Source of the DNA: Candidatus Limnocylindria bacterium
Lineage (GTDB): Bacteria; Chloroflexota; Limnocylindria; QHBO01
Reading direction: 5' to 3'
Assembly (NCBI GenBank): GCA_041499395.1
Contig: JBGQKH010000001.1
Location: 1-56,926, forward strand
DNA length: 56,926 bases
Position 1 is the stretch's first letter. Each line of letters begins with the position of its first letter. The position numbers and the translations under genes were made by a program. This document shows, piece after piece, positions 1 through 56,926 of this stretch. The notes under the pieces are model-generated. The model was not told the origin of the DNA. It did not search any database and worked only from the letters and a program-made list of their open reading frames with translations.

Positions 1-740
1 AGCACGCGCTGGACGTCGGCTACGCGCGCAAGCTGGGTGTCAAGACGGAGGACCTCCTGCTGTCGCAGCCGGATCACGGCGAGCAGGCGCTGGAGATCAC
101 CGACATGCTGGTGCGCTCCAACGCGGTCGACGTCGTGGTGATCGACTCCGTCGCCGCGCTCGTGCCGCGCGCGGAGATCGAGGGTGAGATGGGGGACAGC
201 TTCGTCGGCCTCCAGGCCCGCCTCATGAGCCAGGCGCTGCGCAAGCTGACCGGCGCCATCAACCGCAGCAACACGGCGCTGATCTTCACGAACCAGCTGC
301 GCGAGAAGATCGGGGTCATGTTCGGCAACCCCGAGACGACTCCTGGGGGCCGTGCCCTGAAGTTCTACTGCTCGGTCCGGCTCGACATCCGCCGCATCGA
401 GACGCTCAAGAACGGGACCGATGCGATCGGCTCCCGGACCCGCGTGAAGGTGGTCAAGAACAAGGTCGCGAGCCCCTTCCGGCTCGCCGAATTCGACATC
501 ATGTACAACGAGGGGATCAGCAAGGAGGGCGGCCTCCTCGACGTGGGGATCGCCGCCGGCATCCTCTCCAAGACGGGGGCCTGGTTCAACTACGGCGAGA
601 CCCGCCTCGGCCAGGGACGGGAGAACTCGCGCGAGTTCCTCAAGGGCCACCCGGAGCTCGCCGATCGGATCGAGGCGGAGATCCGCGGCAAGGTCGCCTC
701 GATCGAGGTTGGGGTCGAGGGGATCCCCGAGGCCGAGTAG
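1..740 (+). CDS. recA: Recombinase RecA, C-terminal ~245 aa (5' end lies outside the window)
   Basis: Frame is open from nt 3: [64 protein letters not shown]. These are classic RecA core motifs. Stop TAG at 738-740. Confidence 0.95.
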
Positions 741-758
741 GGGAGGGCTGGGCCGTCC

Positions 759-1313
759 ATGGCCGGGCGTCGTCGATCGCGGGGCGCTAACGCCGCCGAC
801 TGCCCACCACCCGATCCCGAGGCCGCCATGGGGATTGCAGCCCACTTCCTCGGCACGCGCCCACGCACCCGCCGCGAAGTGGAACTGCGCCTGCGCCGCG
901 GAGCCGCCACCGACGACGTGATCGCGGCCACGCTCGAGCGCCTCGAGGCGCTTGGACTGGTCGACGACGTGGCTTTCGCGCGCTGGTGGGCTGAGCAGCG
1001 CGACCGGCACGCCCCGCGGGGGCGTCGCATGGTCGAGGCCGAGCTTCGGCAGCACGGCGTCCCGCGGGAGGTGATGGAGTCGCTGCGCGGCGGCGAGCTC
1101 GCCGAGCCCGCGCCCGACGCGGAAGCCATCCCGACGAGCGAGCCGGAACGCGCCGCGGCGGCGCTGGCGCGCCACCTGAAGGGGCGGCCCTTGCCCGACG
1201 AGGCGCGGGCACTCCAGCGGCTGGGGGCGTACCTGATGCGGCGCGGCTTCGACCCCGAGACGGTGCGCGCCACGCTCCGCGCGGCCGAAAGGAACGAGGT
1301 CGACGATGCCTAG
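759..1313 (+). CDS. recX: Recombination regulator RecX
   Basis: RPRTRREVELRLRRGAATDDVIAATLERLEALGLVDDVAFARWW helical-repeat pattern. Lies 18 nt downstream of recA. Confidence 0.85.
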   Translation: MAGRRRSRGANAADCPPPDPEAAMGIAAHFLGTRPRTRREVELRLRRGAATDDVIAATLERLEALGLVDDVAFARWWAEQRDRHAPRGRRMVEAELRQHGVPREVMESLRGGELAEPAPDAEAIPTSEPERAAAALARHLKGRPLPDEARALQRLGAYLMRRGFDPETVRATLRAAERNEVDDA

Positions 1314-1331
1314 CGGGTATCCTCGGCGCCG

Positions 1332-2282
1332 ATGCGCTACGCCCTGATGACGGAGCCCCAGCAGGGGCTCAGCTACCACGATATCCTGGGCCTCGCGCAA
1401 GCGGCAGAGACCGCCGGCCTCGGGGCGTTCTTCCGCTCGGACCACTACGCCAGCTTCCCGGGAACATCGGGACAGCCGACCACGGATGCGTGGGCGACGC
1501 TCGCCGGCCTGGCGCGGGACACGAGGACGATCCGTATCGGCTCGCTCGTCTCGCCGGTCACCTTTCGGATCCCCGGCGCCTTCGCGAAGATGACGGCCAC
1601 CGTCGACGAGATGAGCGGCGGACGCCTCGAGGTTGGCATGGGGGCCGGCTGGAATGACGAGGACCACCATCGGCTCGGGATCCCGTACCCGCCGCTCAAG
1701 GAGCGGTACGACATGCTGGAGGAGGCGCTCGCCGTCGTCCACGGCCTCTGGACGGAGCCCGACGGCTGGGGATACGAGGGGCGGCACTGGCAGGTCCGGG
1801 ACGCCCTCTTCCGGCCACGGCCAACCTCTGCCGCACACCGCCATCCGAACCTGATCCTCGGCGGGGAGGGCGGTCCGCGCCTCGCTCGGCTGGTCGCCAC
1901 GTACGCGGACGAGTTCAACCGCACGTCGGCGGATCCCGCAGGTGCGAGGGAGGCCTATGACCGGATCCGGGCCGCCTGTGCGACTGCGGGGCGCGACCCG
2001 GACTCCGTCGTCCGCTCCGCGATGGTCGGGACGCTGGTCGGGGAGACGGAGACGGATTTCCGCGACCGCCTGCGCCAGCAGCTGGCGACGATCGGCGGCG
2101 AGACCAACGCCGACGCGTGGCTCGCCCAGCGTCGCGGCCGCTGGATCATGGGCACCCCCGACCAGGCCCGGGAGCGGATCGATGACTTCGCTGCGGCGGG
2201 AGTGCAGCGGATCATGTTCCAGGACTTCCTGCCGCACGACCTGGAGATGGTCGCGCTCCTGGGCCGGATCGCGGGGGGCTGA
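1332..2282 (+). CDS. Luciferase-like (LLM class) F420-dependent oxidoreductase
   Basis: MRYALMTEPQQGLSY..AGLGAFFRSDHY..GMGAGW N-terminal pattern typical of the LLM/F420 family. 316 aa. Confidence 0.78.
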   Translation: MRYALMTEPQQGLSYHDILGLAQAAETAGLGAFFRSDHYASFPGTSGQPTTDAWATLAGLARDTRTIRIGSLVSPVTFRIPGAFAKMTATVDEMSGGRLEVGMGAGWNDEDHHRLGIPYPPLKERYDMLEEALAVVHGLWTEPDGWGYEGRHWQVRDALFRPRPTSAAHRHPNLILGGEGGPRLARLVATYADEFNRTSADPAGAREAYDRIRAACATAGRDPDSVVRSAMVGTLVGETETDFRDRLRQQLATIGGETNADAWLAQRRGRWIMGTPDQARERIDDFAAAGVQRIMFQDFLPHDLEMVALLGRIAGG

Positions 2283-2284
2283 CG

Positions 2285-2313
2285 CCCCAACCGCCGCCCG
2301 CTGCCGGTTGGGG
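2285..2313 (+). terminator. Possible stem-loop terminator after the LLM gene (no U-tract)
   Basis: CCCCAACCG, 11 nt, CGGTTGGGG. The 9-bp stem starts 3 nt after the stop codon. Confidence 0.3.
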
Positions 2314-2440
2314 TACACTCCGCCCACGACAGTCCCGGATCGGCCGGGAGGCAGGGGCTGACGCCAACGAGACCATGAGACCGGCGCCGCGCAGGCGGCG
2401 CGAACATCGCCCATAGGGGCTCCAACAGCCGGAGGAGCCG

Positions 2441-3976
2441 ATGCCTGACAACACCCTCGCCGTGGCGGCATTCGCCGCGCTGATCGCCCTCGTCGGGATC
2501 GCGATCGGGTACATGGCGCGCCGTTTCCTCGCCGCCAGCAGCGTGAAGCACGCCGAAGGCTATGCCGAGCGGATCATGGCCGAGGCGCGCGCGAAGCAGA
2601 AGGAGATCGTGCTGGAGGGCAAGGACGACGCCCTCCAGGTGCAGCGCGCCGCCGAGGAGGAGGCGCGCGAGAAGCGGGCAGACCTGCAACGGCAGGAGCG
2701 GCTCCTGCTCGACCGCTCCGAGTCGCTCGACCGCAAGGTCGAGTCGATCGAGCGGCGAGAGGCGACCTTCGAGGAGCGCCAGCGCGAGGTCGAGGCCGAG
2801 AAGGCTCGCCTCGCCGAGTTGCAGGCCCAGCAGATCGTCGAGCTCGAGAAGGTGAGCGGGCTCACCGCCAGCGAGGCGCGCCAGGCACTGATCCAGCAGA
2901 TCGTCGACGAGGCAGAGGCCGAGGCCCACCAGCGCGTGCGCGAGATCGAGCGACGCGCGACCGAGGATGGCGAGGACAAGGCGCGGCGGGTCCTGACCAC
3001 CGTCATGCAGCGGATCGCCGCCGATCACACTTCCGAGGCGACCGTGACGGTCGTGCCGGTGCCGTCCGAGGAGATGAAGGGGCGGATCATCGGCCGCGAG
3101 GGGCGCAACATTCGAGCCCTCGAGCAGGCCACCGGGGTCGACCTGATCATCGACGACACCCCCGAGGCCGTGGTCCTCTCCGGCTTCGACCCGGTCCGCC
3201 GCGAGGTGGCGCGGATGGCCCTTACCAAGCTGATCAGCGACGGGCGCATCCACCCCGGGCGCATCGAGGAGACGGTCGCCAAGTGCCGGGCCGAGATCGA
3301 GGTGGTGATGCGCCAGGCCGGCGAGCAGGCGGCCTATGACGCCGGCGTGCCGGGTCTGCATCCCGAGCTGATCAAGCTGCTGGGACGGCTGAAGTACCGG
3401 ACCAGCTACGGGCAGAACGTGCTCAACCATTGCATCGAGACGGCACGCCTCAGCGGGCTGCTGGCGGCCGAGATCGGCGCGAACATCCCCGAGTCGAAGA
3501 AGGGGGGCCTGCTGCACGACATCGGCAAGGCGGTCGACCACGAGGTAGACGGCCCGCACGCCCTGATCGGCGGCGACATCGCCAAGCGCTACGGCATCAA
3601 CCCGGTCGTCTGCAATTGCATCGCCGCCCACCACCAGGAGGTCGAGCAGGAGTCGACCGAGGCGACCGTGGTGCAGATCGCGGACGCCATCAGCGCATCG
3701 CGGCCCGGAGCGCGCGGCGAGTCGCTGGACAACTACGTCAAGCGCCTCGACGACCTTCAGCAGATCGCGCTCGCGTTTCCGGGGGTGGAGCGCTGCTACG
3801 CGATCCAGGCCGGCCGCGAGATCCGGATCCTCGTCCGTCCGGAGGAGATGGACGACATGGCCAGCAGCCGCCTTGCGCGTGACGTGGTCAAGAAGATCGA
3901 GGAGCAGCTGCAGTACCCCGGCCAGATCAAGGTGACCGTGATCCGCGAGACGCGCGCGGTCGACTACGCCCGATGA
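2441..3976 (+). CDS. rny: Ribonuclease Y
   Basis: N-terminal TM helix, Glu/Arg coiled coil, KH (GRIIGREGRNIRALE) and HD (GLLHDIGKAVDHE) domains. GGAGGAG lies just upstream of the ATG. Confidence 0.95.
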   Translation: MPDNTLAVAAFAALIALVGIAIGYMARRFLAASSVKHAEGYAERIMAEARAKQKEIVLEGKDDALQVQRAAEEEAREKRADLQRQERLLLDRSESLDRKVESIERREATFEERQREVEAEKARLAELQAQQIVELEKVSGLTASEARQALIQQIVDEAEAEAHQRVREIERRATEDGEDKARRVLTTVMQRIAADHTSEATVTVVPVPSEEMKGRIIGREGRNIRALEQATGVDLIIDDTPEAVVLSGFDPVRREVARMALTKLISDGRIHPGRIEETVAKCRAEIEVVMRQAGEQAAYDAGVPGLHPELIKLLGRLKYRTSYGQNVLNHCIETARLSGLLAAEIGANIPESKKGGLLHDIGKAVDHEVDGPHALIGGDIAKRYGINPVVCNCIAAHHQEVEQESTEATVVQIADAISASRPGARGESLDNYVKRLDDLQQIALAFPGVERCYAIQAGREIRILVRPEEMDDMASSRLARDVVKKIEEQLQYPGQIKVTVIRETRAVDYAR

Positions 3977-4782
3977 CCGATCGCGCCGCGCGGCTGCGGT
4001 GCATGGTCATCGGCGACATCATCGGCAAGCCGGGGCGCGTGGCGGTGGTCGCCAACCTGCCCGATCTGCGCTCCGAGCTGGACATCGACCTCGTGATCGC
4101 CAACGGTGAGAACCTGGCCGCGGGGGCCGGGCTGACGCCGAGCCTCGCCGAGGAGCTGCTCGCCAACGGGGTCGACGTGATCACGAGCGGCAACCATATC
4201 TGGGACAAGCGCGAGATCTACGACTACCTCGACAGCGGCCGCCCAGTGCTCCGCCCGCTGAACTACCCCGATGACGCGCCCGGGCGCGGCTGGCTGCTGC
4301 ACACCCTCCCGGACGGAGATCGGGTTGCCGTCGTCAATGCCATGGGGCGAGTCTTCATGAACCAGCTCGACTCGCCGTTCCTCGCGATGGACGCCCTGCT
4401 CGACGGGGCCGCCGAGCCGCTGCCCCCCCTCTGCATCGTGGACTTCCATTGCGAGATCACCAGCGAGAAGAACGCGATGGGCTGGTACCTGGACGGGCGC
4501 GTCACCGCGGTGCTCGGCAGCCACACCCACGTCCCGACCGCCGATGCGCGGCTCCTCCCGAAGGGAACCGCCTACATAAGCGACGTGGGCATGACCGGCC
4601 CGCGCGACTCGGTCATCGGCTTCTCGCTCGAGACGGTGCTCCCGCGCTTCCTGACCCACCTGCCGACTCGCTTCGCGGTGGCCGACGGGCCCGTCAGCTT
4701 CAACGCCGCCGTGGTCGAGGCCGATCGGAGCACGGGACGGGCCCTCTCGATCGCCCAGGTCCAGCGCCTCTACGAGGTCTGA
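3973..4782 (+). CDS. ymdB: YmdB-family metallophosphoesterase (TIGR00282; 2',3'-cyclic-nucleotide phosphodiesterase)
   Basis: MVIGDIIGKPGR..ANGENLAAGAGLT..SGNHIWDK..GSHTHVPTAD. ATGA overlap with the rny stop. rny-ymdB pairing as in Bacillus. Confidence 0.9.
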   Translation: MTDRAARLRCMVIGDIIGKPGRVAVVANLPDLRSELDIDLVIANGENLAAGAGLTPSLAEELLANGVDVITSGNHIWDKREIYDYLDSGRPVLRPLNYPDDAPGRGWLLHTLPDGDRVAVVNAMGRVFMNQLDSPFLAMDALLDGAAEPLPPLCIVDFHCEITSEKNAMGWYLDGRVTAVLGSHTHVPTADARLLPKGTAYISDVGMTGPRDSVIGFSLETVLPRFLTHLPTRFAVADGPVSFNAAVVEADRSTGRALSIAQVQRLYEV

Positions 4783-4793
4783 CGGCCGGGCCG

Positions 4794-5753
4794 ATGGCAC
4801 CGTCCGCCGTGCACCGGGCCGCACCGTCCTCGCCGATCGGCGCGGTGCTTGGCCCGACCGGCTCCGGCAAGACTGACCTCTCGCTGGCGCTGGCCGGGCG
4901 CGTTTCCGTCGAGATCCTGGTCGCCGACTCGCGGCAGGTCTATCGCGGCATGGACATCGGCACCGCCAAGCCCGATGCGGCGGCCCGCGCCTCGGCCACC
5001 CACCACCTCGTCGACCTGGTCGACGTCGATGAGCCGTTCACCGTGGCCGACTGGGTCGCGGAGGCTCGTCGACTACTCCCCGAGATCGCGGCGCGCGGCC
5101 ACCTGCCCCTGCTGGTCGGGGGGAGCGGCCTCCAGGTTGATGCCCTTCTCGAGGGGTACGCATTCGATCTCCCGCCGCAGCCGGAGCGGCGGGCACAGCT
5201 CAGCGCCGAGCTGGCGGCAGCTGGGGTCGGGGCGTTGGCATCACGCCTGCACGAGCTCGACCCGGCCGCAGCCGGACGCATCGACCTGCGTAACCCGCGG
5301 CGCGTGACCCGCGCCCTCGAGCGCCTTGCCGCCGCCGGCGGGGGAGCGGCGCCGACGCCCGCTGCGCGACCCTGGCCCGGCCGCGTGGCCCGCATTGGCA
5401 TCAGCCGGCCGCGCGAGGTGCTCTACCGGCGCATCGACGAGCGGGCAGCGTGGCTCTTCGCGCACGGCCTCCCCGACGAGGTGCAGCGCCTCCTGGCTGC
5501 CGGCCATGATCCGCGCCGCGCGCCGCTCACCAGCCACGGCTACAGCGAGGCGGCGCACTACCTCGCGGGGGAGTGGTCCCTCGACGAGGCGGTGGCCATG
5601 ACCGCCCGGCGAACGCGGCAATACGCCAAGCGGCAGACGACCTGGTTCGGGCGCGACCGGCGGATCGTGTGGATTGCGGCGGGCGACCTGCCGGGAGACG
5701 ACCCGGGCCTCGTCGACGAGGCGGATCGGCTGCTGCGGGCGCTCCTCTCGTGA
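4794..5753 (+). CDS. miaA: tRNA dimethylallyltransferase
   Basis: GPTGSGKTDLSLALA, ADSRQVYRGMDIGTAKP. I moved the start to ATG 4794 because the upstream part of the 434-aa ORF overlaps ymdB and is Arg/Pro junk. Confidence 0.9.
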   Translation: MAPSAVHRAAPSSPIGAVLGPTGSGKTDLSLALAGRVSVEILVADSRQVYRGMDIGTAKPDAAARASATHHLVDLVDVDEPFTVADWVAEARRLLPEIAARGHLPLLVGGSGLQVDALLEGYAFDLPPQPERRAQLSAELAAAGVGALASRLHELDPAAAGRIDLRNPRRVTRALERLAAAGGGAAPTPAARPWPGRVARIGISRPREVLYRRIDERAAWLFAHGLPDEVQRLLAAGHDPRRAPLTSHGYSEAAHYLAGEWSLDEAVAMTARRTRQYAKRQTTWFGRDRRIVWIAAGDLPGDDPGLVDEADRLLRALLS

Positions 5754-5759
5754 GGGCAG

Positions 5760-7403
5760 CTAGGCGGCGGGCGAGGCGAGCCCGATCGACTGCTTCCAGG
5801 CCTCGATCTCGGAGTCGACCGACAGCGGCTCCACCTCGGCATGGCGCGGCACGAGCTCCACGAGGCGCGGCTCGGCACTCCAGTCGGGGAGCGGGCCGGG
5901 CCGACTGAAGAGATACCCCTGCGCGGCGGTCACGCCAAGCCCCAGCAGCTGCTCGACCTGCTCCTCGTGCTCGACCCCCTCGCCGATCACCAGCGCCCCC
6001 GTACGGGTCGCGAAGGCCACGATCGACTCGACCACCGCGCTCGAGGGCGCGCCCGGCGAGCTGCGCTGGACGAGTCCGAGGTCGACCTTGACGACGTCGA
6101 AGCGCAGGTCGCTCAGCAGCCGCAGCCCGGCGTTGCCGGCCCCCAGATCGTCCGCGGCAAGGCGCATCCCCGCCGCGCGGCAGGCGTCCAGCTTGTGACG
6201 CACCTGCTCGATATCGCTGATCGGCTGGTGCTCGGTCAACTCGATCACCAGCCGCTCCGGCGGGAAGCGGTGGCGAGCCACGATGCTGAGCATGGCGGCC
6301 ACGTTGAACTCGGGGGCCTCGATCGTGCGCGGCGAAAGGTTGACGCTCAGGAACATCTCCTTCGGCAACCGCGCCCCCGCGGCCACGATCGTCTCGACAC
6401 AGGCCATGTCGAGCTGCACCACGTGGCCAGACACCTCGGCCGCGGCAAAGAGGCCGGCGGGATCGGTGTACGGAGCCGGCGCCACCGGGCGGATCAGGCC
6501 CTCGTAGCCGAGCGTCGCCCCGGTGTTGAGGTCGACCACCGGCTGGAAGACGGGGCGCAGCAGGTTCCGTGCAATCACCTCCGCGATCGCCGCCGAGGCG
6601 CCGGCCGAGTCAGCGGCGACCCCCTCCCGCGGGTCGTGAATGATCACCTCGGTGCGTCCGGCGCGCTTGGCGGCATAGAGCGCGGCATCGGCCTGGGCAT
6701 ACAGGGTCGAGCGACTGTCGGCGAGATCGGGAAGCGAGGAGATGCCGGCGGAGAAGGAGAGTGGCTTGACCTTTGGGTCGCGGACCGTCGGCTGGAGCGC
6801 GGCGACCAGGAGCCGGCGCGCGACGATGTGGGCGCCGTCGGCATCGGTATGGGGGAGGAGCAGCGCGAATTCGTCGCCCCCGATGCGGAACGGACGATCC
6901 ACCTTGCGCAGCTGGTGTGCAACCAGCTTCCCGAAGGAGGCGAGGGTCTGGTCGCCCTGGGCATGGCCGGCGCTGTCGTTGACCTGCTTGAACTCGTCGA
7001 GGTCGATCAGCACGAGCGAGACCGGCACCCGGTACCTGACCGCGTGCTCGACCTGGCTGTCGAGCTCCTCCTGGAAGGCCCGATGGTTGCCGAGCCCGGT
7101 CAGCTGGTCGCGCAGCGCGTCGGCCACGGCGGCCTGGTAGCGCACCTGGAGATCGGCCCGGGAGCGGACGAGCGGGCGAATCAGGATGGCGGCCAGCGCC
7201 ACCCCGGCGAGGGCGACGCCAACCAGCACGCTGACGACGGCCCGCACGATGGGATCGGGCTGCAGGGCGACCATGAAGTTGTTGATGACGATCGTCACGC
7301 CGACGCTCGCGGCAAGCGGAATCAGCATCCGGGCGGCCAGGCTCGCCGGCGTCGGAGCGCCTCTCGTGACCCCGCCGTCGGGCGGGGCGTTGCCGTGGGT
7401 CAA
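5760..7403 (-). CDS. Membrane-anchored GGDEF-EAL protein (diguanylate cyclase/phosphodiesterase)
   Basis: Two N-terminal TM helices. GGDEF domain has RIGGDEFALLL and an RKVD I-site 5 residues upstream. The EAL domain has the variant motif YEGLIRP, plus DDLGAGNAG, VVKVD and EGVE. TTG start at 7403 is tentative; ATG 7328 is the alternative. Confidence 0.9.
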   Translation of the reverse strand: MTHGNAPPDGGVTRGAPTPASLAARMLIPLAASVGVTIVINNFMVALQPDPIVRAVVSVLVGVALAGVALAAILIRPLVRSRADLQVRYQAAVADALRDQLTGLGNHRAFQEELDSQVEHAVRYRVPVSLVLIDLDEFKQVNDSAGHAQGDQTLASFGKLVAHQLRKVDRPFRIGGDEFALLLPHTDADGAHIVARRLLVAALQPTVRDPKVKPLSFSAGISSLPDLADSRSTLYAQADAALYAAKRAGRTEVIIHDPREGVAADSAGASAAIAEVIARNLLRPVFQPVVDLNTGATLGYEGLIRPVAPAPYTDPAGLFAAAEVSGHVVQLDMACVETIVAAGARLPKEMFLSVNLSPRTIEAPEFNVAAMLSIVARHRFPPERLVIELTEHQPISDIEQVRHKLDACRAAGMRLAADDLGAGNAGLRLLSDLRFDVVKVDLGLVQRSSPGAPSSAVVESIVAFATRTGALVIGEGVEHEEQVEQLLGLGVTAAQGYLFSRPGPLPDWSAEPRLVELVPRHAEVEPLSVDSEIEAWKQSIGLASPAA

Positions 7404-7518
7404 GATAGGCAGAGGTATCGCAGAATTCCGTGCCGGATGCCCTAGTCAATAAGTACCTGCGCGCCTCGGCCGCCGGCTTCGGGTCGGTTGGGGGTTCGGG
7501 TACCATGACCGCACCCAC

Positions 7519-8832
7519 ATGCCCGATCGCCCCTCGTTCTTCGACCTCTCCACCCCCGAGGAGCGCGCCTTTCTGATCGGCCTGGATGATCCTGCCGATG
7601 GTCGCTGGCCGATCGAGCGCAGTCTCGCGGAGCTCGCTGCCCTGGCCGAGACGGCAGGCGCGGTGGTCGTCGGCAGCGCCTCGCAGCGGCGCCGGCATCC
7701 GGACCCGGCCACCTACTTCGGGAAGGGGCGCGCCGCCGAGCTGGCCGACGAACGGAGCGCGCTCGGCTTCAACCTCCTCGTGGTCGACGACGAGCTGGCG
7801 CCGAACCAGCAGCGCGCCCTCGAGAAGCTGCTCGATTGCAAGGTGCTCGATCGGTCGGCGCTGATCATCGACATCTTCGCCCGGCACGCCAGCACGCGCG
7901 AGGGACGCCTCCAGGTCGAGCTGGCGGCGCTGGAATACCACCTCCCGAGGCTGACCCGCCTCTGGACCCACCTCTCGCGCACGGGCGGTGGGATTGGCAC
8001 CCGGGGCCCGGGCGAGAGCCAGCTGGAGACCGACCGCCGACTCATCCGCGACCGGATCAAGCGGGTGCGCGGTGAGCTCGAAGAGGTGAAGCGGCAACGG
8101 GCCACCGCGGCCCGCCAGCGCGAGCGATCGGAGGTGGCCACCGTGGCCCTGGTCGGCTACACCAACGCCGGCAAGAGCACGCTCCTGAATCGGCTGGCGG
8201 AGGCTGACCTGTTCGTGGCCGACATGCTCTTCGCGACGCTCGACCCGACGAGTCGCCGGGTGACCCTCCCTTCCGGCCAGCGCATCGTGGTGACCGATAC
8301 GGTCGGGTTCATCAACAAGCTGCCCCACGACCTGGTCGACGCGTTCCGCGCCACGCTCGAGGAGGTCCTGCGCGCGGACCTCCTGATCGAGGTGGTGGAC
8401 GCTGCCGATCCCGACTTCGTGGGACAGCAGGAGGCGGTTCGCGCCGTCCTGGAGGAGCTCGGGGCGGCGGAGAAGCCACGGATCGTGGCCTTCAACAAGA
8501 TCGACCGCCTCGCTCCCGACCTGCGGGCCGCGGCGATGCCGGCAGGGGACCGCGCCGTGTTCGTGAGCGCAACGAGCGGGGAGGGGATCGACCTCCTGCT
8601 CGGCAGGGTGGCAGCCTTGCTCCGCGAGCAGATGGTGGCCGTCGACGCGGTGGTGCCCTGGTCTCGCGGGGAGCTGGTGGCCCGGGCCAAGGTCGCCGGC
8701 GACGTCTCCGAGCATTTCACCGACGCCGGGGTCCGGCTCTCGGGCCACCTGCCCGATGCGATCGCCGCGGAGGTCCAGCGCGCGGCGCCCCCGGGGCGTG
8801 CGGCCGCTGGCAGACGGAACGCGCGGCGCTGA
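7519..8832 (+). CDS. hflX: GTPase HflX
   Basis: HflX N-domain plus G motifs LVGYTNAGKSTLLN, DTVGFI, FNKID. Confidence 0.92.
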   Translation: MPDRPSFFDLSTPEERAFLIGLDDPADGRWPIERSLAELAALAETAGAVVVGSASQRRRHPDPATYFGKGRAAELADERSALGFNLLVVDDELAPNQQRALEKLLDCKVLDRSALIIDIFARHASTREGRLQVELAALEYHLPRLTRLWTHLSRTGGGIGTRGPGESQLETDRRLIRDRIKRVRGELEEVKRQRATAARQRERSEVATVALVGYTNAGKSTLLNRLAEADLFVADMLFATLDPTSRRVTLPSGQRIVVTDTVGFINKLPHDLVDAFRATLEEVLRADLLIEVVDAADPDFVGQQEAVRAVLEELGAAEKPRIVAFNKIDRLAPDLRAAAMPAGDRAVFVSATSGEGIDLLLGRVAALLREQMVAVDAVVPWSRGELVARAKVAGDVSEHFTDAGVRLSGHLPDAIAAEVQRAAPPGRAAAGRRNARR

Positions 8833-8845
8833 GCCGGCAAGGCCG

Positions 8846-9796
8846 ATGGTCGAGGTCAGCCCATCCACGATCGAGGCCGCCCGGTCCCGGATCCCGAGTG
8901 TCTTCCGGGACACGCCGCAGTTCGTTTCCGAGCCGCTGAGCGACGAGCTCGGCGTTCCCGTGGTGGTCAAGGTCGAGACGGCCAACCCGATCGGCTGTTT
9001 CAAGGGGCGGGGCACCTGGCTGGCGGTCGCGGAGCTGCTTGCCAGGGGTGCCGTGGGGGAGGGGAGGGGCCTCGTGGTCGCCTCGGCCGGCAACTTCGGC
9101 CAGGGGGTCGCCTACGCCGCCCGCGCGTTGGGCGTCCCGGTGGTGGTGTACGCCGCGCTCACCGCCAACCGCAACAAGGTGGCCGCCATGCGCCGTCTCG
9201 GCGCCGAGGTGCGTGAGGCGGGGGAGGACTTCGACGCAGCCCGCGAGGCGGCCGCCGCGTACGCGACTGAGAGCGGCGGGGAGCTGCTCGTCGACGGGGC
9301 CGATCCCTGGATCGCGATCGGCGCCGGCACGATGGCCTGCGAGCTCACCGATGCGGTCTCGGCGGGCGACCTGCCGGCCCTGCGCGCCATCTTCGTTCCG
9401 GTCGGGAATGCAGCGCTGGTCAACGGGATCGGCACCTGGATGCGTCAGGCGGCTCCTCTCGCAAGGGTGACCGGCGTCCAGGCGGCGGGCGCGCCCGCCA
9501 TGACCCTTTCCTGGCGGGCGGGCCGAGCAGTCGAGACCGAGCGGGCCGACACCATCGCCGACGGGATCGCGGCGCGCGTCCCGATCCCTGAGGCGCTCAG
9601 CCTGATGCTCGAGGTGGTCGACGAGATGCGACTCGTCGAGGATCCGGCGATCATCGCGGCCACCGAGCGCATGTCCGAGGCGCTGCCGCTAAGCATCGAG
9701 CCGTCTGCGGGCGCCGCCTGGGCGGCCGCGATCGAGCATCCACCAGCTGGTCCGATTGCGCTCATCCTCACCGGTGGAAACGTGGTGACCGGCTGA
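8846..9796 (+). CDS. PLP-dependent threonine/serine dehydratase-family enzyme
   Basis: KVETANPIGCFKGRG (PLP-lysine motif), ASAGNFGQGVAYAA. Start set at ATG 8846, after the hflX stop. Confidence 0.8.
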   Translation: MVEVSPSTIEAARSRIPSVFRDTPQFVSEPLSDELGVPVVVKVETANPIGCFKGRGTWLAVAELLARGAVGEGRGLVVASAGNFGQGVAYAARALGVPVVVYAALTANRNKVAAMRRLGAEVREAGEDFDAAREAAAAYATESGGELLVDGADPWIAIGAGTMACELTDAVSAGDLPALRAIFVPVGNAALVNGIGTWMRQAAPLARVTGVQAAGAPAMTLSWRAGRAVETERADTIADGIAARVPIPEALSLMLEVVDEMRLVEDPAIIAATERMSEALPLSIEPSAGAAWAAAIEHPPAGPIALILTGGNVVTG

Positions 9797-9882
9797 ATCG
9801 CCTGATCGGACGCTTCAGCCTCCTTACTACACTTCCGCAAAGAGATGTTATGTGACCTTACACCTGCAAGGGAGCCCCTGAG

Positions 9883-10212
9883 ATGCAGACGATCGGGATC
9901 ATCCTGAACATCGCGGCGGACCAGGTCGACGCGTTCGAGCGTGGGTTTCGTGAGATGGAGGCGCCGATCTGGGCCGATCTGCACGCGCGAGGCGTGCTGA
10001 CGATGGCGACCCTCTCGAAGCTCGACATCAGCACCAAGACGACTTCGGGAGCCGTTCAGTACCTTGTCGTGGCGATCTTCGGCTCGCGGGAAGGGCACCA
10101 CGAGCACGACAACGATCCCCGCTTCGAGGCGTGGAACCAGCGCGCTGACGCCTACCAGGTGGCGGAACCCTTCGTCTTCGGCGGCGATACGCTCGTGAAC
10201 GTCGGGCCGTAG
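9883..10212 (+). CDS. Hypothetical small protein (109 aa)
   Basis: Clean ORF with host-like codon usage. GGGAG lies 8 nt before the ATG. I recognise no family. Confidence 0.55.
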   Translation: MQTIGIILNIAADQVDAFERGFREMEAPIWADLHARGVLTMATLSKLDISTKTTSGAVQYLVVAIFGSREGHHEHDNDPRFEAWNQRADAYQVAEPFVFGGDTLVNVGP

Positions 10213-10251
10213 GCCCCGGCGCGAGCCTACGGGGTGCTCGCGGTTGCGGAC

Positions 10252-10267
10252 CCGGGCGGCGGCCCGG
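10252..10267. terminator. Possible bidirectional hairpin between convergent genes
   Basis: CCGGGC-GGCG-GCCCGG in the 69-nt convergent spacer. Short stem, no U-tract. Confidence 0.2.
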
Positions 10268-10281
10268 CAGTCACATGAGGG

Positions 10282-11868
10282 TCAGTTCACGCGGGAAACG
10301 CGCCCCTCCCAGAAGGGTCCTCGCAGCTCGGCCTTGAGCACCTTGCCGGTGCCCCCCTTGGGCAGCGTCTCGCGGAACTCGATGCGGCGCGGGACCTTGA
10401 AATCGGCGAGCTGCGTGCGGACGTGGGCCTGGAGCTCCTTGGCCGTTACCTCGTTGCCCGGCTTGACCACGACCAGGGCCACCGGCACCTCGCCCCAGCG
10501 ATCGTCTGGGGCCGCCACCACGGCCACCTCGAGCACTCCCGGATGCGACGCGAAGGCGTTCTCGATCTCGACGGACCCGATGTTCTCGCCTCCACGGATG
10601 ATGATGTCCTTGGAGCGGTCCCTGATGAGGATGTAGCCGGCCTCGTCGATCGTGGCCATGTCGCCGGTGTGGAACCAGCCATCGCGGATCTTCTCGGCCG
10701 TTCCCTCCGGGTCGCGGTAATAGCCGTCCATCACCGTGTTGGAGCGCACCACGATCTCGCCGATCTGCTCGCCGTCGGGCCGCACCTCGGATCCATCGGG
10801 GCCGACCACTCGGAGGTTGGCACCGGCGATTGCGTAGCCGGTCATCGCCCTGCGGGCATCCGCCCGGGACGGCTCCTCGGCCGCCGTGAGCGCGGCTCTT
10901 GGCCAGGCGAGCGACAGGATCGGCGTCGTCTCAGAGAGCCCGTAGCCGACGATCGCCTCGCAGCCCAGGCGCTCCTCGATGGTGCGCACCAGCGTCGGCG
11001 AGGCGGGGGCGCCGCCGATGATCGCTACCTTCAGGCTCGAGAGGGCCCCCGCATCCAGCTCGGGCGAGTTGACCAGGGCGTTGAAGATGGTCGGCACGCC
11101 GAGCAGGTGCGTCACGCCGTGGGTGGCGACGAGCCGCAGCAGGGTCCCGGGGTCGAACTTGCGGAGCATGACGTGCCGTCCCCCGACGAGCGTCATCCAG
11201 TGCGGCGCCCCCCAGCCGTTGACGTGGAAGAGCGGCACCACGTGCAGCATCGTGTCGGCATCGGTCACGCGCAGGGCAAGCGCGCCCATGAGTCCGTGCA
11301 GGTAGAGGTTGCGGTGGGTCAGCACGACCCCCTTCGGACGCCCGGTGGTACCCGAGGTGTAGAACAGCTCGGCCATCGCGTCCTCGTCCACGTCCGCGGC
11401 GCGATACTCCGCGGAGGCATTGGCAAGGAGCGCCTCGTACTCGTGCGTCGCCGGCGCCTCCATCGGCCCCTCGAGGACCACCCAGCGGGTGGCCGCCGGC
11501 AGTCTCCCTCGGAGGCTCTCGACCATCGGCCTGAAGTCGGCGTGGTAGAAGACGGCCGTCGAGCCGGCGTGCGCCAGGATGTAGGCGATCTCAGGGGCGG
11601 CAAGGCGGATGTTGATCGGATTGAGCACCGCGCCAGCCTCCAGCACGCCGTAGTAGGCCTCGAGCAGCTGGTGGCAGTTGTAGCTGATGAAGCTGACCCG
11701 ATCCCCCGGCTGCACACCAAGGCCGCGGAGCGCGTTTGCGAGCCGATGGGTGCGCTCCGCGTACTGCGCGTAGGTGAACCGCCGCTCGCCGTCGATGACC
11801 GCCTCGACGTTGCCGAAGAACGCCGCCGCGCGGTCGCGGAACTCGAGGACGGTCAGGGGAATGCGCAT
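10282..11868 (-). CDS. AMP-dependent acyl-CoA synthetase/ligase
   Basis: YTSGTTGRPKGV, GYGLSETT, TGDMATIDEAGYILIRDRSKD, PKGGTGKVLK. Confidence 0.88.
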   Translation of the reverse strand: MRIPLTVLEFRDRAAAFFGNVEAVIDGERRFTYAQYAERTHRLANALRGLGVQPGDRVSFISYNCHQLLEAYYGVLEAGAVLNPINIRLAAPEIAYILAHAGSTAVFYHADFRPMVESLRGRLPAATRWVVLEGPMEAPATHEYEALLANASAEYRAADVDEDAMAELFYTSGTTGRPKGVVLTHRNLYLHGLMGALALRVTDADTMLHVVPLFHVNGWGAPHWMTLVGGRHVMLRKFDPGTLLRLVATHGVTHLLGVPTIFNALVNSPELDAGALSSLKVAIIGGAPASPTLVRTIEERLGCEAIVGYGLSETTPILSLAWPRAALTAAEEPSRADARRAMTGYAIAGANLRVVGPDGSEVRPDGEQIGEIVVRSNTVMDGYYRDPEGTAEKIRDGWFHTGDMATIDEAGYILIRDRSKDIIIRGGENIGSVEIENAFASHPGVLEVAVVAAPDDRWGEVPVALVVVKPGNEVTAKELQAHVRTQLADFKVPRRIEFRETLPKGGTGKVLKAELRGPFWEGRVSRVN

Positions 11869-11888
11869 CGCAGGAGCCTCCTTCTCGG

Positions 11889-12263
11889 TCAGCGCTCGGC
11901 CTGAACCCCAAGGGTCACCGCCGCCGCCAGCACCGCGACCACAAGGGCGACCGCGTTGGGCGCCGTCAGCGACGCGTCGGCGGCGAAAGACTGCGTGGCG
12001 GCGGCAGGAATCGCCCGCAGCAGCGGCGGGACCGCGACCCAGCCGATGACCAGGACGGTCGGCGCCAGTGCCCCCGGCAGTCGCATGGCACGCACCACCA
12101 CGGCGGTGAGGAGCCCCAGGAATGCCGCCAGCAGGAGGATCAGAACCACCGCCGGCTGGTCCCTCGCGCCGGATGCCTCGACGAGGCGCACCAGCCCCTC
12201 CTGGACCACCGCCACCCCGATCGCCAGCAGCGCGCCGAGGAAGGTGGAGCGCGCCCCGCTCAT
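11889..12263 (-). CDS. Small integral membrane protein (3 predicted TM helices)
   Basis: MSGARSTFLGALLAIGVAVV.. is hydrophobic throughout. Its ATG overlaps the murC stop (ATGA). The upstream part of the 244-aa ORF overlaps murC and was discarded. Confidence 0.55.
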   Translation of the reverse strand: MSGARSTFLGALLAIGVAVVQEGLVRLVEASGARDQPAVVLILLLAAFLGLLTAVVVRAMRLPGALAPTVLVIGWVAVPPLLRAIPAAATQSFAADASLTAPNAVALVVAVLAAAVTLGVQAER

Positions 12264-13690
12264 CGGCCCGGGAAGCTGCGCGACTGGGTCAGCACGCCGC
12301 CCTCGAGCGCCGCCTTGAGCCCCTGGGCGATCCGGTATGACTTCCCCGCCCCCATCACGAGCACGGCGTCCCCTGGGCGCAGATGCTCGGCGACGTAGGT
12401 GGTCACCGCATCCACATCGCCGCCAGCCATCGTGGGCACAGCCGAGGTGCGCTCGATCGCATCGGCGAGTGCCTCCGCGGAGGTGGCGCGCAGCGCTTCG
12501 TCGGTGTCGCGCGAGGCGAAGATATCGGCGATCACGACCTCGTCGGCGTCGGTGAACGCTCGGGAGAACTCGTCGAGGAAGAGCGCCGTGCGGGAGTACA
12601 TGTGTGGCTCGAAGACCGCCCACAGGCGTCGCTCACCGACCTTCTGGCGCATGGCGGCCAGCGTGGCGCGCACCTCCGTCGGATGGTGCCCGTAGTCGTC
12701 ATAGACGATCACGCCCGCAGTATCGGCGATCAGCTCCATCCGTCGCCCGGCCCCGCTGAAGGTGCGGAGCCCTTCCGCCAGGGCCGGGAGCGGCGCGCCG
12801 AGCTCGCGGGCCATCGTCAGCGCCGCGGTTGCGTTCAGCACGTTGTGCTCCCCCGCCAGCGGTGCCTCGAACGTCTGTTCGAACAGTGAGAACCTCGCTC
12901 CCCCGCCCTCGTAGGCCACGTCACGCGCCTCGATCTCCCCACCGGGGCCATACGGCAGGATCCGGCCCTCCCAGCCCTCCAGGCGCGCCTGGAGGGCCTG
13001 TGCGCCAGGGTCGGCAGCGGTCGTGAGGAGCAGGCGCCCGCCGAGGCGCCGATCCTCCCCCATCCCCCGCACGAAGCGCTCCATCGAGGCGAGCACCGCG
13101 TCGCGATCGGCGAAGTAGTCCGGGTGGTCCATCTCCACGTTCGTCACGATGGCGCCGGCGGGGTGGTAGTTGAGGAAGTTGTCGCCGAACTCGTCGGCCT
13201 CCACCAGGAAGGGCGCTCCCCCACCGGGGCGGACGGTCGCGCCCCAGGCCGGGATGAAGGCGCCGACCTCGACCGTCGGGTCCATGCCGGCAGCCTCGAG
13301 GAGGTGCCCCAGCAGGGCAGTGGTGGTCGACTTGCCGTGCGTGCCGGTCACGGCCAGGCCGATCCGCCCCTCGGCCGCCATCAGCTCGCCCAGCAGCGCC
13401 TGCCAAGTCACGATGGAAAGGCCCGCGGCCTTGGCCGCAGCGAGCTCCGGCAGGGCGGGCACGGCGCGCAGCGCTGGCGTAATGGCGACCCGATCGACCC
13501 CCTCTAGGTGCGAGGGGTCGTGGCCACTGATGATGCGGATGCCGGCCGCGTCGAGCGGTGGCGTATAGGGCGACGGCGTATCAGCATCGCAGCCGTCGAT
13601 CCTCGCCCCGGCGTGATGGAGCAGGAGCGCCACCCCGGCCGCTCCCGAGCCCGCGATGCCGATCAGGTGGATCCGCTCGCCGGGGCGCAT
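12260..13690 (-). CDS. murC: UDP-N-acetylmuramate--L-alanine ligase
   Basis: IHLIGIAGSGAAGVALLL, VTGTHGKSTT; Mur ligase middle and C-terminal domains. Confidence 0.87.
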   Translation of the reverse strand: MRPGERIHLIGIAGSGAAGVALLLHHAGARIDGCDADTPSPYTPPLDAAGIRIISGHDPSHLEGVDRVAITPALRAVPALPELAAAKAAGLSIVTWQALLGELMAAEGRIGLAVTGTHGKSTTTALLGHLLEAAGMDPTVEVGAFIPAWGATVRPGGGAPFLVEADEFGDNFLNYHPAGAIVTNVEMDHPDYFADRDAVLASMERFVRGMGEDRRLGGRLLLTTAADPGAQALQARLEGWEGRILPYGPGGEIEARDVAYEGGGARFSLFEQTFEAPLAGEHNVLNATAALTMARELGAPLPALAEGLRTFSGAGRRMELIADTAGVIVYDDYGHHPTEVRATLAAMRQKVGERRLWAVFEPHMYSRTALFLDEFSRAFTDADEVVIADIFASRDTDEALRATSAEALADAIERTSAVPTMAGGDVDAVTTYVAEHLRPGDAVLVMGAGKSYRIAQGLKAALEGGVLTQSRSFPGR

Positions 13691-14196
13691 CAGGCCGCCG
13701 AGGTGACCTCGTCGAGGGCCAGCCGCAGGGCAGCCAGCGCGGCCGCCGCCCGGTTGCCGTCGCGATCGTGGGTGAAGACGTGATGCTCGACCTGCGCGGG
13801 GTGGCCGCGGCGCGCCACCCCGATGTAGTGGGTGCCGGTCGGCTTCCGTTCGCTCCCGCCCTCCGGCCCCGCGATCCCGGTCACGCTGAGCCCAAGCTCG
13901 GTCTCGAATCGGTGCGCTGCGCCGACGGCAAGGGCGGCGGCCACCTCCTCGGAGACGGCGCCGTGCGCCTCGATCAGCTCGTGCGGCACGCCGAGGGTGA
14001 TCTCCTTGGCGAGGTTCGAGTAGCAGATCACGCCGCCCGCGTAATAGTCGCTCGCACCGGAATTCATCGTGATCGCGTGCCCAATGAGGCCGCCCGTCGA
14101 CGACTCTGCCGTCGCCAGCCGCCAGCCGCGGGCGCGCAGCGCCTCCCCGAGCGCGGCGGCGGCGCGCGCCAGTTCAGCCTCGCTCGGACCGCTCAT
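13690..14196 (-). CDS. CinA C-terminal-domain protein (nicotinamide-nucleotide amidohydrolase PncC-like)
   Basis: ATAESSTGGLIGHAIT..GASDYYAGGVICYSN..LGV. Confidence 0.85.
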   Translation of the reverse strand: MSGPSEAELARAAAALGEALRARGWRLATAESSTGGLIGHAITMNSGASDYYAGGVICYSNLAKEITLGVPHELIEAHGAVSEEVAAALAVGAAHRFETELGLSVTGIAGPEGGSERKPTGTHYIGVARRGHPAQVEHHVFTHDRDGNRAAAALAALRLALDEVTSAA

Positions 14197-14681
14197 CGAT
14201 AGTTGATGAACTGAAGGGCGACGGCGTAGTCGAGGCCGCGCAACTGGGTGATCACCGCCTGGAGCTCGTCCTTGCTCTTGCCGATGACCCGCACCGCGTC
14301 GCCCTGGATCGTCGGCTTCACCTTCGGGAACCGGTCGCGAACCATCTTCGAGATTTCCTTTGCCTGCTCCGAGGAGAGTCCGCGCTGCAGCCCGATCCGC
14401 TGTCGAACCGTCCCTCCCGCCGCGGGCTCGAGCTTGCCGAAGTCGAAGACCTTCAGCGACAGGCCGCGTCGCACAGCCTTGGTGAGGAGCAGGTCCTTGA
14501 CCGATCCCGCCCGGAACTCGTCGTCGGCGTGGAGGGTGATCTCGGTCTTGCCCAGCTCGAGCGAGACCTTCGAGCCCTTGAAGTCATAGCGGGTCGCGAC
14601 CTCGCGACGCACCTGGTCGAGGGCGTTGACCAGCTCCTGCTGATCGAAGTCGCTCACCACGTCGAACGACGAATCGGCCAT
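14193..14681 (-). CDS. yajQ: YajQ-family nucleotide (c-di-GMP)-binding protein
   Basis: SFDVVSDFDQQELVNALDQVRREVATRYDFKGS; 162 aa, typical of UPF0234/YajQ. Confidence 0.9.
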   Translation of the reverse strand: MADSSFDVVSDFDQQELVNALDQVRREVATRYDFKGSKVSLELGKTEITLHADDEFRAGSVKDLLLTKAVRRGLSLKVFDFGKLEPAAGGTVRQRIGLQRGLSSEQAKEISKMVRDRFPKVKPTIQGDAVRVIGKSKDELQAVITQLRGLDYAVALQFINYR

Positions 14682-14751
14682 CCTGCCCTCCTGCTCGCTC
14701 CGCGCTCCCCTATCTTCGCCCCTCGCGGCCGCCGGCGCGCGGCCGACCCGC

Positions 14752-15432
14752 CTACGGGATCACGGTGATCGTGCGGCGCACTGGGGCGGTCGGGCGATTC
14801 GTGAGGGGATCCCTGGCCACTAGGGTGACGACGTTTGCGCCCGGGACCAGTGGCACGGTCACGCTGAAGACGCCCTGGGCATCGGCCATGGCGGATGGGT
14901 TCTGGCGCAGTCCGGAGGTCGTGATCGTGGAGTTCGGCTCCGTGACGCCCCGGATCGTGTACTCCAGGCTGGTGTAGCCGGCGACGTCGCCGGCGGGATC
15001 GGTGATGCGCAGCTCCGGGGTTCGCCCGAAGACGACGAGCTCACCGACGACGTACGCCACGAGGGCGAGCACCAGGACGCCCAGGATCGCGGCCACCACC
15101 GCCCCTGAGCTGACCACGAAGGACCGCCCCTGCCGGTCGGTCACCGGGCGCGGTCGGATCGTCGACAGCGGGCGGTCGACGGAGGATCCGGACTCGAGCC
15201 GGTAGAGGTCGACCAGGTACTCGGGATCGAGCCCGAGATAGAGGCCGTAGTTCCGCAGGAAGCCCTTCGTGTAGACCGCCGCGGGAAGCTCCCGGTAGTC
15301 CCCTCGCTCGAGCGCCGCCAGGTAGTAGGCCCGGATCTTGGTGTCGCGCTCGACCCGCGCCAGGTCGATGAACTTCGCCTCCCGGGCGGTGCGCAGCACC
15401 TCGCCGAGCTTGGTCGGCTCCCGATTGGTCAC
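14752..15432 (-). CDS. RodZ-like helix-turn-helix membrane protein
   Basis: LGEVLRTAREAKFIDLARVERDTKIRAYYLAALERGDY..YTKGFLRNY, then one TM helix. GTG 15432 forms a GTGA overlap with the ftsK stop. Confidence 0.75.
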   Translation of the reverse strand: MTNREPTKLGEVLRTAREAKFIDLARVERDTKIRAYYLAALERGDYRELPAAVYTKGFLRNYGLYLGLDPEYLVDLYRLESGSSVDRPLSTIRPRPVTDRQGRSFVVSSGAVVAAILGVLVLALVAYVVGELVVFGRTPELRITDPAGDVAGYTSLEYTIRGVTEPNSTITTSGLRQNPSAMADAQGVFSVTVPLVPGANVVTLVARDPLTNRPTAPVRRTITVIP

Positions 15433-17780
15433 TCCCCGTCCTCGTCGGGTCCGATCTCGCCTCCCCAACCGTCGGGCATGATGAGGACCTCGCGGAAGCG
15501 GCTGCCGTCCGCCGGGCCGACGATGCCGCGGTCCTCCATCTGGTCGAGGATCCGCGCCGCGCGGGCATAGCCGATCCGTAGCCGGCGCTGGAGGAGCGAG
15601 GCGGACGCCTTGTCGGATCGACGCACGATGTCGACGGCTGTGGTCAGCAGCGCGTCGCCGCCATCCTCCTCGTCGCCGGGGCGTCCCCCGGGCTTGCCAT
15701 CGCGCTTGGGGGCGGTGATCTCCGGGCGGTACTGGGGTGCGCCCTGCCCGCGCCAGTGGCGGGCCACCGTCTCGATCTCATGATCGGTGACGAGGACCCC
15801 CTGCAGGCGCACCGCGCGCGGCGCATCGATCGGCTGGTAGAGCATGTCCCCGCGGCCGAGGAGGTCCTCGGCGCCGACCGTGTCGAGGATCGTGCGCGAG
15901 TCGACGCCGCTCGTCATCGCGAAGGCGATCCGGGACGGGATGTTGGCCTTGATCAGCCCGGTGATGACCTGGACCGATGGGCGCTGGGTGGCGACGACCA
16001 GGTGAATGCCGGTCGCCCGCGCCAGCTGCGCGATGCGAGTGATGGTCGCCTCGACCTCGTAGGCGCTCACCATCATCAGGTCGGCCAGCTCGTCGATCAC
16101 GATCACGACGTACGGCATCCGCGGCTCGCCCGGCTTGAGCGCCTCGTTGTAGCCGGCGATGTTGCGAACGCCGCGCTGCGCGAACTCGTGGTAGCGGCCC
16201 TCCATCGTGCCAACCGTCCACTTCAGCGCGTTGACCGCCTTGTCGTTGTCGACGATCACCTCGGTCAGCAGGTGCGGGATCCCCTTGTACTGCGCCATCT
16301 CGACGCGCTTGGGGTCGATCAGGATCAGCTTCACCTCGGTCGGCGTGGCCCGCATCAGGAGCGAGCAGATGATCGCGTTCACGCAGACGCTCTTGCCCGA
16401 TCCCGTCGCGCCCGCGATCAGGAGGTGCGGCATTCGTGACAGGTCGGCGCTGAAGGGCTGTCCGGCCACGTCCTGGCCCAGCGCGAAGGCGAGCTTGCTT
16501 CGCGCCGATGCCTCCTCGAAGTTCGGCGAGCCGAGCACCTCCTTGAGCGTCACCAGGTCGAAGGCGCTGTTCGGGATCTCGATCCCGACGTACGGCTCGC
16601 CGGGGATCGGCGCCTGGATCCGGATGCTCCGTGCCTTCAGGTCGAGCGCCAGGTTGTCGGCCAGCCCTTCGATCCGCGAGAGCTTGATCCCCGGCTCGAC
16701 GTCGAGGGCGTACTGCGTCACGACCGGGCCTTCCTGGATGCGCGCCACCTTCACGCCGATCCCGAAGTGCGCGAGCGTCTCGCGGATGCGCTGCCCCTTC
16801 GCCGTCAGGTCCAGCTGCTCCGAGCTGCTGGCCGGCGCGTCGTCCAGGGCGGCGATCTCGGGAAGCTCCCAGGTCCTGGTGTTGGCCTCGAGCGCGGCAT
16901 CGGCGATCGGTGACTGCTCCACCTCGGCCAGGTGCGCCGTCTCCTCGGACTCCAGCTCGTCGACCGTGATCGGCACGGCCAGCGGCGCCTCGCCATCGAC
17001 CGGCATCGGCATCTCGCGCTGGCGCGCTGGTGCCGGGGCCGTCTCTGCCGGTCGCGAGCGACGCAGGATGAGCGGCTCGTCCTCCGCGTCGGCGCCCGAG
17101 CCGAGCGCCGAGCGCACGCGATCGAGGAGCCCGCGCGCCTCCGGAGAGGTCGGCGCGACGACCGGCTCCGGTCGCCCACGTCGCTCCCCGCTCCCCCGCC
17201 GCGCCTCGATCGCCGCGAGCTCCGCGCGCTCCTCACGGCGTCTGAGCCACGCGGCCACCAGGTCGCCCACGGTCATGTTGAAGTAGAGGAGGAGCCCCAC
17301 CACCAGCAGCAGGGCGAGCACGACCCACGCCCCCGCCGAGCCGATCGCGCCGCTGATCAGCGCCGACGCGAGATAGCCGATCTCTCCCCCGCCGTCACCG
17401 GTCTTGACCCCGTCGGCGCCATTGCCGCCGACGAGATGGAGGATCCCGAGCAGCCCGATCGCCATCACGGCGGCCCCACTGGCGGCCATCCAGCGCTCGG
17501 CCGGCATCGTCTTGAGCCAGAGCATGAAGGCGAAGCCGGCGAGCAGGATCGGCGCGAATGCGATCCCCCAGCCGAGCAGGTACGAAACCGAGTCGTGCCA
17601 CGGCTTGACGATCATGCCGGCGTCCGGTGCGAAGAGGGCGATGGTGCTGATGATCGCCGCGACCACCAGCACCAGGGCAACCACCTCGCGGACCACGCGG
17701 CCGCTGATGGTGACGGTGGTGGTTGCTTTGCGTCGCCGCGAGCTGCGGCGGCGGGACCCGTTCGACCGTCGGCTGCTCAC
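15429..17780 (-). CDS. ftsK: DNA translocase FtsK
   Basis: N-terminal TM helices, Walker A GATGSGKS, Walker B VVIDELADLM, gamma domain LLQRRLRIGYARAARILD. Confidence 0.93.
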   Translation of the reverse strand: MSSRRSNGSRRRSSRRRKATTTVTISGRVVREVVALVLVVAAIISTIALFAPDAGMIVKPWHDSVSYLLGWGIAFAPILLAGFAFMLWLKTMPAERWMAASGAAVMAIGLLGILHLVGGNGADGVKTGDGGGEIGYLASALISGAIGSAGAWVVLALLLVVGLLLYFNMTVGDLVAAWLRRREERAELAAIEARRGSGERRGRPEPVVAPTSPEARGLLDRVRSALGSGADAEDEPLILRRSRPAETAPAPARQREMPMPVDGEAPLAVPITVDELESEETAHLAEVEQSPIADAALEANTRTWELPEIAALDDAPASSSEQLDLTAKGQRIRETLAHFGIGVKVARIQEGPVVTQYALDVEPGIKLSRIEGLADNLALDLKARSIRIQAPIPGEPYVGIEIPNSAFDLVTLKEVLGSPNFEEASARSKLAFALGQDVAGQPFSADLSRMPHLLIAGATGSGKSVCVNAIICSLLMRATPTEVKLILIDPKRVEMAQYKGIPHLLTEVIVDNDKAVNALKWTVGTMEGRYHEFAQRGVRNIAGYNEALKPGEPRMPYVVIVIDELADLMMVSAYEVEATITRIAQLARATGIHLVVATQRPSVQVITGLIKANIPSRIAFAMTSGVDSRTILDTVGAEDLLGRGDMLYQPIDAPRAVRLQGVLVTDHEIETVARHWRGQGAPQYRPEITAPKRDGKPGGRPGDEEDGGDALLTTAVDIVRRSDKASASLLQRRLRIGYARAARILDQMEDRGIVGPADGSRFREVLIMPDGWGGEIGPDEDGE

Positions 17781-17787
17781 CGGCGCG

Positions 17788-19452
17788 TCAGACCTCCATC
17801 ACGATCGGCATGATCATCGGGCGCCGCTTCGTGCGCTCGAAGAAGAATCGCGAGAGGGTATCGCGGATCTTCGCCTTGAGGTAGCCGGCCTCCGCGGCGT
17901 GCGCATCCCCCACGGGCTGGAGGAGGGCCTCCGTGAGGTGCTTGCACGCCGCCGCCATGACCGGGTCATCCGGATCGGAGAGGAAGCCACGGCCGACCAG
18001 GTCGGGGCCGGAGACGGCCTGCCCGGTGGCGCGGTCGACGGTGAGGGCGACCATCACCACGCCGTCCGAGGCGAGCGCACGCCGGTCGCGGAGCACGACG
18101 CCATCAACCCCGTCGATCGCCGCGATGCCGTCAACCAGGACCGCGCCGGCCGTGACGGACCCCGCCAGGCGCGCCTTCGTGCCGTCGAACTCGACCACCT
18201 GGCCGTTCTCCAGCACGAAGATGCCGTCGATCGGCACCCCCGCCCCCTCCGCCAGGAGGCCGTGCTGGACGAGCATCCGGTATTCGCCGTGGACCGGGAT
18301 GAAGTGGCGCGGCTTGACGAGCCCGAGCATCAGCTTCAGCTCCTCACGGGAGCCGTGGCCCGACACGTGGCAATGCTTGAGCGGCTCGTAATGGACCATC
18401 GCGCCCTCCTTGAAGAGGTTGTCGATGGTCTTCGCGACGGCCTCCTCGTTGCCGGGGATCGGCGAGGCGGAGATGATCACGGTGTCGCCCGGCTCGACCG
18501 TGATCGAGCGGTGGTCGCGGTTGCTCATCCGGGTCAGCCCGGACATCGGCTCCCCCTGGGACCCGGTCGTCATCACGACCAGCTTGTCCTTGGGAATCCG
18601 GTTCAGCCCGTCCTTGCCCGAGAGGGTCCCCTCGCGCGGATCGAGGTAGCCGAGCTCGAGCGCGATGGCGATGTTCTGCTCCATGCTGCGCCCCAGCGCC
18701 ACCATCTTGCGCCGGCTCGCCCAGGCGGCGTCGAGCACCTGCTGCACGCGGCCGATGTTGCTCGCGAAGGTGGCCACGATCACGCGCCCTGCCGCCTCGC
18801 GCACCAGCTGGTTGAGCGACTCCCCCACCGTCGTCTCAGACAGGGTGTAGCCCTCGCGCTCCGCTCGCGTCGAGTCGGAGAGGAGAAACTCGACCCCGTG
18901 GTTGCCAATCTCGGCGATCAGGCCCAGGTCGGCGCGCCGGCCGTCCGGCGGGGTGTGGTCGAACTTGAAGTCGCCGGTGACGACGACCGTGCCGAGCGGG
19001 GTGCGGATCGCGAAGCCGAGCCCGTCGGGGATCGAGTGGTTCACCCGGAAGGGTGTGATCGCGAACGCGCCGATCGTGAATTCGACCGCCGGCTCGACTA
19101 CCACGAGGCGGGTCTGGCCGAGCAGCTTGTGCTCCTTCAGCTTGCCGGTCACCAGGCCCGCGGTCAGGCGGCTGGTGTAGATCGGCGTGCCGGGGATCTG
19201 CGGCAGGACGTAGGGAAGGCCACCGGTGTGGTCCTCGTGGCCGTGGGTCAGCAGGATGGCGCGGACGCGCTCGCGGTTCTCGCGGAGGTAGGTAGCGTCG
19301 GGAATGACGAGGTCGATCCCGAGCATCTCCTGATCGGGGAAGGCAAGTCCGCAGTCGACGACCAGGATCTCCCCGGCCGCTTCGATGACGGTGATGTTCT
19401 TGCCGACCTCGCCCACCCCGCCGAGCGGGATGATGCGAAGGGTGTCTGGCAT
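17788..19452 (-). CDS. rnj: Ribonuclease J
   Basis: Metallo-beta-lactamase motif LTHGHEDHTGG, beta-CASP region, HVSGHGS. Confidence 0.93.
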   Translation of the reverse strand: MPDTLRIIPLGGVGEVGKNITVIEAAGEILVVDCGLAFPDQEMLGIDLVIPDATYLRENRERVRAILLTHGHEDHTGGLPYVLPQIPGTPIYTSRLTAGLVTGKLKEHKLLGQTRLVVVEPAVEFTIGAFAITPFRVNHSIPDGLGFAIRTPLGTVVVTGDFKFDHTPPDGRRADLGLIAEIGNHGVEFLLSDSTRAEREGYTLSETTVGESLNQLVREAAGRVIVATFASNIGRVQQVLDAAWASRRKMVALGRSMEQNIAIALELGYLDPREGTLSGKDGLNRIPKDKLVVMTTGSQGEPMSGLTRMSNRDHRSITVEPGDTVIISASPIPGNEEAVAKTIDNLFKEGAMVHYEPLKHCHVSGHGSREELKLMLGLVKPRHFIPVHGEYRMLVQHGLLAEGAGVPIDGIFVLENGQVVEFDGTKARLAGSVTAGAVLVDGIAAIDGVDGVVLRDRRALASDGVVMVALTVDRATGQAVSGPDLVGRGFLSDPDDPVMAAACKHLTEALLQPVGDAHAAEAGYLKAKIRDTLSRFFFERTKRRPMIMPIVMEV

Positions 19453-19459
19453 GGTGCTC

Positions 19460-20128
19460 CTAGAAGAGGGTCATCTGTTCGGTGTCGTCGGCCTCAGCCG
19501 CCGGCGCCGGTGGGGCCGGAACGGCCGGGTCCGCCTGGACCGATTCCACCCGTTCGGCTTCGATCGCGTGGCGGGCGGCCAGCAGCGCGGCCGGCAGGCC
19601 GCGCATGTCTGCGAAGAGCGTCTCCCGCAGCGAGGCCTGGTGCAGCGCCGCAGCAGGATGGTACATCGGGAAAACGAAGCGACCGCCGGATCGGCGCAGC
19701 CGCCCATGCACCTCCCCGATGCGGGCGTCGGGAAGGTAGCGCCGCAGTGAATGCCGTCCCAGCGTGACGATCACGGCCGGGTCGAGCGCCGCCTCCTGGC
19801 GATCAAGGTACGGGCGGCAGGCGGAGATCTCCTCCGGCTCCGGATCGCGGTTGGCGGGCGGACGACACTTCACCACGTTGGCGATGAAGACCTGCTCGCG
19901 GCTCCAGCCGATGGCCCGCAGCAGCTCGTCGAGGAGCTGCCCGGCCGGCCCGACGAAGGGCCGCCCGGTGGCGTCCTCGCGCGCCCCCGGACCCTCCCCC
20001 ACCAGCAGCACGTCGCTGAGCGGGTTCCCCTCGCCGGGGACCGTCCGCGTCCGTCCCGCGTGCAGCGGGCAGCGGGTGCAGCCGCTGACCTCGAGTGCGA
20101 CCGCTGCGAGCAGCGCCTCGGGCCCCAT
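19460..20128 (-). CDS. Uracil-DNA glycosylase, family 4
   Basis: GCTRCPLH..PGEGNP..LLVGEGPGAREDATGRPFVGPAGQLL. Confidence 0.85.
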   Translation of the reverse strand: MGPEALLAAVALEVSGCTRCPLHAGRTRTVPGEGNPLSDVLLVGEGPGAREDATGRPFVGPAGQLLDELLRAIGWSREQVFIANVVKCRPPANRDPEPEEISACRPYLDRQEAALDPAVIVTLGRHSLRRYLPDARIGEVHGRLRRSGGRFVFPMYHPAAALHQASLRETLFADMRGLPAALLAARHAIEAERVESVQADPAVPAPPAPAAEADDTEQMTLF

Positions 20129-20133
20129 CGGCG

Positions 20134-22743
20134 TCAGGACTCGCTTGCGCCCGCCTTGGCCATGTGCCGCTCCATCGCCGCCCTGCGGCTCAGGTTGACG
20201 CGGCCCATCCGATCGATCTCGGTCACCACCACCATCAGCTCATCGCCGACGGCGACGACGTCCTCCACCTGCGCGACCCGGTAGTCGGCGAGCTGGCTGA
20301 TGTGCACCAGCCCCTCCTTGCCGGGCATGATCTCGACGAAGGCGCCGAAGTTCATGATCCGGGTCACCTTGCCGAGGTACTCCTTGCCGACCTCGACATC
20401 CTTGGTCAGCCCCTCGATCCAGCGGATCGCCTTCTGCGCATTCTCCTGCGAGACCGACGCGATCTGGATCGTGCCGTCGTCCTCGACGTTGATCTGCGTG
20501 CCCGTCTCGGCGACGATCTGACGGATCACCTTGCCACCGGAGCCGATCACGTCGCGGATCTTGTCGATCGGGATCTTGATGGTCGTGATCCGCGGCGCAT
20601 ACGGCGAGAGCTCGCTGCGGCTGGCGCTGATGACCGCGTTCATCTTGTCGAGGATGAAGAGCCGCGCCACGCGCGCCTGCTCCAGCGCGTCGCGCATCAC
20701 CTGCATGGGGATGCCGCCAACCTTGATGTCCATCTGCAGCGCCGTCACGCCCTCCGCGGTGCCGGCGACCTTGAAGTCCATGTCGCCATAGGCGTCTTCC
20801 TTGCCGCTGATGTCGGTCAGGACGGCGTGGCGGCCCGTGGCGGTGTCAGAGATCAGTCCCATCGCCGCGCCGGCGACGTGCGACTTGATCGGCACGCCCG
20901 CATCCATCAGCGCGAGCGAGGAGCCGCAGGTGCTGGCCATGGAGGTCGAGCCGTTGCTGCTCACCACCTCGCTCACCACGCGGATCGCGTAGGGGAACTC
21001 CTCCGCCGACGGCAGGACGGGCAGCAGGGCGCGCTCGGCGAGCGCACCGTGGCCGATCTCGCGCCGACCGGGGCCGCGCATCGGGCGCGCCTCGCCGACC
21101 GAGTAGGGCGGGAAGTTGTAGTGGTGCATGTACCGCTTCTCGATCTCCGGTGAGATGGTGTCGAGGCGCTGCACGTCGGAGGACGGGCCGAGCGTCGCGA
21201 TCGAGAGCGCCTGCGTCTGGCCGCGAGTGAAGAGGCCGGAGCCGTGGGTGCGGGGCAGGATCCCGACCTCCACGCTGATCGGCCGGATGGTGGTCGTGTC
21301 GCGCCCGTCGATCCGGATATTCTCGGAGAGGACCAGCTCGCGAGAGGTGGCCTTGGTCAGGACGTCCATGAGCGGGGCGCCGATCCCGTGCAGGCGGCGG
21401 ATCTCCTCCATCGAATCGCCCTGCGCGGCCCGGTTGTAGTCGGCCTTGCTGCGGCGGATCTCGGCCGCGATGTCGGTGCGGATCTTCTCGAGCCGCTCGG
21501 TCAGGCCGGTCGTCAGGTCGATGAAGAGCTCGGCCGTCGCCTCGGCGTCGGGCATCGCCCGGTGCGCCGCGGCGTGGTCGCGCCCGAAGACGAACCGGAC
21601 CAGGTCGCCGAGCTTGTAGCTGCCGGCATCGGGATAGAGCTGATACGCGAGCTCCAGCGTGTCGTACACGGCCGCGGGCTTCCAGCCGGCATCCGGTGGC
21701 ATGTGACGCAGCACGAACGGCAGGTCGAACCCGACGTTGTGGGCCACCACCGGCGCGTCCCCGACCCAGGCGGCGAACTTGGTGAGCACCTCGGCCGCAG
21801 TGGGGGCGTTGGCCACGTCCTCGTCGCTGATGCCGTGGATCTGGTGCCCCACGATCGAGCGACCCGGGTTGACGAGCGACTCGAAGCGGTCGACCACCTT
21901 TCCGCCCTGCACGCGGAGCGCGGCCAGGTCGACGATGTAGCCGTTCTCCGGCTTGATGGCGGTCGTCTCAACGTCGATGACGACGAACTCCGCCTTTCCG
22001 TCAGCGAGCGCCCTGCCCAGCTTGACGACCGAATCGGCCTTGGGGCCGAGGAACGGCGTCTTCTTGGCCTTCCCGGCCGTGGCCGCCAGCTTCTCCTGGA
22101 GGTCGATGCTCTGCTGGAGCTCGCGGTGGGCGTATTCGATGGCGTCGGCCATGACCGACTCGGGCAGGATCTTGGCTCCCGCCTCGACCATCATCACGGC
22201 CTCGCGCGTGCCGGCCACGACCAGGTCGAGCGCGCTGTCGGCGAGCTGCGTGACGGTCGGGTTGGTGACGAAGGCGCCGTTGATGTAGCCGACGCGAACC
22301 GCGCCGACCGGTCCCAGGAACGGGATGCTGCTGATCATCAACGCCGCGGAGGCGCCGTTGATGGCGAGGATGTCGGGGTCGTTCTCCTGGTCGGTCGAGA
22401 GGACCGTCAGCACGATCTGGACGTCCTGCTTGTAGCCCTTGGGGAAGAGCGGGCGGATCGGGCGGTCGGTGAGGCGCATCGCCAGGATGGCGGCCTCCGA
22501 CGGGCGCGACTCACGCTTGATGAAGCCGCCGGGGATCTTGCCCGCGGCGTACATGCGCTCCTCGTAGTCAACCGTGAGGGGGAAGAAGTCGATCCCCTCG
22601 CGCGGCTCGGCGGAGACCGCCGTCGCCAGGAGCACGGTGTCGCCCACGCGGACGAGCACCGCTCCATCGGCCTGCTCGGCGAGCTTGCCCGCCTCGAACG
22701 AGAAGGGCTGTCCGCCGATCTCGGCCTCTACCTTGATAGCCAC
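20134..22743 (-). CDS. pnp: Polyribonucleotide nucleotidyltransferase (PNPase) carrying an inserted DEDDh 3'-5' exonuclease domain
   Basis: PH1 ([14 protein letters not shown]), PH2 (IRIDGRD.., [11 protein letters not shown]), KH ([10 protein letters not shown]) and S1 ([15 protein letters not shown]) are present. GTG 22743 is preferred because GGAGGA sits 5 nt upstream. The ATG at 22773 gives the 879-aa ORF-track protein used for residue numbering in this report. Confidence 0.93.
21499..21996 (-). other. In-frame DnaQ/epsilon-like DEDDh exonuclease domain inserted in the PNPase alpha-helical linker
   Basis: Exo [10 protein letters not shown] (D267, E269), Exo [15 protein letters not shown] (D350), Exo [17 protein letters not shown] (H404, D409). 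Numbering follows the 879-aa ORF. Confidence 0.85.
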
Positions 22744-22963
22744 TGATTCCTCCAGATGTCTTGCTTGTGCCATGCGGCCCGGCGCTCGGCCCGCACTCGA
22801 CCCCTGGCTTCCCCAGGGTGGCGGGCGGCGGCCTGTGCGGGCACGGATGGCGGGTGTTGGGCGGGCGCCTCAGGCGCCCGATGGTCCGGCATGGTTCCCT
22901 GGCCGGATCTGCGCGACCCCGAGCCGGTGCGGCTCGCGGGTCGTCTGCACGACGTGTGCGTGG
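22744..22963 (-). promoter_or_regulatory. Structured rpsO-pnp intergenic leader (several GC hairpins)
   Basis: Minus strand carries GTCGT-GCAG-ACGAC, GAGCCG-CAC-CGGCTC, GGGCGCC-TGA-GGCGCCC (22862-22880) and CCCTGG-GGAAG-CCAGGG. It occupies the position of the E. coli rpsO terminator and pnp autoregulatory hairpin. Confidence 0.4.
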
Positions 22964-23233
22964 TTAGCGGCGCAGTCCCAGCCGACCGATCACCGCGCGG
23001 TAGCGATCCACGTCATTTCGGACGAGGTAGGCCAGCAGCCTTCGGCGCTGACCGACGAGCTTGAGCAGCCCGCGACGCGAGTGGTTGTCGTTCTGGTAGG
23101 TGCGCAGATGCTCCGTGAGCGACTTGATCCGCTCGGTGAGGAGCGCAATCTGGACCTCGGGGGAGCCGGTGTCGCCATCGTGCGTGGCGTAGTCGTCGAT
23201 GATTGCGCTCTTCGTGTCTCCGGCGAGCGGCAC
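22964..23233 (-). CDS. rpsO: 30S ribosomal protein S15
   Basis: [47 protein letters not shown] 23233 gives the usual 89 aa, with GGAGGA upstream. The ORF-track start at 23257 would add 8 residues. Confidence 0.9.
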
Positions 23234-23257
23234 GTATTCCTCCACTCTTCTTTCCAC

Positions 23258-23266
23258 TATTCGCTC
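23258..23266 (-). promoter_or_regulatory. Putative extended -10 (TGGTACGAT) for rpsO
   Basis: AT-rich element in the ribF-rpsO spacer, about 25 nt upstream of the rpsO start. Confidence 0.35.
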
Positions 23267-23301
23267 GCATCGTACCAGACCGATGTCGAAGCCGCCTCCG
23301 A

Positions 23302-24246
23302 TCAGGCGATCCCGAGCACGGCGCGGCCCATCGCGGCGTCGCGGCGCATCTGGGCGACCAGCGACTCCACGTTGTCGAAGCGCAGCTCGTCCCGCAGTCG
23401 CGCAACCAGCTCGACCCCGAGCGGCTCGCCGTATAGGTCGCCGTCCCAGTCGAGGAGATGGACCTCCACCAGGAGGTCGCCGTGCGGGTGGAAGGTCGGC
23501 CGCGTGCCGACGCTGATGAGCGACGGCTGGCCATCTGGCACGCCTCGCGCGGACGGGGTCACCCGGCCGGCGTAGATCCCCTGAGACGGCATTGCCGGCG
23601 CGTAGTCGAAGCGCAGGTTGGCCGTGGGAAAGCCGAGCTCCCGCCCGCGCCGGTCCCCACTCACGACGGTGCCGACGACGTAGGGTGCCGCGCCGAGCCT
23701 GAGCGCGAGGGCTGGATCGCCGGCGCCGATGGCCGCCCGGATGCGGGTCGAGGAGACGGCCTCGCCGTCGACCTCCACAGGCTCCACCACGACCACTTGG
23801 AAGCCTGAGCGCGCACCGAGCTGCTCCATCTGCTCCGCGGTCCCCTCGCGGTTCCGCCCGAACGCACTGCGCCGAGACATCACCAGGCCCCGCAGCGAGA
23901 TGGCGGGAGCGAGGGCATCGAGGAACGACTCCGCGCGCAGCTGTCGCAGGTGGTCGTCGAAGCGGACCGGGAGGACGCTGTCGATCCCCAGCCCCTCGAT
24001 CCGTGACATGTTGACCGCCAGCGGCGCGAGTCGCGGGAGAAGGGTTCCGGGTCGCAGCAGCTCGTCGGGCGGTGGGTCGAAGACGAGCGCGACGCTTCGG
24101 ACCCCGTTCGCGGCGGCCGCGGTCCGCGTCGCGGCGAGGATCGTCCGATGACCGAGGTGCACGCCGTCGAAGACGCCCAGCGTCACGACCGCGGGACCGA
24201 TCGGCGGCAGCTCGGACAGCGGCAGTGCCTCGCGTTCAACGCTCAT
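23302..24246 (-). CDS. ribF: Bifunctional riboflavin kinase / FMN adenylyltransferase
   Basis: [26 protein letters not shown]. Confidence 0.92.
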
Positions 24247-25130
24247 ACCGAATCCAGCACGGGGATGACCGTGCGCGGCTCGAGCAGCCCATTGCTCAGG
24301 AGGCCGATCCCCAGCAGCTCCCCGTCGGCGTAGACCGCGTGTCGCCCGTTGGGGTGATCTCCATGCACCTGGACCGCGGACCCATGCGTGAACCTGCCGG
24401 CCGCATCGGCGTCGAGAGGCAGTGGCGGGAGTCGGAGCAGCGACGCGACCGGGAGGATCACCTCCTCGACGCGTCCCGCGCGGGCCAGCTCCTCGAGCCG
24501 CTCCGGCGTCACGCCGTCCGCGACCCGCAGCCCGGCTGCCTCGGTGCGTCGCAGCGCATGGAGGTGTCCGCCGCAGCCCAGGAGCTCCCCAAGGTCGCGC
24601 GCGATCGACCGGATGTAGGTTCCTGGACCGCAGCGGATCTCGCAGCGCACGTCGAGCCAGCCCTCGCCGCGCTCGATGCCGAGGAGGTCGATCGCGTGGA
24701 CCGTGACCCGTCGTGGCGCCGCCTCGACCGGGGCCCCGGCGCGCGCAGCGCGATGGGCAACCCGTCCGTCGACCTTTCGAGCCGAGAAGGCGGGGGGTCG
24801 CTGCTCGAAGGTCCCCACGAATGAGCCCAGAGCCCGACCCGCCGCCGCCGGGTCCGGCGGGGCCGACCCCACTTCTAGCGGCCCCTGCGCATCGTCGGTT
24901 GCGGAGCGGAGCCCGAGGCGGATCACCGCCTCGTAGCCCTTTGGACCGCCGGTCAGGTCGTCGCTGAATCGGGTGGCAGCCCCCACGAGGATCGGCAGCA
25001 CGCCCGAGGCCAGCGGGTCGAGGGTGCCAGCGTGCCCGATCCGTCGCATTCCGGTCAGGCGGCGGACCAGGTCGACCATGTCATGCGACGTCGGCCCGAC
25101 CGGCTTGTCGAGGTTAACGACCCCGAGCAT
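24243..25130 (-). CDS. truB: tRNA pseudouridine(55) synthase
   Basis: GVVNLDKPVGPTSHD, GHAGTLDPLASGVLP. Confidence 0.92.
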   Translation of the reverse strand: MLGVVNLDKPVGPTSHDMVDLVRRLTGMRRIGHAGTLDPLASGVLPILVGAATRFSDDLTGGPKGYEAVIRLGLRSATDDAQGPLEVGSAPPDPAAAGRALGSFVGTFEQRPPAFSARKVDGRVAHRAARAGAPVEAAPRRVTVHAIDLLGIERGEGWLDVRCEIRCGPGTYIRSIARDLGELLGCGGHLHALRRTEAAGLRVADGVTPERLEELARAGRVEEVILPVASLLRLPPLPLDADAAGRFTHGSAVQVHGDHPNGRHAVYADGELLGIGLLSNGLLEPRTVIPVLDSV

Positions 25131-26091
25131 CGCCGCGGATCAGCTCACGTTCAGCCTCGGCCAGCAGCATGACGCGGGCCTCAGGCAGCGGCCGGTCGAT
25201 GGTGCAGCCCGCGGCGCGTGGATGCCCTCCCCCGCCGAACGCCGCGCAGATGGCGACCGCATCGGCCCGAGCGCTCGTGCGCACGCTGATCCGGGTCTCG
25301 CTCGGGCCGACCTCCTTGAAGAGGGCGTTGATGTCGGCGCTCCGCGTCGAGCCGAGGAGATCGACGAAACCCTCCGACGCGGTCGGCTGCTCCCCCGTCT
25401 TCGCGAGCATGGCGGCGGTCATCGCAGCGTGGACGATCCGTCCGTCCGCGACCTGCTCGACGCCGGCCAGCATCAGGCCCCAAAGGGCCAGCGTGCTGAA
25501 CGGCTTGTCCGCGTAGATCGCGCGGGTCACGGCCGCAAGCGGTGCTCCCGCCTCGATCAGCGCGGCTGCCACGCGCAGCGTCTGGGCAGTGGCGTTCGGG
25601 TGGGCGAACGCGTGCGTGTCCTGCACGATGCCGGCCATCAGCGCCGTGGCGAGGGTTGCGTCGAGCGCAACGCCGAGCTCGGGGAGGAGCAGCGCCACCA
25701 TCTCGCACGTTGCGGCCGCCGCCGGATCGATCCAGACCGCCGAGCCAAAGCCCGGGTTGGTGACGTGATGGTCGACGTTCACGATCCGCGCTCGCGCGAA
25801 CCAATCGGCGCGCTCGGTGACGACCGAGCCGATCCGACTCAGCTCCCCCGCGTCGACCACCACCGCGACGTCAGGCTCGAGGCGCGGCGCGCGTCGCACC
25901 CGCTCGACGCCGGGCAGGAACGTGAGGAACGGGGGCACCGGGTCGCCGCTGACCACCTCGGCCTGCTTTCCAAGGCGCTCCGCGGCGATCGCGATCGCGA
26001 TCGCGGCGCCGAGCGTGTCGCCGTCGGGGTTCTCGTGGCAGAACGTCGAGACCCGATCGGCTCCGCGCAGGACTTCGGCGACCTCGAGCAC
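25114..26091 (-). CDS. nrnA: DHH-family oligoribonuclease / pAp phosphatase NrnA
   Basis: CHENPDGDTLG, NVDHHVTN, DHHA1 GGGH motif (FGGGGHPRAAG). Confidence 0.85.
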   Translation of the reverse strand: MLEVAEVLRGADRVSTFCHENPDGDTLGAAIAIAIAAERLGKQAEVVSGDPVPPFLTFLPGVERVRRAPRLEPDVAVVVDAGELSRIGSVVTERADWFARARIVNVDHHVTNPGFGSAVWIDPAAAATCEMVALLLPELGVALDATLATALMAGIVQDTHAFAHPNATAQTLRVAAALIEAGAPLAAVTRAIYADKPFSTLALWGLMLAGVEQVADGRIVHAAMTAAMLAKTGEQPTASEGFVDLLGSTRSADINALFKEVGPSETRISVRTSARADAVAICAAFGGGGHPRAAGCTIDRPLPEARVMLLAEAERELIRGDARGR

Positions 26092-26442
26092 CTATCGGCC
26101 CTCCGTCTCGTCCAGCTCGTTGAGGATCCTGAGCACGCGATCACCCGACGCGATTGAGTCGTCGAGGCGAAGGGTCAGCTCCGGCACGTGCCGCAGGGTC
26201 AGGCGCTCTCCCAGCCGCCGTCGGAGCCACGGGGTTGCGACCTTCAGGGCCTCCATCGTGCGGTCGCGCTCGGCATCGGTCCCGAGGACGCTCACCCAGA
26301 CCCGTGCGTGGCCGAGGTCGCGAGCCGTCTCGACGCGCGTGATCGTCGCGAAGCCAAGACGCGGGTCCTTCATCTCGCGCTGGAGCAGGTCCATCAGCTC
26401 CTGGCGGATCTGGCTATCGAGGCGATCCGTGCGCTGGCTCAT
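26092..26442 (-). CDS. rbfA: Ribosome-binding factor A
   Basis: RLDSQIRQELMDLLQREMKDPRLGFATITRVETARDLGHARVWVSV. Start at ATG 26442; the upstream ORF extension overlaps infB. Confidence 0.9.
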   Translation of the reverse strand: MSQRTDRLDSQIRQELMDLLQREMKDPRLGFATITRVETARDLGHARVWVSVLGTDAERDRTMEALKVATPWLRRRLGERLTLRHVPELTLRLDDSIASGDRVLRILNELDETEGR

Positions 26443-26452
26443 GCCCGGCCGG

Positions 26453-28363
26453 TCACGCCTGCTCGGCCACCATCTGGTAGCACTCCACCAGGTCGCCCTC
26501 GGCGATCTCGACGCTGCCGAGCCCGATGCCGCACTCGAAGCCCATGGCCACCTCGCGGACGTCGTCCTTGAACCGTTTGAGGGACTCGACTCGCCCCTCC
26601 GCCACCACCTTGCCACCCCGGAAGAGGCGAATCGGCGCAGCGCGGACGATGCGGCCGTCGACGACGTACGAGCCGGCCACGTTGCCGGCCTTGCCGGCCT
26701 TGATCACCATGCGCACCTCGGCATGCCCCTCGACGTGCTCGACCAGCTTGGGAGCGAGCATGCCGCGGAGGGCGGCGCCGAGGTCATCGGTCAGCTTGTA
26801 GATGACGTCATAGAGGCGCACGTCGACCCCCGACGCGTCCACCGAGCGCTGCGCGCCGGGGTCGAGCTTTGTGTTGAAGCCGATGACGACCGCCTCGGAG
26901 GCGCTCGCCAGCTGGACGTCGGACTCGTTGATGTCCCCGGCACCCTCGCTCACGATGTTGACCCGTACCTCGGGGGTGTTGAGCCGTTCGAGGGCATGGC
27001 GGATGGCTCCGAGCGACCCCTGCACGTCGGTCTTGAGGACGACGCGCAGCTCCTTCACCTCCGAGGCCTGGATCTGGGCGCTGATGTCCTCGAGGGTGAA
27101 CGCGGTCTTGCCATCACCGGAGGTCGCGGCCCGCTCGACCGCCTCGGCCATCTCGCGCGCGGCCTTCTCGTCGGCCACGACGCGAAGGATGTCACCGGCC
27201 TCGGGAAGGTCGGCGAGGCCAATGATCTCGACCGCGGTCGCCGGCTCCGCGGCCTTGACCCGCTTGCCTGCGGCGTTCTGGAGCGCCCGGACGCGACCGT
27301 GGGTGCGCCCGACCGAGACGACGTCGCCGATCTTCAGCGTGCCGGTCTGGACGAGCACGGTCGCGACGTTGCCCCGCCCCTTGGCGACCTTCGACTCGAT
27401 GATGGTCCCGATGGCGGGCCGCTTCGGATTCGCCTTCAGGTCCTGGAGGTCGGCAACCAGGAGGATCATCTCCATCAGGTCGTCGAGGCCGATCTTCTGC
27501 TTGGCTGAGACCGGCACCGCGATCACGTCGCCGCCGAACTCCTCGATCAGGACCTTGTTGTCGGCAAGCTCCTGCTTCACGCGGTCGGGATTCGCCCCCG
27601 CCTTGTCGATCTTGTTGATCGCCACGATCATCGGCACCCGGGCCGCGCGGACGTGGTCGATCGCCTCCTTGGTCTGCGGCATCACCCCGTCGTCGGCAGC
27701 CACCACGATGATCGCGATATCGGTCACCTGGGCGCCGCGGGCGCGCATGGCCGTGAAGGCCTCGTGGCCGGGCGTGTCGAGGAAGACGATCCGCTTGCCG
27801 TTGTGGGAGGCCTCGGACGCCCCGATGTGCTGGGTGATCCCTCCGCGCTCCCCGGCGGCCACGCTCGTGCTGCGGATCGCGTCGAGCAGGCTCGTCTTGC
27901 CGTGATCGACGTGTCCCATGATCGTGACGATCGGCGCGCGCGTCACGAGGTCGGCCTCATCCTCCTCCGTGAAGAGGACCTTCTTGCCGGCGCCCTCACC
28001 CTCGCTCCCGGGAGCCACGATCTCCTGATCGGCGGCTGCGGCGGCTGCGGCGCGCTCCGCGGCGGCCCGCTCGACGGTCTCGATCCCGAGCTCGCCGGCG
28101 ACCAGTGACGCGGTGTCGAAGTCGATCGACTGGTTGATCGTGGCGAAGATCCCGTTGCGGATCAGCTCCTTGATCACGTCCGACGTGGAGACCGTGAGCG
28201 CGGTGGCCAGGTCCTTGACCGCGATCGACGAGGGCAGCTCGACCGGCGCGCCACCGCGCGGCACGACCGTCTGCGTCTCGACGGCCAGCCCGCCATCGGC
28301 GCCGCCGTCCCTCCGACGCTGCGGGCGCGGGCCGCGCCGCGGCTGATACCTACGCGGTGGCAT
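26453..28363 (-). CDS. infB: Translation initiation factor IF-2
   Basis: IMGHVDHGKTSLLD, DTPGHEAF, NKID; the C-terminal IF2 domains follow. Confidence 0.95.
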   Translation of the reverse strand: MPPRRYQPRRGPRPQRRRDGGADGGLAVETQTVVPRGGAPVELPSSIAVKDLATALTVSTSDVIKELIRNGIFATINQSIDFDTASLVAGELGIETVERAAAERAAAAAAADQEIVAPGSEGEGAGKKVLFTEEDEADLVTRAPIVTIMGHVDHGKTSLLDAIRSTSVAAGERGGITQHIGASEASHNGKRIVFLDTPGHEAFTAMRARGAQVTDIAIIVVAADDGVMPQTKEAIDHVRAARVPMIVAINKIDKAGANPDRVKQELADNKVLIEEFGGDVIAVPVSAKQKIGLDDLMEMILLVADLQDLKANPKRPAIGTIIESKVAKGRGNVATVLVQTGTLKIGDVVSVGRTHGRVRALQNAAGKRVKAAEPATAVEIIGLADLPEAGDILRVVADEKAAREMAEAVERAATSGDGKTAFTLEDISAQIQASEVKELRVVLKTDVQGSLGAIRHALERLNTPEVRVNIVSEGAGDINESDVQLASASEAVVIGFNTKLDPGAQRSVDASGVDVRLYDVIYKLTDDLGAALRGMLAPKLVEHVEGHAEVRMVIKAGKAGNVAGSYVVDGRIVRAAPIRLFRGGKVVAEGRVESLKRFKDDVREVAMGFECGIGLGSVEIAEGDLVECYQMVAEQA

Positions 28364-28622
28364 GAGTGACCTCCGCGAGGATCATCTCGGCTTCGACGCG
28401 CCCGCCGAGCGCGCGTTGCACGCCCTCGGCCAGGCGTCCGGGCTCACGGCACGACGCCTGGTCGCACAGGTAGGTGCCTCGGCCGGGCGCCCTGCCGGTC
28501 GGGTCGACCGCGACGGAGCCATCGGCACGCCGCACCAGGCGGCTCATCGAGCGCTTGGGGTGCACCTCCCGGCAGACCGCGCAGGTCCGCAGCGGCTGGT
28601 GGTCAGGCCTCCGCTTCGGCAT
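28350..28622 (-). CDS. ylxR: YlxR-family (DUF448) RNA-binding protein
   Basis: RTCAVCREVHPKRSMSRLV..GRGTYLC. Lies between nusA and infB, as in Bacillus. Confidence 0.8.
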   Translation of the reverse strand: MPKRRPDHQPLRTCAVCREVHPKRSMSRLVRRADGSVAVDPTGRAPGRGTYLCDQASCREPGRLAEGVQRALGGRVEAEMILAEVTHATA

Positions 28623-29736
28623 CGGCCGCTGCCTCCTCGGGGGTGGCGCCGTCGTCCGCAGCGCTGCCATGCGCCGCCGCCGCGGTGGCCACCCCGGCAT
28701 CCGATCGGATGTCGATCCGCCAGCCGGTCAGCTTCGCCGCAAGCCGCGCGTTCTGACCCTCCTTGCCGATCGCCAGGGAGAGCTGGCGCTCCGGGACGAC
28801 CACGTTCGCGATCTTGTGCTCCTCGTCAATGCGGACGTTCAGCACCTCCGCCGGCGAGAGTGCCTCGGCGACGAACTGCGCCGGGTCCTCGTTCCAGAGC
28901 ACGACATCCACCTTCTCGCCGTTCAGCTCCGCCACGATGGCCTGGATCCGCGCACCGCGCTGCCCGACCGCCGCGCCCTTCGCGTCCACCCCAGCCTGGC
29001 GGCTCTCCACCGCGACCTTCGAGCGGCTGCCGGCCTCGCGGGCAATGCCCCGGATCACGACCGTGCCGTTGTAGATCTCGGGGATCTCCATCTCCATCAC
29101 GCGACGGAGGAAGCCACGATGCGTGCGGCTCACGACCAGCACCGGGCCGCGCGTGGTGCGTCGGACTTCCAGCACGTAGACCTTCAGATGCTGCCCGATC
29201 CGGTAATGCTCGCCGGGGAGCTGCTCGCTGACGGCGAGGACCGCTTCCACGCCCTTGCCCATGTCGAGCACGACCGCCTGGTCGGTGGTGCGATGGACCA
29301 CCCCGGTCATGATCTCGCCCTCACGGCTGGCGTACTGACTGTAGACCACGTCCCGCTCGGCCTCGCGCAGGCGCTGGCGGTACACCTGCCCTGCCGTCTG
29401 GGCCGCGATCCGACCGAGCTGGGCCTGGGTCACGTTCTCCGGGACGCGCACCTTGGCTCCCACCCCCGTAGCCGGGTCGATCTTCTGGGCGTCGCCGACC
29501 AGCATCTGGAGCTCGGGATCGGTGACCTCGTCGGGGGTGGCGACCACCTCGTACTCGCGGTAGACACTGATCTGCCCACTCTCTGGATCGACTCGCACGA
29601 CAACGTTCTCGGGCGCGTCGGCGTTGCGGCGGTAGGCGGACTCGATCGCCTGCTCCAGGGTCTCGATCAGGATCTCCTGCGGGACGCCCTTCTCAGCGTT
29701 CAACTGGAGCAAGGCTCCGATGAAGTCTCGGTTCAT
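28603..29736 (-). CDS. nusA: Transcription termination/antitermination factor NusA
   Basis: MNRDFIGALLQLNAEKGV.., S1 domain (GEIMTGVV), two KH domains (AAVGQRGARIQAIV, LAIGKEGQNARLAAKLTGWRIDI). GAGGTG lies 7 nt before ATG 29736. Confidence 0.93.
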   Translation of the reverse strand: MNRDFIGALLQLNAEKGVPQEILIETLEQAIESAYRRNADAPENVVVRVDPESGQISVYREYEVVATPDEVTDPELQMLVGDAQKIDPATGVGAKVRVPENVTQAQLGRIAAQTAGQVYRQRLREAERDVVYSQYASREGEIMTGVVHRTTDQAVVLDMGKGVEAVLAVSEQLPGEHYRIGQHLKVYVLEVRRTTRGPVLVVSRTHRGFLRRVMEMEIPEIYNGTVVIRGIAREAGSRSKVAVESRQAGVDAKGAAVGQRGARIQAIVAELNGEKVDVVLWNEDPAQFVAEALSPAEVLNVRIDEEHKIANVVVPERQLSLAIGKEGQNARLAAKLTGWRIDIRSDAGVATAAAAHGSAADDGATPEEAAADAEAEA

Positions 29737-29760
29737 GTATCCGCACCTCGCCCTTTCGGG

Positions 29761-29799
29761 CAGAAACAAAAACGTGGGACTGGCGAACCGACCCACGTT
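29761..29799 (-). terminator. Intrinsic terminator / attenuator in the nusA leader
   Basis: Minus strand reads AACGTGGG-TC-GG-TTCG-CC-AGT-CCCACGTT followed by TTTTTGTTTCTG. This is an 8-bp stem with an inner GG/CC pair closing a UUCG loop, then a U-tract. Confidence 0.65.
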
Positions 29800-29855
29800 G
29801 CACGCTTTGATCAGTATCGATTTGGTCCGCTCGAACGGTCCGCGAAACCGCCGGG

Positions 29856-29864
29856 AGTATACCA
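29856..29864 (-). promoter_or_regulatory. Putative extended -10 (TGGTATACT) for nusA operon
   Basis: AT-rich element in the rseP-nusA spacer, upstream of the terminator hairpin. Shares GGGGCCGCT..TATACTCC context with the rplS promoter. Confidence 0.45.
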
Positions 29865-29901
29865 GCGGAGCGGCCCCTCCGCCAGCCATCGGAGGTCAGG
29901 A

Positions 29902-31026
29902 TCAGACCTTCGGCAGCCTCGTCAGGTCCTGGATCGTGATCAGGATCACCAGCATCATGAGCACCATGAAGCCGGTCAGGTAGATGAGCGCCTCGCGCGC
30001 AGCCGAGAGGCGACGGCGACGAATCGCCTCGATCGCGACCACCGCGATCCGTCCGCCGTCGAGCGGCGGGAAGGGCAGGATGTTCAGCACCGCAAGATTG
30101 ACCGAAAGCACGGCCACGAAGGTGAGCTGCGTGAAGAGCGGCTCCCGCAGCACCTCCCCGGTGACCTGGGCGATCCCGATCGGGCCCATCGCGCCGCCGC
30201 TGTCAGGGGCAAGCCCGAGCAGGCCGGCCACGGCGGTCCCGAGCCCGACGGGGATCTGCGACGCGACGCCGGCCGCCTGGCTGAATCCCTGCCCGATGGC
30301 CTCCAACGGGTTGCCCGCCCGCGCCGGGGCCAGCACGATCGTCGATCGCAGCTGGAACCCGACCGCCCCCAGCCCGGCCGCGCGCTGCGCATCGGTGAGA
30401 TGGCGCGGTCGAACCGTTACGTCGACCGGCGACCCGTCCCGCTCGAGGTTGAGGGTGACGAGGTTCCCCGCCCGGTCGGCGATGTAGCCGATCAGCGTGT
30501 CGCGCAGCGCGAAGTGCTTGCCATCGGCCCCGAGGATCCGGTCGTTTACCTTCAGCACCCCTTCCGCGGGACTGTTGGCCTGGATCCCGGTGACGGTCAG
30601 CGGCGGCGCGGCGATCGGCTCGGGGACGGTGAAGGCCCAGGCGAAGAGGACCGTGGCGAGCAGGAAGTTCATCACCACGCCGGCGACGAGGACGAGGATT
30701 CGGACCCAGATCGGCTTGCGGTTGAAGGCGCCCTGCATCGCCTTCTCGATGGCCGGCTCGGAGAGGCCGCGCTCACGCAGCTTCTCCGCCTCCGACTCGC
30801 CGTCCTCGCCGAGCATCTTCACGAAGCCGCCGAGCGGGATCCAGTTGAGCGAGTAGCGGGTGCCGTGCCAGGTCACCGAGGTGATGCGCGGCGGGAAGCC
30901 GATCCCGAACTCCTCCACCGTGATCCCGGCCCGCTTGGCAGCGATGAAGTGCCCGAACTCGTGGACCAGGACGAGCACGACGAGGATGCCGATGAAGGCG
31001 AGGATCGTCTGGAGCGTCTCCATCAT
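29902..31026 (-). CDS. rseP: RIP (site-2) zinc metalloprotease RseP
   Basis: HEFGHF, PDZ segment, NILPFPPLDGG. Confidence 0.9.
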   Translation of the reverse strand: MMETLQTILAFIGILVVLVLVHEFGHFIAAKRAGITVEEFGIGFPPRITSVTWHGTRYSLNWIPLGGFVKMLGEDGESEAEKLRERGLSEPAIEKAMQGAFNRKPIWVRILVLVAGVVMNFLLATVLFAWAFTVPEPIAAPPLTVTGIQANSPAEGVLKVNDRILGADGKHFALRDTLIGYIADRAGNLVTLNLERDGSPVDVTVRPRHLTDAQRAAGLGAVGFQLRSTIVLAPARAGNPLEAIGQGFSQAAGVASQIPVGLGTAVAGLLGLAPDSGGAMGPIGIAQVTGEVLREPLFTQLTFVAVLSVNLAVLNILPFPPLDGGRIAVVAIEAIRRRRLSAAREALIYLTGFMVLMMLVILITIQDLTRLPKV

Positions 31027-32171
31027 GCTGCGCCACCCAGGCCTAGCTGGACCGAAAGAGCGGCGCGCACCTCCGCGTCGAGCGCAACGATCCCATCGAG
31101 CGTCGGCTCGGCCGCGGCGCCCCAGCGCTCGATCGCCTCCACGATCATGGCCGTGATCCGCGGAAAGCTGATCGTCCCGGCCAGGAATGCGGTCACGGCG
31201 ACCTCGTCGGCGGCGTTGAGGATCGTCCCGCGATTGCCGCCCGCGGCCGCGGCGGCGCGAGCGGCGTCATACGCAGGATAGCTGCCGGGCGCCAGCGGGC
31301 TGAACTGGAACTCTCCCCAATCCTCCGGTGACCCATGCCGAGCCGGCGACGGAAGGCGGTCGGGGTAAGTCAGCGCGTATTGGATGGGGAGGCGCATGTC
31401 GGGGAGCCCGAGCTGTGCCTTGTAGGAGCCATCGGTGAACTCGACCAGCGAGTGCACCAGGCTCTGGGGGTGGATCACGGCCTGAATCCTATCCCAGGGC
31501 ATGCGGTACAGCCATTTCGCCTCGATCGCCTCGAAGGCCTTGTTGACCAGCGTCGCCGAGTCGATCGTGATCTTGGGGCCCATCCGCCAGGTCGGGTGGG
31601 CGAGGGCCTCCGCCGCGGTGACCGTGGCAAGCTCGGCTGCTGGCCGACCGCGGAACGGTCCGCCCGAGGCGGTGAGGATCAGACGCGCCACGTCGCTGAG
31701 CCGTTCCCCCGCCAGGCACTGCCAGATCGCCGAGTGCTCCGAGTCGATCGGCCGCAGACGGTCGAGCGGGTCGCCCCCCAGTCCGATCAGCACGTGCTCG
31801 ATCAGGTGGCCACCGGTGACCAGCGTCTCCTTGTTGGCGAGGGCGACCCGCCGTCCACTGGCGAGCGCGGCGAGCACCGCCGGCAGCGCGGTCATGCCTG
31901 TCGTCGCCACGACCACGATCTCGGCGCCTTCGAGGGTGGCTAACTCCTCGAGGCCGCCCGCTGCCCAGCGCTCGCGGGGCAGGTCGCGCGGCCGCGCATC
32001 GGCGCACCAGGCCCGGGCCGCCGGCCAGGCATCCAGCTGGTTGCCGAAATCGGCCGAGGCGCGACCGGCCGCCAGGCCCACCAGCTTGAACCGGTCCGCA
32101 TGCGCTGCGATCACTTCGAGCGTCTGGCGGCCGATCGACCCGGTCGAGCCCAGCACGACGACCCCGGTCAC
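31023..32171 (-). CDS. dxr: 1-deoxy-D-xylulose-5-phosphate reductoisomerase
   Basis: VLGSTGSIGRQTL, ALANKETLV, IDSEHSAI. GTG 32171 forms a GTGA overlap with the cdsA stop. The 656-aa ORF extension overlaps cdsA and was discarded. Confidence 0.92.
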   Translation of the reverse strand: MTGVVVLGSTGSIGRQTLEVIAAHADRFKLVGLAAGRASADFGNQLDAWPAARAWCADARPRDLPRERWAAGGLEELATLEGAEIVVVATTGMTALPAVLAALASGRRVALANKETLVTGGHLIEHVLIGLGGDPLDRLRPIDSEHSAIWQCLAGERLSDVARLILTASGGPFRGRPAAELATVTAAEALAHPTWRMGPKITIDSATLVNKAFEAIEAKWLYRMPWDRIQAVIHPQSLVHSLVEFTDGSYKAQLGLPDMRLPIQYALTYPDRLPSPARHGSPEDWGEFQFSPLAPGSYPAYDAARAAAAAGGNRGTILNAADEVAVTAFLAGTISFPRITAMIVEAIERWGAAAEPTLDGIVALDAEVRAALSVQLGLGGAA

Positions 32172-33067
32172 AGGCTGAAGCCGGCGACCAGCAGGGCGTA
32201 GCCGACGAGCACGGGGGCGGCGAAGAGGAACGAATCGATCCGATCGAGGATGCCGCCGTGCCCGGGCACGAGGAACCCGGACTCCTTGCGGCCGGCGGCA
32301 CGCTTCACCATCGACTCGGCCAAGTCGCCCGCCTGCGCCGACATCCCGATCAGCGGACCGATCACGAGCGGCTGCCAGGGGTCCAGCCCGACCATCGCGG
32401 CACCGATGCCGGCGGCCACGGTCGCAGCCAGCAGCCCACCGACCAGCCCCTCGACCGTCTTCGATGGGCTGATGTGGTCGATCAGGTGGCGACGGCCGAG
32501 CCACCGCCCGGTCAGGTACGCGCCGGAGTCGTAGCCCCATACGACGAGCAGGAGGAGGAGCAGCCAGGCCGCGCCGGCATGGAGCCCGAGGGCGCCGATC
32601 GGGGTGGCCGAGGAGCCACCCGACGGAGCGAGGTGCCCGACCATGGCGATGAACGGAGCGAGCAGGCCGATGTACGCCACCCCGAACGCGGTCACGGCCC
32701 ACGTCAGGAATCCTTTCCGCGGATCCGACCGGGCGAAGCCGGCGATCCCGAGCACGACCGCCGCGCCGGCATAGGCGACCGTCGGCAGGCCGGGCGGCGT
32801 GCTGGCTCGCAGCATGTCTGCGAGGGTGCCCCCAACGAGGGCCTGGTTTGCGGCCACGAGTCCTGCTGCCGCCACGACGACGCACGCTCCAAGTGCAATG
32901 ACCTGGGGCGGCTCGAAGCCGGCCGCATCGAGCAACGAGATCAGCTCCACCATGGCAAGGAAGACGAGCAGCCCAACCAGGAGCGAGAGCCATGGCTCGC
33001 CCAGCAACGCGATCGCGACGACGATCGGGGCGAGGACCGCGGCGCTGATCAGGCGGGTCGTCAGCAT
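32168..33067 (-). CDS. cdsA: Phosphatidate cytidylyltransferase
   Basis: Multi-TM protein with SMVKRAAGRKESGFLVPGHGGILDRIDS signature. Confidence 0.88.
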   Translation of the reverse strand: MLTTRLISAAVLAPIVVAIALLGEPWLSLLVGLLVFLAMVELISLLDAAGFEPPQVIALGACVVVAAAGLVAANQALVGGTLADMLRASTPPGLPTVAYAGAAVVLGIAGFARSDPRKGFLTWAVTAFGVAYIGLLAPFIAMVGHLAPSGGSSATPIGALGLHAGAAWLLLLLLVVWGYDSGAYLTGRWLGRRHLIDHISPSKTVEGLVGGLLAATVAAGIGAAMVGLDPWQPLVIGPLIGMSAQAGDLAESMVKRAAGRKESGFLVPGHGGILDRIDSFLFAAPVLVGYALLVAGFSL

Positions 33068-33074
33068 CGGCGCA

Positions 33075-33767
33075 TCATGCTCCGTAGCGACGCTGGCGCT
33101 GGGCGTACTCGTCGATGGCGGCGTCGAGATCCGCCTCGCTGAAGTCGGGCCAGAGTGTCGGCGTGAAGACCAGCTCGGCGTAGGCCCCCTGCCAGAGCAG
33201 GAAGTTGCTGGTGCGCTGCTCGCCGCCGGTTCGGATGATCAGGTCAGGGTCGGGCTGGCCGGCGGTGTAGAGGTGCTCGCCGAACCGCTCCTCGTCAATC
33301 TCCGGGGCCGGTACGCCGGCGGCGATCATCGCGCGCGCGGCGTCGATGATCTCGGCGCGTCCGGAGTAGTTGAAGGCGATGTTGAGCGCCATGCGGACGC
33401 CCGCCCGGGTCCGATCTTCAGCCTCCCGAATCGAGCGCACGATGTCCGAGGGCGCCTCGTGAAGGCGGCCGATGACACGGACCCGCACGCCCTGCGCGAC
33501 CAGCTCATCGGTATGCTGTCGGACCGCCCCGTCGATGAGCCCGAGCAGGCCGGTCACCTCGTCGTCCGGGCGGCGCCAGTTCTCACGGCTGAAGACGTAG
33601 AGCGAGAGGACCTCGATCCCCTTGTCGGGCGCGACGCGCACCACCGGGCGGATCGCCTCGACCCCCTGGACATGGCCGGCGATGGCGGGCAGCCCGCGCG
33701 CCGCGGCCCAGCGCCGATTGCCGTCCATGATGATCGCGACGTGTCGCGGATGCTCACGGACCGGCAG
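33075..33767 (-). CDS. uppS: Isoprenyl transferase (undecaprenyl-diphosphate synthase); start codon unresolved
   Basis: MDGNRRWA, FSRENWRRP, IRTGGEQRTSNFLLWQ. The first canonical start is ATG 33728, but the conserved PRHVAII is encoded just upstream. The 5' end is drawn at CTG 33767 and is tentative. Confidence 0.85.
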   Translation of the reverse strand: MPVREHPRHVAIIMDGNRRWAAARGLPAIAGHVQGVEAIRPVVRVAPDKGIEVLSLYVFSRENWRRPDDEVTGLLGLIDGAVRQHTDELVAQGVRVRVIGRLHEAPSDIVRSIREAEDRTRAGVRMALNIAFNYSGRAEIIDAARAMIAAGVPAPEIDEERFGEHLYTAGQPDPDLIIRTGGEQRTSNFLLWQGAYAELVFTPTLWPDFSEADLDAAIDEYAQRQRRYGA

Positions 33768-33771
33768 CGCC

Positions 33772-34329
33772 TCAGACCTCCATCACTTCCGCTTCTTTGC
33801 GCTCGGCACGGGCATCCACCATCTCCGTGAAGCGATCGGTCATGCGCTGGAGCCCCTCGAGCTCGCGGCGCTCCTCGTCCTCGGAGAGGGTCCCCTCTCG
33901 AAGGGCGCGCTTCAGGTGGTCGGCCGCCTCGCGGCGATGGACGCGGACCTCGACCCGTGCCTCCTCGGCGCGGCGGCGGACCTGCTTCACCATCTCGCGA
34001 CGCCGCTCCTCGGTGAGCGGGGGCACGTTGAGTCGGACGACGGTGCCGTCGACGTTCGGCGTGAGGCCGATGTCGCTCTTGATGAGCGCCCGTTCGATCG
34101 CTGACAGGACCGATCGGTCCCAGGGCTGGATCACGATCAGGTGCGCGTCCGGGGTGCTGATTCCCGCGATCCGGTTGAGCGGGGTCGGCGTGCCGTAGTA
34201 CTCGACCTGGATCCGCTCCACGAGGGCCGTCGAGGCGCGCCCGGTGCGCACCCCCGCAAAGTCGCGCTCCATCGCCTCGAGGGAGCGCTGCATCTTCGGC
34301 TCGGCGGCTGCGACGTCGGCGTGGGTCAC
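33772..34329 (-). CDS. frr: Ribosome recycling factor
   Basis: Full-length Frr pattern (..[26 protein letters not shown]..). GTGA overlap with the pyrH stop. Confidence 0.95.
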
Positions 34330-35072
34330 GAGCTCACCCCACTGTCGATCCGCGTCCCGATTGCCTCGCCGCGCACCGCGCGCAGGATGTTGCCCGGCTG
34401 CGTCATGTCGAAGACCACGATCGGCATCTCATTGTCCATCGCAAGGCTCACGGCCGTGGCGTCGAGCGCCTCGAGCCGGCTGGCCAGGAGCTCGGTATAC
34501 CCGATCCGGCTGAATCGTGTCGCGCCGGGGTGCTTCTCGGGGTCCGCGTCGTAGACGCCGTCCACGCGCGTCGCCTTGAGGATCACCTCGGCGCGGAGCT
34601 CGACCGCGCGCAGGGTGGCGGCCGTGTCGGTCGTGAAGTAGGGGTTGCCGGTGCCCGCCACAAGCACCACCACGCGCCCCTTCTCCAGGTGGCGCACCCC
34701 CCGCCGGCGGATGTACGGCTCGGCGATCTCGTTCATGGCGATCGCGCTCATCACCCGCGTCGGGCAGCCCGCCTGCTCGAGCGCGTCCTGGAGCGCGAGG
34801 CCGTTCATCGCCGTGGCCAGCATCCCCATGTAGTCGGCGGTGGCGCGGTCCATCCCGGCGGATGCGGCCGCCACGCCGCGGAAGATGTTGCCGCCACCCA
34901 CGACGACGGCGACCTCGATCCCGTCACGACGCGCCTCGGCCACCTGGGCGGCGATGCCCCGCACCACCTCGGGGTCGATCCCATAGAGGCGGTCGCCCAT
35001 CAGCGCCTCGCCGGACAGCTTCAGGAGCACCCGGTGCGGGTGGCTGGTCGCGCCGCGAGCCGGATCGGTCAC
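34326..35072 (-). CDS. pyrH: UMP kinase
   Basis: [26 protein letters not shown]. Confidence 0.95.
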
Positions 35073-35690
35073 CTACGCGGCCTCCTGGCCGTCGCGCTCC
35101 ACCGTCTCCCCGACCGCCATGCGGGCGAAGCGCGCGACGCGGATATTCTCGCCCAGCAGGGCGATCTTCTCGGTGATCAGGTCGCTCACCCGCTTGTCGG
35201 TGTCGCGGAAGGGCAGCTCGAGCAGGCAGACCGACTCGAGCCACTTGTTCATCTTGCCCTCCACGATCTGCGCCGCGCGGTCCGCGGGTCGGCCGTCGCG
35301 CTCCGCCTCATCAGCGAAGCCGCGTCGCTGCGCATCGAGGACGTCGGCGGGGACCTCGTCCCGGCTCACCCAGCTGGGTGAGAGGCCCGCCACCTGCATG
35401 GCGAGCTCCCGCGCCAGCTGCTGGAAGTCATCGGTCCGAGCCACGAAATCGGTCTCGCAGTTGAGCTCGAGCAGGACTCCCAGGCGTGCGCCATGGTGGA
35501 TGTAGCTGGCGATCACGCCTTCGCGCACGACTCGGTCCGCCTTCTTGGCAGCCACCGAGAGGCCCTTGTCGCGGAGCCATGCGATCGCCTTCTCGACGTC
35601 CCCGGCGCTGTCCTCGAGGGCCCGCTTGCAATCCATGATTCCGGCCCCGGTCTGCTCGCGGAGGCGCTTCACGTCCTCGGGTCTGATCAT
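35073..35690 (-). CDS. tsf: Elongation factor Ts (short form)
   Basis: VKRLREQTGAGIMDCKRALE UBA-like N-terminus. 205 aa. Confidence 0.93.
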   Translation of the reverse strand: MIRPEDVKRLREQTGAGIMDCKRALEDSAGDVEKAIAWLRDKGLSVAAKKADRVVREGVIASYIHHGARLGVLLELNCETDFVARTDDFQQLARELAMQVAGLSPSWVSRDEVPADVLDAQRRGFADEAERDGRPADRAAQIVEGKMNKWLESVCLLELPFRDTDKRVSDLITEKIALLGENIRVARFARMAVGETVERDGQEAA

Positions 35691-35732
35691 CGTGAGTCGG
35701 TCGTTCCTTCCTGTGTCTGGATCGATGCCCTC

Positions 35733-36641
35733 TCAGGCAAGGGTCGGGTCTTCGTCGGGCTCTTCCTCGGCCGCCTCCGCGGCTCGTCGCGCGCGGGCGC
35801 GGCGCTCCTCCTCCTCGTCCTCCTCGGGCTCGGGCTCGAAGACGAGCGCCTCGCCGCTCGCCAGCGCAGCGCTGTAGTCGGCGTCGGCAACAAGGGCAGC
35901 GTCGTCGACTGGCGGCAGCGCCTCGGCCTGCTCGAACTCCTCGTCGAGGCGCGCCTGGCGCTCCGAGTGCGCCTCGAGCACGGCGTCCGCGACCCGGGCG
36001 CTAATCAGTCGCACCGATCGGATCGCGTCGTCGTTGGCGGGGATCACCCAATCGATCTGGTCAGGGTCGCAGTTCGTGTCGGTGATGGCGACGATCGGGA
36101 TCTCGAGCCTGCGCGCCTCGAGCACCGCGATCGACTCGCGATGCGGATCGACGATGAAGATCGCCCCGGGCAGGCGTCGCATGCGACGGATGCCGCCAAG
36201 CGCGCCGTTCAGTTTGACGATCTCCTCGGTGAGCTTTCCCGCCTCCTTCTTCGTGAGGCGCTCGAACTCGCCGGCGTCGCGCCGCGCCTCGAGCGCTTCG
36301 AGGCGCTGGATGCGGCGCTTGATGGTGGTGAAGTTCGTGAGCATGCCGCCCAGCCAACGGTTGTTGACGTAGTGCTGCCCGCACCGCTCGGCCTCGGACG
36401 AGACCGTCTCCTGGGCCTGTTTCTTGGTGCCCACGAAGAGGATGGAGTCGCCGCGGCGGATCGTCTCGCGCACGAATTCGAGCGCGGCATCCAGGCGGGT
36501 CACCGTCTGGGCGAGGTCAATGATGTGAATCCCGTTGCGCTCGCCGAAGATGAAGTCGCGCATCTTCGGGTTCCAGCGCCGGGTCTGGTGCCCGAAGTGG
36601 ACGCCAGCTTCCAGGAGCTGCTTCATGCTGATCGCAGCCAA
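35733..36641 (-). CDS. rpsB: 30S ribosomal protein S2 (acidic C-terminal tail)
   Basis: [25 protein letters not shown] 36641 is preceded by GGAGGA at 6 nt; ATG 36626 is the alternative. The 573-aa ORF extension was discarded. Confidence 0.93.
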
Positions 36642-36775
36642 CGTGGTTCCTCCGGTTCTTTCCTCCGCCAGCCTTCGGCTCCCGCAGGTCGACCCGAATG
36701 CGACGGGCACCGTGGACCACGGGATCGGCGGGCGTGTGTGATGGGTTCGAATCGGCCGATGCCGAACCGCGCGGC

Positions 36776-36784
36776 AGTATAGCA
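36776..36784 (-). promoter_or_regulatory. Putative extended -10 (TGCTATACT) for rpsB-tsf operon
   Basis: Lies about 135 nt upstream of the rpsB start, in the divergent spacer. Confidence 0.45.
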
Positions 36785-36935
36785 CCGGCCTCCGGAGGCC
36801 CCGATTCGGCCCACCGGACACCGACCGGCCCTGACGGTACCGAAGTACCCCAGACCCCACCCTCTCGTACCTTGACCATCCGACGATGGCTGCGACGATG
36901 CGAGCAACTGCCCTCTCGGAGGAGTCATCTCCAGG

Positions 36936-38006
36936 ATGCATCGTCACGGATCCCCGTCCATCGTCCGCCTTGCAGCGCTCGTCGCGCTGTTGGCCGTCGG
37001 CGTGGTCGTCGTGCCCGCTGCCGCAACCGACCGCGTGGTCGTCGTGCGACAGGGCGACACCCTCAGCGAGATCGCCCTCCGACACGGCGTGACGGTGGCC
37101 CAGCTGATGGCGCTCAACGCCCTCACTGATCCAAACCGCATCTTCCCGGGCGAGCGGCTCCGACTGGTCGCCGATCCAGCTGCTCAGGCCAGTTCCATGC
37201 AGGTCGCCACGCCGATCGTGCACGTGGTGCGCTCTGGCGAGCACCTGACCGGGATCGCTCATCGCTACGGGACCACCATTGCGGCCATCGTCCAGGCGAA
37301 TGGGATCAAGAACCCCTCGTACCTGCGCGTCGGGCAGCGCCTTGTCATCCCCACCTGGTCGCCGGCATCGGCCCCGACGGCTGCGGTCGTCGCACCGACG
37401 GCGCCGATCGTCCATGTCGTCACCTCCGGGGAGACGCTGACGAGCATCTCGCACCGCTACGGGACGACCATCCCCGCCATCGTGCAGGCGAACGGCCTCT
37501 CGGATGCCTCCTACCTGCGGGTCGGGCAGCGTCTCACGATCCCGGGCACATCGGCCCCGGTGGTCCCGGGGGCGAGCATGCCAGCCGGGATGGCGAGCCT
37601 GGTGAGGTCTCGCGCGCCGATCGGCCAGATCGTCGCGGCAGAGGCGAATGCCGAAGGCGTGCCGGTGGCGTTCGCGCTGGCGGTGGCCTGGCAGGAGTCA
37701 GGCTGGCAGGCCGGCGTGGTGAGCTCGGCGGGAGCCGTCGGCGTCATGCAGCTGACGAAGCCGACCGCGGACTGGGTGGCCCGCAGCATGCTTGACGAGC
37801 CGATCAAGCTGACCGACCCGCGGTCAAACGTGCACGCAGGAATCATCCTCCTGAAGCACTACCTGGCGCGATACCACGGCGACGAGGCGCTGGTCCTGGC
37901 CGCCTACTACCAGGGTCAGACCGCCGCCGATCAGCACGGCATCTATCAGATGACGCGCCCCTACATCGCTTCGGTCCTGACGCTCGAGAGGTACTTCACT
38001 CCCTAA
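36936..38006 (+). CDS. Secreted peptidoglycan hydrolase: 3x LysM + SLT lytic transglycosylase domain
   Basis: Signal peptide ([19 protein letters not shown]), three LysM modules, SLT motif [14 protein letters not shown]. Confidence 0.85.
37035..37544 (+). repeat. Three tandem LysM-coding modules (37035-37166, 37218-37352, 37410-37544)
   Basis: Modules 2 and 3 are about 70% identical at protein level ([24 protein letters not shown]....[11 protein letters not shown]). Confidence 0.8.
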
Positions 38007-38013
38007 CCGGGCG

Positions 38014-38382
38014 TCACCACTCGTCGATGGCCGGGTGATGCTGGAGCCGCCAGCTCCCATCACCAGCGCGGCCGATGGCCACGAGGTCGATGCGCAGCTC
38101 GCGTCCCGTCACCGCTTCCAGCTCGCGAAACTGGGCGAGCGCTGCCCGTATCCGCAACAGGCGTCTGCGATCGACCGCCTCCGCCGGCTGCCCCGCCCGC
38201 GAGCTGCCCCGAAGCTTCACCTCGACGGCGACGAGCGCCCCGGCCGGGTCAATGGCAACGAGGTCGAGCTCGCCCGCCGAGGTGCGCCACCGGCGTGCAA
38301 TGACCCTCCAGCCGCGCGAGGCGAGCCAGGCGGCCGCGATCTCCTCTCCTCGTTGCCCGAGCACGTGACGGGGGTCCGGCAC
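38014..38382 (-). CDS. yraN: YraN-family (UPF0102) endonuclease-like protein
   Basis: LGQRGEEIAAAWLASRGWRVIARRWR..GELDLVA....LVAVEVKLR. Confidence 0.85.
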   Translation of the reverse strand: MPDPRHVLGQRGEEIAAAWLASRGWRVIARRWRTSAGELDLVAIDPAGALVAVEVKLRGSSRAGQPAEAVDRRRLLRIRAALAQFRELEAVTGRELRIDLVAIGRAGDGSWRLQHHPAIDEW

Positions 38383-38422
38383 GCTCTTCGCTCCTCTCCG
38401 GGAGGCGAGCAGCGATGAGTGG

Positions 38423-39091
38423 CTACTCTTCCGGGTCGATCTGCTCCTGGGTCAGCAGTACCTCGTCGAGCAGCATCTCGAGGGAGAGCTGCTCGCCGGC
38501 GAGGATCAGGCGCAGCGGCGCGAAGGAGCGGCGATGCCACTCGCACGGCCCTTCGCGCATGAGCGCCTCGACGTGCCGCCGCGTGCCATAGCCCTTGTTC
38601 CGCGCGAAGCCGTACGCCGGGTAGCGAGCGTCGAACTCCGCGCAGATCCGATCGCGGGTGACCTTGGCGACGATGCTGGCAGCCGCAATCGAGGCGCTGA
38701 TCGCATCCCCGTCGATGATCGGGCGCTGCGGAAGGTCCACCTGCGGCAGGCTGAGCGCATCGATGACGAGGTGGTCCGGGCGAGTGGTGAGGTGGCCGAG
38801 CGCCTCGCGCATGGCCAGCTTGGTCGCCTGCAGGATGTTGATGCGATCGATCACCTCGACCTCGATGCACCCGACGCCGACGGCATCGGCGCGGTCGAGG
38901 ATCTGCTCATAGAGGGCCTCGCGACGCGATCGGGCCAGCACCTTGCTGTCGCGCAGTCCCTTGATTCGGTGTCGATCGGGCAGGATGACGGCGGCCGCCA
39001 CCACCGGGCCGGCGAGCGAGCCGCGGCCGACCTCGTCGATCCCGGCGATGCTGCGAAAGCCCGCCAGGCGCAGCTCGCGCTCATGACGCAT
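38423..39091 (-). CDS. rnhB: Ribonuclease HII
   Basis: IAGIDEVGRGSLAGPVV, DSK, IIDGD. Start at ATG 39091; the ORF extension overlaps rplS. Confidence 0.9.
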   Translation of the reverse strand: MRHERELRLAGFRSIAGIDEVGRGSLAGPVVAAAVILPDRHRIKGLRDSKVLARSRREALYEQILDRADAVGVGCIEVEVIDRINILQATKLAMREALGHLTTRPDHLVIDALSLPQVDLPQRPIIDGDAISASIAAASIVAKVTRDRICAEFDARYPAYGFARNKGYGTRRHVEALMREGPCEWHRRSFAPLRLILAGEQLSLEMLLDEVLLTQEQIDPEE

Positions 39092-39167
39092 GTCGGCGTC
39101 GCGGGGAGCGGCGGCGTGGCGCTTCACGCGGCGGCGGGACGGGTGCAGGGCGAGGCGGGCCACCCGG

Positions 39168-39518
39168 TCAGCGGCCGGGACGGCGCTCGCGCAGGGTGGC
39201 TGCCTTGCCGATCCGATCACGAAGGAAGTAGAGCTGCGCGCGACGGGCGACGCCATGCCGCACGATCTCGATCTTCTCGACCCGTGGCGCATGGACCATG
39301 AAGGTGCGCTCCACGCCGACGCCGGAGGCGATCCTCCGGACGGTGATCCGCTGGTTGAGTCCGCCGCCACGCAGGCGCATGACCGTCCCCTCGAAGACCT
39401 GGGTCCGCTCGCGGCTCCCCTCGACCACCTTGACCGACACCTTGACGGTGTCGCCGGGCGCGATCTGGGGCACATCACCGCGGAGTTGCTCGCGCTCGAG
39501 CTCCTTGATCAGGTCCAT
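39168..39518 (-). CDS. rplS: 50S ribosomal protein L19
   Basis: [48 protein letters not shown]. Confidence 0.95.
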
Positions 39519-39625
39519 GCTGCGGGCGTCCTCGTTACCGCGGCGTTAGCCGCGGGTTACTGGCTTGGTGATGCGCCCGAACCGGGCGCCGAGGCAAGGT
39601 GGGCGACCGACGCGCGGTCGCGGCC
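39519..39625 (-). promoter_or_regulatory. Structured rplS 5' leader (three consecutive GC hairpins)
   Basis: GCGACC-7nt-GGTCGC (39603-39621), GCGCCCG-3nt-CGGGCGC (39573-39589), CCGCGGC-4nt-GCCGCGG (39538-39555), then the GAGGA SD. Confidence 0.4.
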
Positions 39626-39630
39626 GGCGG

Positions 39631-39660
39631 AGTATAGCAGCGGCCCCTGACGCCCGGCAA
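39631..39660 (-). promoter_or_regulatory. Putative rplS promoter: -35 TTGCCG, 18 nt, -10 TATACT with TGC extension
   Basis: -35 at 39660-39655 and -10 at 39636-39631 on the minus strand, in the 148-nt trmD-rplS spacer. Confidence 0.5.
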
Positions 39661-39666
39661 CGAGCC

Positions 39667-40425
39667 TCAGGCGGTCGGGGGCTCCTCGTCGGCGAGGCTG
39701 CGCAGATCGGCCCGATCCTGATCGGAGAGGTGCGCGGTCGTCAGCAGGTCGGGACGCCGCTGCAGGGTACGCCGCAGCGCCTCCACCCTCCGCCAGCGAG
39801 CCACCTCACCGTGATGCCCGGAGAGGAGGACGGGCGGCACCGACGCATCGCGGAATCGCTCGGGACGGGTGTACTGCGGCCCCTCGAGCAAGCCGTCGGC
39901 GAATGAGTCACCCTCGTGGGACGCCGCCACGATGACGCCGGGGACCAGCCGCCCGACCGTGTCGATCAGGACGAGGGCCGGCAGCTCGCCACCGGTGAGG
40001 ACATAGTCGCCGATGCTCACTTCGCGGTCGGCCAGCGCGCGCGCCCGCTCGTCGATCCCCTCATAACGGCCGCAGACGAGGACGAGTCGCCTCGCGGAGG
40101 CGAGCTCCCGGGCGAGACGGTCGCTGAGGCGCTCGCCCGCCGGGTCGAGAAGGATCACGGTGGTGCCGGGCGCTCGCAGCGGCTCGACCGCCGCGAAGAG
40201 TGGCTCGGGACGCATCACCATCCCCGCTCCCCCGCCGTACGGAGCGTCGTCGACGGCCCGATGCCGCCCAAGGCCGTGCTCGCGCAGGTCGTGGACCGAC
40301 ACCGCCAGGATCCCTTGCTCGATCGCGCGGCCGATGATCGACGTGCGGAGCGGCGCGTCGAACAGCTCGGGAAAGAGGGTCACGACGTCGACTTGCAGCA
40401 GCGGTCCGGGTCCCTCGGCCGTCAT
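39667..40425 (-). CDS. trmD: tRNA (guanine37-N1)-methyltransferase
   Basis: VDVVTLFPELF, YGGGAGMVM, CGRYEGIDER. Confidence 0.95.
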   Translation of the reverse strand: MTAEGPGPLLQVDVVTLFPELFDAPLRTSIIGRAIEQGILAVSVHDLREHGLGRHRAVDDAPYGGGAGMVMRPEPLFAAVEPLRAPGTTVILLDPAGERLSDRLARELASARRLVLVCGRYEGIDERARALADREVSIGDYVLTGGELPALVLIDTVGRLVPGVIVAASHEGDSFADGLLEGPQYTRPERFRDASVPPVLLSGHHGEVARWRRVEALRRTLQRRPDLLTTAHLSDQDRADLRSLADEEPPTA

Positions 40426-40428
40426 CGG

Positions 40429-40890
40429 TCAGACCTCTTCGGCCTCGTAGTGGACGACCATGCGCCCCACGCCAAGGTCGATCGACCGCACCACGGCACG
40501 CAAGGCCGGCACGAGCAGCTCGCCGCCCGGTCCCTCGATCCGGTACACCTCGTTCTCGCCGGCACGGAAGACCTCCACCACCTTCCCGAGCTCGGCACCA
40601 TCCTCGTCGGCGGCCGTGAGGCCGATCAGCTGGTGCCAGTAGTACGCATCGGGCGCCAGGGGAGTTGGCGTTGCCTCCAGGTACCGACCGGCGAGTCGCT
40701 CCGCCGCCGCTCGATCAGAGACGCCCTCGAGGCGGATCACCGGCACGCGTCCGCCCCAGGCCGACTCCTGTACGCGACGAGGCTCGGCCTCGTCCTCGAC
40801 CCAGACGGACTCACCCGCCGCGAGGCGCTCCGGATGATCCGTGAGCGATTCGATCCGCACGGCGCCGGCGAGTCCCTTGGGGCCGAGCAC
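40429..40890 (-). CDS. rimM: 16S rRNA processing protein RimM (start possibly further upstream)
   Basis: GPKGLAGAVRIESLTDHPERL, with a PRC barrel C-terminal. GTG 40890 is the first canonical start. Confidence 0.85.
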   Translation of the reverse strand: MLGPKGLAGAVRIESLTDHPERLAAGESVWVEDEAEPRRVQESAWGGRVPVIRLEGVSDRAAAERLAGRYLEATPTPLAPDAYYWHQLIGLTAADEDGAELGKVVEVFRAGENEVYRIEGPGGELLVPALRAVVRSIDLGVGRMVVHYEAEEV

Positions 40891-40909
40891 TCGCGCGACC
40901 GCCAGCCGC

Positions 40910-41146
40910 TCAGTCGTCGCCGACGATCTCCAGCTCGACGTGGCGGCCGTCGCGCGTGCCCATCACGCGCAGCAGGCTGCGGATCGCGTTGGCGATCCGT
41001 CCGTCGCGGCCGATGATGCGGCCCATGTCGCCCTCGCCGACCTTCAGGGTCAGGGTGACCTCGTCATCGGCCTCGCTCATCTCGACCACCACCGCCTCGG
41101 GGTCATCGACGAGGGAGCGCGCGACGTACTCCAGGAAGGCCTTCAC
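40910..41146 (-). CDS. KH-domain RNA-binding protein (YlqC/UPF0109 family)
   Basis: LEYVARSLVDDPEAV..GRIIGRDGRIANAIRSLL. GTGA overlap with the rpsP stop. Confidence 0.85.
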   Translation of the reverse strand: MKAFLEYVARSLVDDPEAVVVEMSEADDEVTLTLKVGEGDMGRIIGRDGRIANAIRSLLRVMGTRDGRHVELEIVGDD

Positions 41147-41472
41147 CCCGCCACCTTGGCCGCCGCGGCCGGCTTGCGGGTGCGGGTCGCCTTCGGCTTC
41201 GCGGCCGCCGGCTCTGCCACCTTGGCGGCCGCCGCCGCACCGTGGAGCTTGATCAGCTTTGCGACGGTCGCGGACGGAAGCGCGCCCTTGCCGACCCAGG
41301 CGTTGAGCCGCTCGGTGTCGATATGGACGGTGGCCGGCTCGGTGAGCGGGTCGTAGAAGCCCAGGATCTCCAGGGCCCGTCCGTCCCGCGGGCGACGACT
41401 GTCGATCGCCACCAGCCGGTAGCTCGGGTGCTTGGTGGCTCCCACGCGTGAGAGCCGGATTCGTACTGCCAA
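41143..41472 (-). CDS. rpsP: 30S ribosomal protein S16 (Ala/Lys-rich C-terminal extension)
   Basis: AVRIRLSRVGATKHPSYRLVAIDSRRPRDGRALEILGFYDP. TTG start at 41472. Confidence 0.93.
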   Translation of the reverse strand: MAVRIRLSRVGATKHPSYRLVAIDSRRPRDGRALEILGFYDPLTEPATVHIDTERLNAWVGKGALPSATVAKLIKLHGAAAAAKVAEPAAAKPKATRTRKPAAAAKVAG

Positions 41473-41557
41473 GGGTCTTCTCTACCTCTCTGCTGTCTGA
41501 CGGCAGCTGCCTGCCGATGCGATCTCGCTCAGGGCATGATCCTGCGCCGGAAGAGCG

Positions 41558-43114
41558 TCATCGGACGGTCAGGACGGCGTGGATCTCCAGGTGATCGCCT
41601 ACCGTCGATGCGCTCATCGCCAGCTCGCCGATCTGGTGGAGGATATCGCGAACGTCGCTTCCCGGGTCGAAGATGCCGCTCGCGGAATCCACCAGGCCCG
41701 GGATATCGGCCCATAGCTCGTTGCCCGCGTGCGCCCCCGCGATTCCGAAGGATGGTCCGTATCGGGGATCCCGCGCCAGCGTGGCGCCACTCTGATGCGC
41801 CTGGAGAACTGCCACCACGTCGGCCGGGTCGAGGCCGACCACGAACACACCATCGAGCCCTGCGTACGCGAGCCGCCCGACCTGCGGAACTGACACGCTG
41901 GTCACCGTGACGCCGGCCGCCTGCGACTCGATGATCGCCAACCCGCGCGTGACGAGGGCGTCTCGCATCCTGTCGACGGCGGCCTGCGCCACGGCAGCAT
42001 CGCCGGGACGGAGGAGCAGCACTCCGTGCGGCGCGGTTCGCGTGAGCTCCGTCACCGCGATCGCCGCCTCGCCATCGAAGAGTGGCAGCAGGTCGTGATC
42101 GACGTCGATGCCTGCAGCGAGGCCGGCGATCAGGCGCAGCTGGCTCACCAGGTCGAGGGCCGGCGACAGGAATGAGCCGCCGCCGATCCCCGCCTCGAGG
42201 TCGCGGAGGCTCTGCTCCGCGCCGAAGACGCCCACCTCGACGGTCGTCCCGGTCGACATCCAGGCTGCCAGGCTCCCCGTCCGGGCGCCGAGCGCGAAGG
42301 CTGCCCGTGCCGCCTCGCTGGCATCGCCGGCCGTGAACGGCACGCTTCCGTCCAGGTGCACCCCATCGGCCTGTGCTGTCACGGCGAGGGCAGCGACGTC
42401 GAACCCGCCGAGGTGCCGGCCGCCAGCCTGGCCTGTGACCCGGCCGACGTCCAGGAAGAGGGAACCGAGACGATCCGCCGGAAGGCCGCGCATGGCCGTC
42501 TCGAAGGCCGGAAGGTCCGCCAGCGACGGGATCGTGCCGGCCTCCGCATCGAGCGCCTGGCGCAGTCGATCCGAGCTGTTGGCCACGATGAAGAGGTCGC
42601 CGAGGAGGGCGTAGCTGATCGATGCACTCGTCATCATCTGCGTTCCCCGGTACGTCTCCCGAGCGTAGGTCAGCCCCTTGCGCGCCATGAGGCGCGGCAC
42701 CGAATCGCGCGCGGTCGCCGCATCCTTGACCGATGCGAGCAGGAGCAGCCGTGGCGGCCCCCCAGCTGCATCCGGGGTTGCCACGGCCAATGCGACCTGG
42801 CCACCGAGCCATGGGCGCAGGTCTGCCCCGTAGTTGATCCCAAGGCCCCCGAGGAGGCGCTGGGCGACCTCCTGGATCTTCTCCTCGCGCGTCGCGTTGT
42901 CGCTGAATCCGCGCAGGTGCCCGACCAGGCCGAGCAGCGTGAGCTTCTGGGCGCTCGATGGTTGAAGGTAGACCTGCAGATAGAGCGCTGAGTCCGACGG
43001 TACCGCGCCGGCCTCTCGGTCGCCGACCGCCGTGACGAGGAGCAGATACGCGCCGACCACCGCGACGCCGACCATCGCCAGCAGCGCCGTGAGCGCGATG
43101 ACGAGGCGGCGCAC
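41558..43114 (-). CDS. Large N-terminally anchored hypothetical protein (DUF3352-like by recollection)
   Basis: RRLVIALTALLAMVGVAVVGAYLLLV anchor followed by a ~490-aa extracytoplasmic region. GTG 43114 lies 4 nt after the ffh stop; GTG 43153 is the alternative. Family assignment is from memory only. Confidence 0.65.
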   Translation of the reverse strand: MRRLVIALTALLAMVGVAVVGAYLLLVTAVGDREAGAVPSDSALYLQVYLQPSSAQKLTLLGLVGHLRGFSDNATREEKIQEVAQRLLGGLGINYGADLRPWLGGQVALAVATPDAAGGPPRLLLLASVKDAATARDSVPRLMARKGLTYARETYRGTQMMTSASISYALLGDLFIVANSSDRLRQALDAEAGTIPSLADLPAFETAMRGLPADRLGSLFLDVGRVTGQAGGRHLGGFDVAALAVTAQADGVHLDGSVPFTAGDASEAARAAFALGARTGSLAAWMSTGTTVEVGVFGAEQSLRDLEAGIGGGSFLSPALDLVSQLRLIAGLAAGIDVDHDLLPLFDGEAAIAVTELTRTAPHGVLLLRPGDAAVAQAAVDRMRDALVTRGLAIIESQAAGVTVTSVSVPQVGRLAYAGLDGVFVVGLDPADVVAVLQAHQSGATLARDPRYGPSFGIAGAHAGNELWADIPGLVDSASGIFDPGSDVRDILHQIGELAMSASTVGDHLEIHAVLTVR

Positions 43115-43118
43115 CCGA

Positions 43119-44456
43119 TCAGCCGCCCAGGATGCCGCGCAGCCCGCCGCCACCCCTCGGCAGGCGGCCGCTGCCGAGCTGGCGCATCAGGCGCTGCATC
43201 TCCCCGAATTGCTTGAGGACGCGATTGACATCCGCTGGTGTCGTGCCGCTCCCAGCCGCGATCCGCCGGCGCCGGCTGGCCTTGATCAGCTCGGGGTGAT
43301 GCCGTTCGCCTGGGGTCATCGAGTCGAGCACCGCCTCGATTCTCCGCAGCTGACCGTCATCGACCGCCTGCTGCGCGGCGCCGGCAAGCTGGCCCGCCCC
43401 GGGAATCATCCCGAGCAGCTGCCCGATGGGGCCCATCTTCTGGACCTGGGCCAGCTGGCTCCGAAAGTCGTCGAGCGTGAAGCGGGACTCCATCATCCGC
43501 TGCGCGACGCGCTCGGCCTCGGCCTGGTCGACCGTCTCCTGCGCCCGCTCGACGAACGAGAGGATGTCCCCCATCCCCAGGATCCGCTGCGCCAGGCGGT
43601 CCGGGTGGAACGGCTCGAGGCCATCGGTCCGCTCGCCGGTGCCGATGAAGCTGATCGGCAGGCCCGTCACGCTCCGAATGCTGAGCGCGGCACCGCCGCG
43701 CGCGTCGCCGTCCATCTTGGTGAGCACCAGGCCGGTCAGTGGCAGACGCTCGTGGAATGCCTCGGCCACGCGTACGGCGTCCTGTCCGGTCATCGCGTCG
43801 ACCACGAGCAGCGTCTCGACCGGCGTTAGCGCTCCGGCAATCCGGACCAGCTCGTCCATCATCGGCTCGTCTACATGGAGCCGTCCGGCGGTGTCGACCA
43901 GGATCACGTCGAGCCCGCGCTGGCGCGCCAGCTCGACCCCCGATCGAGCCACCTCCAGCGCCGGTGTGCCGGCCGGACGGGTGTGAACCTCAACGCCGAT
44001 CTGGTCGCCCAGCGTCACGAGCTGATCCACGGCTGCCGGACGATAGACATCGGCCGCCACGAGGAGCGGCTTGTGGCCGTCCTTCCGCAGGCGCACCGCC
44101 AGCTTCGCAGCGGTCGTCGTCTTTCCCGATCCCTGCAGGCCGACGAGCATGACGAGGCTCGGTCGGACCGCCAGCGCGAGCTGGTGCCGCTCGCCGCCGA
44201 GCACGGCCACCAGTTCGTCGTGCACCACCTTCACCACCTGCTGTCCGGGGTGCACCCCGCTCAGTACGTCGGCTCCGAGGGCCCGTTCGCGAACCCGCGC
44301 CACGAACTCCTTGACGACGCGGAAGTTGACGTCCGCCTCGAGCAGCGCGAGACGGATCTCTCGCAGAGCGAGGTCGAGATCGGCCTCGGTGATCTTGGCC
44401 TTGCCGCGCAGCCGCTCGATGACGCCGCGCAGCCTGTCGGAGAGCGATTCGAACAT
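43119..44456 (-). CDS. ffh: Signal recognition particle protein Ffh
   Basis: GLQGSGKTTT, DTAGRL, and an M domain (GMGDILS, Met-rich). Confidence 0.95.
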   Translation of the reverse strand: MFESLSDRLRGVIERLRGKAKITEADLDLALREIRLALLEADVNFRVVKEFVARVRERALGADVLSGVHPGQQVVKVVHDELVAVLGGERHQLALAVRPSLVMLVGLQGSGKTTTAAKLAVRLRKDGHKPLLVAADVYRPAAVDQLVTLGDQIGVEVHTRPAGTPALEVARSGVELARQRGLDVILVDTAGRLHVDEPMMDELVRIAGALTPVETLLVVDAMTGQDAVRVAEAFHERLPLTGLVLTKMDGDARGGAALSIRSVTGLPISFIGTGERTDGLEPFHPDRLAQRILGMGDILSFVERAQETVDQAEAERVAQRMMESRFTLDDFRSQLAQVQKMGPIGQLLGMIPGAGQLAGAAQQAVDDGQLRRIEAVLDSMTPGERHHPELIKASRRRRIAAGSGTTPADVNRVLKQFGEMQRLMRQLGSGRLPRGGGGLRGILGG

Positions 44457-44519
44457 GCGGATGTCCCGATCCGATGTGTACGCGTCGCGCTGGGCCGGCG
44501 GCCCGCGCGATGGCCGCCC

Positions 44520-44549
44520 ATTCTAGGCGGGCCGCCGCGAGAGCGGCAA
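44520..44549 (-). promoter_or_regulatory. Putative ffh promoter: -35 TTGCCG, 18 nt, -10 TAGAAT
   Basis: -35 at 44549-44544 and -10 at 44525-44520 on the minus strand, in the 109-nt ftsY-ffh spacer. Confidence 0.45.
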
Positions 44550-44565
44550 TCGACCCGGGTGCGGC

Positions 44566-45483
44566 TCAAGCCGCCAGGAGCCAGTCCACGTAGCCCTGCG
44601 GGTCGAATGGCGCGAGCGCGTCGATCTGCTCGCCGACGCCCGCGAACACGATCGGCAGCGCGAGCCGATCCGCGATGGCGACCGCCACACCGCCCTTGGC
44701 GGTCCCGTCCAGCTTGGTCAGCACGATCCCGGTCACGCCGGCCTCGCGCCCGAACGCCTCGGCCTGCGAGAGCCCGTTCTGCCCCGTCGTGGCGTCGAGG
44801 ACGAGCAGGACGTGGCGTGGCTGCCCGGCGGCCTGCCGCGCGATCACGCGACGGACCTTCGCGAGCTCGGCCATGAGCTGCGTCCTGGCCTGGAGTCGAC
44901 CCGCGGTGTCCACGATCACGACCTCGATCCCGCGCGACAGGGCGGCGGCAAGGGCGTCGAAGGCAACCGCCCCGGGATCCGCTCCGGCCCGCTGCGCGAT
45001 GACCGGGACCCCGATCTGCTCGCCCCACAGCTTCAGCTGCTCGACCGCGGCCGCCCGGAACGTATCGGCTGCGGCAAGGACGACGCTGTGCCCGTCGCGC
45101 TGGAGGCGTGACGCCAGCTTGGCGATGGTGGTCGTCTTGCCGGACCCGTTCACGCCAACCACGAGGATCACCGCCGGGACGGGACCGAGCTCGAAGCGAC
45201 CGCAGCCGACGCGCTCCAGCATTGCCCGAATCTCCTCTGCGAGGGCCTCCCGGATGGCGTCGCCGGAGGCTCCGGTGCCCACCCGCTGCTGGGTTGCGGC
45301 GACGAGCGCCAGGGTCGTCTCGGCGCCGACGTCGGCGGCGATGAGCGCCTCCTCCAGGTCATCCCAGGTCGCCTGCGCGTCGGTCGACGATCGGCCGAGA
45401 AGCGAACGCAGCCGGCTCCCGAGGCCGCCGGGTCGGGGGCGCAGCCCCAGGCCGGTCGGCTCCCGCCGGGGGCGCGGCATCAT
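44566..45483 (-). CDS. ftsY: SRP receptor FtsY (short N-terminus)
   Basis: GVNGSGKTTTIAKL, DTAGRLQ, TKLDGTAKGG. Confidence 0.93.
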   Translation of the reverse strand: MMPRPRREPTGLGLRPRPGGLGSRLRSLLGRSSTDAQATWDDLEEALIAADVGAETTLALVAATQQRVGTGASGDAIREALAEEIRAMLERVGCGRFELGPVPAVILVVGVNGSGKTTTIAKLASRLQRDGHSVVLAAADTFRAAAVEQLKLWGEQIGVPVIAQRAGADPGAVAFDALAAALSRGIEVVIVDTAGRLQARTQLMAELAKVRRVIARQAAGQPRHVLLVLDATTGQNGLSQAEAFGREAGVTGIVLTKLDGTAKGGVAVAIADRLALPIVFAGVGEQIDALAPFDPQGYVDWLLAA

Positions 45484-48400
45484 CCCGCGGCGACCTCCGC
45501 CGGCAGGTCGGCAAGGCGCAGCGAGAGGAGGCGCGAGACCGCGGCATCGGTCATCGTCACGCCGTAGATCGTGTCGGCCGTCTCGATCGTGGCGCGGTTG
45601 TGGGTGATCACCACGAAGTCGATCTGCCTGGCAAGGAGCCGCAGGGCATCGGCGAAGCGGCCGATGTTGGCCTCATCCAGGGCGGCGTCGACCTCGTCCA
45701 GGATGCAGAACGGGACCGGGTTCACGCTCAGCATCGCAAACAGGAGCGCCACCCCGGCCAGGGCCCGCTCCCCGCCGGAGAGCATGGCGAGCTGCTGCAG
45801 GCGCTTCCCGGGCGGCCTCACTGCGATCTCGATCCCTCCGGGACCGTCGTCATCCCTCGCCTCGCTCATCTGGAGCGAGGCCGAGCCGCCCGCGAAGAGG
45901 AGTCGGCAGAACTCGTCGAACTTGGCGCCGATCGCGACGAAGGCCGCGTTGAACTGCGCCGCGATCTCCTCCTCGAGTCGGGCGATCAGCTGCTCGGTCG
46001 AGCCGATCGCTGCGGTCAGGTCAGTCTCCTGCCCGGTCATCGCCTCCAGGCGAGTCGCCAGCTCCCGGTGCTCCTCGACCGCGAACGGGTTGACCGAGCC
46101 GATCTGCGCCAGCGTGCGGCGGACGCGTGCCAGCTCGATGTTGACCGCATCAGGGGCCATCGCGCTGAGGTCGTCGGGCAGGGTCTCGTCGCCGGCGCCA
46201 TGTCCGTCGTCCGGGGCAGCCGGCGGGAGCGATTCGATCGCGAGGTCGCGCTCCCGACCGATGGCCACCAGCTCGTCGTCCAGCCGCTGCGCTTCGATGG
46301 CCGCCGACTGCACCTCGCGCTCCAGCCCCGCCAGCTGCGACGCAGCCCCGCCACGCGCTCGTTCGCCCTCGAGCAGCTCGGCGCGCAGTCGATCCCGCTC
46401 CGCATCGGCGGCGGCGCGCTCGCGGCCCGCCTGCGCATCGCCGTCCAGGGCGGCCGCCACCGACTGCGCTGCTGCCGTGCGCTCGGCGCCAAGCGCCGCC
46501 AGGTTGGCACGGTCCGCGCCGAGCGTCGCCGCGAGCTGCTCCCGTCGCGCGGCCTGAACGGCGCGCTCGTGGCGTCGATCGCCAAGCCGCGCGTCGGCCG
46601 CGTCCGCCGCGGATCGGGCCGCGTGCCAGGCGGCCCGGCGCGTATCCCGGTCCTCCGCAAGCGCGGCATGTCGCCGATGCACGTCGGCGGCGGCACCCGT
46701 CAGCTGGTCGATCTCGGCGGCGACCGGCGAAGCGGACCGGGAGGCGTCCCGCAGGCTATGGACCGCGCGAGCCTCCGCAAGCTCCGACTCGAGCGCAGCG
46801 GCGAGCTCCTGCGCCCGCGCCAGCGCCCCGTCTGCACGACCGCGCTCCTCGCGTGCGAGGCCCGCGCGCCGCTCCACCTCGGCATGCAGCCGGGTTGCCT
46901 CGTCTCGCTCTCGCCGCGCGTCGGTCGCCGCGACGAGCGTCTGGGCCGCGCCCTGCCCGGCGTGGCGCTGCTCCGTCTCGAGCCCCTCGATCGTCGCCTC
47001 CAGCTCGCGCCGACGCGCATGCTGCCGCGCGGCCTCGCCCGCAGCGGCCTCCCGGCGACCTTGGACCACCACGAGCCCGCGCGCGTCGGCGAGGTCACCG
47101 TCCGCGGTCACGGCGCACCAGCCCGGCGGCAGTGCACGCCACCCGCCGAGGAGCGACGCCAGGTCCGGTGCGAGGACGGTCCGCGCGAAGAGGAGCGGCA
47201 TGGCGGGAGCCCCGACCCATTCGGCGAGCGTCTGCGAGGCGCCCACTGCCTGAAGTGCTGCGGTCCGCGCCGATGCCCCGTCCTGGTCGGCACTCGCGGA
47301 CCCCGTCGTCAGGAGGCGCGCCATCCCCCGACCCTCGGCCGCATGCGCAGCCACGTCGCCGTCACGCCAGAGCAGTGCCTGTTGGAGGTCTCCGCCGACG
47401 ACAGCCTCGATCGCGGCCCAGGCCGCATCGGGGTCCGGGATCGCGTCCATCAGGGGGGACCATCCGGCGCCGACCAGGCTGGAGGCGAGCCGCCCGCCGC
47501 CCTCGGCCCGCTCGCGGAGCGCGTCAAGCTCAGCTCGCAGCGCGCCGACCCGCTCGGCGAGGGAGGTGGCGCGTGTGCGCTCCGTTTGGGCCGATCGCTC
47601 GGCCGCCTCGGCAACTGATCGAGCCGCGGTCAGGCGAACGAGTGCCGCATCCTCGGCCTCCGCGGCCGCGCTGAGCTCAGTGAGTGCTGCAGTGGCGGCC
47701 GCGGCCGCGTCAGTGGCCGCCGCGCTGGCCGCCACTCGCTCGCCTTCGAGGCGCTCGGCGCGCGCGACGGCCCGGGCCGCCGCCTCATCGTCGCGCGCCG
47801 CGTCGGCGATCCATGTCCCGGCGCGGGCGCGTGCGGCAGCGAGGGCCTCGTCGGCCGCATCGACCTCCCGGTCGACCTCCTCCAGCCGGGCAACCGCTTC
47901 ACGCCACGACTCCTCGGCCTCGTGCGCGATCTGCCACGTCACCTCCTCCTCGGCGTCGCTGCCCTCCGGCTCCACGCCGGCCCCGGTCCCGAGCGCCGCG
48001 AGCTCTGCCTCGACGTGGGCGATGGCGGCGGCCAGGTCGGCGTGGCGTTGCTCTGCGGCGGCGGCCCGCGCCTCCGCTCGAATCGACGCCTCGCGCGACG
48101 CCTCACGGCGCTCGGCTGCTTCCCGCGCGCGAGCCTCGGCCGCCCAATAGCGACTCTCGGCGGCGGCGGTGGCGTCGCGCCCGGCCGCCTCTTCCGCCCG
48201 CAGCCCCTCGAGGGCAGCCTCTGCCGCGGCGACGCGACGGCGAGCCTCGCCCAGGGCGGCGCGCCCGGCCACCTCGCGCCGGCGATGGGCCTCGGCGACG
48301 AGCGCACGGGCTCGGCGGCCAAGCGCGTCGTGCTCCTGCTGGTGCTGCGCCTGGAGGGCGAGGCGACGAACCTGTGGCTTCAGCTCACTGACCAGGTCAC

Positions 48401-48977
48401 CGACCCGGGTCAGGTTGTCGCGCGCGCGGGCCAGGCGGCCCAGCGATTCGTTCTTCCGCACCTGGAGGTTCTTGACGCCGGCAGCCTCCTCGAAGAGCTG
48501 CCTCCGCTCCTCCGGACGCAGGGAAAGGGCGGCGTCCACGGTCCCCTGCCCCACCACCACCAGCTCGTTGGCGCCGAGCCGACCGCCGGCCAGCAGGTCG
48601 ACGACATCCTTCAGCCGGGCTCGCGAGCCGTTGATCAGGTACTCGCTCTCGCCCGACCGATACGCGCGGCGCCCGATCGATACCTCGGCGAACTCGATCG
48701 GGAGCCAATGATCGCTGTTGTCGAGCGTCAGGACCGCCTCGGCCATCCCCTGCGGGCGACGCCCCTGGCTGCCGGCAAAGATCACGTCGTCGGCGCGCCG
48801 GGTGCGGAGCGATCGGTTCGACTGCTCGCCGAGGACCCAGCGCACCGCGTCGGCCATGTTGCTCTTGCCCGACCCATTCGGCCCGATCACTGCGGTCACG
48901 CCGCGCTCGAAGACGAAGCGGGTCGGATCGGCAAAGGTCTTGAACCCGTGCAGCCGCAGTTCCTTGAGACGGGTCAT
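45480..48977 (-). CDS. smc: Chromosome segregation protein SMC
   Basis: GPNGSGKSN, long Ala/Glu/Arg coiled coils with a central hinge, LSGGERALAGVALLFA, ILDEVDAALD. Confidence 0.95.
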   Translation of the reverse strand: MTRLKELRLHGFKTFADPTRFVFERGVTAVIGPNGSGKSNMADAVRWVLGEQSNRSLRTRRADDVIFAGSQGRRPQGMAEAVLTLDNSDHWLPIEFAEVSIGRRAYRSGESEYLINGSRARLKDVVDLLAGGRLGANELVVVGQGTVDAALSLRPEERRQLFEEAAGVKNLQVRKNESLGRLARARDNLTRVGDLVSELKPQVRRLALQAQHQQEHDALGRRARALVAEAHRRREVAGRAALGEARRRVAAAEAALEGLRAEEAAGRDATAAAESRYWAAEARAREAAERREASREASIRAEARAAAAEQRHADLAAAIAHVEAELAALGTGAGVEPEGSDAEEEVTWQIAHEAEESWREAVARLEEVDREVDAADEALAAARARAGTWIADAARDDEAAARAVARAERLEGERVAASAAATDAAAAATAALTELSAAAEAEDAALVRLTAARSVAEAAERSAQTERTRATSLAERVGALRAELDALRERAEGGGRLASSLVGAGWSPLMDAIPDPDAAWAAIEAVVGGDLQQALLWRDGDVAAHAAEGRGMARLLTTGSASADQDGASARTAALQAVGASQTLAEWVGAPAMPLLFARTVLAPDLASLLGGWRALPPGWCAVTADGDLADARGLVVVQGRREAAAGEAARQHARRRELEATIEGLETEQRHAGQGAAQTLVAATDARRERDEATRLHAEVERRAGLAREERGRADGALARAQELAAALESELAEARAVHSLRDASRSASPVAAEIDQLTGAAADVHRRHAALAEDRDTRRAAWHAARSAADAADARLGDRRHERAVQAARREQLAATLGADRANLAALGAERTAAAQSVAAALDGDAQAGRERAAADAERDRLRAELLEGERARGGAASQLAGLEREVQSAAIEAQRLDDELVAIGRERDLAIESLPPAAPDDGHGAGDETLPDDLSAMAPDAVNIELARVRRTLAQIGSVNPFAVEEHRELATRLEAMTGQETDLTAAIGSTEQLIARLEEEIAAQFNAAFVAIGAKFDEFCRLLFAGGSASLQMSEARDDDGPGGIEIAVRPPGKRLQQLAMLSGGERALAGVALLFAMLSVNPVPFCILDEVDAALDEANIGRFADALRLLARQIDFVVITHNRATIETADTIYGVTMTDAAVSRLLSLRLADLPAEVAAG

Positions 48978-49693
48978 GGCGACTCAGCCGATCGCGCCGG
49001 CTCCTCGAGGACTGCCATCGTGGCCGCCGCGGCATCCTCCTCGGCGCGCTGCCGGCTCGATCCGTGCCCCGTCCCGACCGGGCGGCCGTCGACGACGGCG
49101 ATCACCGTGAATGCCTGGCGGTGCGCAGGCCCGACCAGCTCGACCAGGTCGTACTGCGGCTTCTGATGGTGGTGGCGCTGGGTCCACTCCTGGAGCCGGC
49201 TCTTCGCCGACTTGGGCGGTTCGCCGGTACCGCCCGGAGCGAGGCGCGACGCGAAGAGGCTGCGCAGCCAGCGATGGGTGGGCCGATAGCCCTCGCTCAG
49301 CGCAACGGCGCCGGCAAGCGCCTCGAATGTGGCTGCAAGAAGCGACGGCCGCGTGGCTCCGCCTCCCTCGGCCTCGCCCCGACCAAGCAGCAGGTACCGA
49401 TCGAGGCCGAGCTCGGTCGCGATCTCGGCGAGCGAGTCGCGGTTCACCAGGGCGGCGCGACGGGCGGTCAGGAAGCCCTCGTCCTCATCGGGAAAGCGGT
49501 CGTAGAGGAGCCGGCTGACCACGTGGCCGATGACGGCATCACCGAGGAACTCGAGGCGCTCGTTGTGCCCGGGCAGCGCGCCGGGATTCTCGTTGAAGAA
49601 GGAGCTGTGGACGAACGCGTGGCGGATCGCTTCCGGGTCCCGCAGGACGATGCCGAGTCGCTCACCCAGCTCGTCGAGCTGCGGACTGGCCAT
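48974..49693 (-). CDS. rnc: Ribonuclease III
   Basis: NERLEFLGDAV, C-terminal dsRBD. ATGA overlap with the smc start. Confidence 0.93.
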   Translation of the reverse strand: MASPQLDELGERLGIVLRDPEAIRHAFVHSSFFNENPGALPGHNERLEFLGDAVIGHVVSRLLYDRFPDEDEGFLTARRAALVNRDSLAEIATELGLDRYLLLGRGEAEGGGATRPSLLAATFEALAGAVALSEGYRPTHRWLRSLFASRLAPGGTGEPPKSAKSRLQEWTQRHHHQKPQYDLVELVGPAHRQAFTVIAVVDGRPVGTGHGSSRQRAEEDAAAATMAVLEEPARSAESP

Positions 49694-49705
49694 GGCCCCC
49701 GATCG

Positions 49706-49948
49706 TTACTGCTGGTGCTCCTCGATGTACTCGACCGCGTCCGAGACCTTTTGGATCTTCTCCGCATCCTCGTCGGAGATCTCCATCCCGAACTCCTCCT
49801 CGAGGCTCATGATCAGCTCCACAAGGTCGAGCGAGTCCGCGTTCAGGTCCTCGACGAACGAGGCACCCAGCGTGACCTCCTCTTCGTCGACGCCGAGCTG
49901 CTCAACGATCAGCTTCTTGAGTCGGTCGAACGTGGTTCCTTCGGTCAC
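49706..49948 (-). CDS. acpP: Acyl carrier protein
   Basis: [24 protein letters not shown] 49948 is preceded by GGAGGAG at 7 nt. The 252-aa ORF extension was discarded. Confidence 0.92.
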
Positions 49949-49950
49949 CG

Positions 49951-50403
49951 TCAGGCTCCTCCAGGCGATGATCTGGCAACGCTTCCCAAGACGCCGTTGA
50001 CGAGGCGGCGAGCCGCGTCCCCGGAGTAGGTCCGGGCAAGGGAAACGGCGTCGTGAATCGTCTCCCCGCTCGAGGTCGCGGCGGAGTATAGCACCTCCCA
50101 TAGTGCGCTCCGGAGGATCGTGCGCTCGACCCTGCCGAGCTCGCTGACGGGGATGGCGGGGGCCACCTGCGCGATCCGCGCGTCGAGCTCGGGGCGCCTG
50201 GCGATGACCCCGTTCACGATCGCCCGCGCGTGCGTTGCGATCTCCGGATCGGTCCCATGCTCCTCGAGCAGGCGCTCGAGCGAGGCGGTCGCCTGCGCCG
50301 GTCGGAACTCCTCCTCGAAGAGCGCCATCAGCGCCAGCCGCCGCGCCTCGAGGCCGGGCCGCGGCCGAAGCCGGCGTCGCTGCCTGGACGGTGCGCTGGT
50401 CAG
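49951..50403 (-). CDS. nusB: NusB-like antitermination factor; start codon unresolved
   Basis: [51 protein letters not shown]. The first canonical start is ATG 50328, inside the conserved Arg-rich helix. The 5' end is drawn at CTG 50403, which overlaps the plsX TGA, and is tentative. Confidence 0.7.
50085..50093 (-). promoter_or_regulatory. Putative extended -10 (TGCTATACT) for acpP, embedded in nusB-like coding sequence
   Basis: Formed by codons GTG-CTA-TAC-TCC (V-L-Y-S), about 135 nt upstream of acpP. Shares the 15-mer TGCTATACTCCGCCG with the rplS promoter. Confidence 0.4.
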
Positions 50404-51470
50404 GCCTCGCCTCCAGGTCCGGCGACGAGCGGCTCCGTCCCCTCGACCAGCTCACCGCTGCCACGCCGCGCCAGCCCGGGATGCTGTCGCGTCCACTCGG
50501 CGATCGCCTCCGGAAGCCGCGCCGCCGCGGATTCCGAGGCCACGCGAATGGCGTTCTCGAGCATGCGGGCCCTGGCGCGCCCGTGCGTCACGATGCTCAC
50601 TCCGCGCACGCCGAGCAGCGGGGCCCCGCCATAACGCTCGTAATCGAAGCGGTGCTTCATCCGGTCGAAGCCCGGCTTCAGCGCAAGCAGCGCCAGCGGC
50701 GCGACGGGACCTTGCTGCAGGTCGGTGCGCAGCGATCGGAAGATATAGCTCGTCAGACCCTCGAAGAACTTGACCACGACGTTGCCGATGAAGCCGTCGC
50801 AGACCACCACGTCCGCCACGTGCCCGATCAGGTCGGTTCCCTCGACGTTGCCAACGAAGTTCAGCCCGCCCTCGCGGATGCGCCGATAGGCCTCGCGCGT
50901 CAGCGCGTCGCCCTTCTCCTCTTCCTCGCCGATGTTCAACAGGCCGATCCGCGGGCGCGGCACCTTGAGCACCTGCTCGGCGTAGATCGAGCCCATCACC
51001 GCGTAGTGCAGCAGGTTGGTGGCGTCGGAGTCCACGTTCGCCCCGACGTCGAGGATCAGGATCGGTCCGGTGGCGGTGACCAGGTGCGCAGCGAGCGCCG
51101 GCCGGTCGATCCCCTCGATCCGCCCGAGCCGGAAGACCGCGGCGGCCATGGTTGCGCCGGTGGAACCGGCGCTGACGACCCCATCGGCCAGGCCGTCGCG
51201 CACCAGGTCCGTGGCGACGCGGATCGAGGCGCGCCGCTTGGCGCGCAGTGCGGCAGCTGGGTGCTCCCCCATCTCGATCACCTCGGGCGCGTCGACGAAG
51301 GAGACGCTGGCCGGGTGCCCGCGGCCGAATTCAGCGATCTCGGCCTCGATGCGGGGCACGTCGCCGACCAGGATCACCTCGTCGGCATGCGAGGCAGCGT
51401 ACGTGATGGCGCCGCGCACGATCTCGCGTGGAGCGAAATCGCCGCCCATCGCGTCGACCGCGATGCGCAT
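50400..51470 (-). CDS. plsX: Phosphate acyltransferase PlsX
   Basis: [25 protein letters not shown]. Confidence 0.93.
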
Positions 51471-51483
51471 CAGGGGCGCCGCG

Positions 51484-51687
51484 TCAGCGCTGGCCTTCGG
51501 CCGGCGCGGTCGGTTCGATCGTCACGGCCTCGCGCCCGTCGTAGTAGCCGCAGGTCGGGCAGACGTGGTGCGCCAGCTTCAGCTCGTGGCAATGCGTGCA
51601 CTCGACGAGCGGCGGGGCGCTGATCGCCAGGTGGGAACGGCGCTCGCCCTGCCGGGCCTTCGAAACCTTTCGCTTGGGAACGCCCAC
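51484..51687 (-). CDS. rpmF: 50S ribosomal protein L32
   Basis: GVPKRKVSKARQGERRSH plus CxxC..CxxC zinc ribbon. GTG start with GGTAGGAG SD. Confidence 0.92.
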   Translation of the reverse strand: MGVPKRKVSKARQGERRSHLAISAPPLVECTHCHELKLAHHVCPTCGYYDGREAVTIEPTAPAEGQR

Positions 51688-51723
51688 GCGTGACTCCTAC
51701 CGTTGGTGCAGAGGGGACGCCGC

Positions 51724-51729
51724 AGTATA
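51724..51729 (-). promoter_or_regulatory. Putative -10 (TATACT) for rpmF-plsX
   Basis: Lies in the 81-nt yceD-rpmF spacer, about 37 nt upstream of the rpmF start. TCGCCG sits 17 nt upstream. Confidence 0.4.
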
Positions 51730-51768
51730 GCGGGCGATCCGCCGAGCGGCGATCGGGCTGTCCGGCGG

Positions 51769-52305
51769 TCAGTCACGAATCGCGTCGCGCAGCTTGGCCA
51801 GCGCCGCAAGGCGAGGGTCCGGCTCGTCGGCGACGCACGCGCAGCTCCCCACGTCCATGTGGCGGCCGCAGCCCGGGCAGAGTCCCGGGCAATCGGGGCG
51901 GCAGAGCGGATGCATCGGCTCGGTCAGGGCCAGTTCGTCGTGAAGCACGGGCGTCAGGTCGATCTGGTGCTGGGCGTCGATCGCGAGCGCTTCCTCATCT
52001 TCGGCCGGCGGCGCGAGCGGGATACCGCGGAGCGGGTCAACGCTCGGCAGGAACTCCTCGGCCAGCTGGAGCTGCACCGTCTCGACGTACGAGTCAAGGC
52101 AGCGCGCGCAGGTGCGACGCAGGGGCGCCTCCACGGAACCTTTCAGCAGGATGCCGCGGTTGGTGCGCTGCAGGCGGATTCGACCGTCGATGGGGCCGGC
52201 GAGCTCGATATCGGGCCCGACCGCGAGGTAGCGATCGCGCAGGGCCACGTCACGGATCGCTCCGGGCGCCTCCTGGAGCATCCCCGCCACGTTGAGGAAG
52301 ATCAC
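51769..52305 (-). CDS. yceD: YceD/DUF177-family protein (large-subunit rRNA accumulation protein)
   Basis: CARCLDSY..CRPDCPGLCPGCG Cys pairs. Lies upstream of rpmF, as in most bacteria. Confidence 0.85.
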   Translation of the reverse strand: MIFLNVAGMLQEAPGAIRDVALRDRYLAVGPDIELAGPIDGRIRLQRTNRGILLKGSVEAPLRRTCARCLDSYVETVQLQLAEEFLPSVDPLRGIPLAPPAEDEEALAIDAQHQIDLTPVLHDELALTEPMHPLCRPDCPGLCPGCGRHMDVGSCACVADEPDPRLAALAKLRDAIRD

Positions 52306-52832
52306 GGTCGCGCGGCGGAACCCAGCGGCTCGGACTCGGACTCGATCGGGAGGGCGGATGCCTCATCCGAAGGACGGCGTGGCGGACGGTAGCGCTCGTC
52401 GAGCATGTCGATCCCGCGCTTGATGCTGGTGAGCGCCTTGATGCACTCGCCCTCCAGCCTGATCAGGACGCCCGCCGCGTACTCGTCGGAGCCACGGCGA
52501 ATCTCCGCGGCCTCGCGCGTCGCGGTATCGATGATCTCCGCGGCGCGCTGCTTGGCGAGGCGCACGAGCTCGCGCTCCTCGAGCATGCGCGCCGCCTGCT
52601 CCTGGGCACGCGCGATGACCGCGTCCCCCTCCTCCCGCGAGCGCTCCGCGATCCGGCCGGCCTCCTCGGTGATCCGCTTGGCCTGGGTCACCTCTGGCGG
52701 CACGGCCACGCGCAGCTGGTCGATCAGCTCGAGGACGGCCGCCTGGTCGATGACCACGTTGTTCGTGAGGGGGAGCTTCTTGGCACTGGCCGCCAGCGAC
52801 TCAAGCCGCTCCACGAGGAAGATGATGTCCGT
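52302..52832 (-). CDS. Coiled-coil protein resembling mycobacterial SepIVA (Rv2927c, DivIVA-related) family; start codon unresolved
   Basis: DIIFLVERLESLAASAKKLPLTNNVVIDQAAVLELIDQLRVAVPPEV, then a long Ala/Glu/Arg helix. Occupies the coaD to DUF177 position seen in actinobacteria. The 5' end is drawn at ACG 52832, 8 nt after GGAGG. The first canonical in-spacer start is GTG 52814. Confidence 0.6.
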   Translation of the reverse strand, partial: TDIIFLVERLESLAASAKKLPLTNNVVIDQAAVLELIDQLRVAVPPEVTQAKRITEEAGRIAERSREEGDAVIARAQEQAARMLEERELVRLAKQRAAEIIDTATREAAEIRRGSDEYAAGVLIRLEGECIKALTSIKRGIDMLDERYRPPRRPSDEASALPIESESEPLGSAARP

Positions 52833-52869
52833 GGCTGCGCCCTCCCGCGACGAGTCCTGCGTGGCGGCG

Positions 52870-52875
52870 ATTATA
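52870..52875 (-). promoter_or_regulatory. Putative -10 (TATAAT) downstream of coaD stop
   Basis: GCTATAAT with TTCCCA 18 nt upstream, followed by GGGAGGG SD (52846-52840). Confidence 0.4.
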
Positions 52876-52890
52876 GCCGTCGGGACCGTC

Positions 52891-53382
52891 TCAGCCCGAG
52901 GTTGGGAAGCGGGAGCGGAGGGCGGCCGCGACCGGCTGCGGCACCATGCCGGCGATCTCCCCGCCGAACTGCGCGACCTCCTTGGCAAGGCTGCTGGAGA
53001 GGTATCCGAAGTCCAGGGCCGACATCAGGAAGACGGTGTCGACCCCCGGCTGCAGCTTGCGGTTGGTGTGGGCCATCTGAAGCTCCGCCTCGAAGTCGCT
53101 CACGGCGCGCAGGCCGCGAACGATGAAGCCCGCCCCCCGGCTGCGGGCGAACTCGACGGTCAGCCCATCGAAGCCGGCCACCTCGACGTTTCCGCCGAAC
53201 TCGCCGACAGCCGCGCTGATCTGCGCAATCCGCTCGTCGACGCTGAAGAGGGGTGACTTCTTCGGGTTGTTGAGGACGCCGATCACGAGCCGGTCGAAGA
53301 GGGCGGCGGCTCGGCGCGCGACGTCGAGGTGCGCGTTCGTCATCGGGTCGAACGAGCCGGGGAAGACCGCGACGCGACTCAT
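52891..53382 (-). CDS. coaD: Phosphopantetheine adenylyltransferase
   Basis: AVFPGSFDPMTNAHLDV, ISSSLAKEV. Confidence 0.93.
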   Translation of the reverse strand: MSRVAVFPGSFDPMTNAHLDVARRAAALFDRLVIGVLNNPKKSPLFSVDERIAQISAAVGEFGGNVEVAGFDGLTVEFARSRGAGFIVRGLRAVSDFEAELQMAHTNRKLQPGVDTVFLMSALDFGYLSSSLAKEVAQFGGEIAGMVPQPVAAALRSRFPTSG

Positions 53383-53942
53383 GGCTCCTCCTCTCCATCG
53401 GCCCGATCGGTCGCCGCCAGAAACGTGAGCGTCGTCTCACCGAAGCGGCGCTGACGCCAGGTCGCCAGGCCCCGCGGGGTCGGGATCGATGTGCGCCAGT
53501 GGTGCTTGATCACGACCATCGCGCCCGGCGCGAGGCGGCCAACGAGCCCCTCGAGCGGCGCGAGGATAGCACGCTCGCTGTACGGCGGATCAAGGATCAC
53601 AAGGTCGAACCGATCCCCGGCGGAGCCCGCCAGGTACTGCAGGACATCTCGTTGGTGGACCGATCCACGCTCGGCTAGGCCGGTGCGGTCCAGGTTCTCG
53701 CGGATGGCAGCCAGCGCGAACCGGTCCAGCTCCACGAAGTCGACGTGCGCGGCACCGCGGGAGATGGCCTCGATCCCCACCGCCCCGCTGCCCGCGTACA
53801 GGTCGAGCACTCGCGCCTCGGGTATCCGGTCAGCGAGGATCGCGAACAGGGTCTCCTTCACCCGATCGCTGATCGGGCGGGTCGCCGTGCCGCGCGGCGC
53901 CACCAGGTGCCGGCCGCGTGCCGTGCCGGCGATGACACGCAT
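53379..53942 (-). CDS. rsmD: 16S rRNA (guanine966-N2)-methyltransferase
   Basis: MRVIAGTARGR, RPISDRVKETLF, LDLYAGSGAVGIEAISRGA, DPPY. Confidence 0.9.
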   Translation of the reverse strand: MRVIAGTARGRHLVAPRGTATRPISDRVKETLFAILADRIPEARVLDLYAGSGAVGIEAISRGAAHVDFVELDRFALAAIRENLDRTGLAERGSVHQRDVLQYLAGSAGDRFDLVILDPPYSERAILAPLEGLVGRLAPGAMVVIKHHWRTSIPTPRGLATWRQRRFGETTLTFLAATDRADGEEEP

Positions 53943-56038
53943 CAGGCGGCGTCACCTTCGGCCTCGGCGGCGGTGTAGTCGTCGCGCAGCCGCACCAGCG
54001 CCGGGCGAAAGGCGAGCGACGGATCGGCCGCCACCAGGCGCCGGGCCAGGGCTCCGGCTCGCTCGGCCAGCGCGAGGTGCCGCGGCTCGAAGAGCGACGC
54101 GACGCGCAGTGGCGGCAGGCCCGATTGGCGCGTGCCGAGCAGGGTGCCGGCGCCGCGGAGGCGCAGGTCGGCCTCGGCGCTCGCGAAGCCGTCATTCGAG
54201 CTGCGCACCACCTCGAGGCGCTCGCGGGCGCGCTCGTCGGCCGCGTCGGTGAGCAGGATGCAGAAGGACCTCGCCGCTCCACGTCCCACCCGGCCCCGCA
54301 GCTGGTGCAGCTGAGCGAGCCCGAAGCGCTCAGCGTCCTCGATCAGCATGACCGATGCGTTCGGCACGTCGATCCCGACCTCGATCACGGTCGTCGCCAC
54401 CAGCAGGTCCATCTCCCCGGCGGCGAAGGCGGCCATCGTCGCGTCGCGGAGGTCGCTCCGCTGCTGGCCATGGACCAGCCCGATCCGCAGCTCGGGGAGC
54501 GCGGCCCGCAGCCGCTCGACCTCCGCCTCGGCCGACGCGACGCTGAGCGCCTCGCTCTCCGCGACCAGGGGGACCACCACGAACGACTGGCGCCCCGCCG
54601 CCGCCTCGGACGCCAGGAAGGGCTCGATGCGGGGAAGCGCCGACCGGGTGCGGAGCTCGGTGCGGATCGGCGTGCGGCCCGGGGGAAGCTCGTGGATCGA
54701 GCTGATCGACAGGTCGCCATAGAATGTGAGGGCCAGGGTCCGCGGGATCGGCGTGGCGGTGAGCGCCAGCAGGTGCGGCTCGAGCCCTGCCCCCTTGGCC
54801 TGGAGGGCGGCCCGCTGCGCCACCCCGAAGCGATGCTGCTCGTCGACGACCGCCAGTCCGAGCCGCTGGAAGACGACCGCCTCGCTGATGACCGCATGGG
54901 TCCCGATCACGACCTCGGCATCCCCCGCCTCGATGGCGTCGTGGATGCGTCCCTTGGCGGCAGCGGTGAGCGACCCGGACAGGAACTCGGCGCGCACGCC
55001 GAGCGCCCCGAGGAGCGGCGCCAGCCCGAGGTGATGCTGGCGAGCGAGGATCTCGGTCGGTGCCATCAGCGCCGCCTGCCAGCCGGCGCGGACCACACCC
55101 GCCAGGGCGATCGCGGCGACGGCCGTCTTGCCGCTCCCCACGTCACCCTGGAGGAGTCGCCGCATCGGCTGGTCCGAGGCGAGGTCGGCCACGATCTCGT
55201 CGACCGCGCGTCGCTGGTCGCCGGTCAGCTCGAACGGGAGCGCGGCCAGGAGCGCGCCCAGCTCCACGCCACCGATGATGACGCGCGCGGCCCGCAGGTC
55301 GGCGCGCGCGACGCGTGCCTGCGCCATCGTCAGCTGGAGCGCGAGCAGCTCGTCGAAGGCCAGGCGGTCGAGCGCCCCGGGCACGTCAGCCGCCTCCTCC
55401 GGGAAGTGCGCCGCGCGCAGAGCATCGGCCAGGGGTGGAAGGGCGCCGCGCTCCGCCGCGCGCAGCGGATCCGCGACGGCCGGCAGGGCGCGCTCGAGGA
55501 TGCGCGCCAGCAGCTCGCGCACGCGGCGCTGCGTGACGCCGGACACGAGCCGATAGACCGGGACGACCCGCGCCGTGTGGATCGATTCGTGGCCAACCGG
55601 CGAGAATTCCGGGGAGGTGAACTGCGGGCGCCAGCCGCGGAGGGTGACCTTGCCGCTCACCACCATCTCCGCGCCCGGCTCGAGGCGCCGCTCTACGTAG
55701 CGACGCCCGAACCAGATCGCTTCGGCCGTGCCGGTCAGGTCGGAGAGCTGTGCGATGACCCGCTGCGGGCGTCCGCCGAACCCCGGCTCCACGGTGACAT
55801 CGACGACGCGCACCCTCGCCGACTGCTTCTCATCCGGGACGAGGTCGCCCAGCGTTCTCAGGTCGCTGAAATCGTCGTAGCGGAACGGCAGGTAGAAGAG
55901 CGCCTGCCTGGGCGTTCCGATCCCGAGGCGTGCGAGCGTGCCGGCTCCGCGCGCGAGCTCCGGCATCACCTTGCGAATCGGCGCGTCGAGATCATGTGGG
56001 GCGAGGGGCTCGGGCGCGCGCCGCCCCGCTGATTGCAT
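53942..56038 (-). CDS. recG: ATP-dependent DNA helicase RecG
   Basis: Wedge/OB N-domain, GDVGSGKT, DEQHRFG, QLHQLRGRVGRG. Confidence 0.93.
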   Translation of the reverse strand: MQSAGRRAPEPLAPHDLDAPIRKVMPELARGAGTLARLGIGTPRQALFYLPFRYDDFSDLRTLGDLVPDEKQSARVRVVDVTVEPGFGGRPQRVIAQLSDLTGTAEAIWFGRRYVERRLEPGAEMVVSGKVTLRGWRPQFTSPEFSPVGHESIHTARVVPVYRLVSGVTQRRVRELLARILERALPAVADPLRAAERGALPPLADALRAAHFPEEAADVPGALDRLAFDELLALQLTMAQARVARADLRAARVIIGGVELGALLAALPFELTGDQRRAVDEIVADLASDQPMRRLLQGDVGSGKTAVAAIALAGVVRAGWQAALMAPTEILARQHHLGLAPLLGALGVRAEFLSGSLTAAAKGRIHDAIEAGDAEVVIGTHAVISEAVVFQRLGLAVVDEQHRFGVAQRAALQAKGAGLEPHLLALTATPIPRTLALTFYGDLSISSIHELPPGRTPIRTELRTRSALPRIEPFLASEAAAGRQSFVVVPLVAESEALSVASAEAEVERLRAALPELRIGLVHGQQRSDLRDATMAAFAAGEMDLLVATTVIEVGIDVPNASVMLIEDAERFGLAQLHQLRGRVGRGAARSFCILLTDAADERARERLEVVRSSNDGFASAEADLRLRGAGTLLGTRQSGLPPLRVASLFEPRHLALAERAGALARRLVAADPSLAFRPALVRLRDDYTAAEAEGDAA

Positions 56039-56053
56039 GCCCCGATCGTAGCG

Positions 56054-56062
56054 TGCTAGGAT
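56054..56062 (+). promoter_or_regulatory. Putative extended -10 (TGCTAGGAT) for rpmB
   Basis: Lies in the recG/rpmB divergent spacer, about 65 nt upstream of the rpmB ATG. Confidence 0.3.
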
Positions 56063-56126
56063 CGGGCCGTTCCGGCGGCGCCGAGGTCAGGTGCGCCGGT
56101 TCGTTCGTGAATGGAGCAACCCTCAA

Positions 56127-56318
56127 ATGGCACGTGCGTGTGAGATCTGTGGCAAGCGGCCGCTCAGCGGCTGGAACCCGCAGTCGGTCGGGATGAACCG
56201 CAAGCGCGCCCTGCGCCGATGGCTTCCGAACCTCCAGCCGACCGTCGTCCAGCGCAATGGGGTCGCCGTCCGCGTGCGCGCCTGCTCTCGCTGCATCCGC
56301 ACCTCCGAGAAGGTCTGA
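56127..56318 (+). CDS. rpmB: 50S ribosomal protein L28
   Basis: MARACEICGKRPLSGWN..SHA-like core. GGAG lies upstream of ATG 56127. Confidence 0.9.
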   Translation: MARACEICGKRPLSGWNPQSVGMNRKRALRRWLPNLQPTVVQRNGVAVRVRACSRCIRTSEKV

Positions 56319-56336
56319 ACGAGCGCTCCGCGGGCG

Positions 56337-56798
56337 TCAGCCCGTGCCAATGGCTTCGGCGCCGGCCTCAAGGACGAGGGTGAACGGCCCGTCGTTCACC
56401 AGCTCAACCTCCATCTCCGCCCCGAAGCGCCCCGTCACGACCCGGCGCCCCGCGGCGCGTAGCCGCTCCACGAACCGCGCCACCAGTGGCTCAGCGACCT
56501 CGGGCGCGGCCGCATCGGTGAATCCCGGGCGTCGGCCACGGCGCAGATCGGCGAGCAGGGTGAACTGGCTCACGACGAGATACTCGCCGCCGACCTCGTC
56601 GATCGCCAGGTTGGTGCGACCCTGCGGGTCCTCGAAGTAGCGAAGCCCCAGCAGCCGGTCGGCCATTCGCTCCACCACCTCCGCCGTGTCCCCCACCCCG
56701 ATCCCGACGAGGACTGCTGCCCCGCGGTCGATCTGCCCGAGCGACTCGCCATCGGCCCGCACCTCCGCCCGTGCCACGCGCTGCACGACGAGACGCAT
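56337..56798 (-). CDS. dtd: D-aminoacyl-tRNA deacylase
   Basis: MRLVVQRV, VVSQFTLLAD, NDGPFT. Confidence 0.92.
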   Translation of the reverse strand: MRLVVQRVARAEVRADGESLGQIDRGAAVLVGIGVGDTAEVVERMADRLLGLRYFEDPQGRTNLAIDEVGGEYLVVSQFTLLADLRRGRRPGFTDAAAPEVAEPLVARFVERLRAAGRRVVTGRFGAEMEVELVNDGPFTLVLEAGAEAIGTG

Positions 56799-56803
56799 CG
56801 GCG

Positions 56804-56926
56804 CTAGGAGCCGGGCGCCGGCAATGGGCTGCTGATCACGCTCGATCCCTCGCCGTCGCGCGGCGGCCCGAGCGCGGCCTGCGTGAACCGCGCCGATGCG
56901 TTCCAGATCATCCAGCCCTGGGCCCC
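56804..56926 (-). CDS. 3' end of an unidentified gene (5' part outside the window)
   Basis: Frame is open from the window edge to TAG 56806-56804 (..WMIWNASARFTQAALGPPRDGEGSSVISSPLPAPGS). Too short to assign a family. Confidence 0.3.
   Translation of the reverse strand, partial: GAQGWMIWNASARFTQAALGPPRDGEGSSVISSPLPAPGS

Follow-up and report, generated by a model that had tools for sequence, protein, structure and literature searches.

The pnp gene of this Candidatus Limnocylindria genome raises the question of whether a polynucleotide phosphorylase (PNPase) can carry a complete second nuclease within its own fold and, if so, what that nuclease does. To our knowledge few RNA-degrading machines are as conserved or as well studied as PNPase, whose layout of five domains is taken to hold universally, in bacteria as in human mitochondria. 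Inspection of the window (the whole stretch of DNA analysed here, 56,926 nucleotides) had led to the proposal that a DEDDh 3'-5' exonuclease interrupts the PNPase encoded at this locus.

The inserted domain and its PNPase host

We find that pnp is a single uninterrupted open reading frame whose 879-aa product contains all the motifs quoted in the original prediction (Table 1); the length of 869-879 aa given there reflects the choice of start codon, and homologues are called at 860-915 aa. Pfam detects RNase_PH twice, together with RNase_PH_C, KH_1, S1 and RNase_T, and the order is that of a PNPase: two RNase PH modules (PH1 and PH2) with a helical domain between them (split here by the insert), then KH and S1, all present and collinear as had been anticipated. 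The NCBIfam PNPase equivalogs TIGR03591 and NF008805 match at 969 and 971 bits (cut-offs 525 and 471), the native match being in two stretches. The RNA-binding elements of PNPase are intact (the channel loop, GGFIKRE in PH1, the GxxG of KH, and S1), and in PH2 the phosphate-binding NGSTSM and the metal-binding and catalytic GDMDFK motifs both align to solved PNPases. In this Candidatus Limnocylindria (Chloroflexota) genome the product serves as the housekeeping PNPase.

The follow-up confirms a clean insertion of a complete DEDDh domain into this otherwise complete PNPase. The insert, whose proposed coordinates correspond exactly to residues 260-425, gives a strong match to PF00929 (RNase_T) that covers model positions 1-164 of 164 (E 2.2e-24, 87.3 bits against a cut-off of 24). 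When residues 259-421 were excised in silico, the resulting 716-aa protein gave a single continuous TIGR03591 match of 986 bits, in which residues 19-702 span model positions 2-688 of 689; since the equivalog runs end to end through the excised protein, we regard the domain as cleanly inserted. The insertion was defined by this excision because MAFFT placed E. coli helical-domain residues 230-266 arbitrarily within the exonuclease block. The N-terminal boundary aligns to E. coli PNPase residues ~227-229. Ahead of the insert AlphaFold places the end of a helix (205-233), an AGKAKK motif and helix a1 (246-257), and behind it helices 424-441, 448-462 and 466-484, which align with E. coli PNPase residues ~267-306 and to which PF03726 matches weakly (model positions 57-81; 48-80 in the homologue L037). 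The helical linker is thus interrupted, as proposed, but not in its middle: the insert follows helix a1, close to where the helical domain between the PH modules begins. For residues 206-490 AlphaFold predicts an exonuclease fold flanked by linker helices (pLDDT 92, pTM 0.83), and together with the profile matches to both families and the excision this bears out the view of a complete domain lying in frame within a collinear PNPase. A full-length prediction, poor in PH2 and S1 (pLDDT 62.9) because its alignment held no diverse PNPases, was used just for the secondary structure of residues 205-484. Across the insert and the remainder of the gene alike, GC, GC3 (0.93-0.96) and skew stay uniform, so that codon usage is host-like, as had been suggested.

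Table 1. Features of the pnp locus; positions are those of the window and residues those of the 879-aa product.
Feature	Position	Strand	Basis
RNase J gene (rnj), 7 bp downstream of udg	17788..19452	-	RNase_J beta-CASP, RNase_J_C and Lactamase_B matches
Family-4-type uracil-DNA glycosylase (udg), 5 bp downstream of pnp	19460..20128	-	PF03167, E 6e-38
pnp, PNPase with inserted DEDDh exonuclease	20134..22773	-	Intact ORF, 879 codons plus stop
S1 domain, residues 793-864	20182..20397	-	PF00575, E 3.8e-18
KH domain, residues 730-787	20413..20586	-	PF00013 (KH_1), E 2.6e-11
Second (catalytic) RNase PH module, residues 485-715	20629..21321	-	Pfam, alignment to solved PNPases
Helical domain, C-terminal part, residues 426-484	21322..21498	-	AlphaFold; E. 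coli PNPase alignment
Inserted DEDDh 3'-5' exonuclease domain, residues 260-425	21499..21996	-	PF00929, PDB sequence matches, Foldseek
Pfam RNase_T match inside insert, residues 264-417	21523..21984	-	PF00929
Exo III motif H404-x4-D409 (HRAMPD)	21547..21564	-	Conservation
Exo II catalytic Asp D350, in AHNVGFD	21724..21726	-	Conservation
Exo I motif D267-x-E269	21967..21975 (codons 21973-21975, 21967-21969)	-	Aligned with D-x-E of PolC, DinG
Helical domain, N-terminal part, residues 219-259	21997..22119	-	AlphaFold secondary structure; E. coli PNPase alignment
First RNase PH module, residues 13-218	22120..22737	-	Pfam RNase_PH 22-151, RNase_PH_C 154-217
rpsO (ribosomal protein S15), directly upstream of pnp	22964..23257	-	ORF; marks resident pnp locus

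The insert carries the D-x-E (Exo I), D (Exo II) and H-x4-D (Exo III) of the DEDDh class, aligned to PolC and DinG; a His rather than a Tyr in Exo III is what sets DEDDh apart from DEDDy enzymes. This catalytic set had been recognized correctly, down to the numbering of D267 and E269 in the 879-aa frame, and so had the likeness to the Pol III epsilon family, since the nearest solved folds are the exonuclease domains of DinG, PolC and epsilon. Foldseek ranks DinG, PolC, DnaQ and epsilon domains first (probability 1.00 to DinG, PolC and epsilon), and the 11 PDB sequence matches at E <= 1e-3 include the same three; the top matches by sequence and structure are 2P1J (E 2e-23), 9QRN (rmsd 2.2 A over 171 columns) and 9II8/8ZEF, and Cas-DnaQ (Cas2-DEDDh), ExoX and ExoI are found among the sequence and fold neighbours. 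The NCBIfam exonuclease models rank DnaQ-GIY-YIG (PRK07883) first at 142 bits, followed by DinG at 124 and PolC at 118, each well short of its cut-off (495, 789 and 873 bits, respectively), and Pfam finds no helicase, polymerase or GIY-YIG partner domain in the 879-aa protein. The epsilon subunit models likewise fall below their cut-offs (TIGR01406, 76.4 versus 222.7 bits; TIGR00573, 70.4 versus 71.5), and because the exonuclease is internal to a PNPase the JGI name "DNA polymerase III epsilon subunit family exonuclease" misnames the protein as a whole. In Chloroflexota the nearest relatives outside PNPase are DinG-type helicase fusions and DnaQ-GIY-YIG proteins. Orn/REXO2 is absent both from the 11 PDB sequence matches and from the best 50 Foldseek matches, and RNase T appears among the structural neighbours at rank 21 or lower, so that similarity gives no support for a dedicated RNase or nanoRNase. 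Indeed, because the nearest relatives of the insert are exonucleases of DNA metabolism, hydrolysis of RNA is an assumption and the substrate may be either RNA or DNA.

The genes around pnp that serve RNA metabolism are rpsO, truB, rnj, nusA and infB, and an NrnA-like DHH/DHHA1 gene lies within the same gene cluster. The position of rnj is conserved among the loci compared. The udg gene is probably co-transcribed with pnp; it adjoins pnp in clade 1 and lies nearby in clade 2, where asd intervenes, and it is absent from one locus (L025). Rfam finds neither a known pnp leader element nor any other family in 19.0-24.5 kb. We note that in the assemblies of loci L001 and L002 the rbfA, DHH and rnj genes are split as well, and that frameshifted tails are visible in the alignment of homologues.

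Distribution, age and selection

The same architecture is present in 32 intact full-length ORFs from independent GTDB species representatives, many of them short-read assemblies, and in at least 120 protein clusters (90% identity), which among the matches listed all have 860-915 aa and both PF00929 and the PNPase domains. The architecture search called for by the prediction thus shows that the fusion is not rare but is the standard pnp of the whole class Candidatus Limnocylindria. Wherever the sequence reaches far enough upstream of pnp, rpsO is found there (70-96% identity), and it is likewise upstream at L001, L002 and L083; the architecture has been passed on vertically at the rpsO-pnp locus throughout the class. 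The protein sequence is conserved at both junctions, which are collinear in every clade, even the distant P0123, and the PNPase core and the exonuclease have diverged together (r = 0.94). The uniform composition and this joint divergence lead us to prefer an ancient insertion and to discard a recent one, horizontal or by a mobile element. The fusion also turned up at loci labelled Patescibacteria, Sulfotelmatobacter, Steroidobacteraceae, Polarisedimenticolia and Zixibacteria; the two of these that have complete ORFs (L039 and L050) have PNPase cores 87-90% identical to those of Limnocylindrales and are therefore probably mis-binned rather than fusions of other phyla. An exhaustive search of representatives returned just 26 sequences at E < 1e-30, of which all the fusion-type ones were nearest clade 2, and at that threshold it contained no independent PNPase-DEDDh fusion. 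That the insertion is real, ancient and single seems to us practically certain.

An assembly chimera, or two genes read through owing to sequencing error, was at one point suggested by the fact that the initial homologues were all <=472 aa long, and some database entries are indeed fragments (289-472 aa) named "exonuclease domain-containing protein". These fragments, however, stem from long-read assemblies that have many nearby genes broken by frameshifts too, and the independent intact ORFs, the clusters of the same architecture and the conservation of both junctions rule such an artefact out, leaving it a vanishingly small probability and disposing of the misassembly or frameshift that would have undone the original prediction.

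Both catalytic centres, as read from the alignment of 33 full-length sequences, are shown to be intact and under purifying selection. D267, E269, D350, H404 and D409 of the insert are invariant (33/33), as is the His-Asn of Exo II, and D350 is invariant also across 56 and 81 DEDDh sequences; S609, T610, S611, D664, D666 and K668 of the PNPase site are invariant in all 33. The exonuclease block diverges to 40% identity among these sequences while its catalytic residues stay fixed, and PH1 has a mean pairwise identity of 0.78. Estimates of dN/dS across all pairs were inflated by saturated or compressed dS at a GC3 of ~0.95 and so were recomputed on 157 close pairs, giving 0.23 for the insert, 0.165 for PH1, 0.163 for PH2 and 0.30-0.43 for the linkers. 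Invariance of the five catalytic residues and of the Exo II His-Asn despite deep divergence is a signature of retained catalysis, and the insert is very probably a catalytically active hydrolytic 3'-5' exonuclease.

Candidate roles of the second active site

The best explanation, towards which we lean without great assurance, is that the protein is a bifunctional 3'-end degrader with a phosphorolytic site and a tethered hydrolytic one. The PNPase helical domain lies on the face opposite KH/S1 and forms part of the active-site side pore (Nurmohamed et al. 2009, PMC2723993). If the usual PNPase trimer is formed, as knowledge of the family suggests, each ring would bear three Mg-dependent hydrolytic exonuclease modules, rigidly packed on the helical domains and situated on the face opposite the KH/S1 RNA-capture face, by the side pore, a presumed passage for phosphate and NDP. 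RNA captured by KH/S1 would undergo phosphorolysis in the channel, and the tethered site would add another 3'-5' activity that needs no phosphate and is present at high local concentration. Its targets would be 3' ends let go by the phosphorolytic site or unsuitable for it, for example short limit oligonucleotides, ends that have stalled close to structure and, when phosphate is scarce, any substrate at all. Given its ancestry among DNA exonucleases, the insert would likely act on the 3' ends of single-stranded DNA or RNA:DNA hybrids too. Several observations count against a bifunctional RNA degrader. The closest relatives of the insert are all enzymes of DNA metabolism (DinG, PolC, DnaQ-GIY-YIG, Cas2-DEDDh, epsilon, ExoX), the NrnA-like gene in the cluster lessens the need for a built-in oligoribonuclease, and in such a trimer the exonuclease would face away from RNA entry, such that a 3' end held in the PH site could not reach it simultaneously. 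Whether the main role of the insert lies in RNA decay rather than in DNA transactions is accordingly close to an even call, tilting slightly towards RNA.

A doubtful but possible alternative is that the insert trims the 3' ends of single-stranded DNA or of the RNA strand in RNA:DNA hybrids, extending the moonlighting of PNPase at single-stranded DNA ends in recombination and repair, and it may join the probably co-transcribed UDG in tidying the 3' ends that base excision leaves in a genome of 70% GC. The order of the NCBIfam matches, the DNA enzymes among the PDB and fold neighbours and the closest Chloroflexota relatives, described above, all speak for this, as does B. subtilis DinG, which favours single-stranded DNA and RNA:DNA hybrids and cuts single-stranded RNA only with Mn2+ (PMC12525004); PNPase itself degrades the 3' ends of single-stranded DNA and participates in double-strand break repair and recombination (PMC2709576, PMC3241651, PMC5379764). 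The position of udg by pnp, kept in both clades, is a further point in favour, but with asd between the two genes in clade 2 and udg absent from L025 the link may be incidental. Moreover, DEDDh enzymes often act across RNA and DNA substrates, which makes ancestry a weak guide, and the host protein is the sole PNPase detected, encoded at the canonical rpsO-pnp locus with its RNA-binding modules all intact. Should the module instead finish the 2-5 nt limit products of PNPase, converting them to mononucleotides within one particle, its predicted placement by the side pore of the PH active site (PMC2723993) would offer a possible exit for small products, and Orn/REXO2, which are DEDDh enzymes, do cooperate in trans with PNPase in RNA turnover (PMC7261184, PMC9779919). 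We consider this unlikely, however, since Orn/REXO2 is missing from the sequence and Foldseek matches just described, the domain is built as a monomeric epsilon/PolC type unlike the Orn dimer, and an NrnA-like gene is already at hand.

Two further readings bracket the bifunctional degrader. At one extreme, the domain may be a lid, sensor or docking platform that gates phosphate and NDP or recruits partners, its nuclease activity incidental or lost; the helical domain does affect PNPase activity and lines the NDP/phosphate pore (PMC2723993), and in the predicted structure the exonuclease packs rigidly against the linker helices, but the invariance of its catalytic residues and a dN/dS close to that of the PH cores make this very improbable. 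At the other, the protein may form a covalent exosome-like ring with three phosphorolytic and three hydrolytic 3'-5' sites, which hands substrates to the exonuclease of DNA-proofreader descent on its distal face and also processes the 3' ends of single-stranded DNA or R-loops; the substrates handed over may be RNA that has been threaded beyond the PH sites or intermediates that have been released. We think this rather unlikely, yet if true it would link RNA decay and genome maintenance physically, in keeping with the conserved UDG located alongside.

Relation to known systems and significance

The Limnocylindria enzyme shares with canonical bacterial PNPases (E. coli, C. crescentus, S. antibioticus and Staphylococcus; 3GCM, 4AM3, 1E3H, 5YJJ) the collinear PH1, helical, PH2, KH and S1 domains, the phosphate and metal residues and the rpsO-pnp locus, but these lack the ~165-residue DEDDh insert, and among the PDB chains found, all <=784 aa, there is no solved PNPase that has one. 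The embedded exonucleases of PolC, DinG, DnaQ-GIY-YIG and Cas2-DEDDh have the same fold and five catalytic residues, and in PolC the exonuclease is also an internal insertion (in the PHP domain) in a nucleotidyl-transfer enzyme; the host here is a phosphorolytic RNase, whereas those of PolC, DinG and DnaQ-GIY-YIG are a polymerase, a helicase and a repair nuclease. Orn/REXO2 and RNase T, DEDDh enzymes working on RNA 3' ends after PNPase or alongside it, are homodimeric stand-alone proteins. Bacterial precedent for joining PNPase with a DEDD-superfamily 3'-5' exoribonuclease in one assembly comes from the Caulobacter crescentus degradosome, in which RNase E recruits both PNPase and RNase D (PMC4245959), although these are separate polypeptides on the RNase E scaffold and RNase D is a DEDDy enzyme with HRDC domains.

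The resemblance to the eukaryotic exosome that had been drawn to Rrp6 and Rrp44 holds as a functional analogy and not as homology of arrangement. Rrp6 is a DEDDy enzyme of the RNase D family and Rrp44 combines RNB and PIN domains, neither of which Pfam finds in the 879-aa protein. Eukaryotic and plant exosomes do unite a PH-domain ring with a hydrolytic 3'-5' exonuclease in one particle, and plant Exo9 keeps phosphorolysis beside hydrolytic partners (PMC5735172). Their partners are nevertheless non-covalently bound to a nine-subunit ring, whereas the DEDDh domain here is covalently inserted, presumably three per ring, and is of independent origin. The suggestion that the architecture is undescribed stands as far as publications go, none having been found in full-text literature searches or by a term search of the main Limnocylindria genomics paper, but it is class-wide and is known to sequence databases under routine automatic names only. 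These PNPases are systematically misannotated as "DNA polymerase III epsilon family exonuclease" or "exonuclease domain-containing protein".

Limnocylindria are described in the taxonomic literature as common in soil and freshwater, and the whole class has retained within PNPase a second nuclease of a different mechanism, each of the two active sites being intact. The helical domain evidently tolerates a folded insertion of 165 residues, a property of use in engineering. Should the second site be active, nature would here have run an experiment in combining phosphorolytic with hydrolytic degradation of 3' ends in a single polypeptide, a result that eukaryotes achieve in similar form by adding Rrp6 and Rrp44 to the exosome ring. 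It could reveal how cells handle phosphate limitation, structured 3' ends and limit oligonucleotides, and could show whether evolution can reinforce the debated role of PNPase in DNA repair.

A DEDDh exonuclease inside a complete PNPase

We have found that pnp is a single unbroken ORF of 879 codons whose product carries RNase PH, KH and S1 domains together with an RNase_T domain. The original prediction, that a DEDDh exonuclease is inserted in the linker of this PNPase, is borne out: all of the motif peptides it quoted are found in the ORF, the interval it proposed (21499..21996) corresponds exactly to residues 260-425, and the observation is real and far above chance (full PF00929 match, E 2.2e-24). 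GC content, GC3 (0.93-0.96) and skew are unchanged through the insert. The PNPase equivalogs of NCBIfam match the native protein at ~970 bits, split into two stretches, the second of which begins at residue ~415-441 (model position ~236-264). When residues 259-421 are removed in silico, the TIGR03591 match of the resulting 716-aa protein becomes a single stretch (residues 19-702, model positions 2-688 of 689) and its score rises to 986 bits, versus 969 for the native protein. The insertion of the exonuclease is clean and the host PNPase complete; we show that one polypeptide comprises a complete PNPase and a complete DEDDh domain, both conserved.

Alignment to solved PNPases runs to residue ~233-236 and restarts at ~466, and none of the solved PNPases compared has anything like the DEDDh insert. 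The helices C-terminal to the insert align with E. coli PNPase ~267-306 and show a weak match to the C-terminal portion of Pfam's model of the helical domain, which indicates that the exonuclease splits the helical domain (the all-alpha linker between PH1 and PH2) near its N-terminal end.

Features of the pnp protein (residues) and of the surrounding locus (window positions)
Feature	Position	Strand	Basis or remark
RNase_PH (two) and RNase_PH_C	pnp protein		Pfam
Long last helix of PH1	residues 205-233		AlphaFold models
AGKAKK-bearing loop	between helix 205-233 and helix a1		AlphaFold models
Helix a1	residues 246-257		AlphaFold models
Exonuclease fold, beta-beta-beta-alpha-beta-alpha-beta-alpha	residues 262-421		AlphaFold models
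RNase_T (PF00929)	residues 264-417		Pfam; 164/164 model positions, E 2.2e-24, 87 bits vs gathering score 24
Three further helices (PH2 follows them)	residues 424-484		AlphaFold models
KH_1	residues 730-787		Pfam
S1	residues 793-864		Pfam
pnp	20134..22773	-	879 codons
udg, family-4-type uracil-DNA glycosylase	19460..20128	-	5 bp past pnp stop, 7 bp before RNase J
rnj, RNase J	17788..19452	-	7 bp after udg
DHH/DHHA1 gene (NrnA-like nanoRNase/pAp phosphatase family)	25114..26091	-	downstream of infB, directly upstream of truB
656-aa ORF with Dxr domains from residue 278 only	31026..32993	-	Pfam
Long ORFs (352-787 aa) antisense to pnp, udg and rnj	21244..22746, 20095..21153, 17404..19767	+	

Distribution, inheritance and genomic setting

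In an initial homologue search the matches to the fusion were all short fragments, on contigs whose adjacent genes were likewise broken by frameshifts. Loci L001, L002, L027 and L029 lie on long-read MAG contigs (named contig_NNNN) with many frameshift-split genes (rbfA, DHH, rnj and pnp), so that pnp is broken up there into two or three pieces, some of which bear the annotation 'exonuclease domain-containing protein, partial'. We scanned a single genome for each GTDB species, using an alignment that spans the insert and its junctions, and ~50 loci match over both junctions; in 32 of these the open frame is complete (at least 860 codons), and many of the 32 come from short-read assemblies. A full-length protein search returned at least 120 clusters (90% identity), and among the matches listed all are 860-915 aa with PF00929 and PNPase domains. 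The 32 complete ORFs and at least 120 intact clusters rule out an assembly or frameshift artefact. NCBI names these clusters 'polyribonucleotide nucleotidyltransferase [Candidatus Limnocylindria bacterium]', while the JGI name is often 'DNA polymerase III epsilon subunit family exonuclease'; this latter name, under which P0296, P0301, P0305 and many other intact fusions of ~870 aa are found, systematically misannotates the protein as a whole.

The loci are nearly all labelled Candidatus Limnocylindria, Limnocylindrales or Chloroflexota. We note that Limnocylindria-type fusions also occur on contigs L015, L021, L039, L047 and L050 and as protein P0319, with bin labels of Steroidobacteraceae, Patescibacteria, Polarisedimenticolia, Sulfotelmatobacter or Zixibacteria. 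At the complete loci among these, L039 and L050, the PNPase cores are 87-90% identical to Limnocylindrales sequences, which makes mis-binning, rather than horizontal spread to other phyla, the probable explanation. The fusions fall into two clades, and the most distant ones from an exhaustive representative search (P0123, which sits just downstream of rpsO, and others) are nearest clade 2. Because the junctions are collinear in every lineage, divergence of core and insert is closely correlated (r = 0.94) and rpsO lies immediately upstream of pnp at all loci with enough sequence, the data point to a single, ancient insertion that was then passed on vertically. The architecture is common within one class and present in sequence databases, and so is not rare.

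In the window pnp belongs to a block of core housekeeping genes (dxr, rseP, nusA, infB, DHH/DHHA1, truB, ribF, rpsO, pnp, udg, rnj, ftsK), and the order rpsO-pnp-udg-rnj, in which a DNA-repair gene lies between two RNase genes, is conserved in clade 1. The rpsO-pnp spacer (22774..22963, ~190 nt) and the rest of 19.0-24.5 kb have no Rfam match at E <= 0.1; if the spacer holds a pnp leader or autoregulatory hairpin, it is of no described family. The N-terminal 277 residues of the Dxr ORF have no Pfam match at E <= 1e-5 and may come from an ORF drawn too long in high-GC DNA or form an N-terminal extension that has gone unrecognised. The long antisense ORFs are typical of the spurious frames usual for DNA of ~70% GC with GC3 of ~0.95.

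Kind of exonuclease and selection on its active site

Among solved structures, those closest to the insert by sequence are the PolC exonuclease domain of Thermotoga (2P1J, E 2e-23), PolC (9QPC), S. aureus DinG (8ZEF), Pol III epsilon, a CRISPR-associated DnaQ domain, Cas2-DEDDh and ExoX. NCBIfam ranks DnaQ-GIY-YIG (PRK07883) above DinG and DinG above PolC, all far under their cut-offs; the epsilon models also stay under theirs. AlphaFold models residues 206-490 confidently (pLDDT 92.0, pTM 0.83). In Foldseek the top ranks go to DinG, PolC (rmsd of 2.2 A for 171 columns), DnaQ and epsilon; RNase T and TREX come further down, and Orn is absent from the top 50 matches. In genomes, the non-PNPase proteins most closely related to the insert are DinG-type helicase fusions, DnaQ-GIY-YIG proteins, one Cas2-DEDDh and PolC. 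The protein can be classed as a PNPase and as a member of the DEDDh superfamily, and not as an epsilon, DinG, PolC, PRK07883 or Orn protein. As judged from sequence and predicted structure, the insert thus belongs to the epsilon/PolC/DinG neighbourhood of the DEDDh superfamily and is the orthologue of no named enzyme.

The DEDDh residues (D267, E269, D350, H404 and D409) and the Exo II His-Asn are invariant in 33/33 full-length sequences, even though pairwise identity of the exonuclease block drops to 40% in this set, and NGSTSM and GDMDFK, the motifs of PNPase for phosphate and metal, are equally invariant (33/33). In P0125, a clade-2 fragment, His-Ser replaces His-Asn before the Exo II Phe-Asp and the catalytic Asp is kept. 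Pooled over 157 close pairs, dN/dS is 0.23 for the exonuclease block, 0.165 for PH1, 0.163 for PH2, 0.14 for KH-S1 and 0.30-0.43 for linker segments. Together with the invariant residues, these values show that both catalytic centres are maintained by selection.

Possible roles of the combined enzyme

The invariance of its catalytic residues makes a non-catalytic role of the insert unlikely, and the domain is very probably an active exonuclease. The helical domain of PNPase lies on the ring face opposite KH/S1 and helps form a side pore leading to the active site, which is thought to be a route for NDP and phosphate and not for RNA (PMC2723993). The trimer would thus carry three hydrolytic modules on its distal face, packed rigidly on the linker helices; phosphorolysis would take place inside the channel, and the tethered hydrolytic 3'-5' activity, which would be phosphate-independent, could act on ends released from or unusable by the PH site. 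We lean, with some caution, towards such a bifunctional 3'-end degrader. The chief rival, somewhat less likely, is a role on DNA or R-loops, which has three points in its favour: the relatives of the insert are DNA enzymes, DinG of B. subtilis favours ssDNA and RNA:DNA hybrids (PMC12525004), and functions at ssDNA ends and in repair are documented for PNPase (PMC2709576, PMC3241651, PMC5379764). The placement of udg 5 bp downstream of pnp, a position kept in both clades, would fit a DNA role as well, but this link may be incidental, as an aspartate-semialdehyde dehydrogenase gene (asd; L037 6108-7184) intervenes in clade 2 and locus L025 lacks udg. Use of the insert as a dedicated nanoRNase is less likely, since it has no similarity to Orn and the NrnA-like DHH/DHHA1 gene in the same housekeeping cluster bears on any need for an oligoribonuclease within PNPase.

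The closest analogies by function are the exosome of eukaryotes and plants, in which a PH ring works with hydrolytic partners (PMC5735172), the degradosome of Caulobacter, to which PNPase and RNase D are recruited (PMC4245959), and PolC, which likewise holds an epsilon-like domain inside another enzyme. In the exosome and the degradosome, however, the partners are separate polypeptides from other nuclease families, whereas in Limnocylindria PNPase the DEDDh domain is covalent. No description of or experiment on this architecture came up in a full-text literature search that covered few subscription journals, or when the main Limnocylindria genomics paper was searched for it. Both component families are well known, and it is the function of their combination that we infer. 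A covalent PNPase-DEDDh enzyme would be surprising to a specialist in RNA decay, and is directly testable.
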